Source: Zootoca vivipara
Lineage: Eukaryota
Reading direction: 5' to 3'
Assembly: GCF_963506605.1 (NCBI RefSeq)
Contig: NC_083292.1
Coordinates: forward strand, 15,190,001 to 15,254,000
DNA: 64,000 bases
Every line of letters begins with the position of its first letter. Within the stretch, counting starts at the first letter, position 1. Of this stretch, positions 1 to 64,000 are shown in pieces. The position numbers and the translations under genes are program-made. The notes beneath the pieces are model-generated. The model did not search any database, had not been told where the DNA came from, and saw only the letters and a list, made by a program, of their open reading frames with translations.

Positions 1-12600: not shown

Positions 12601-15600
12601 CTGCTGCTGTCCTCGCAAGGATGTGACAGAGGCCATGTTGCACCCTATGACCTCCTTCTGAGTGGTTGTCTTAGGCAGGGAAGCTTGAATTTTAAGAGGC
12701 ACAGACCTCCTTCACCTGTCAGAAGAGATCTGCTGCTGCCTCCCTTCAGGGCCACTGTCGTAATGCCGCCTTCCTTCATTATACAGTCTCCTACTATTAA
12801 TACCAAATTTATATCATTGCAGTTGTGCATTCACCCATGTTCTCCTCTCCTGCAAGTCCCTCACTCCACAATCCTATTCTTTTCCCCAAATTCCCTCCTC
12901 CACAAGCACATACCAGTTTGAGATGTATATTGATGCAACTGTAAAACTAGGCTGCAGCTGCTGCTCAGGAAAATAAAGTATAAACTGAAAACATGCAATG
13001 ATTAGCCAGTGAACCATAAAAAGAGGTCAGTTGGGTCTCTCCACTCTATGGCATTGGTGGGTAACCTTACCTGTGACCCTCCATAAGTTTTTTTGTATTT
13101 GTAAAAATAAATTTATATACTACCGTTCATCAAAAGATCTCAGGGTGGTTCACAGATTGTTGGACTCCAATTAATTTCAGGCCACAGCCGACATGGCCCC
13201 CATGTTTGGGATGATGCAAGTTTAATATCTGCAAGATCATCTGGAGGGCTACAGGTTAGCCAGCCCTGCTGAATGCCAACTAACACCAAAGAGTTTTTTT
13301 AGAGTGTTCAAACCAAGAGATGTTTTAACTGTTGATGAACAGCATTGTCTTGACTATTACCCGTTCAAGCTGATTTATTATTATTATTGCGTTTTATTTA
13401 GTTGCTTTGGTTATTTTCAAATTTCTATGCTGCTAGCCACTTAAGAGTTCCCTAGGGGAAACGAAGTCATATAGAAATGTTCTAAATAAAGGACAAAACA
13501 CAGATGAGTATAAACAGTCTCCTTTCTCTCTGTCCTGCAAGATAGTTCTAGCATAACTGCCTCTTTAAGGCGTCTTTCTTATCATTTCAGACAGGAAGAA
13601 GGACCTCAGTAAGATGAAAAGCCTGCTGGATATTCTGACTGATCCTTCCAAACGGTAAACTTGTGTGCTCATTTTCGACCCATCATCTCTTCCTGCTCTC
13701 CTTCCTTTGAACAGCTAGAGGAGTTGTCTTTGTAAGCGGCAGGAGATAATAAGAGCTAGTTGTGTTCACAGGCAAAATTCTGCTTTGTCTTAGTTGAGGA
13801 AAAAGCAGCTCAATGCTCTAGCCTGCCTTGTTCTTGGTTTGTGCTTGCCAAGTGTAGCAGGCAGGAAATGTCTTCTCTGTAGGAAGAGAGGCACAAGAAG
13901 CATACCCCCCCCAGCAGCAGGGCCAGGTTCCAGTAGGTGGCTTCATTCTTCCTAACCATTGTGTGTAGCAGCAGTAGTGGGGTGGGAGAGTGCTGTTTGT
14001 TGGTGGCTTGCCATGTCCATCTGGGGAACGAGGAGGCGATTCTACTTTCTCTGAAGCAGAAAAGTGCCTGTTCTGAGACTGACTTTCTTCATTCCTAGCT
14101 GTCCTCTGAAGACACTGCAGAAATGTGAAATAGCTCTGGAGAAGCTCAAGAATGACATGGCTGTGGTAAGTTCCCTCTGTGTGTATCTCTGTTCCCCTAG
14201 TCCACAATAGCAGGGGGCTTTCTCTTCTCAATGATTCTGCACGTCAGGAACAAAAGAAGGAAAATCTAGGCAAAGAAGTTGGACACGGTACAGCATAAAG
14301 GTCTGGTCACCACACCTCAAAAAGGATATTGTAGATTTAAAAAGGGATAACCAAAAGGGGCCAGATCGAATTCCCTATGTGAAAAGGTTACAATATTTGG
14401 GACTTTTTAAGTTTTGAGAAAAGGCAATTAAGAGGAGACATAGAGTATAAGATTATGCATGGTTTTAAGAGGATTAGACAAATGCATGGAGGATGAAGCT
14501 ATCAACAGCTATTAGCCATGGCATGCCATGCCATTGAATAGCAGTTGCAAGGAATTACCGGTACAGATAGGGAGAGTGCAACTGTTGCACTCTGCTTCTG
14601 GGCTTCTTCCCAGAGACATCTGATAGCCACTATGAGAACAGGACTAGATGGGCCTTGGCGCTGACAGAGCTACAGTGCTATTCTGCTTTTACAAGAACAA
14701 ACGACTCGCAACTTACACAAGTTAAGTTCCAGAGGTAGCACGTAAAGCCAAAATCACATAGTCAATCCTTTAAATACTGGAAAATGTCCTGTAGAAACCA
14801 CTGAAGACTTCCATGCACCTCTGAATGCTCCCAAGGCCGCTTTCACTCTCTTAACTGCTCACCCAAGGTGAGTGCGTTGGTGGGCGCAATTGCCAATGTC
14901 CCTGTCTTCTTCCAATTCCTGCCCCCCTTGATGACTGCCTCTTTTTTATAAAAAAAAAATCAGCCAGGCCCATAAAGCTGAGCTCACGCAAGTTACAGGC
15001 ACGTTAAGTTGCAAGTCAACCATACAAGCAAACTTCAGTGTGTCCAAAGCTGAGTAAGGAGCAATTGCTTGATGGGATCTGAGAACCCCCAGTAGATGGT
15101 GGGTAAGGAAAGAAAGACAGGCATCTTGACAGTTGGCTAGCCCCAAGGCCAAGCAGAGTGGGTGAGTTGGAGCTGCTCATGGGAGGTGAACCTGGTAGGA
15201 TGAGGGTGGGTGCCTTATGAAGTCCTTTGTCTCTACATGGAGCTGTCTGAGATTCAGTGGACAGATCTGTAAGCTGGCATCTGAGCAGAGGGCCTGAAAT
15301 CTCAAGTTATTCTTAAAACTGTTGTTTCCTGAGAGTACAGCAACACCTACTGGCTTGGACAGAACTACACCTTCCCTAAATCCTTGTGTGTCTCTTGTAT
15401 GTCAGCCCACCCCCCCACCCCCTACAGTGCCTCCCACAAAGCAGCAGTACTTGTGCCAACCCTTGTTGGATGCTGTCTTGGCCAATATCCGCTCACCAGT
15501 CTTCAATCATTCCCTCTACCGAACCTTTATGCCAGCAATGACTGCCATCCATGGTCCACCCATCACGTATGTATATTCCTTGTTCCAGTATCTGCTGAAA

Positions 15601-17551
15601 GATGGCTAAGGAATTGTGAGATATGTTTAGCCTGGAGAAGAGAAGGTTAAGGGGTGATATGATAGCCATGTTCAAATATATAAAAGGATGTCATATAGAG
15701 GAGGGAGAAAGGTTGTTTTCTGCTGCTCCAGAGAAGCGGACACGGAGCAATGGATTCAAGCTACAAGACAGAAGATTCCACCTAAACATTAGGAAGAACT
15801 TCCTGACAGTAAGAGCTGTTCGGCAGTGGAATTTGCTGCCAAGGAGTGTAGTGGAGTCTCCTTCTTTGGAGGTCTTTAAGCAGAGGCTTGACAGGCATAT
15901 GTCAAGAATGCTTTAATGGTGTTTCCTGCTTGGCAGGGGGTTGGACTAGATGGCCCTTGTGGTCTCTTCCAACTCTATGATTCTATGAGAGCTAGGAAAG
16001 CTTAGAGCCCAGGCATGGAAGGAATAAGATGCCCAAAGACTACTTGTGTGTGCTGCAAGAGATTTAGCACAGCTACCCTTCTGGAATTTGTCAGATATTT
16101 GTGCATATATATTGTTCCGGCTATTTCTAAAGTTATTTTATCTTGCTTTGATATTTTAATTAGACCAGTTGTTGTTGGTGGCTGCCTTATCTTTTTGTAT
16201 GCAAAATTAATTAGAAATGAGAATTGAATCTGAAATTGGCTGTCCCATCATAGGACCCCTGTGACTTCCCCTCGGAAGCGGAAGTATGAAGAGGACGAAA
16301 GGCAGACTATACCAAATGTATTACAAGGGGAGGTTGCAAGATTAAACCCAAAGTTCTTGGTGAATCTGGATCCTTCCCATTGCAGCAACAATGGCACCGT
16401 CCACCTCATATGCAAGCTAGGTGAGTGGCAAGAAAAGGCAGCTCTGTCTTCAAATATCCTCTTGATATTTGCAGGCTAAAAGCCTGCAGTGGTGGTGGTG
16501 GCAGCAGTAGAGGTTGACTGGGCCTGGTTAAGGTCCAAAACTTGCCCAAGAGACAAAAGGGTAACAGAGGATCCTAACCAGACCTTGATGGGTCAGGTCC
16601 TTGTTGCCTGGGAAAGAGAGGTTGTTTCTGAGTTCCTACTTAATAAAGAGGCTGCCTGATAAGTGAGTTTAGGTGTCTCTTAGAGAATGTTGAGAAAATA
16701 ATGCAAAATGTGTCTGATTCCAGATGACAAGAACCTTCCAAATGTCCCACCATTGCAACTGAGCGTCCCAGCTGATTATCCACATCAGAGCCCCCTATGG
16801 ATTGATAACCCTCAGCAGTACGGTATGAAAGAACAAGGCAGGCAGAAAATGACATTTGGGTGGGTGATGGGGTATAGGGTCTACATTAAGCCTTGGAACT
16901 GGTGAGTTTAGCGTTTGTGATCCATTTGACCACTTCATATTAAGACTCCCATCCTGTCTTTTGAGTGTGGATTTATTTGTGCTGCAGAAAGAGATGTGGT
17001 AAAGTTTGATCTGTGATTTCAGAATACTGGGTTTTTTTGAGGGACACTGCTAGAGGCCAAGTGGGAAGAAGAGAACCAACATTTTTTTACTTATAAACAC
17101 ACACACACAACGTTTTTACAGGAAAACTGCCCTCACACTTTTAAGCTTTGGAAGCTCAGAATTCACGTATCCTAAGGAAATCCCTTGATTGAATTTTGGA
17201 AGCTTTGGATATGTAACAAGACACTGCTACTGCTTCCAGTGGTGAGGTGAAGGAAAGAAAAGCCAATGACTCATTTTTCTCAGTTCTGCAGCTCCAAATC
17301 CCCAGCTTTGATAACCCATCAGTATGAGTCACAAAACCGCCCACACACGAGCTGCCATCTGTATGGTGTCCTTTATTTTTTTAAATAACACTCTTTCTGC
17401 TTTTTTCTTTCCAGAAGCAAACCCTTTCTTGCAGTCAGTGTATCGCTACATGATGTCAAAATTGCTGCAGCTTCCTGACAAGCACTCTGTCACAGCACTC
17501 CTTAACACCTGGGCGCAGAGCATCCGCCAGGCCTGCTTGTCTGCTGCTTAA
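357..17551 (+). CDS. MED15: Mediator complex subunit 15, 5'-partial (KIX-domain exons are upstream of the window); 13 coding exons
   Basis: Exons with AG/GT boundaries and consistent phases: 357-634, 1476-1805, 2588-2758 (mostly N), 7139-7258, 11286-11422, 11539-11666, 12100-12234, 13591-13654, 14099-14165, 15406-15566, 16254-16420, 16724-16822, 17415-17551 (TAA). The translation matches recalled vertebrate MED15: polyQ, RFPPTTAVSA, SGPAPSPSSFLPSPSPQPSQSP, EEQQYLEKLKQLSKYIEPLRRMINKIDKNE, CPLKTLQKCEIALEKLKNDMAV, LCQPLLDAVLANIRSPVFNHSLYRTF, TWAQSIRQACLSAA*. Confidence 0.97.
1545..1640 (+). repeat. Uninterrupted polyQ tract, 32 Gln codons
   Basis: CAG CAA CAG CAA (CAG)6 (CAA)4 (CAG)3 (CAA)4 (CAG)6 (CAA)4 CAG. 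Confidence 0.97.
2588..2724. other. Assembly gap (137 N) covering most of a MED15 coding exon
   Basis: The N run starts directly after a polypyrimidine tract and AG (2586-2587). The exon resumes as AQAAQMGASGP and ends at donor GTAAGC (2759). Confidence 0.95.
4373..4478. mobile_element. Degraded hAT-type palindromic MITE
   Basis: Termini CAGGTGTGGGGA...ACCCCACACCTG; internal GGGATTATGGGAATTGGAGTTCAGCAACATC resembles the 136-bp family. Confidence 0.6.
6702..6837. mobile_element. 136-bp palindromic hAT MITE
   Basis: TIRs CAGGTATGT/ACATGCCTG, long inverted arms, perfect 8-bp TSD CATTAGAG (6694-6701 and 6838-6845). Confidence 0.9.
7507..7756 (+). mobile_element. 250-bp non-autonomous hAT (Charlie-like) element
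   Basis: TIRs CAGGGGTCAGCAAACT/AGTTTGGGGACCCCTG; perfect 8-bp TSD GCATAGTT (7499-7506 and 7757-7764); a second copy lies inverted at ~60665-60915. Confidence 0.9.
14280..14660 (+). mobile_element. Old CR1 LINE 3' fragment
   Basis: Degenerate CR1 ORF2 end and 3' UTR (TGGTCACCACACCTCAAAAAGGATATT; GAGGATTAGACAAATGCATGGAGGA). Confidence 0.6.
15622..15988 (+). mobile_element. Young CR1 LINE 3' end in a MED15 intron
   Basis: [25 protein letters not shown]...RNFLTVRAVRQWNLLPRSVVESPSLEVFKQRLD-like (CR1 ORF2 C-terminus) plus TTCCAACTCTATGATTCTATGA tail; nearly identical to 57685-58050. Confidence 0.93.
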
Positions 17552-18422
17552 TGTCTCGTCATCTCCTCTTGCTGGGCCTGAGCTGGAAAAAATCACAGCC
17601 AAGCAGGGCAGGAACGTGTGAAGCAGAAGCCTTAAATTGTTTTTGTTTACTAGGAGCCTGGCTTTGTAAAGGGCCTGGCGTTAGGTTTAGTGCTTGTGCT
17701 TCTTCTGCCTTTGTAGACCTGCCCATAACTTGATGCAGGGGGTGGATTTTCACGGTTCTTACGGCAGACGTGTTAATGACTTTTTTTAATGTCTTCTTAG
17801 AGAAGAGTGTGTGTAGACTTCTGTCACGGAGTCTCTCTACTATAAGAAAAGGGACAGCGTCCTCCAGACCTCGTCCAGTGCCAGTATGTATGTATATATG
17901 TATGCTTGGTTGGATACCAGCCCAAGAAGAGGCTGCCTGCACACCCACCACACAAGCTGTTCTTTGATAGCTGTGTGCAGAGTGAGTGACTGACTGAAGC
18001 AGGCGAGCGGTTTGTGTCTTCCCAACTATGAGGCAGCCAGCTATTAGACTGATGTGGCTCTGGCAAGCCATGGGTCAAGTGTCATTCATCAACTTGTGCC
18101 TCACAGAAGGAGCCTCCTTGGGCATAGGGTGAGACTGAGGCTGCTTCACTCAGCCCTGGCTTTGCTTTCTCCTACCTCCCATGCACAACTCTCTTGATCT
18201 TTGTGGAAGTATTGCTGTTTTTACATACTTCTGCTATCACCTTTGCAGCAGAGTCGCTGAATACTGGCTTGCACTCTTCAACACGGCATCCAATTGCTGT
18301 GCTATCTGTAAATGTGTGATTGCTGTGTCAATTTGAGGACATTTTTTAAAATGTACTTAAGAAGTTCTGATTGATTGCAGTACAAAGTATCAATTATTTC
18401 ATACATGAACTAAGGCATTTGT

Positions 18423-18436
18423 TTTATTGTAATAAA
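18423..18436. terminator. Back-to-back poly(A) signals: AATAAA on + (18431-18436, MED15) and on - (18423-18428, CCDC74)
   Basis: Sequence TTTATT-GT-AATAAA. Each hexamer is the first canonical AATAAA I could find downstream of the corresponding stop codon; a GU/U-rich tract follows on +. Confidence 0.7.
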
Positions 18437-18875
18437 TGTATTGTTCCAGTGTTTAACACTCACTTATTTTCTCTTGCAACCCCCCAAACTCCTTTGGCTC
18501 CACCGCAGCCTGAGCACAAGGGCACAGAATCTTGTTTGCTAAAAGGCAAAGTCACTTTGATACCCCCTTGACCTGGGGTTGTCTAAGGAGGCTTTGTGTA
18601 TTTGGCATCTAAAAGCCCCCAATTCTGTAGTTAAAAAAGTAAACTTAATTACTACTGAAGGTAGAACAGTTTCTAGGGAGAAGTAAGGTCACTGTGATCT
18701 TCTGTAGCTAGGTGGACAAAAAAGGATGATTATGAAGTTTTAAAAAATTAAGTGGTGAACACCAGAAACAATTTGTTGAAAGTACAGCACACACTCGGAA
18801 ATGGTTTAGCTGGCTTTCAAACCACTTTAGGGCAAGGAGACACATTACAAAAAGAGGCCAATTGAACCATACTTG

Positions 18876-23818
<4,943 letters not shown>

Positions 23819-24085
23819 GGCTGAGGCCGGGAAGGAAAGCGACGGAAGAGCCGGACGCGCAGAGGCCTCAGACTCAACCAGCTCGGGTGCGAGGAGAAGC
23901 AGCCGGGACGGGCCTAAGGCGCATTTCTGCCGCCGCCAGCGCCGCCTCCTCTTCAGAAGAGCTTTCCCTGTGAGGCGGAGGCGATGCCCATTCCGCCTCA
24001 GGAGCGGGAGGTCCTTGGCCCTTTCGCTTCTCCTCCTACCTGGGCGGGAAACCTGAAGGACCGAAGCGCCGCCGCCTGAGGAGAA

Positions 24086-24181
24086 TTAGGCGGCGGCTCT
24101 GGGTCCCTTCCCGCCGCCTCCGCCTCCTCCTCCTCCGAGCCTCGCGCCGCTCCCCGCCCCCGCAGCCGCCTCTGTCGCCAT
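24086..24181 (-). other. Putative 31-codon upstream ORF in the CCDC74 5' leader (MATEAAAGAGSGARLGGGGGGGGGKGPRAAA*)
   Basis: ATG in strong Kozak context GTCGCCATGG; requires a TSS above 24181. Confidence 0.45.
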
Positions 24182-25556
24182 GGCGACGGGCGCTCGCTCG
24201 CTCGCAGCACAGGAGGAGGACAGCCCCGCCCATCGAGCGCGGTGAGGGGCGGGTGTTAGTCTCGACTCGTCATAAGGGAAAAGGCTCCGTGAGGGGAATC
24301 GCGGGGAGTGGGAGCCATGAAGGGGGGCAATAACTAAAAAGAGGCCTCTCACCCTCAAAGATGATAAAGGGTCAGGGGGCGCCCCTCTCGCTAGCTCCCC
24401 ACCAGGAATTAAAAAAAATATTGGGGGCAGGGGCAGGGAAACCCCGCCCCCACATGATCGATCGCATGTTACGGCGCGCGCGCGCACTACAGTTTTGAAT
24501 GGCGATGTCCATCAAGCGCTTTAAATATTTTATTGGGCGGCGGGGCAAAGGTTCTGTGCTGATTGGTTCCTATGCTCTCCAACCCACCCACTCACCTGCA
24601 CTGCAGTCTCCAAACGGCCCAGAGCACTGAGAGCTTGGGGCTGGATTGAAAACCATCCTACAGGACCCAAGTCACCCCAAAGTTGGCCCAGCAACTTGGA
24701 ATGATACCTGGGTGCCTCGATTTGGGACCTCGCTGGATGACACGGCCCAGGGAGGGTGTTAAGAACCCACAGGGGAAACACAGCACAGCACACAAATAGG
24801 CTCACACACCCTCTTGTGATCTGCTTATGCAGTACGTATTTAGGATACCCAAGTGCTATAAATTGGGAGCCATAACTCCTGAGGTGCGATAATGTCAGAC
24901 TTCCGCTTGCTGGGCTGCAACTGCAAGACCAGTTACACCGGGCCTGAGACAAGGGTCAAGTAGTAACTGCTCTGTGGCCAAGTAGAATGCCTGACTCTGG
25001 GACAAAACTAGGCTTTATTTCACCTGGGTCAGACCCAGTTTGGCACACACCCACCCTTGCACATTTGCATACACACACACAGGCCTGGAGCCTCAATGGT
25101 GCCTCTCTGGAGGCTTCACCCGAAGCAAAAAAATCTGGCTAACTATGGCTCTGCATGACTTAAGCATGTTTTGTCCATGCACGTCCCTAGCCAATGGTGA
25201 CACAAGAGATCATGTGTGTGTGTTTGCAACAGTTGTATAAATGCTTTGTGCATCCTTTGTTCCACACTTGCTCCTTTCTGGAATTATCCTGCCGGTGCCT
25301 CTAATGCTGTGGCTTAGAATAAACTTTTTACCTTTCAACCCATTGACTCTCCATAGGCTGGGGGAGGGACAGTTTTCGGACTTGGCTCTGGAAGCAGGGT
25401 CATCTAATGATACTGAATGATACTAAATGGCACCAATACATTCAAAACAGTGCACAGAAATGATGGGACACTCACAAGATGTAGCACTGGCAGCACATTG
25501 CAACAACTTTAAAAAGAGATTACACAAATTCAGGAAGGATAACAGCTCCTAGGGAT

Positions 25557-25644
25557 CTGAAGAAGTGTGCATGCACACGAAAGCTCATACCAGTGACAAA
25601 CTTAGTTGGTCTCTAAGGTGCTACTGGAAGGAATTTTTTTATGT
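25557..25644 (+). mobile_element. 88-bp Penelope-like element fragment carrying a minimal hammerhead-ribozyme motif, inserted in a CR1 relic
   Basis: 13-bp TSD AGCTCCTAGGGAT (25544-25556 and 25645-25657); CTGAAGA-A-GTGTGCATGCACAC-GAAA-GCTC-ATAC; shares most of its sequence with 34026-34155. Confidence 0.75.
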
Positions 25645-26704
25645 AGCTCCTAGGGATGGTGGCTATGTACTGCTTCCAGTTTGGCACAGAGTCTCTCCAT
25701 TTGGTCTGAGGTAGGCTACCACTCTGCAGACCAGCTGGTGAGGATTACAAGGCTGTTATGTTCAGAGGCTTCCGGTTGGTCACCTGGAACACAATGCTGG
25801 ACTAAATGCCTTGGTCGGATCTAGCTGACAGGCTGCTCTTACATTCAGATCACTCACCAGTTCCTCTGCTTGCATAGATTCTCTCCAAGCCCTCAGCTTC
25901 TTAGGAAATCTAAATACCAGCACCTTAAATTTTACATGGCGCGAGTTCGAGAAATCCTCCTGCTTTCCATGACTTGTTGCTACTTCACCACCTTGCAGCA
26001 GAATTGTTGATTGTAAAGTTTGGGTTGAACTGGAACCAGATGTTTGGCAAAGCATTCGCATCACTTCAGAGATCCACTTTCAAGGCACAAGATCTCTGTA
26101 ATAGTATTTGGACTTGTGAATAGACCCCAAAGCTGCAGGAAGATTGTTCTTAGATAACTTATGAAAATCCAAGCAATAGGTACACACATGGTTATCTACC
26201 TCACTGAGCAGACACATGCTTTCAAGTGAAAGGGCACAGTGCCATTGTGTACATGCTCTGCCTAAGCCCCATTACAATGATGGGGAGTAAAAAAAAGTGT
26301 GCCAGCATGTTTGTGTGAGATGCTCAAAAGCTGCCATTCACTTGACTTTTTTTCTGCTAAGCCAAGCTGCTTGTTTCAGATTCATTCTCACAAATCCCAC
26401 TGCTGTACCATTCCCCCACCCCCACCCCCCGCCAAAACCTTCACTACAGAGCCTGTGGCTTGTTTGTTTTTTTAAAAGTTTATCAAAACAAAATTTACAG
26501 ACTGACATAGCTTTTAGAAAAGTAGAGCTTTCTGTTCACAAATCTGTTCCACTTCATTAAAAAATATTTAAAGTTTTCAAACCCAAGAAAAGATGCTCAA
26601 ATCAAAGTCCTGTTGCTTAATTAGCCAAAACCTACTTTCTGAGCCCCTAACCTTAGGAGAGGGAATTTCTATAGCAATCTGAATAAATGAATGAAAGTAA
26701 AATG

Positions 26705-29700
26705 TTAGTGGTGATGATGTTTTCTCTTTTCAGTCAGGAGAGTCATAACCGTGGCATAGAAAATATATCCCAGGAGGAGGAGGAAGGTACAGGTCACTGG
26801 ACTGATGCAGAACCACGAGGCAATGAAGTATACCATGAGTAAAGAAAGGAGAGTCCTGTAGCTTGCCAGAAACCGAAGGCTGACTCTTGGCTGTTGAATC
26901 TGCCCCAGCCTCTGCTGCCTCAGTGGGCTGTGCCTGGCCTTTTCCACAAGGGAGGGGTTGGTGAGATGGTAGCGGCAGAAGCTGCCAAGGAAGTTCTCTT
27001 TGGCACAAAGTCTCTCCATTTGGTCTGCAAACTAAGCATGGAGGGGGAAAAAGTCAATGCAAATAAGGAATGTTTGGTAAACACTTATGTCTGGATGATG
27101 AGAAATTAAGGACCGACTTCTTGATAGGTTTTGTCCTTTTGGAAAGGACCTGAATCAGTCTATTCTGCCCAACACACAAGCCCACTTTCAGCTTCAGGAA
27201 TGCAGTCAAAAGGAGCTCCCTTTAATGCAGCTGTTCAGGAAAGCCAAAGGTAGAGAATAACACCTGTCATATATGTTTAAACCTGCCAAGAGCACCAGCA
27301 ATTCCCCAAGCAGAGAATGTTGGCTTTCTTGGAGTGGGACTGATACCTTCGGGGGCAGAGCACATCTAGGGTGCGATACCATTAAGGGGTTGGATTCCTT
27401 CTCCAGCCTTTGCCACTGGACCAGGAGATCCACTTGGAGGCTTCATCCTACATCTTCCAGGAAGATGATCACACAAAGGAGAGGACCAGCCTGGCCCCAT
27501 TCATGGGCCAAAACAGCTTCCTTCCTCCTTTACTACCAGGGAAAAGCCTCAGCTCCAATTGCTGTTGGGTCTGAGACTGGAGGGAGAGTCTGGCAGCATC
27601 CAGAAGATGAAGGGCTGTTGCTGGGTGTGTGTGTCAGGGTTTACGGTGGTATATGATTACAGTGTGTTCCTTGTAAACTGCCTTGAAAAGCAACAGATTG
27701 AAATGAAAGGTGTCAATCTTCTGAACAGAAAGGAGCAGGGCAAGCACTGCGGAAAGAACACCCAGAGTGTATAGTTTTGGACATATGGACTCAGAAGGGC
27801 AGCAAGGAGATTTTGCACAGCACTTACTCGCTCATTAATGGCTGAGGACAGCCGAAACAGCAACCTCACAAGAGTGGTGCTTTCGTAACTTCGGATAGGC
27901 TGAAGCTCAGGATCTCCCTGGTACTCCACCTCAAACCTGCGTAGGCCGTTGATGATCTAGGAGAAGAGTTGTACTTTTAAGTTGTACCCTTACAAGGCGT
28001 TGAGCTTCAAGACTTTTTTTTTACAAGGCGGCAGCTCTTCAAAATTTTAAGAGCTATACAGTACAGGCTAGGCCATTGCAGACCCATTTAAGTCATAAAG
28101 GTGCTACAGGCAGAATTCAGGCAAGGTTACAGCAGCAGACCGAGATTGGCCTGCTTTTCAACTCATTAGATCCAACGCTTTATCAGTTTTTCTTTTTGAA
28201 GTTAAGAAAGATGTATTATACAGTGGTACCTCTAGTTATGAACTGAATTCGTTCCAGAGGTCCATTCTTAACCTGAAACTGTTCTTAACTAGAGGCGTGC
28301 TTTCGCTAATGGGGCCTCTTGCTGCCGCTGTGCCTCCAGCACACAATTTCCGTTCTCATCCTGGGGCAAAGTTCTTAGCTTGAGGTAACTCTTCCAGGTT
28401 AATGGAGTTTGTAACCTGAAGCATTTATAACCTGAGGCGTTTGCAACTCGAGGTACCACTGTACCTCTTAGAGGAATTCCAGTAAAGAACACAAAATCCT
28501 CTAACACTACTGGGGTGGGGTCTGGGGGTTGGCCTAAGCCTCTAAAACCCTTCCAAGGAGTGTTGAACAAGGGTTGTTTTGGCCCTTAATCTGGACTCAA
28601 ATCCTCAGCTACTCACAAGATTGCTGAAAAATTAATGTTGACTGCAACCTAACAAAACTGGCCAGGCCAGCCACCCTCTTACCTGGTACCTGCCAAGAGG
28701 TGTGAGAATCAGCCCGTCTTCACTCTCAATGCAGTCTGGAAGCTGCTTCTTCCCATTCTTATCCTGAGCTGCCCCCCAGTTCAACATCAGCTGGCTCAGC
28801 TGGGCTTCATTCAACTGGCAAACATCAATTTGAAAATGAGTTTATATAATTACTACACACCAAAAAGGCAAGCTGACACATCTTGGCAGCTAAGTAGCCC
28901 AAACACACAGCAGCAAGTGCTGAAATCTCTCCAAACAGTGTGTGAACCTGTTTCCATTTTCTCTCTTATTCCATCTAAGCCACTTCAAACACTTGAGGCC
29001 AGAAAGTGGCATATCAGAGATAAGGCTGTGCAGAGATGGGCAGGCGTGGAACTTGCACCACAGGGAAGGATCAAATTCTGCTCCTCACTTTCTCTCTGAT
29101 CCGTTTGAAGCTTAGTAATAATTTTATTATCTGTGCCCTGCCCATCTGAATGGGTTGCCCCAACCATTTCATAGCAGCCAACTCTCGGAAGTAAAGAGAG
29201 CTGTGAGCCCTCCAGGCGTGGAGACAAGATGCCTCGAAGTGAAGGCCATCACAAAAAAATACTTCCATCATTTTCTAAGAAGGGCTGTTCTATGAACACT
29301 CACTTTTTCAAAAGCTTGCCTCTCAAGTAATTTGCAGTTGCTACACAGAAAAAAAAAGCAAAATGTACAAAAGGGAAATCCTTAGGTCATCTGCTGTCTC
29401 CTGGGCAACCCTACTGCACCAAGAAACAGGAGAGCCTGCAGGAGGGAGCTACCCAAAAACACAGGAGTTCAGTGCTGAAATCTTGCTTCCAATATCCCTC
29501 TATGACTGAGTCTTAGGCAGCTAGACACATGTGTGACCCAGCCACCATGGCATGATGCCCAGAATGGTAAAGATTGTGTCATGTATGCATTGTGCCAGGC
29601 TGACTTACTTCCTGTTACAGGTTCAGGCTGTGCTGTGTGTGTATATCAATATAAATGTGTGTGTGGGTCAAGGGAATACAGCCCTTGACCCTGCAAAGGT

Positions 29701-32700
29701 CACCCATCCACAAATTAATCAGACCCCCCTGCATTGCAAATAAACATATTTGGGATATATTTTGTTGCCATACCCGAAATATCAGACAAAAGTATTCCAG
29801 GGCCTTCTCCAAGTATTCGTCTGTCTTTTTAATACTGTCTTGCCCCATTTCGTCCAAGTCATTGCCTGTGTAGGAGCCATTCAAGTCAGCTGAACCAAAG
29901 CGGAACCAGGAAAGAAAGGAATGGCTAGTTGTGGCCTCCACAGAGTGGTCTGATATGGATTTGGCTGTCTGCTGGGCCTGGCCAATGAGCTGGGACAATC
30001 GTAGCACCTGATGAAAGACAGCAAGGCAAGCAACTAAGGCAGAGGTCCCAAGAATATAAAGCTTGCCCTGACCAAGTGGCAGAGAAAGCATTGTGGGAAA
30101 CAAGAGTCTTAAGAGATCTGAGACAAACCACACCTCAGAATAAGTGCTGGCGGTTCTAGACTTCTGGTTTGCAAATCACTGGAAGTCGCTATGGTACAGT
30201 AAGGGAAGGCTCAATCTGCAGAGGTCCTGTCCGGAAGAATCTCCACTCTTTCAAACCTCCCAATTAAGCAACATGTTAGACTTGGCACCTGCAAGGCCAC
30301 CAAGGCACACCTCCCAAAATGTCACAATAACCACAAGTGGCAGCTTACCAGGCTCCTGACTTCTGGCCCAAACATCTGCTTGTACTGGAAGTCCTGTCCT
30401 TCAAGGCCATAGACATGGCTCTTCACCTTAAATGAAGCATCTGTGATGGTCGGAGCTCGGGATGACAGGAAGCTCCCTCCGAGAGACGAAGGGCTAACGA
30501 AGAGGCGGTGCTGGCGGTGAGGAAGGGCAAGGTCTGTTTCCAGAAAGAGCTGCTCTCCTGCAAAGGGATGGGGGGAAGCAACACCTTTTGCACGATTGCC
30601 CCAATGTAATCTGCTACAAGGTAGCCTTACTGCTAGCACCTTCAACTGGCAGCCCCAAAGGATGGGCTCTTATGACCACTGATCAGCTGCCCTCAGGAGG
30701 CAAAGGTGTCAGCCGCCATGATGTGATATAGCAGCCTTCTGCAGCCCCATTGTACGCCATGGTTGTGCTGGGGCTGGAGTCTAAACTATGCAGAGCAGTC
30801 CAGGTTGAGGAAAGTTGCCATGCAGGATTTGGGCTTGGGGGACTCTAAGCTTCTATTCTCATCATGGTCAGTGGCAGTGGCTCTCACACCAGGAGCTTTT
30901 CGGTAGTGATTTAGACAAGCAGCCAAGCCAGCCAGATTTGTCACCTCGTCCACCCTGATGGCTTTTCCTATTTGCCAAGGGGGAAAGCAATAGGCAGGTT
31001 GCTGAGGTAGACAGAAAGGGGGCAGGTTTCTCGTGCTCTCTGTTTTACCTTTCTGGATCATTTCAGCAAGGTTGGGCTGAGCGAAAACTTTGGCCACCCT
31101 GAAGACCATCAGGGCATTCTTGGGGCTGACCAAGTCGGTGCGGAGAGCTCGGGTCATGAAGCTGACAAAGAGCTTGGTGTACATCAACAAGTTCTCCTGA
31201 ACAAAAGAGGCCCTTTTAAGAGAACACAAAGGGACATATTACGTAGCCAGCAAGAGGACTGCCCTTTCCCTGCCACTGAGTGAGGGGGGCCTGCAAGATT
31301 ATGCTGTGAGCACCTCCAAATTGGGAGGATGTGCATTCCAAGCAGGCAAGAATTTAAGGAGACAAGGCTTAGGAAGCCTCCTCACTTTGGTGACAGGTTC
31401 TTTTCTTACTTCCATGACAATGACCTTCACTAACAAGGGCAGAGCAGGAATTGGGGACAAGTCTGATACAGCAAAGCTTCTCCGTGTGGGCACCCACAAC
31501 CACTGCAGTCATTCACAAGTCAAAACAGGGACACAAGTGGCCACCAGTGGCAAAGGGTCACTGCCCAGATCAGACCTTTTGTATTCCAAAGCATTTGGAG
31601 GGGCACCAGGCTGGGGAAGGCTGGCCTGGAACCATCATACACGGCTCTCAACCTGCTCACTGTGAGTTTCCCCTCCATCTGCAGTGACTCAGACCATCCT
31701 AACACCCACCATTTCTCTGGCACGCTGCGAGGCAGGGACGACTCGACACTCGGAAGGGGCTTCTCAGGCGCATATCTCCAAGGCTGCAAGTAGCTCAGCC
31801 ACATCTCCAGTACCTGGGACAAGAAGTTTAGTTTTTCATTACAGTTGGTTTCACTGAACAGTTGTGTTCAGCAACTAGTTTCCCTGAACTTGTGGACTTT
31901 GTGAAGATTTGGGTCAGCAGCCTTGTCCTACTGGCTTTCCCACCCACTCAACACACACAGAGATGACAGAGTCAGAAGTGGAAACTCTGTGGTGGTGGTG
32001 ATGAGCAGGTCTTTCGGTTAGCACATAAAAGCTTCCTTGTCAATCTGTGCCGACTTACCTATGCTATCCATGCAGCCCTTAGCACTTGTGATGAGGTGCA
32101 GGTGCAAAACAGTTTTGAAAACCAGGGTCGGCCTTTTTATAAAAGCAACAACAGACAAATTCCAGGTGATGCTTATCCACTGGGATGCCAGCCCAGACAC
32201 CTATTGGCTTTCTAAGCCTTTGGCAAAAAGATCGTGACATTTTCATGCTTTTTCCTATGCTTTATGAGGACTAGCAACTTGATCCCACTTTTTTTTTAAG
32301 GCCACATTTCCAAAATTTACAAGAATGGAAAAATGCTGCATGCTGGAAAAAAATTGGCCCTAACACTCTCCTCTGTTCAGCACAGTCCACACAAAACAGA
32401 ACGTTCAATGGAGGTACTTACAGCTCTGAATGAAGCATCCAAGGGCCAGTGACCAAAGCAGTGCTGCAGAAATATGTAGAGTTTTTGCTGAACGAATCGG
32501 GGTATCACAATTCTGCAAACACATGAGAGATCCCCCCAAGATAAGATAAGCAAAGCAAAGCAGGAGGCAAGAATAACATTTGGGTATGGAAACAGAGAGG
32601 CGTCTCCAGCTCAATGTACCATACAGATGTCCACTCTATGCATGCTTGTGTGTTTTTAAAAGGAGGCTGTGAAATGTGCTTAGTTTCTTGGTTTATGCCA

Positions 32701-35700
32701 CAGAGGGAATCTGTGATTTTTATTCCATTCTCTTCTTCAGGGAACAGAGATAGGATTCATGGCACAGGAAAAATCATGAGAGCTGGCCCTCTCCTGCAGG
32801 TTTACTCCCTGATCCACAGGGTGCTGACCTGAACAAGCCTAGAACAAACCTACCTCTTGAATTCCTCCAGCGGGCTGGCAGTGTGGGAATGCCCAGAAGG
32901 AGAAACTGAATCCGGCTTCAGGCTGTTGCTGAAAGCATGGAGGTGCTTCACGAGTAGCCGGATGACCAAGACGTGCTCCTCCGTTGGCTTAAACGACTCC
33001 TGGATCAGAAGCAGAAGCAAGAGGAAGAGGAGCAGGGGAAGAGGAAAAAGGAGTAAGTCCTCTCCCTGCCAGAAAGGAAGGCCAGGAGGGAGGAGGGGGT
33101 GAAGAGAAAGGGCGAAGAGAGCTGAAGCGCTACAGAGCAGAGCACAGAGGTGTCCGCAGACCCTTTAGTTTAGTTCCCGGCCAACCAAATTGCAGAACTG
33201 AAGTGTGTCCCACACTTCCATCCTGAGTGTAGGAAGGCAATTTCGCCTACTGCTGAGAAGGGAGTGAGCAACTCATTCCAGTACAGATGTGACTAAGTTG
33301 CCCAGGGCTGTTTACAAAGTGGCTCAAACTACTTTGCCTTCCTGACCACACTCAGGGCATCCGCTGCAACCACCCGCCCCGCAGAAAGCACAAGCACAAC
33401 ATCCGCCCACCAGCCAAATGTTGCCAATGAAGCTTTGCAATCACGGGATAAGAAAAAGGATCCCCTTGTGGACTGAGGAAAGGTTAAGGAACAGGAAGTA
33501 GAGACTGGGAACAAATTAAGACAGTTCTCCCAATGGCGGAATGAAAGAAACAGGGTCCCCAAAGGAGGACAGGTACTTTTTAACTTGCTCATAAAACATC
33601 TATGGAGCTTAGGGGTAAGCAGTGAGGAAGCAAGGTTTGTTAACGATACCGAATTGTTCAGGGTGATTAAAACAAAATGGAATCGTGAGGAGCTCCAAAA
33701 TGATATCTCCAAACTAGGTGAATGGGCAGTTGGGTGACAAGTGCAATTCAATGTAAGCAGCATTAAGTGATGCACATATCGGGGTTAAAACAAACAAACA
33801 AACCCACACCCCAATTCCACCAATAAGCTCAAAAAGTCTGAACTGGCAGTGACATACTATGCACTTCCCCTTTGCTGCTTCACCTTAGGCAGCAAAATGC
33901 CTTGGAACAGCCCTGCCAAATGTGGCTGGACTTCCGACTTCCATCAGCCCCAGTCACAATGGCAAATGACGGGAGTTGCAGGGCAGCAATATTGCGAAAG
34001 ATAAATGTTTCCCCCTTCTGCAGTGTATCTGAAGAAGTGTGCATGCACATGAAAGCTCATACCTATGACAAACTTAGTTGGTCTCTAAGGTGCTACTGGA
34101 AGGATTTTTTTTCCCCCGACTACGTCAGACCAACACGGCTGCCTACCTGTAACAACCCCCTTCTGCAGTGAGGGAAAAACCGCTTTGCTATGCTTAAACT
34201 GAGAATCCCAGCTGATCAAGATTTTTCTCCCCTCTCAAAATATTTGGTATGGCTGTGGACAAGGTGTAGCCATGCATTACCACCTAGGTCACCTTCCTAG
34301 TCTTTATTACATTATTATTATTACCTTAAACCCTGAGGTGTAGAACACTTTTTCTGGTTGCTCCTTTCTGGGGCCCACCACAATTCCAGTGAAGAGGCCC
34401 ATTTTATAGGAGGCAGTGGGATGGAAGTTAATGCACCAAAAATCTCACCTTTAGGGAGGAGATTCACGAGGTGATCCTAACACAGCAAACTCCTAATAAT
34501 TCCCAGCATCTAAAATGATGCTGTAACCACTTTCTAAATCATGAAGACTAGAAAGCTGCTCTTGAAAATAATATAAAGGCAGGATCTTCACGAATGAACA
34601 CCACACACAATGCCCTTTTGACTGGCCCCTGTCACCACCAAGGAATTGAAGGGATGAAGGAAAACAAAGAAACAATCCCAGCAGCCATGATCTGTGCATG
34701 CACATTTTTGTTACAATCTGCAAACATGCAGTCCCCCAGACGAGTCCTTTCAAGCTGTCTATGGGGTTTTTAGCCCTGTGCAGCTGCTCTTAACTGGAAG
34801 CGGATTATGATGATGTACGTATGTGTTTTTATTAAAAAAAGATACCCACATACACACTGAATCAAGGCAAGACTAATGCTGTCCCCAAGCTCCTCTTTCA
34901 TCGACAGGATCAGGGTGAGAAAGCGGCACACAGCCCAGTTAGCAAAGCAAACGTCTGTGGCAAAGGGGTGCTCCAAACCTCTCCTTTCATCAAGACTTGC
35001 AAGCAGACCCCGGTGCTCTTCCTAATCCAGGGATGGGCAGCATCTTTTCAGATATTGCAGAGATTCCCAGCAGTCCATGTGGCCAATGGTCAGGGGTGAT
35101 GGGACCTGGTAGGTAGTCTGGAGGTTCTCCATAGGTTCCCCACCTGTTCTAAGCTGTGCTGGGCCTTAAAAGGCTTCATCTCTTCTCTGCAGTTATCACC
35201 CACTGGCATATTCCAGGAGTTAGAGAGGAGAAGCTGCTAGCTAAATGGCTTTTGTGCTCAAGCTCGTGAACAGCTGATCTAACTGGACATGGGCTTTCCT
35301 AGCAATGCCGTGGCAGCTTCTGACACACTCAAAGTCACCAGACTCTGGCAACTCCATAGAAAGGAGAAGCCCGACACATTTCCCCCTCCTTGTGTGGGTG
35401 GAGCATCTCAGGAGGTTGTTGCTGTCTAGGGTAAGGAACTGGGAGAATGAGCGACATTTGGGAAAATCCATTACCTGGACTTGGCATTGTTTTCTGTGCT
35501 CCCTGGGAAATAATAGGCCCACAGGAGCAGGCCCACGTCACTCTCAAAATCCTCTTTACAACAGCAGCCCCACAGAATGAACTTTTCCACCCACCCCCCA
35601 ATGTCTGCCCAGAGCACACTGCAAACTGTAGGAAGGATCTTTCCTTTTTTAATTTTTAGACAAATAAAATGAAATCGGGGGGGGGGGAGGAGAAAGAAAG

Positions 35701-38700
35701 AAAAGAAAACTGAAAATACTTGGTATGTGTGGAGGGCCTGGAAGCTGGATTGGGCAGGATTACTGCGGTGGGCACTGGAGATACTGAGCCGGTATTGGAG
35801 AACCTCCAGCTGAGAGACACAACACAAAAGGGGGGAGCGGGGGGGGGGTAGAAGAGGCAAACACAAAAATGGAAAGAAACAGGGGGGAAACAACCAGTGA
35901 GAATGAGCCCAGGAAGGAAGGGGGGACAAGGGGAAAAAAACAAAAAGCAAAACCCAAGAATGAGTCACAAATGAATGACAAATACAACCAATGGGAAGAG
36001 GGACACACAACAGCAACAACAACAACAGCAACACATCCTTGGAGCAAAATAGCCTGAAGCAAAGTCTGACCCCCCTTTTCTCACGTTGCGCAAACATTTT
36101 CAGGATGCAAGCTCTTCTCTGGAACCCCAACGCCAAGGTGTTTTGGCAGCGAGGGACAGCAGAGAAGAATTAGGCAGCAAGGGCTGGGGGCTCCTGGATT
36201 GTGGGTGTTTGGCTCAAAATGGCAAAACTGGAGAGAAGCTGGGATTTCTCTCTACGCAGCAAGGCAGTTCTCACACACATTTTGGCTCCTGGAACTGTGG
36301 AGGTGGTTCGAGACTTTGCAGCAACAGTTAGAATTTAACGTCAACAACTGGATTCTAGGAAACCCAAGTCACAGTTATGAGCCTCAAGATTTACCAGGAC
36401 TTTTCCAATCAGCTTTTGCATCGTGTTTGGGGCCTTCTGTCTGTGTCCACAAACAAGCGCCACTGGGCCCTGGCAAAGCAGCCACACAAGGAGTCCTGCA
36501 CCTTGTGCTGGGTGTGCACTGATCTGATCAAGTGTACACCAGGCCAGGCCAGGCCAGGCCAAATTCAGGTAAAAGAAGAGGCAAAGCAGCTGCAGGTGAG
36601 GATGCAACGAATCAAGGGCACTTAGCCTGGTAAACAAACACCAAGGATCTCAAGCCACTGGGAGCAAAGGCTCCAATGCAAACATCTCCCCTGCCTGCAC
36701 AGCAAAATATGCAACTGTGGGCCTGGAACTCATGATTCCCTATGAAAACATTAAGAGAAAATAGTCAAGTCAGCCTCCAAAGCTGATCAGTTGGGGGAGG
36801 GTGGAGAGAGGGAATGCCGTTTTTGCCACAAGAGAGTGAAAGCCAAAACAAAGTGTTTGTATACAGCCCCAAGACCACTCTCTTGGCAAATCTGGTTCTA
36901 AGTAGGCCGATCCCCAGACCCTGCTTTTCCTGGATCTCTCTGGCCCTGGACTCTCAAATTTAGAAATGCAGCGCAGTAGCAGCTGGCACTAGAAACTGTT
37001 ACAGATATTAAAATATGGGATGCAAACAGAATACAGTACACACAACCAACAGTGATGCCCCGCGCCTCCCTCCCTGCAACAGCATGTGGAGAAACACAAA
37101 CAGGATGGCAAGTAGGCATGAGACTGGGGGAGGAAAGAAAAGACGGGCATTTTCAAGGAAAGAAGTAGTGAACTGTATACAATGTCATGCACACTCAGAA
37201 ATACTTTGCTGAGAACTGCCAAGCATACAGGCTTCAGTAGATGACAGGTGCAGTTGATTAACATATGACTGTTTGGGGCTGGCTGGTGGCTTTACTTTTT
37301 ACTCACATATATTCCCAAGATTTTAGGGTGAAGGATGTGTGTATGTGTGCGTCAAGAAATCCAGTAAATTTAAGTATGTGCGTCAAGAAATCCACTGTAA
37401 AATTAAGTAAGAGCTGATGCCACCGCCTTCAGAAAGGAAAGTGTAACGTTTTCAGTTCAAATCCTAACTAAAGCAAGCCCCCAACCCTGCCCCCCAACCG
37501 CAGGCAATACAAGGGTGTTTTTATTTACTTGCAACATTTTTTACACCACCAATGGAAGAAAAAGTTCTCTGGATGAAATACAGAAAGGGAAATGTAAAGC
37601 ATAGCACATAAAATCAGAAACAAATTTGAAAACACCACCAGAATAAAACCTGTGATAAAGAAACCAAGTATCTACAAAGCACTAAAACGTGGGTTTAAAA
37701 AAGGGAAACTGGAAATCCTGGGAAAACAGAAAGTTCTTCACCTAGTTCTCACAAGACTGCATTTCAGGGGAGATGTGAGCATCTCTTTCCCAGGAGAGCA
37801 TTCCATAACTGGAGAGCCACCATCATACCATCATAGAGGCCCTTCCTTGCAGAACCACGTGCATCCCTATTTTGGCCACCTAGGAGAAGAAGAGCTCAGC
37901 ATCCCACAGCCAGGCTCTCCTGAGATCCGGGCACACCAGCAAAATATCCACCTAAGGCCTCTGGAATATGAATCCATTCACCTCCAGGTCTCCCCACACT
38001 TGCAGAGTGGAAAGGCTGCCAAATGCCCACACCTCAATGGGAAATGTTCCAACCACAAGAAGAGGAAAGATGTTGTCAAGACTACCACCCTTCTGCCTGA
38101 TCAAGGGTGTGCTGATATCCTTGTTGGGGCGAAGATATGCTGGGGCAGCCCCCATGGCTGCCATGAAGTCCTGAACTACCATGGAAGTTGAAACTATCCC
38201 AACATGAAATCAGAGATGGTCTCTCACTCAGGTAGGGAGGTGGGTGGTGTACCAGCAGAACCCCCAATCTGCCCCAGGTTCTCTATGCAAGAGACTCCAG
38301 GTTAGCATTAGAGTAATACTAAACCTACTGAATTCTTGCAACAACCACAGTAAGCATCATCAAGTTCAACATAAATCCCTCAAGCAAAAAAACCCCTAAG
38401 GTTTAGGGATGGCCCTTTACAGCTCCCATCCTGCAGGCAGAGAACCTTCACCCACAGAGGTCCACCAATGTTTAAATAGCATCTGATATTCAGTGAAGTA
38501 TGATTGTCATTTGGTATACTGGTTTGCTGTTATTTCATCTTGCAACTCTGTATTGCTCCCCCTTTTTTTCTTTGTTACTTTTCTTTCTTTTTTTCAGTGT
38601 CTACATGTTTTTGTAAACAACAAACATTCAATAAAAAGTTGCACTGGAGAGCAATGTTTGCCGAGAACTTTCCCTAGCATCATAATTAGGGCCTGCCAAA

Positions 38701-41700
38701 AACTGCCTACCAAATTCATGACTTTCCTCTCAGGCAGTTTTAATTACAGTCATACCTCGGTTTAAGTACGCTTCGGTTTGAGTACTTTCAGTTTAAGTAC
38801 TCCACGGACCCGTCTGGAACGCATTAATCTACTTTCCATTACTTTCAATGGGAAAGTTTGCTTCAGGTAAAGCACGCTTCAGGTTAAGTACGGACTTCCG
38901 GAATCAATTGTGTACTTAAACCGAGGTACCACTGTACTTCTAACTTGAACAACACAGACATTCCAAGAGATGCAATGCTCACAGCCTGCATACCAGCATC
39001 TGCGGGAATCAAGCTTCCCTCAGCTTTGACATAAAGTAAAGCCTTTCTCCATTGACTGGAACTCCTCTCTTGAGTGCTGATGTATCAAAGAAACCCACTT
39101 CAGCCCTAACTTGCTTTTATTTAAGTGCCAACAGCCTCTCCTCACTCTGCAGCTCTTGTCATTAAGCATTAAACAGAGCTAGGCAGCAGCAATTGCATTT
39201 CCCTGCAGCCCCTCAAACTGGGAGGCCAGCAAGCAAGACATGCCCAAGCTCAGCCCCTTACCTTGATGTGAGGGGATTGCATTTTCTGGTACATGTCCAG
39301 AGAGTAATGATGAAGCCACATTTCAACAAAAACCTAGGAAGAGAAGAACTTGTTCACTTGCCTGAATAGGACCAAAGAACCTACTACAGCAGTAGCCAGG
39401 CCTTTGGAGTGATTTCTGCTCCTGGGGTCTGGTCTGAAGCTGTTTCAAGACATAGCTCAATCAGTGTTGGACATGGCTAGTTCAAGAAACCAAGTGGTCA
39501 GGTACGTCTGTGCTAGCTGACTTGTCGTCGTCCCCCCCCCCAGATTAGGGATCTACAGAGCTTGGGATTCTGGGGCAGGGAAACAGCAGAAAGGTACTAA
39601 AAGGCAGGTAAATGCAATGAAGGCCTATGCCTAAAACCCTTTTTGATTCCTTGAACCCCTCATGGGGAAAAATGTAATCAGATAAACCTCTGTAACCTTC
39701 CAGATATTGTTGGATTCTAACTCCCAGCAGCCCACATATTACAAGGGGATGGGGAGTTGTTACCCAGCAACACTTGGGAGGGAGGCAGGCTCCCCCTCTC
39801 CTACAGGCAAAGCAAACTCTTCTTTTTCTTAAAGGTGTGTTTCCCCAGTTGCCCAGGCCCCGCCCAGAAGTAGGCCTGGTATTCCACAATTGCCTGTCCC
39901 TCACCCTGCTGAGCTAAAGTAATATCCCCGAAGAGCTTGCAGCAACAGCCAGGGCAGAGCAGTCGCTGCACCACAGCCTCCTTCCCTCCCGGGCACACCT
40001 GAAGCATGGTTTCCGATCTCCAGATCTCCTGGGAAGCGGGGTCTGCATTCACCGAAGTCTGGTGAGCAACATGTCTTTTCAGAAGGCTTGTTGGATGCAT
40101 CCCGTAGGAGCTGAACGACATTGCAGGAGATCTAGAGGGGAGGAGAAAGAAAAGACACAAATTTAAAAAACCCAGAAAGGGTCACCCAAACAGGATAGTA
40201 GAGGGAGTAGTCAGGGTTGGGCCTAAGGACGAAGTGGAGCAGGGAAAAATCTGCACTATGGCCTCCATCAGTGTAGAACAGCATTTTTTTTCCCTCCCCA
40301 AAATTGGGTTTAGTCTCCATTTCAGATGGAAATTTAGAATTCACCCACTCAAAGCTTCATTGCAAGAGCAGAGCTATACTGTTGGCTGGGATATAGAGAT
40401 GACTTCTGCTACCATCTTTGTACACCGTGAACCTGTAATCTGGAAAACTAGGACATGTACTCACCGGGGAGCAGGTGATGGGACAGCCCCTCCTGCATCG
40501 GAAGAGGAGGGGGGTGGAAGGACAATCCCTTCTGTGGGCAGGAACCACTTCAAGTACCGATCCACTAGGACAAAGTAAGCACTGTTGGACATGCTGATAT
40601 GATAGGCCGTGGAGATGTTCTGAAACACAGAGGAGAGAAAATCCCAAGTCATTCCTCTTATGGTATCAACTCAACTAGAGAACTTTATGGGTAAGCCAAA
40701 AAAAATCAAGCTACTCAAAAGCATAATTTTCTATCACACTATGTCTGGCTCCTCTTCTGTTTTCCTCTGGAGGAGCATTCCTCTATGACGGTAGCTCCCA
40801 CCAACAGCCTGGCATGGTCCATGAACCAGATTTTAACCACCCTCTCTGCCGTTTTGTGAGAAACGAGCCTGGTACACAACGTGCTACAGTGAGAGTTCAA
40901 CAGCAGAGGCAGTGAGGACCTGCTAGGAAGTGGCAATTCTGCAGGGCTCAGCCCCCCCTCGCCCCACTTGTTTAGCAACCCTACACTCCCGCCACTCTCT
41001 TCTTAGTGCAAAGCATTCAGGTGACAAGCTGAAACGGTTAAGCACACTTTAGTGCCAAGGGAAAGACTGACAGGCAGAGTATTTCAAGCACTTAAAGAAG
41101 CTATTTATACAAATATTGACTTTACACCACCAAACATCATGGCAAGTGTGGAGGGGGAGGGAGAGGTGGGTCAACAAGGTATAATCAGCAAGAGGCACGA
41201 AACTATGCTGCAACTTCTCATCTCATTTGCATAGCAAACAGTAGGCAATGCACTGAAAGAAGCAGCTGCCTTTTTGTTTACCTTCGGTGTAATCAGGCTT
41301 AATGCAAAGTAGAACATGTAATATTCAAAGGGATCTGGCAGCAGAGTCAAGGATAAAGTCCAACAGAAAACATGAAGAAGCATCAAGTCTTGGCCATTCA
41401 AGACCATCCAACAAACAAAGTGTCAATAGTCAGTGTTTTATTCTATTCTCAGGATTTGGGAGTGTGGGTGGGAGTGCCCCTTCTTGTCAAACACTTTATC
41501 AACATGGCAAGACACTTAAAAATGCAGCTAAAAACAGAAGGAAAAACAGCTAAGGGAGAAATCCAAGATAGACACTGAGAAAGATCACAGTTTGCAGGCT
41601 GCAGGCATGCAAAGAACCAAAATGACTTCCCTCCACAATGGTGGGGAAACTGGTGGGAGTGTAACAATCCGCTTGTTCCCCAGGCTTCTAAGAGCTGGCA

Positions 41701-43452
41701 GACCATGGGCTTTCCATGAAATTTATCTTCACCTGGAGGAGCCACTCATATGCAATCGCCTTGGAGCAGCTTGTGTGGCAAGGAGTTTTGAAAAGTTTTG
41801 AGTGGAATGTGCAGCCGCTGGCCCCTTCTCATGTGTTTTGGGAGAGGGAACACAACTTCCATCCAGGGCTTTGCTAAGCACAGGGCAAAGAAATCATGCT
41901 GGAAAGCTGCAAGAATCAGGATGGTCTCCCTCTCACCACCGACTGTTTGGCATCACTGAACTACTGCATGATTTGTGCCCCGGCCCAAACATACACACAA
42001 CATGAAGAGAAACTATTCTGGGCTTATTGCCCAAAGGATACTAAGGGCTAAGTTCAAGCTCAGGCCTCCAGATGGAGGGAACTGGACTTTGTTGTGGTAC
42101 AAAGAACATTCTGGTAAAATCCGCTCCTGTATTGAGGCTTTCACTGGGCCCTGAAAAGAACAATGGCATGATTAGACACAAAATGCAGACCTTATGAATG
42201 AAACAGCCCTTAAGGTGTACAAACATTTGCCCCCCCCCCCGAGATCTGGGGTGTGGAAAGCCAACAGCCACTTCTGGAGCCCTAAACCTTCCCCTTCTGC
42301 TCTGTTGTAGCCCAAGACTTTACTCAGCAAGTGGAGGAACAGGCAGAATCTGTGTGCCACAGAGAGCGGAAAAGGTTTCAAACTTACCATTTTAATTTCA
42401 ACACATCATATGAAATCAGTGGGACTTCCGCATAAAGGATTAGGAACTTAAACTGCCTACTTCATCCTTGATTCAAAGTGGTAGTGTGGATCTTATCACC
42501 TCCTTTTTCAGATACTTACAGGAAGGTAGGAGACAGAGAAATCGTATCTGTACTCTTCAGCTTGGAGCTTGTAAACCAACTTCATCATTGGGCCTCTACC
42601 AAAAAAAGGCAGCAAGAGAGAAAACATTCAGGACAGGGGGTAACATCTGGAACCACATCAGAGCTCTTCCCACTGCCCTCCTGAATAAAGAGGTTTACCC
42701 AGCATCAAGAAAGTCCAAGGCAATGTTGTACTCAGTAGGGTTTGCCCTCCCTTGTAAACAACGGAGGTTCCAACCTAAAATGATGCCATCTAAGCTGCCA
42801 AAGATGCTCTCCACCAGCCAGGGAAAGATGGCATGAAGTTCCTTCCAAGGGAAGAGAAACAGAAAAGCTATTATGGGTCACCTCAAAACAAAGATACACG
42901 TTGTTTGACTCAAAGACTTCTCAGGGGCTCCAAACCACAGAAGGCATTTTCTGTCTAGAAACCAATCTGTGCCAAATTTACTACTCCCAGGAGACTCAAG
43001 ACTAACAGCTAGTGGAAATATTATAGGCCTGAACAAGTAACAAGCCTTTTACCTTGGCAGGAAAATCTTCAATGACAGTCACAAGATCATGGCACCTCTG
43101 GGCAAAAGGCTTGTTCAGACAGTCAGCCTTTAAGCTATCCTGTTTTAAACAGAAGAGAAAATAAATCCACCTCAGACAAAGCAAAGAACCCTTGATCAGT
43201 CACTTGTGAGCAGGTCATTCCCAACCTGATCAAATTGAGATGGTGAAGAACCCAGGACCTGGTCTTCCCACAATACTGACACAGTATGACTTTGCCAAGA
43301 ACCAGCAGGAGGAGCCCCTTTCCCAGGTCTCCACCCTTCCAATACATAAAAGCAGCTCTGAAACTCAGGCAAAACAGCACAGAGGTCAACTGCTGTGAAA
43401 CCCCCTTACTTACCAAGAGGTAACTGTGCTGAGGAAAGTGATGGGCAGTCAT
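26705..43452 (-). CDS. SMPD4: Sphingomyelin phosphodiesterase 4 (neutral sphingomyelinase 3), 19 coding exons, 830 aa (842 aa if the in-frame ATG at 43488 is used)
   Basis: Exons on -: 43452-43414, 43139-43053, 42841-42699, 42595-42520, 42150-42042, 41334-41282, 40619-40465, 40131-39999, 39333-39262, 35809-35720, 32999-32854, 32512-32422, 31813-31710, 31212-31049, 30557-30349, 30007-29774, 28814-28683, 27956-27828, 27031-26705; total 2493 nt. Matches recalled SMPD4: [83 protein letters not shown], plus a C-terminal hydrophobic anchor. Confidence 0.97.
28221..28461. mobile_element. Tc1/mariner (Tigger/pogo-like) MITE
   Basis: TIRs CAGTGGTACCTC/GAGGTACCACTG flanked by TA on both sides. Confidence 0.85.
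33425..33860 (+). mobile_element. Decayed CR1 reverse-transcriptase fragment
   Basis: Degenerate translation resembles the SGVPQGSVLGPVLFNLFINDL, KFADDTKLFRV and LGEWA..WQM.FNV.KCKVMHIG motifs. Confidence 0.75.
34026..34155 (+). mobile_element. 130-bp Penelope-like element fragment with a minimal hammerhead-ribozyme motif
   Basis: 15-bp TSD CCCCCTTCTGCAGTG (34011-34025 and 34156-34170); GTAT-CTGAAGA-A-GTGTGCATGCACAT-GAAA-GCTC-ATAC. Confidence 0.78.
37800..38280 (-). mobile_element. Highly decayed L2/CR1-clade LINE endonuclease region
   Basis: Frameshifted motifs LLVHHPP (xYRPP), DSFNFH (GDFNxH), QDFMAAMG and HTLDQ (HTLDL) appear in APE-domain order. Confidence 0.5.
38747..38934. mobile_element. 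Tc1/mariner (Tigger-like) MITE
   Basis: TIRs CAGTCATACCTCGGTTTAAGTAC/GTACTTAAACCGAGGTACCACTG with TA flanks. Confidence 0.85.
41335..42041 (-). other. U12-type (minor spliceosome) GT-AG intron of SMPD4
   Basis: 5' splice site GTATCCTTT (42041-42033); branch site TCCTTGAC (41353-41346) with the branch A at -13; no conventional polypyrimidine tract. Confidence 0.92.
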
Positions 43453-44440
43453 CTCCGTGCCTCGGATGTGGCCAAAGGGTGGGGTCATTTCAGCAAGCTG
43501 CCAAGAGGAGGAGAAAAAGACAGGCCTCAAACTGGGACCTCAGCCTTGTTGGTGGATACCATTTATTATATGCTGCAGAGCTGGAGATGCCTCATCCTCC
43601 TGACCTGAATGTTATCACCAGCTCTGTTCCTGGATGTAACTGGGTGTGTGTGAGAGAAAAGTGCTCTGGAGTGGCTCAAACAGTGATGCCATGAAAGCCC
43701 CTCCTGTGAGGATTCTGAGTGCCATAAAGTTACAATGTCGGAAAGAAAGAATGTGTGGCAGGCACTGCCCTGGATGTTGCCACCCGCACTTGGATCTGAC
43801 AAGGTGGGCAGCGTTCAAAACTCCCATTGTTCTAGGCGCATTTTGTGACAAGGAATTTCATTAGCATTAGCAGCTTCCAAGGTCTGGGCACAGTGCTGCA
43901 CCTATGAGTTCAGATTAAAACTGCAGAGTAGAAGTAAAGGAGGACCTTTCTCTACCGCCCCACTTCCAGCCACTCTCTGAAGACCGGAGAAAATACCCCC
44001 TTATGAATATTGGTGTGGGGGAGCATGGCTTTGTTTTGTTTTTTTGCAGTCTTCAGGTGAGGACTAGAGCATGTGAAAAATGAACATAAGATTTCAGCTG
44101 CAGTTCATTCATTTGCAGCTTTGTACTCTTGTTATTTTTTTAAAAGCTCCTAAACATTCTGTTGTTGCACTCACAACCTAGGTTTTAGGTGCTGTTTAGC
44201 TCCTAGCTCTCATATCTCAGGGTGGGGTGCTTCACAATAGCGGCTGCTCTTTAGCAAACGCAAGGCAGCCTGAAACACCACTAGTGGTGGCTGCAGTTTT
44301 TTAAACCTTGTGCTTGAGCTTGCTTCTCCCCCCTTCTTCCTTTTCCCTTGTATGGTATGGTATGTCTGGTGTGAATATATGTGTGTGTGTGTGTGTATTG
44401 TGAAGCTGCTTGCTGGCAATATATATATATATATATATAT

Positions 44441-44798
44441 GGTCAGGGGGCCCTTTAGGTCATCAGGTCCTGTTGTGTCCGACTCGGGTTGCAGTGCTCA
44501 TCTCGCTCTACAGGCCGAGGGAGCCGGCGTTTGTCCGCAGACAGCTTCCAGGTCATGTGGCCAGCATGACAAAGCTGCTTCTGGCAAACCAGAGCAGTGC
44601 ACGGAAACGTCGTTTACCTTCCCACCAGAGCGGTACCTATTTATCTACTTGCACTTTGACATGCTTTCGAACTGCTAGGTTGGCAGGAGCTGGGATCGAG
44701 CAATGGGAGCTCACCCCGTTGCAGGGATTCGAACCGCGGACCTTCTGATCAGCAAGCCCTAGACTCTGTGGTTTAACCCACAGCGCCACCTGGGTCCC
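44441..44798 (-). mobile_element. Sauria SINE (lacertid-type head), nearly full length, inserted in an (AT)n tract
   Basis: Head GGGACCCAGGTGGCGCTGTGGGTTAAACC with B-box GGTTCGAATCC on -, diagnostic CATGCTGGCCACATGACCTGGAAG core; (AT)n on both flanks. Confidence 0.88.
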
Positions 44799-44959
44799 AT
44801 ATATATTGCAAGCAAGCAGCTTCTTAATGCAGTACTGATTTTTGAAAGCTGCTCTGATGGCGTTTATGTACTAGCCCTTAAGCCAAAAAATGCAGACAGC
44901 AGCATATAAATGTCTCAAGTAAACAAACAACACTTTCGAAAGACTTTCTGCCGTTTTTA

Positions 44960-45460
44960 GTCGCCGCCTTAGGCGCGGAGAGGCCTCCAGGGCGCCAAGC
45001 CCGCCAGGAGGGAGGCGCTGTGACTGTTCAGCCTGCGCCGAACGAAGGGACTTGAGCCCCTCTGGGCCACGGCGGGACTTTCTCCCGAGTAACCCTAACC
45101 AGAAGAAGAGGCAGCTCAGGGCATGCCTCGCATGGCTTTTGCGACAACGTGCTGGGCCTCTCCTCCGCCTCCTCAGCGAGGCCACCCGCCGCCGCCGCTC
45201 ACCTCCTCCCGCCTCCGGCATTTCAATCCCACCGCCTCTCCGCTCCGTCCGTCGCCAGGCAGGACGCAGGTTAAACGCGTCACCAACGCCCCAGCACGCC
45301 CCTCCCCTTAGGGACTACAGCCGCGGGTGCACTAAAGTGACGCAGCACGACCGACCCGCGCGCCTGGAACGAGCTCCTAGACGTCTTACAGGGTAGAGTG
45401 GCATGCGCAACGCCTAGTTTCCGGGTCGGAACAGTCCCTCCCGCCCCCCCCCCCCGGTCT
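44960..45460 (-). promoter_or_regulatory. SMPD4 CpG-island promoter and non-coding exon 1 (donor GAG|GTGAGC after 45203)
   Basis: CpG-dense; NRF1-like GCATGCGCA (45401-45409), ETS-like TTCCGG, half-CRE TGACG, GC boxes. Confidence 0.8.
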
Positions 45461-46604
45461 TCCTCTCTCCTCCTCTTCTTATCACTTTCACACAGGCAGT
45501 CCAAAGGGCAACTAGATCGATGGAACGTGCCCAAGCATCAGCACGTAGCCTGAAGGAATAGGTGGCAAAATTTGCAAAGAAAAAAAAAAGATTCTGAAAC
45601 TGAACCTTTAAAGAGATTTAAATTTTTAACATCAGACTTAAAATTTTAACATCACAAATTCACAAGATGATTTGTGCGCTACGACATTTTCTTTTGTATT
45701 TGAGAAATATCGCCGTGTTACTTTATCCTTGCAATTGAAAATAAATTTGGCGGTTTCAAGTTGTGTGCAGTACACAAAACCTACACAGTAAACTCGTTTA
45801 TGAAAATGGAAGTTGGCAATTTATGCAAACAGCCTTGCCTAGGGCGCAAAATAGCCTAGCACCGGCACTGAGAAGGTGTGTGAGAAACCCCCGCGAGGCG
45901 CGCTTGGGACGCCTCGTTTTTCGCCGTGGTGAGGAGGACCACGCTTGGATCGGACTGTCCACTGAAGGGACTTTTGAAAAGCCTGGCAGTTCTCGCCTTT
46001 CTCCGCCAGGCGGAGGGAAAGGGTAGCCGGCAGCTGCTTCAGAAGCAACCTGCTCCCTGCCTTCTCTGTCCTGGCAAAGCTCCCCCATCCAGCGACCCAC
46101 CCCGGCCTAGGCAGTTTTCCTCCCCTCGGGGGCTGTTTGCTGGCCGTTGGTATGCGCCACAATATCCGATTCCTGGCATGAAGATATGGGTGGCTCCCCC
46201 CCCCCCCCAGTTGGGTCCAGCGATCCTGCAGGATTGCTGCTGCTCCGCAGGTGCCAAAGGGGCTACATCATGGACTGACTCATTAAAAAAAAAAGCCACC
46301 GTAGGAAACTGCCGTATCCTGAGTCAGGCCATTGCTCCATCTAGCTTTGTACCGGTATATACAGTACTGATAGGCAGCGACTACCCAGCGTTTCAGAAAG
46401 GGAGTTTTCCCCCAGCCCAGCCTGGAAATAAAAACAGAGAATTGCAGAGTTGGAAGGGACCACTCCGCAAGGGTCATCCAGTCCAACCCCCTGCAATGCA
46501 GGAATCTTTTTGTTCAACAAGCGGCCCGAACCCACAACCCTGAGACTAAGATTCTCGTTAAGGTGCCACTGGAGATTGAACTTGGGATTTCTCAGCCTGC
46601 AGAG

Positions 46605-47292
46605 TGTTATAGAAAATTATAAGGGGGTTGCAGAACACCATTCCTAATGAACAGAGAGGGGTGACCGAACCTGACAGCTGCAGTTACCCAGAATCCCTCG
46701 CAACACCACCTTCTTCGCCTCTGCTCCACTCCAGAGACCCGCACCCCTCCCGCTTGGACTCAACCCTGCCTTAAGGAAGGCTTAAGGATCAGCATATGCA
46801 CACATTTCCACATGACTAGCAACTTGGGAGCCATAATTCCCTGTCAATGGTATCTCATTCACAATGGAAGACTCCTCTGAACAAAAGACAGTAATCAACT
46901 CTTATGAAAATGTTAATTTCTCTTTGTGTTTAGGAATTCACACCTGGGAGGGGTGATAGGAGGACTAGGAGAGGTGTCAAAAGTGCTCAGATTTCTACCT
47001 TGAACCCTCCTTTTTTGTGAGGTATTGATTACATAGCTGTGATGTAGGAATGATGTATTGGGGGCGTTTCTTGGTGATGGGAAAACTGATAAAAGTGGAG
47101 GTTCTCTTTTGTTCTGGGTTCCTTCCTTGTTCTCCTGCGTGAGGGGAAGGACCCTGTTGCAACAGCAAATAAAGGCTTTGCTTCTCAAACTTCTCTGGTT
47201 GGCCTCTGTTATATATTCTCCGACCGATGGAGAACCCAATAAGGCTCTTGTGTACCCCATAAGGGAATAAGAGCAGATTTTTGCTTAGAACA
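46605..47292 (+). mobile_element. Solo LTR (688 bp), ERV1- or Gypsy-like, inserted into a tRNA-derived SINE head
   Basis: TGTT...AACA termini, 4-bp TSD AGAG (46601-46604 and 47293-47296), TATA-like GATAAAAG (47088), AATAAA (47168). The flanks rejoin into a SINE A/B-box head on -. Confidence 0.85.
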
Positions 47293-47455
47293 AGAGCACA
47301 GGTCCTCTGCCACTGAGCTATGGACTTTCCAGGCTCCTCCAGCCAACACTCATCCCTCTTTCCTTGCGCTAAGCTCAGGAGGCTGCCTGATTCAACCCAT
47401 TAGCTCTGCTTTTGCCTTTGCAAATTAGACCCGCTGTTGGAGCGAAAGAGGTTAC

Positions 47456-47604
47456 AGCAGCTTCCCCCAACCTGGTGCCTTCCAGACACCCTCGTAGCCC
47501 ATTACAACATCAGCTCCAGCCAGGGCACATGCCCACGACACTGGGGCTGATCGAAGTTGTCGTTCAACAACATCTGGAGGGCACCTGCTTGGGGAAGGCT
47601 GCAT
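47456..47604. mobile_element. Degraded palindromic hAT-type MITE
   Basis: CAGCAGCTTCCCCCAACCTGGTGCCTTCCAGA...TCTGGAGGGCACCTGCTTGGGGAAGGCTG. Confidence 0.6.
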
Positions 47605-48294
47605 AAACCTCTCACTTTGTAAGTGAACCCCAACAGGAGCACACCAAATGCAAAAAGAAGTCGGAAGCAGCTCCGATTCCAGGAAGGCCTTCTGCCTCAT
47701 TGATTCTGACATAACTTTTCCAGTAAACTGCAAAAAATTAGCCGAAGCCGAACACGAGGTTGAGTTTCACTCTGGGCCTCTCTTTGCCTGGGGTGTGGAA
47801 AGCAGAGTGGAATGATGGCAGAGTCAACATGCTTGAAGATGACTTCAAAGCCGAAAAGTGAGGGGATGTTCCTCCAAGGGCCATGGGTTTGGGCCTCTGC
47901 CAAAGACTCTTTGGTTGTGCCCAACAGGCAGGCAGGGACCAGCCCTTCACTTGCAGCCAACTTGTCTCTAGTCAAAGATTGGCCTTTGTTTTGCTGCCCT
48001 TCCATCAAGGAGCCCAGGTCAGGGGAGGCCATCTGAGCTGAGAGTTGGAAGATTGCGGACAGCGAAAATAAAGCTCTGCATATTTAAGCTGCCTGACATG
48101 GGCAGTGGTGGCCACCAACCTTTAAAAGAGGATTAGACAAATTCATGGAGGGGAGGGCACACACAGAGACAGAGAATGATTCATGATACATTGATAGGTC
48201 CAAAATTACGAAACCAATATATTGCCCAGCCCTAATCAGAAGAGCCTGCTAGATGCCCAATGGCCCAATGGCCCATTTTGTCCAGCATCCTCTT

Positions 48295-48435
48295 CAGGGC
48301 CGTCTCGAGCAGGCCGGGTGCCCTGGCGCTGAGGCGCAGAGATCGCTCCGGCGACTTCGCCGCGCAGCGTCCCCCCCCCCTAGCCCTGCGCCCTGGCGCC
48401 CTGCGCCACCGGGACTGCACCTAGAGCCGGGCCTG
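48295..48435. mobile_element. 141-bp GC-rich hAT MITE nested in a minus-strand CR1 3' relic (~48236-48625)
   Basis: Termini CAGGGCCG/CGGGCCTG; perfect 8-bp TSD ATCCTCTT (48287-48294 and 48436-48443). Confidence 0.85.
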
Positions 48436-48961
48436 ATCCTCTTCTCACAGTTGGCCAGCAAGATGCCACAATGAGAAAACTGCAAGCAGGATCCAAGCAC
48501 AAGAGCACTCTCCCTTCCTGTGGTTTCCAGCAACTGCCCCTGACTGTGGAGGCAGAGCATAGCCATCGTGGCTAGTAGCCATTGATAGCTCTTTCCTCCG
48601 CAAATTTGCCTAATCCTCTTTTAAAGTACAGCACACACCATGTATGCCAGTGGCTAAGGCCAAAGGCCAAGGCTGACATCTCAAGGAGGCCAGGAGGGGT
48701 ATGTTTGCATGTGTTAAACCTCTGTTTTTGAAATCCTGTAAGTTATGGCGACATCTGCATGTACGCTATACCCTTAAAGTACATGTGCACACCAAAAGAG
48801 GGGGGGGGGAATAATGGAATGGTAGTTTCCCCTTGTGGAACTACATTTACCAGCACCCTTAACAAACTACCCATATAATTCCCAGGATTCACTGAGAGGG
48901 AGAATGATATTGTGTGTACAATGTGAGGCAAATAAAGAAACGGTGAAATAAATCTTTGTAA

Positions 48962-49473
48962 ACTACTGGGGAAACCATAGCTTTAACTATACGGACCTTG
49001 CCGAGAAAGGTCCGTATAGTTAAAGCTATGGTTTTCCCAGTAGTGATGTATGGAAGTGAGAGCTGGACCATAAAGAAGGCTGATCGCCGAAGAATTGATG
49101 CTTTTGAAATTTGGTGCTGGAGGAGACTCTTGAGAGTCCCACGGACTGCAAGAAGATCAAACCTATCCATTCTGAAGGAAATCAGCCCTGAGTGCTCACT
49201 GGAAGGACAGATCGTGAAGCTGAGGCTCCAAGACTTTGGCCATCTCATGAGAAGAGAAGACTCCCTGGAAAAGACCCTGGTGTTGGGAAAGATGGAGGGC
49301 ACAAGGAGAAGGGGACGACAGAGAACGAGATGGTTGGACAGTGTTCTCGAAGCTACGAACATGAGTTTGACCAAACTGCGGGAGGCAGTGGAAGACAAGA
49401 GTACCTGGCAAGCTATGGTCCATGGGGTCACGAAGAGTCGGACATGACTAAACAACAACAAACAACAACAACA
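48962..49473 (+). mobile_element. BovB (RTE) LINE 3' end with a 5' inverted duplication
   Basis: ORF KVRIVKAMVFPVVMYGSESWTIKKADRRRIDAFEIWCWRRLLRVP...GHLMRREDSLEKTLVLGKMEG...VHGVTKSRT; (CAA)n tail. Confidence 0.95.
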
Positions 49474-50514
49474 AAATGTGTTTTCTTGATGTCTCCTGAA
49501 AGTGTTAAATGCAAATTAGATGCTAATAATAATAACAATTAGTGTTCAGGTCCTGCCTGTGGGCTTCTGACTGGCCATTTGGTGGAGAGGAAGATGGACT
49601 CTTTGGCCTGATCCTGCTGCTTCTGCTTCAGGGCTCTTCTGGGACTCTTCTAAATATACAGTATGAGGGGTTTTCTCTCTCAATATTCTACCCATTCTAC
49701 CGCCTCCTAAAATTTATGGATAAAGAAACAGCAAGGTGAAAATAACAACACAAAACAAACTCCTGCTGTGCTGGAAGTTTTTGTTTTTTGGGGGACGGGG
49801 TTTAAAAAAGGTTGTTTGAGGGGAATTGAAGGGAAGATGGGGAAAGAGGAAAGCAGAACGAGATTATTGTTTTTTAACAGGGGAGGGGGGGATCATAAAC
49901 TGAGAATCTTGACCAAGTCTTCCTTTCAGAGAGAGAAGACTCAAAATCCTCGTAAGAGTACATTTTTAAAAATAATAATCTTGTCATGCTGTTGCCCCAT
50001 TGAAATATGAGAACCACCCCACCAAATAAGGATTAAAAAATGACTCGATTGTATCTTGCAATGGCCTTGCTAGTAATCACACCATGATGCATAGTTATAA
50101 ACCAGCAGCATGTGTCATGTATTTTCCCCAAATCGAAAGATATCAATGGACTCTCTCACATTTCTGAGTTTGAGGAGGGGGTGGAGTGAAGAAGACCTCT
50201 TAACTGTTACCAGAGACTGGACAGAAAACCAAGGAAAGGAGCCTGAATGAGAATAGAAATCAAATATTTATCTGCTGAAGCAACTCTGGGACTTAACCCA
50301 GGACATGCCTGCAAGGCTTTGGAAAGGATTTTTCTCTGCCGAGAAGTCCATGGCAAAGCTCCCATTGATTCCAGAGGGGTCTACAGTCTCCCATTATTCA
50401 TGCGGAGCTTATTGGCATCACAATCAGCAGTAGTACAGGAACCCGAACTGTTCGCAACCCGAGCGGTTCGTAAACCGAGGTACGACTGTACTAGTAGTTG
50501 ATAGTAACAATATA

Positions 50515-50670
50515 GGCAGCTGCCTTATATGGAGTCAGACCACTGGTCCATCTAGCTCAATACTGTCTTCACTGATCGGCAGCAGCTCTGTAGGGTTTCA
50601 GGCAGAGACTCTTTCCTCAGCTTTACCTAGAAGCAGCTGCTCTTATCACTGCAGCCCTTTCCTAAGGCAG
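50515..50670 (-). mobile_element. Squamate tRNA-derived SINE (Squam3-like) fragment
   Basis: On -: CTGCCTGAAACCCTACAGAGCTGCTGCC...TGAGCTAGATGGACCAGTGGTCTGACTCCATATAAGGCAGCT. Confidence 0.65.
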
Positions 50671-52029
50671 CAGGTGTACATTTTTCCTATATAGATTAGC
50701 AGGGAATTTGCAGGAACCAAAATAATAATAAAAATTGTGGTTTTTAAATGGATCTCATAATTGGCGAGTTTGGCTCCATCCAACCAAAAATACCAAAGTC
50801 ATTTTTCAGTCTGTCATCTTGATTCAAAATGGTGCCCATCATCCGAATGCCAACGAGGACGTTTGCCCCCGCCTGGTTTTACAAGCTTGGATACGATATC
50901 TTGAGAAGAGTCTGAATATATTCTAGAACAGATGGACAGACAGACACACGAACCACTTTCCAAAACATATAGTAGATAGAAAAGTGTCCATATGCCAGGG
51001 TCGGCCCAAGTCATTTTGGCGCCTGAGGTGGACTTCAAAATGGCGTCCTCCCTCCCCACCAGAGAAGAAGAAGGGGAATAAAGATTTACAGTAGGACCTG
51101 CTGCCCCTGTCGATCCTGCCGCCTGAAGCGATTGCCTCACCTTGCCTCATGGGTGAGATGGCAAAAAAGGACCACAGTATTAAGAATTAGATAACTCTTA
51201 ATAATGTCACTCGTAAAGCCTGAAGATTGCGGAGCCCTTCCGTATTTCCAAAAGGACTTCCTTCCCCCTCTCCTTTCAAAGGTCTGTGAATGCAGAGTCC
51301 TGTTGCGTTTCCAAACCACTCTTCACATGCTTTAGTAGCCTTCCCCCTTCCTTCCCCTCCAAAATATTAACAGATCATGCCTGACTTCCCCTCTCTTCAG
51401 AAAGTGCCTCAAGACTGGGTTGTTTATGCATGCAGAACATTGCATAATCCCGTTAATCCCATCTTCAGATTTAATTAGAGGCCCCTCTCTGCTTTTGTGT
51501 GCTTTCATTTTTAAAACACTTTCTCTTCTATTTCTCCATTTCCTTCCTTCCAGTTTTATGACTGATCCGTTTGCAAACCTGTGGGGCTATGTTTGACTCT
51601 CCTTTCTTGTCGTCGGCGTCCCCCCCCCCCCACGATACCACACAGCTCTGGCCTTCTTCTTCAAAAGAGCAAAGGGGAGAGAAGGGGGAGCCATGGTCCG
51701 ACAATTTCTGGAGGAACAAACAAGCAGAGACGCACACTCAGACTTCCCAGCCCTGCATGAAGGTATTTTTAAAGGTGTATCATATTTCAAGGCCTGGTGT
51801 CGCACTGAGGCTGGTGTGTCAGCTGCAGCTCCTTCCTGGAGAGAGAGAACCTGGCCATGATTTGGTGCCATCTTGCCTGCACTACTACAACTGTCATGCC
51901 TGGGGCTACCTTTGAAGACTGTACAAAGCACAAGAGGTCTTCCCAATGCAGTAGGCATTGCTGGCTGGGACTGGAGAGGACAGAGTCTGCCTTGCCAGTC
52001 TTAAAACAGCTGCTCTCTTCAGCTCCTAG

Positions 52030-52634
52030 TGTCACAGTCCGGTCGGCGGGCGGTTGAAGCCCTGACTGAGGACGTCAGGACCAGAGGCAAGATGGTGATG
52101 TAGAAGCAGGAACAGGTGCAGGGTTGAGGGTCCAGCAGCAGGCAGTCACAGGGTCAAGGAGCAAGGCAGAGGCGAAGGTCTGGGAGTCAAGGAGCAAGGC
52201 GTCGGCAAGGCAAAGGTCCGAGGGTCGAGGATCAAGGCGTCGGCAAGGCAGAGGTCCAAGGGTCGAGGATCAAGGCGTCGGCAAGGCGAGGGTCCAAGGA
52301 GCAAGGCGTCGGCAAGGCAAGGGTCCAAGGGTCAAGGCGTCAGCAAGGCAAGGGTCCAAGGAGCGAGAGGCCAGAGGCAACCAGGCAGGGGTAGCGTTGC
52401 TGTGGCAAAGAGCTGAAGGGAAATGCTGAGCTTTTATCCCTCCCAGCTCCTGCCACCAGGTGCAGTGAGGTATCAAGTGGCCTCACCTGAGTGACCACTC
52501 CTTGCCTCTCCAGCACAAACTGAGGTCTTCACCTGAGTGGCCACTCCTTGCTTCTCCAGCACAAGCTGAGGCAGGCCCCAGTCCTGCAAAGCACTACAGG
52601 CCCCAGAGCCTGACTCCCGCCCATACTCCTGACA
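52030..52634 (-). mobile_element. Solo LTR (605 bp), Gypsy- or BEL-like, with internal tandem arrays
   Basis: TGTCA...TGACA termini, 5-bp TSD CCTAG (52025-52029 and 52635-52639), TATA-like GATAAAAG on - at 52431-52438; strand inferred from the TATA-like motif only. Confidence 0.82.
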
Positions 52635-52641
52635 CCTAGTC

Positions 52642-52777
52642 CAGGCATCCCCAAACTGCGGCCCTCCAGATGTTTTGGCCTACAACTCCCATGATCCCTA
52701 GCTAAGAGGACCAGTAGTCAGGGATGATGGGAATTGTAGTCCAAAACATCTGGAGGGCCAAAGTTTAGGGATGCCTG
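52642..52777. mobile_element. 136-bp palindromic hAT MITE
   Basis: Same family and length as 6702-6837 and 56902-57037; CAGGCATCCC termini; no matching TSD. Confidence 0.85.
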
Positions 52778-53109
52778 TTAATGCTGAAACCTAGGGACCT
52801 TGCAGATTACCTTCTCCCAGATGGACCCGTCCAAGCACTCACATCATCCTCAGAGGTTCCTCTCCTTCCTGAGAGGGGCAGCCCACCTCTCAAAGATGCT
52901 GTAGCAATGGGGGTCCTGCATCAGCAGGAAGGGGTTAATCTCAATGACCTCTGAGGTGCCCTTCGACTTTGTGATTCTCACCGGAAGCAGTGATCAAGAG
53001 AGGAAGTCTTTGGGGTCGCAGTGCCTCAACTCCGGATCAGAGGTTGAGGGTGGGGGGGAAGGTCTTGTCTGGCGCTGAGTGTGACTTGTTCTGTTCAACA
53101 CCAGATGGA

Positions 53110-53655
53110 ATCGTAGAATTGTGGAGTTGGAAGGGACCCCAAGAGTCATCTAGTCCAAACCCCCTGCAATGCAGGAATCTCAACTAAAGCATCCATGACA
53201 GATGGCCATCCAACCTCTGCTTCAAAACTTCCAATGAAGGAGAGTCCACCACCTCCTGAGGGTGTCCATTCCACTGTCAAACAGCTCTTACTGTCAAAAA
53301 GTTATTCCTAACGTTCAGTCGGAATCTCCTTTCTAGTCATTTGAATTCATTGGTTTGGGTCTTCCCCTCTGGGGCAAGAGAAAACAAGCTTGCTCCATCT
53401 TCCATGTGACAGCCCATGAGATTTTTGAAGACGGCTATCATATCTTCTCTCAAGTCTCCTCTTTCCCAGCCTAAACATACCCACCTCCCTCAAACTTGCC
53501 TCATAAGGCTTGGCTTCCAGACCCTTGATCGTCTTGGTTGCCCTCCTCTGCACACCTTCCAGCTTGTTAATATCCTTCTTAAATTGTGCTGCCCAGATTG
53601 AACCAGACACATTATTCCAGGTGTGGTTTGGCCAAAGCCGAATAGAGCGCATCAC
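53110..53655 (-). mobile_element. CR1 LINE 3' fragment
   Basis: Minus-strand translation [32 protein letters not shown]...; tail CCCTTCCAACTCCACAATTCTACGAT. Confidence 0.88.
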
Positions 53656-53869
53656 ATTGTTGATTCATATTAAGCTCATGTTAAGCTTGTTGTCTACTAA
53701 GACTCCTAGATGGAGACCTTTTCATCTGCACAAGCCTTTGAGATTTATCCATTCTGACGTTGCTTAACTCTGGAATTTTATCTGCTTCATCGTTTTCCAT
53801 TTGGGACACCCCCCCCCCTTCTGTTTAAAAATTATTTTTCCAATGCTGCTTTAGAAGCATTTTTGGCTG

Positions 53870-54290
53870 AAGTTGAGCAGGCAGGATCTTAATTTCATGC
53901 CCCGCGGAGGACCTTAAGGTCCACAAACAACAATATTCTGGAGATCCCGAGCCATAGGGCCAGGGCCTTTTCAGTATTGGCCCCAACTTGGTGGAACGCT
54001 CTTTCACAGGAGACCAGGGCCCTGCGGGATTTGTCATCTTTCCGCAGGGCCTACAAGACAGAGCTGTTCCGCCTGGCCTTTGGGTTGGACTTAGTCTGAC
54101 CCCTGTGTTTTCCTCCCTCATGGCTTGGATTTATGGACTACAGTACTTAAAATCAGGCTGCATTTTAAACTTAAATTTTAAATTAATACTGTATTTTAAT
54201 AAATTGTTTTTTTATGTTTTATTGTAATTTTATTGGTGTGAGCCGCCCTGAGCCCGGTTTTGACTGGGGAGGGCGGGGTATAAATAAAAA

Positions 54291-54337
<47 letters not shown>
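53870..54337 (+). mobile_element. L2-clade LINE 3' end with (TTA)n tail
   Basis: RAFS..P..WNAL-like C-terminus, TGTGAGCCGCCCTGAG...GGGCGGGGTATAAATAAA 3' motif, (TTA)n at 54292-54337. Confidence 0.8.
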
Positions 54338-54340
<3 letters not shown>

Positions 54341-54459
54341 CATCCTGTTTTCCTTTTCATTTGTTTTTCTCCTGAGCCCAAGGCACCCAAAGCAGCCCCA
54401 GGCAGAAACTGCCTCAAGCCATCAGACTTCCCAGATAGGAAGGTCAGCAGTAAATTATC

Positions 54460-54635
54460 AGGGCTACATCCATACCATACATTTAAAGCACGTGACTCAG
54501 ATCCCCCCCCAAAAAAATTCTGGGACCTATAGTTTACCCCACACAGAGCTACAATTCCCAGCACCCTTAACAGACTCCAGTACCCAGGATTCTTTGAGAG
54601 ACTAAGCCATGTGCTTTAAATGTATTGTCTACACC
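54460..54635. mobile_element. Palindromic MITE (superfamily uncertain)
   Basis: Inverted arms ATACATTTAAAGCAC/GTGCTTTAAATGTAT; related to ~48745-48920. Confidence 0.6.
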
Positions 54636-54769
54636 TTTTCCAACCTTGGGCCTCCAGGTGTTGTTGGACTACAACTCCCATCACCCCTAACCACTGGCCC
54701 CACTAGCTAGGGATGAAGGGAATTGTAGTACAACAACGTCTGGGACTCAAGCTTGAGAAAGTCTGGTGT

Positions 54770-54900
54770 ACACTGCCTGGCAGTGGCTCTCCAGGGTTTC
54801 AGGCGGGGGCCTCTTTCAGCCAGACCTGGAGATGCTACCATTGGGGATCGAACCTGCAGCCTTCTGCACACAAGGCAGGTGTTCTGACATTGAGAGACTG
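54770..54900 (-). mobile_element. tRNA-derived SINE (Squam3-like)
   Basis: On -: B-box GGTTCGATCCCC followed by CATCTCCAGG...CCTGAAACCCTGGAGAGCCACTGCCAG. Confidence 0.7.
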
Positions 54901-56901
54901 CCCTCCCCCCCTACTGGTGGGTTGATGATCTTGCCTCATTCCTTTGGCCCTGTGCAGATCTGAAATGTACATGTGGACAGTGGCCCAGTGTAGCTTGTAG
55001 GAATCGTACATAGCTATAATTTTCTGTTCTGGCATCTCACGATTCCCAGCAAAATAATCCCCCTAATGAAAGTTTTCTGGCCTTGATGAGCTTCTAATGA
55101 GCCCTGGCTGAAAAACACAAAACAGTAAAACAGTCTCAGGAATCCCAGGAGTCCTTGGCATCTCCCCAAAGTGTGTGTGTGTGTGGTTTGTGTGTGTTCT
55201 AGCCTTCTAACTTCCTCTGCTCTTTGGAAATTCCCACCCTCTCCCCCACCCCCATTCAGAGGGGAGAGAGAGAAAGAGATGTACCCTTGGTTCCGATTTT
55301 CTTGCAAAACCCCCTCTTTGAATCTTCTCCCTTTTTGCAAACTTGGAATGCTGAGGTTTGTGTTCCCAAGGAACAGATGGATGTTGCAAGCCTTGCTCCA
55401 CTTCTCCCAGTGGTTTTACTTTGGAAATGTGTGAGATTTCGGGGGAGGCTGCTCTGGGTCCCTGCTGGGGTTGATTTCTCACACTACTAGCACCACCACC
55501 CCTGTCCGGTCCAGAACTGCCACCTAATAGTCCCCCTCACCCCGTTTTATGGTGATAGCATTACTAAGCCTCTGGCATTAAACAGTTGCACTAAAAGATC
55601 TCTGCAGGCGACATCACAGTACTGGCCTGTCCAAAGTGCAGTGGAGGCCTCTGAACACAGCTTTCCTTCAAGAGGCTCCCTTTCTCCTCCTCCCCTCCAG
55701 CAAAGAGAAGCACCCTCAGCTTCGTGGTTCACTGTAGCCTGGCCCTCTGAAGCCACAAGAAATAAGATTTAAGTCCAATCTAGTCCAGCATCCTGTCCTT
55801 ACACAGTGGCCAACCAGATGGGCCAACTGCAAGCCCAGGAAGTAGGGCCTGAACACAACAATAGCGCTGGGAATCAAGTCATAGTAAGGCACAGAAGAAG
55901 GCAAGTCAATGGGAGATGAAGCCTGTTATATATTCAGTGGTCTGTGTTTGCCTGAGCTTGAGCCTGAGCTCCTGTGTTCTGATTCGATACATGTTTTCCA
56001 ATCACAGAACATTTCAGGATTTGGGCCTCTGCCATTGGCCCTTGAACTTGTGAGTCGTGATTCGCAGTTTGGAAGTTTAGACAGCCAATCACGTTGAGAG
56101 TGGGAGTGGCCCAAGCTTTCAGAAATGTATATAAGCAGTTGCTTTGCCTCTGTTTACCAGTTATGTAGTTCAGTAAAGTTCTTGCTGTTATTACTGTGTC
56201 TTGCCTCGTGGGAACCCACCTACACTTCAAAGCCCCCCTCTTCCCATCACCCTGTCCCATTTCAAAACATCTTCTCTGCAGTGCTGAACTGAGCTCAGGA
56301 AGTGGCAGGATTTGTCTCGGAATGGAGAGGCCCCATCCTGCTTCCACCTGGTAACCCTTTCTTGAGAAGTAGTCTACCTGGTCAAGTGATGGTACCAAGG
56401 AAGGAGATGGGACCTCAGGTTGCCCCAAGTGTCCTCAGCGGGGCTCCACTTTTCTTGCCTTCTGAACTGAGAGCTCAAAGGGGCCCAGCTCAGACTTGTT
56501 GCAAAGAAACCGGTTATTTCCTGGCCCTGACCCTGCACTCTGCTGCTTTTCTCTGACGTATAAGAGTTCTTACTGCCCCACCCGCTTGCCACCAGGACGC
56601 AGGGCAGGTTACAACAATGTTGTATGCACCTGTCAAAACAGAGAAAGCGGGTACATTTGTATAAAGGAGCAAAACCGTTCAAGCCAGAAGAGCTTACATT
56701 TCACAGAAGAAGGGTGGGTGCATTAAAACAGAAATACTTGAGCTGTCAAAAGCCCAGGTTGAAAAGGTGAGCCTCTAGCAAACATGTACAGTGAAGATGA
56801 TGGTGGCTGCAGCTCCATGGGGAGGGAGCCCCACAGTTTAGGAGCTGCTTCTCCCAGGCCCCCAACCTCCACAGTTCTGAGGGCAGCAGAACTGTCAGGA
56901 G

Positions 56902-57037
56902 CAGGCATCCCCAAACTTCGGCCCTCCAGATGTTTTGGACTACAATTCCCATCTTCCCTGACCACTGGTCCTGTTAGCTAGGGATCATGGGAGTTGTAGG
57001 CCAAAACATCTGGAGGACCGCAGTTTGGAGATGCCTG
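56902..57037. mobile_element. 136-bp palindromic hAT MITE
   Basis: CAGGCATC termini; perfect 8-bp TSD GTCAGGAG (56894-56901 and 57038-57045). Confidence 0.9.
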
Positions 57038-57324
57038 GTCAGGAGGGTCCTTTCAGTGCCAGAGAAGATCAACAGGAATGGAGACAGTACCATATATTTG
57101 GGGCACCGAGTTGCTTAGAGCTTTCAGCATTAATGTGAACCCTTTGATTTGGGCCTAGAGTCAACTTCAGAAACTATTTTGTTCTCCCTCAGCAGAATCT
57201 CACTCTTCCTCCCTGCCCCCCAATAGGAGAACAGACCCCGTCCCCCATCCCGTCAGTGCAGCATCTTTCCACATAGTTAGGCTTCCTTCTGTTCAAATTA
57301 CCAGCTTACAATAAAGCTAGGACA

Positions 57325-58060
57325 CAAATGAAAGGCACAAATACAGGATGGGAGACACCTGGCTTGAGAGCAGTACATGTGAAAAGGATCTAGGAGTCTT
57401 GGGTAGACCACAAACTTGACATGAGTCAACAGTGTGATGCAGCAGCTAAAAAAGCCAATGCAATTCTGGGCCTGCATCAATAGGAGTATAGCTTCCAGAT
57501 CAAGGGAAGTAATAGTACCACTGTATTCTGCTCTGGTCAGACCTCACCTGGAGTACTGTGTCCAGTTCTGGGCACCACAGTTCAAGAAGGATACTGACTA
57601 GCTGAAACGTGTCCAGAGGAGGGCAACCAAAATGGTCAAAGGCCTGGAAACGATGCCTTATGAGGAATGGCTTAGGGAGCTGGGTATGTTTAGCCTGGAG
57701 AAGAGAAGGTTAAGGGGTGATATGATAGCCATGTTCAAATATATAAAATGATGTCATATAGAAGAGGGAGAAAGGTTGTTTTCTGCTGCTCCAGAGAAGT
57801 GGACATGGAGCAATGGATTCAAACTACAAGAAAGAAGATTCCACCTAAACATTAGGAAAAACATTCTGACAGTAAGAGCTGTTTGGCAGTGGAATTTGCT
57901 ACCAAGGAGTGTGGTGGAGTCTCCTTCTTTGGAGGTCTTTAAGCAGAGGATTGACAGGCATATATCAATAATGCTTTGATGGTGTTTCCTGCTTGGCAGG
58001 GGGTTGGACTGGATGGCCCTTGTGGTCTCTTCCAACTCTATGATTCTATTCTATGATTCT
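57325..58060 (+). mobile_element. Young CR1 LINE, 5'-truncated
   Basis: [51 protein letters not shown] motifs; ATTCTATG-type tail. Confidence 0.95.
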
Positions 58061-58565
58061 AAGAACATATGCCCAGCCTAAGTCTTCTTCTCAGTGGTCT
58101 TGCACCAGTTCCCACCAGCTGGGGATCTGGATCCCGACCATATGAAGCACACATCCATGCCCAAATTCAGGGTATATGTCTGTAGAAGGAGATGGACGGG
58201 GAAGGCAGGGTTGCCTGAGATCTGTGTGAATCTCCCTTGGGATGAAAGAAGGAATTTGCTGGCTTGCAGATATCTCAGTGCTCCCATTAAAACAGCCGGG
58301 GCAATCTAGGCACTTGTAGTGATGGTGATGTTTCACAGACACTTCCAAAGGATCTTTTCCCTATTAGAAAGATTGCCTAGAGGCAATCCTGCTCATTTCC
58401 CAGAAGTGTTGCAAAACTTCCTCTTCTGCCACTAAGCAGCCTTTTAGGAGCCTGGTGGCTTTGATTGAATGGGCTGTTTCCAGCTCTGGTGCGAAGACAC
58501 TCCACCCTGCAGGGGTTAGTGGAAGTTCTCCTTCAGCCCACCTTTGGACCAGTTCAGCATTAGCT

Positions 58566-58712
58566 GACTGGATAGCTCAGTTGGTTAGAGCGTGGTGCTG
58601 ATAATGCCAAGGTTGCAGGCTCGATCCCCGTATGGGGCAACTGCGTATTGCTGCATTGCAAGGGGTTGCATTAAATGATCCTTGGGGTCACTATCAACAC
58701 TACAGTTATACA
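58566..58712 (+). mobile_element. SINE with a tRNA-Ile-derived head and CR1-derived tail
   Basis: TAGCTCAGTTGGTTAGAGCGTGGTGCTGATAATGCCAAGGTTGCAGGCTCGATCCCCGTA followed by CTGCATTGCAAGGGGTTG...; acceptor and T stems are mismatched. Confidence 0.8.
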
Positions 58713-58729
58713 ATTCTGGTGGCAGAGTA

Positions 58730-59120
58730 ACACCGTGTACATCTAAGGAAGGTGGACGTTGGAAGATTCAGGGCAGGCTAAAGGAAGGACTTCTTTATGC
58801 AGCACTGAGTTAAACTATGGAACTCGCTCCCGCAGGAAGCAGTGATAGTCCCCAACTTAGGTGGCTTGGAAAGAGGATTAGACAAATGCATGGAGGCTGT
58901 TGATGGCTGCAGTCCATGACGGCTGCATTCTGTCTACACAGTTGGAAGCAGCAACTGCTTCCGAATACCAGTTGCAGGAAACCACGGTGGGGGGAGAGTC
59001 TGCTCTTGAACTCAGGTCCTGCTTGCGGGTTTCCCATTGAGGCATCTGCTTGGCCACTGTGAGAAGGCTGGACTAGGTAGACCCCCTTTGGCCTGATCCA
59101 GCAGGCTCTTCTTAAGTTCT
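58730..59120 (+). mobile_element. Old CR1 3' fragment
   Basis: GGAAGATTCAGGGCAGGCTAAAGGAAGGACTTCTTTATG...AAACTATGGAACTCGCTCCCGCAGGAAG...GAGGATTAGACAAATGCATGGAGG. Confidence 0.75.
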
Positions 59121-59441
59121 TTATGTTAATAGTGTTACAAAAGTCGTGTGCCCGCCCCTCTCTTTGCTGAGCAGTGGCAATAGCCCATGGGGTTCCCGGC
59201 ACTCTTCCAGGGACTGCGGTCCTTTGGAAAATTGAGACACGTTGGAGACTGTTGCTAGTTTTAAGCAAGAGGGTTTATTCACCTTTTTACACCTTCAGTC
59301 TGCATGGAGGGAGTCCAGATCTTACAGCATGGTCCTTTCAAGGGGGGCTTGTCCCCTACAGCAGTGCAGCCAGCCTTCAGCCAGCCTGCCCAAGATGGAT
59401 CCCAGTCTTTCTTCTTCCTTCTTCTTCCCAAAACACCGTGC

Positions 59442-59712
59442 CATAGCTGACAAGTCTCCCGTTTTTCGCGGATTTTAATCCGTTTCCCGCTGTTATCCCA
59501 AATAGGAAAAAAATCCAGGAAATCCCCCGGATTTTCTACCTGCCAGGGAGGCTCCATTTCGGGTGCTGCTCTGCCCATGTCTGGGCACCGGAAATCGGGC
59601 AGCGCCGGCACCGGAAGTTGCTTCTACGCATGTCCAGAAATGCGTAGAAGCGACTTCCGGTGCCGCGCCGCTGCTGATCCCACATTTTTCAGCGGGAGAC
59701 TTGGCAGCTATG
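59442..59712. mobile_element. 271-bp CpG-rich hAT MITE with an internal hairpin
   Basis: TIRs CATAGCTGACAAGTCTCCCG/CGGGAGACTTGGCAGCTATG; 8-bp TSD CACCGTGC/CACCCTGC (7 of 8 match). Confidence 0.85.
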
Positions 59713-60664
59713 CACCCTGCTAAAAACTCTTTTCCTGTCACCCCACACCCTCCAAATCTCCAGTCTTTGTTCACATCTCAGGGCAAGGGGTTGGGGGGGG
59801 GCAGGTCTTTTGCACTGCCAATGGCTCTCAATGCAATGGCTCTCAATGCAATGCAATGGTCCTTCTGCACAGGCTAGTCCAGGAATTCCTCTGCAGCTTG
59901 TGTTTCTCCCTTCAGATGCCCAATAATCAAAATAACTTGTTAATTTCTAGGGTGTGTGGTTCCCCCCCACCTAGCAATTCATGACAATATAATAACAATG
60001 AACAATTCCGGAGAAAGGGGCCGGTGTGAAAGCAACAGGGAGACGTTGGGGTGAGTACAACCCTCCCCCCACCCTGCAAAGAATTAAACCCAGTCTGATG
60101 CCAGGAATACAGAAATGGGTGTTGGTGGGCTCTTGCTCCTTTTGGCCTCCTGCTGTTCACCTGGCTGGGCTCTTTGGCTCTGCTTGCACCTAGTGAACGT
60201 AGCCCACATGGTTTTTATATCTTACACATGGCCAGTAATGGAGCTATAGCTAGGGAGAGATCATCGGCAAACATGCAGCCAACAAATTAATACAAGAAAC
60301 ATTTTTTAAAAAATAAATAAATAAAAAATAAATAGTTTGTTGAAAACATTAGTTCAGCTTCGCAGAGCTGAGCTTCTTCATTGTTATCCTCACGTGAACC
60401 GTGCCATTTCTTAAACTTAGTTAAATGAAGGAAAGAACTGGCCCTCTGAAATAACGTTCCTTGGGATGTGAATATAAACACTGTTATGAAAAGCATTGTT
60501 GGTTCAGGCCAACTGGGAGTCTTCTGGAGTCCAAAGTCAACACCATCTCACTGTAGCCCTCTTAACATCCGGGAGTGTGTCTGTGTGTTAATCTGCAGAC
60601 CCCCCTCTTCAGGATGAGGGCTGAGGCGATTGGGGGAGCTCTGCCCCCCCCATATATACTTTGG

Positions 60665-60915
60665 CAAGGGTAGGCAAACTAAGGCCCCGGGACCGGATCC
60701 GTCCCAATCGCCTTCTAAATCCGGCCTGCGGACGGTCTGGGAATCAGTGTGTTTTTACATGAGTAGAATGTGTCCTTTTTATTTAAAATGCATCTCTGGT
60801 TTATTTGTGGGGCATAGGAATTTGTTCATTCCCCACCCCCAAATATAGTCTGGCCCCCCACAAGGTCTGAGGGAGAGTGGATCAGCCCCTTGCTGAAAAG
60901 GTTTGCTGACCCCTG
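60665..60915 (-). mobile_element. hAT element of the same family as 7507-7756, inverted
   Basis: Reverse-complement similarity across the whole length; ends GTTTGCTGACCCCTG. Confidence 0.85.
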
Positions 60916-61072
60916 CTTTAAGGTAATGGATCACAGGCATTTCATGGAATTTTAGAGTTGGAGGAATTATAAGGACAAAAATCCCCCTCCCTCGAAATGT
61001 TAAATTTGCATGTAACCTGCAGCTTTATGTGTGCATGTACATATACATGTAGCAACAGCAGCTAGGATTCTA

Positions 61073-61332
61073 CCGTGTTTCTCCGAAAATAAGACACCGT
61101 CTTATATTTCTTTTTCCTCAAAAAAACACACAAAAAAAACACCATGGTGGCTTATTTTCAGGGGATGTCTTATTTTTTATTACATGTCCAGCCTCGCCTC
61201 TTCCTTGGCACCCTCCAGAACTGTGCCTATCACTATGCCTTATTTTCAGGGTATGGCTTATATTCCTTGAATGCCTAAAATTTCTCCTTATTTTATGGCT
61301 TATTTTATGGCTACGTCTTATTTTCGGAGAAA
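61073..61332. mobile_element. Tc1/mariner (Tc2-like) MITE
   Basis: TA-CCGTGTTTCTCCGAAAATAAGAC...GTCTTATTTTCGGAGAAA-like inverted ends; right terminus truncated. Confidence 0.65.
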
Positions 61333-61632
61333 TGGAAGGAAGAAGACGTTCCAACCAAAAAAAAGAATGGATAATAAGTAAGATAATGGACTATACAGAA
61401 CTGGCAAAATTAACAGAATCTAATGATGTGTGTTTTATGGAAAAATGGATGCCTTTTCTGGACTATATAAAGAAATATTATAGTATGTTGAACACGCAAT
61501 AGGATTTGAGCTATGAGCAACAGAATTAATTAGTTTATAATACTGTGATTATGATTTAAAAGATAGAAGATAGGGTGCAGCAGAAGGGAGAAACAACAAC
61601 TCCATGGAAAACGGGGTGGGAAGTCGATAAAA

Positions 61633-61633
<1 letters not shown>

Positions 61634-61683
<50 letters not shown>

Positions 61684-61872
61684 TATTTTTATACCCCGCC
61701 CATCTGACTTCCAACCGAATATTAAAAACAATACAGCATCGAACATTAAAAACCTCCCTAAACAGGGTCTTCAGTTGCCTTCTAAAAGTAAAATAGTTGC
61801 TTATTACCTTGACATCTGCTGGGAGGGTGTTCCACAGGGCGGGTGCCACTACCGAGAAGGCCCTCTGTCTGG
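61634..61872 (-). mobile_element. L2-clade LINE 3' end with (TTA)n tail, nested in a probable L1/Tx1 3' relic (~61340-61970, +)
   Basis: Minus-strand APALWNTLPADVKVISNYFTFRRQLKTLF; GGGCGGGGTATAAAAA 3' motif; (AAT)n at 61635-61683. Confidence 0.75.
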
Positions 61873-62817
61873 TAAGAGTAAGTAAGTCTGGTAAGTAAGA
61901 GAAAAAGACGAAATTGTGATTTGATTGTATATGTTTAAAATGTTGAAACTTAATATAATTGGAAAAAGAGAATTATAGAGTTGGGAGGGTCATCTAGTCC
62001 AGCCCCCTGCGACTGAGTTGTGCCATTGGTCTCCTTAGTTCAGGATCATGTGCCCTGATTGGCAGCGGTGGCTCTCCTGGGTTTCGTCCTCCGTGGAGGT
62101 GCTGGGGGACTGGAGCCAGGACTTTTCCGCTCTGGCACGGAGCTCTGCCCCTGCCCCCTTGCAGTCTTCCCCCGGTGACACCTGGAGGGCACCCCATTGG
62201 GGACGGCTGGCTTCCTTCCACCACGGCCTCTGTTCCTTCCCCGTTCTGTGAAAGGGCCGTGAACGGTCTCTGGCTCCAGGGGCACTGCTGCCACAGAGGC
62301 ACTTTGTTTCAGAGCAGCCCAGCTTCTCCACTCTCCCTTAATTAAAAGGAAAAGCGAGAGATCTGGCCAGCTGACTTACAACAATGTTCAAGGCAGGAGG
62401 AACACGGGGACCGGGGCGGGGGAGAGAGAGAGGAAAGAGAACATGCAACACATTAAGATGATGATCTTCAGGCTTCAGGCTTGGCAAACGTCCTGGAAAT
62501 TCTTGGACTCTTTGACACTGTTTGCTGAGAGGCAAGACAGCCTTGGCAGTCACGGGAGGGAGGAAGCGACACCCCCTACCAGGAATCCTACTCAATTTCA
62601 GCGGCCCTCGGCCTGGGGCTGAGCACCGAGGAGGAAAAACAAGCTCCAGGGGGGCCGTATTTAGACACCAGCAAGTTTCAGGATGCAATAAGATTCAATA
62701 AACCAAGAGACACTTCACTGAAGTATTCTTCAGCTGCTACTACCAGATCACTATAACTACATGTTTGTTTGTTTGGGTGGGGGTCCTTGCATCCAGTGAG
62801 CCTCCCTGCAACTAGAT

Positions 62818-63191
62818 CAGTGTTTCTCAACCTTTTTTGGGCCACGGCACACTTGTTCCGTGAAAAAAATCACGAGGCACACCACCATTTAAAAAGTTTA
62901 AAAAATTAACTCTGTGCCGCCCTATATTATAATTATGACTGTAAGAAACACTTGCCAAATATTGCTTTCCGGCGGGTTAGTGTTGTGTATTGGCGGCCGC
63001 CAGGCTCGTTTGCACTGAGCTTTGGGAAAGAGGAGGAGAAATATTGCTTTCCGGCGGGTTAGTGATGTTTATTGGCGGCCGCCAGGCACGTGACAATGCA
63101 AATCGCCCTTCTCGTCGCCGCACGTCGCGGCACACCAGCCAGCGTCTCGCGGCACACTAGTGTGCCGCGGAACAGCGGTTGAGAAACGCTG
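62818..63191. mobile_element. 374-bp CpG-rich hAT (Charlie-like) non-autonomous element
   Basis: TIRs CAGTGTTTCTCAACC/GGTTGAGAAACGCTG; perfect 8-bp TSD AACTAGAT (62810-62817 and 63192-63199). Confidence 0.9.
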
Positions 63192-63828
63192 AACTAGATA
63201 TCCCCACCCACACCCACCCCTGCAAGAGCTGAATTTTTGGACTACAATGTCCATGCTGGCCGGGGCTGATGGGAGTTGTAGCCTAACACATCTGGAGGGC
63301 ACCAGGTTGGAGAAGGAAGGACAGCCTCCACGGTGCTCAAACTGCTTTTGCATTTTTAAGAACTGCCGTTTTTAAAATGAGGGTTGCTCTGAAGAGCATC
63401 AATTAATGTTTGTTAAATGAATGAATCTTTCCCACCAGAGAATGTTGCAGCGATTGCACAATGCAATAAAACCAATTACATGTATGCAAGCAGTTTGAAA
63501 GATTGAATTGATTTAAAAACAAACAAACCCAAAAACACAGTTTTAACTCCCAGCCGGAAAGGGTGGAAAGGGTGAGGAGGGGATTAATTTGAGAAGCAGC
63601 AGTGTTAGAAGAGGATTGTGGTAAAGGGTTTTATGGGAGAGAAAAATGTAAAGAATCCCACACCCACCTCAAAGCTTTTCATTAACTAGCAAGGGACAGA
63701 AGGGGGAACAGAGTGTCTCCTCCTCTCCAAAAAGCCTTTCCTCTAGACTCCCCACAGCCCTGTATGCAGCTGGGGGGAGGAAATGCAAATTCATGTTTCC
63801 TGCTGGGCAACTTCAGCCCATCTTCCCC

Positions 63829-64000
63829 TAAAGGTAAAGGTAAAGGGACCCCTGACCATTAGGTCAAGTCGTGACCGACACTGGGGTTGCGCGCTCATCT
63901 CGCATTATTGGCCGAGGGAGCCAGCGTATAGCTTCCAGGTCATGTGGCCAGCATGACAAAGCCGCTTCTGGCAAACCAGAGCAGCACATGGAAACGCCGT
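63829..64000 (-). mobile_element. Sauria SINE 3' half, cut by the window end
   Basis: (ACCTTT)n tail seen as TAAAGGTAAAGGTAAAGG; body similar to 44441-44620. Confidence 0.88.

Follow-up and report, generated by a model that had tools for sequence, protein, structure and literature searches.

An 88-bp hammerhead-bearing insert beyond the SMPD4 stop codon and its probable origin from a Penelope-like element

Within the 64,000-nt stretch of DNA analysed here (the window) lies an 88-bp insert that consists of little more than a minimal hammerhead ribozyme motif. An earlier note on this DNA had taken it for a short, non-autonomous retroelement with ribozyme-set ends. The question raised by the locus is whether such an insert is an element in its own right or a piece of a larger one, and what determined where it begins and ends. 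As set out below, the insert almost certainly represents the 3′ pseudo-LTR (pLTR) end of a Penelope-like element (PLE) that is present in high copy number. The explanation as a whole, in which a pLTR-end copy of this PLE with a true target-site duplication originated by run-off during reverse transcription and is inert at its present location, appears to us fairly probable.

The insert, its hammerhead motif and its host gene

The insert occupies positions 25557..25644 of the forward strand and is flanked by exact 13-bp direct repeats at 25544..25556 and 25645..25657. Contigs of two related species, B and C, join position 25543 to 25645 and skip the intervening 101 bases, and the 13 letters at this junction fit either side, as expected for a single copy of the duplication. 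Conversely, in two other samples of organism A, contigs from both flanks enter the insert; the comparison of empty and occupied sites covered 4 of the 23 listed runs. Since organisms B and C hold the empty site, the direct repeats described in the earlier note are confirmed as a true target-site duplication. The note had also placed the start of the insert exactly at the CTGAAGA of position 25557. The motif does begin there, but the AT at 25555-25556 fits the duplication and the parent element alike (a 2-nt microhomology), which leaves an uncertainty of 2 nt in the 5′ boundary; the 5′ start of the window copy is given as −2..0 relative to the core. By family comparison the insert belongs to the older subfamily A, and it differs from the nearest long copies of that subfamily by 1-2 mismatches over 78 nt. 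Its T-rich 3′ end (25632..25644, forward strand) falls in the shorter of the two clusters in which 3′ ends of the family are found.

The window contains a second short copy, 8.5 kb from the insert, at 34011..34170 of the forward strand. This copy has the long 'tail' end, a 15-bp duplication (34011-34025 and 34156-34170) and one CpG change in stem II, and it is located in an SMPD4 intron in antisense orientation. The 34-nt core was matched twice in the real window and 0 times in 100 shuffles. A run of N at 2588-2724 is distant from the insert.

The host gene SMPD4 is encoded on the minus strand (26705..43136), where coding exons matching PF14724 were found between 26741 and 43136 and the stop codon at 26705-26707. 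The hammerhead motif is therefore antisense to SMPD4, as had been proposed. As judged from the sequence, the insert is likely to lie within the SMPD4 3′ UTR, since it is situated ∼1.05 kb beyond the stop codon and precedes the first minus-strand AATAAA past that stop (25014-25019). None of the data sets containing this stretch was recorded as RNA; two contig runs of organism A presumed to be RNA contained fractions of 0.45 and 0.21 of its words.

On the basis of its sequence, its predicted fold and the descriptor in the available text of Cervera and De la Pena 2014 (PMC4209133), a minimal type I hammerhead motif with a damaged stem I was assigned to 25552..25591 of the forward strand. All core letters named in the earlier note were found in place, namely CTGAAGA at 25557-25563, the extra A at 25564, GAAA at 25579-25582, GCTC at 25583-25586 and ATAC at 25587-25590. 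Stem II is the perfect palindrome GTGTGCATGCACAC at 25565-25578, for which the predicted fold is a 5-bp stem capped by a CAUG loop, and the palindromic AGCU is located at 25582-25585. Cleavage had been predicted after C25586; this position is C17 in hammerhead numbering, and the predicted cut is therefore correctly placed. The attribution to the minimal type I hammerheads of PLEs was likewise borne out, as CUGANGA, the extra nucleotide, a G-C-closed stem II, GAAA, the palindromic 15.2-16.2 and UH are all present and agree with the descriptor seen in PMC4209133. According to the portion of that paper available, such motifs occur in the pLTRs of metazoan PLEs, are mostly solo and derived from truncated PLEs, and have similar counterparts in turtle and snakes. 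The window motif shares with them the core, the unpaired nucleotide between 9 and 10.1, G10.1-C11.1 and the palindromic 15.2-16.2, and the family as a whole shares the 4-bp helix I and the pLTR location. Unlike in the motifs described in that text, half of helix I is missing from the window copy, and helix II is a perfect 14-nt palindrome of 5 bp here as compared to 7-8 bp in the schistosome families.

The stem I strands of the window copy (25552-25556 and 25587-25591, GGGAU/AUACC) contain one G.A mismatch. Such an imperfection had been noticed before and ascribed to a 5′ strand supplied by the target site; the mismatch is real, but the parent element owns a stem I (GUAU/AUAC), of which the target replaces only a part. 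The intact helix I of 4-5 bp present in the parent is thus absent from the window copy. An Rfam scan, which the earlier note had suggested, returned no match at E≤10. Fold z-scores were unremarkable for the sense strand (0.07 to −1.07) and −2.3 for the antisense strand, and were given no weight as evidence. A stem-loop predicted 3′ of the hammerhead (25591..25627, forward strand) is weak, with a z-score of only −0.8 for the 88-mer. The predicted energy of a 14-bp intermolecular palindrome duplex was −32 kcal/mol versus −11 to −13 kcal/mol for the double hammerhead, a comparison that is silent on co-transcriptional or protein-assisted folding.

Stem changes among 207 family copies were scattered, unpaired and mostly attributable to CpG decay, and C17-to-U variants were frequent in relatives. 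Similarly, the stem II variants among the 100 of 179 matches listed were mostly single unpaired mutations; one of these 100 (L240) was wholly different and fully paired, and one more was bulged. The L240 match (L240:1501-1533) is an isolated hammerhead core with a weak helix I and no PLE ORF within 1.5 kb. Being a monomer with a mismatched stem I and antisense to the host RNA, the window copy would be incapable of cleavage, and the insert at 25557..25644 is likely to be biologically inert.

The parent element

A full-length copy of the parent element was identified at G000:C2 (locus L091), where it has a stop-to-stop frame of 925 aa with an RVT_1 domain (E 4.5e-12) and, at the C terminus, a GIY-YIG domain (E 6e-5, over the cut-off). 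The linker between the reverse transcriptase (RT) and the endonuclease (EN) has the form C-x4-C-x2-C (residue 760 of P0002), which conforms to the CX2-5CxxC pattern, a pattern that fails to tell Neptune from Nematis. The hammerhead is found in both pLTRs of this copy, which is laid out as a 1,358-bp partial tandem of 100% identity plus a 68-bp inverted 5′ piece. It represents a younger subfamily and shares 92% identity with the insert across 86 nt; the stretch L091:3237-7700 is a young intact element. As read from its anatomy and linker, the PLE is an EN+ element, probably of the Neptune/Nematis type. It resembles the elements of this type described in the accessible part of PMC8557442 in encoding RT and, at the C terminus, GIY-YIG within one ORF, in the CX2-5CxxC linker, in the partial tandem and 5′ inverted copy, and in the tail of 30-40 bp at one end. 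The parent protein had no match in a sequence search of the PDB.

The linkage of the motif to an ORF for RT and GIY-YIG, a point on which the earlier note had suggested a check, was evident from L091 and also from the loci of subfamily A that were picked by the endonuclease end. In 27 of these 30 loci the motif followed downstream on the same strand, mostly ∼186 nt after the ORF stop. Counted from the start of the core, the first ATG of the ORF comes after ∼133 nt, immediately beyond the tail. The frame was open across all 839 codons covered in 3 of 30 loci (L067, L074 and L077, with L067 being the L091 copy), and because of these open frames the family may still be active.

Exact matches to the 34-nt core numbered 17,230 genome-wide as compared to 0 for the reversed control, and exact 22-mers were counted 12,120 times for subfamily A and 21,017 times for the younger subfamilies. 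A family of this kind may already be present in repeat libraries. When 49 short copies were compared with 36 long copies, the same majority bases and the same minor variants were observed in both, with no diagnostic differences. There is consequently no sign of a separate master for the short copies. The idea of a short non-autonomous element is therefore not supported, as the 88 bp represent the terminal part of an autonomous element with RT and GIY-YIG.

Further tandem arrangements were observed. At L214:520-2942 (G000:C1:2776800-2780600), 598-bp units that are 99.9% alike follow each other head to tail and carry four hammerheads. The endonuclease end, pLTR and tail, together with the initial portion of the ORF, make up each unit, which is a retrozyme-like organization, and the array would be a natural setting for dimer cleavage if the predicted activity exists. 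At L116/L117 (G000:C1:1898773-1898989), two short units stand head to tail, and the first passes through the tail into the beginning of the ORF and meets the second at the −4 point.

Where copies end and how short copies may arise

The positions at which copies end were taken from a sample that was collected in genome order across the first 8.6 Mb of C1, using a 22-mer from the 3′ part. It yielded 97 copies from 100 listed places, corresponding to 84 insertion events; 30 loci that had been ordered by their similarity to the window copy were excluded from the end statistics and from the comparison of short and long variants. The 3′ ends of the 97 copies were bimodal, with 51 at +80..+106, 43 at +123..+140, 2 between these clusters and 1 below +80. 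The 5′ ends showed a sharp wall: 33 copies ended at −14..0, none at −29..−15 and 16 upstream of −39 (33/49 versus 0/16, Fisher p 9e-7). Counted by event, 24 of the 84 lay inside the motif, 40 at −14..0, 2 at −39..−15 and 18 further upstream (p 1e-5). In agreement with the sample, an upstream 22-mer occurred 2,244 times genome-wide as compared to 12,120 occurrences downstream (18.5%). The modal 5′ end was −4, shared by 12 of 32 short copies. The wall was weaker in the younger subfamilies, where 5 of 30 copies ended at it, 0 at −39..−15, 20 were long and 5 ended inside the motif.

Head-to-head inverted insertions made up 40 of the 84 events and single, non-inverted insertions the other 44. In the inverted insertions L105, L201, L206 and L192 the axis is at or near the stem II palindrome, and in most cases the long tail is on one arm and the short end on the opposite one. 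L156 has telomere-like TTAGGG letters at the junction of its inverted pair, adjoining a −4 end. Exact duplications were found in a minority of copies: at least 8 letters in 4 of 30, and 7-12 letters in 14 of 97.

In 56 of 65 long copies, from subfamilies with differing spacer, a TATA-type box has its first base at −35, which is 31 nt upstream of the modal 5′ end. The usual distance from TATA to start is 30-31 nt. Furthermore, in 8 of 12 copies the modal end is preceded by a G in place of the T of the element (p 0.0015), and a copied cap would add such a G. Four of these eight extra Gs can be explained by the duplication or by the inverted strand; once these are set aside, a G in 4 of the 8 copies left is not significant (p 0.09). 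We infer from the pile-up of 5′ ends that it marks the transcription start. By analogy with the anole PLE, the two 3′-end clusters would be sites of internal priming, as the available part of PMC11167929 describes two-site internal priming demonstrated in vitro for that element.

Under this proposal, the TATA promoter of the pLTR would start the RNA at helix I of the hammerhead. The RT would prime 85-135 nt inside, in the 5′ part of the element RNA, and would then run off the RNA 5′ end just upstream of the hammerhead, producing promoter-less stubs. Long copies would derive from read-through RNA on which priming took place at the downstream pLTR. As the promoter lies upstream of the copied part, the short copies would not be transcribable on their own. 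That the short copies are internally primed cDNAs run off a pLTR-started transcript is, in our judgment, somewhat favoured; the stricter version, in which the stubs are strong-stop-like products of a capped RNA that begins at helix I, is primed 85-135 nt inside and is copied to the cap, we regard as evenly poised. Counter to the start-site reading, 24 of the 84 events stop within the motif, and the window copy starts at −2..0 rather than −4. Counting against it as well, the sections seen of PMC2377424 and PMC4209133 describe for D. virilis Penelope a TATA-less internal promoter and a start well upstream of the hammerhead, while putative TATA and Inr motifs are reported for the rotifer Penelope pLTR in the part seen of PMC3846280.

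RNA-seq data (three runs of one study, ∼6% of each run) revealed neither a peak of molecule starts at −7..−4 nor RNA ends at the predicted cut. Both are weak tests. For the starts this is so because the reads are mostly passengers in host RNAs: 85-93% of the aligned reads continue into unlike sequence. Read depth on the young element was 0-12 over the ORF versus hundreds to thousands over the short part.

Alternatively, the wall might be structural, in that the RT stalls, or the cDNA folds back via stem I or the stem II palindrome, as soon as reverse transcription of a longer read-through RNA has covered the hammerhead. Consistent with this, the wall coincides with the end of the stem I 5′ strand, a one-base fold-back extension would likewise add a G, and several of the 40 head-to-head inverted events are centred on the palindrome (+8/+8). 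However, the wall is also seen in the 44 non-inverted events (16 at −12..0), stem I comprises just 4 bp, the TATA spacing is constant across subfamilies, and long fold-back junctions at +35 form no dominant class among the inverted events. We therefore hold a structural wall to be rather unlikely.

It is very improbable that the wall represents the 3′ splice acceptor (TTTCAG/TGTAT) of a pLTR intron. Subfamily A does have a pyrimidine tract and a CAG ending at −6, and an intron of D. virilis Penelope ends at helix I according to the available text of PMC4209133, but the main young subfamily has CAC at this place and nevertheless includes copies that end at the wall. In addition, the mode is −4 and not −5, the short copies show no common upstream exon, and no GT-AG joint was seen among the RNA-seq joints listed.

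A self-propagating non-autonomous element or retrozyme with ribozyme-set ends, as which the earlier note had read the insert, is largely refuted and the least probable of these readings: although copies of 90-140 bp are very abundant, the four-unit 598-bp hammerhead tandem (L214) exists elsewhere in the genome, and non-LTR retrozymes derive from PLEs according to the part seen of bioRxiv 10.64898/2026.07.22.740005, ends at the cleavage site (+28..+32) left no footprint, being found in just 4 of 97 sampled copies and in none of 30 from the younger subfamilies, no variants are private to short copies, the window copy is monomeric, the promoter-like boxes are not included in it, and the RNA-seq sample, a weak test, contained no RNA ends at the cut.

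Relation to known elements and meaning

The motif and its pLTR setting have already been published, and the insert is an ordinary stub. In a literature search covering the texts available in part, the fixed 5′ start of short copies was not stated, and the supplementary figures of PMC4209133 and PMC11167929 (Fig. S2) may show it. A further comparison is with PAc, a PLE of Anolis carolinensis that, according to the sections seen of PMC11167929, has two 3′-end sites that give the tail and a hammerhead at the junction of pLTR and ORF, with no RNA-seq ends at the cut site, all of which it has in common with the family described here. The same sections indicate that the PAc hammerhead cleaves only with protein and is dispensable for insertion in vitro. 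PAc differs in belonging to another clade, Poseidon, and in having an ORF that begins in stem II; in the family described here the first ATG is located past the tail. Non-LTR retrozymes, as characterized in the accessible part of bioRxiv 10.64898/2026.07.22.740005, are likewise PLE-derived and non-coding and have a type I hammerhead; they consist of tandem units with at least two hammerheads, in contrast to the solo insert with a target-site duplication found here.

Dead stubs of this kind number in the tens of thousands, and the insert itself is of little importance. The value lies in the family, which offers young intact copies together with a quantitative footprint of the poorly understood replication of PLEs, in which 5′ ends stop sharply 31 nt downstream of a TATA box, 3′ ends fall into two clusters and no trace of cleavage is seen. 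This footprint makes testable where the RNA of vertebrate PLEs starts and what purpose the hammerhead serves. If the run-off proposal is true, the genome maps the in vivo transcription start of a PLE together with its two priming sites, and the hammerhead would be the first structure of the mRNA. This would point to a role of the hammerhead at the RNA 5′ end, such as in leader processing, translation or RNP assembly, and not in defining the ends of insertions.
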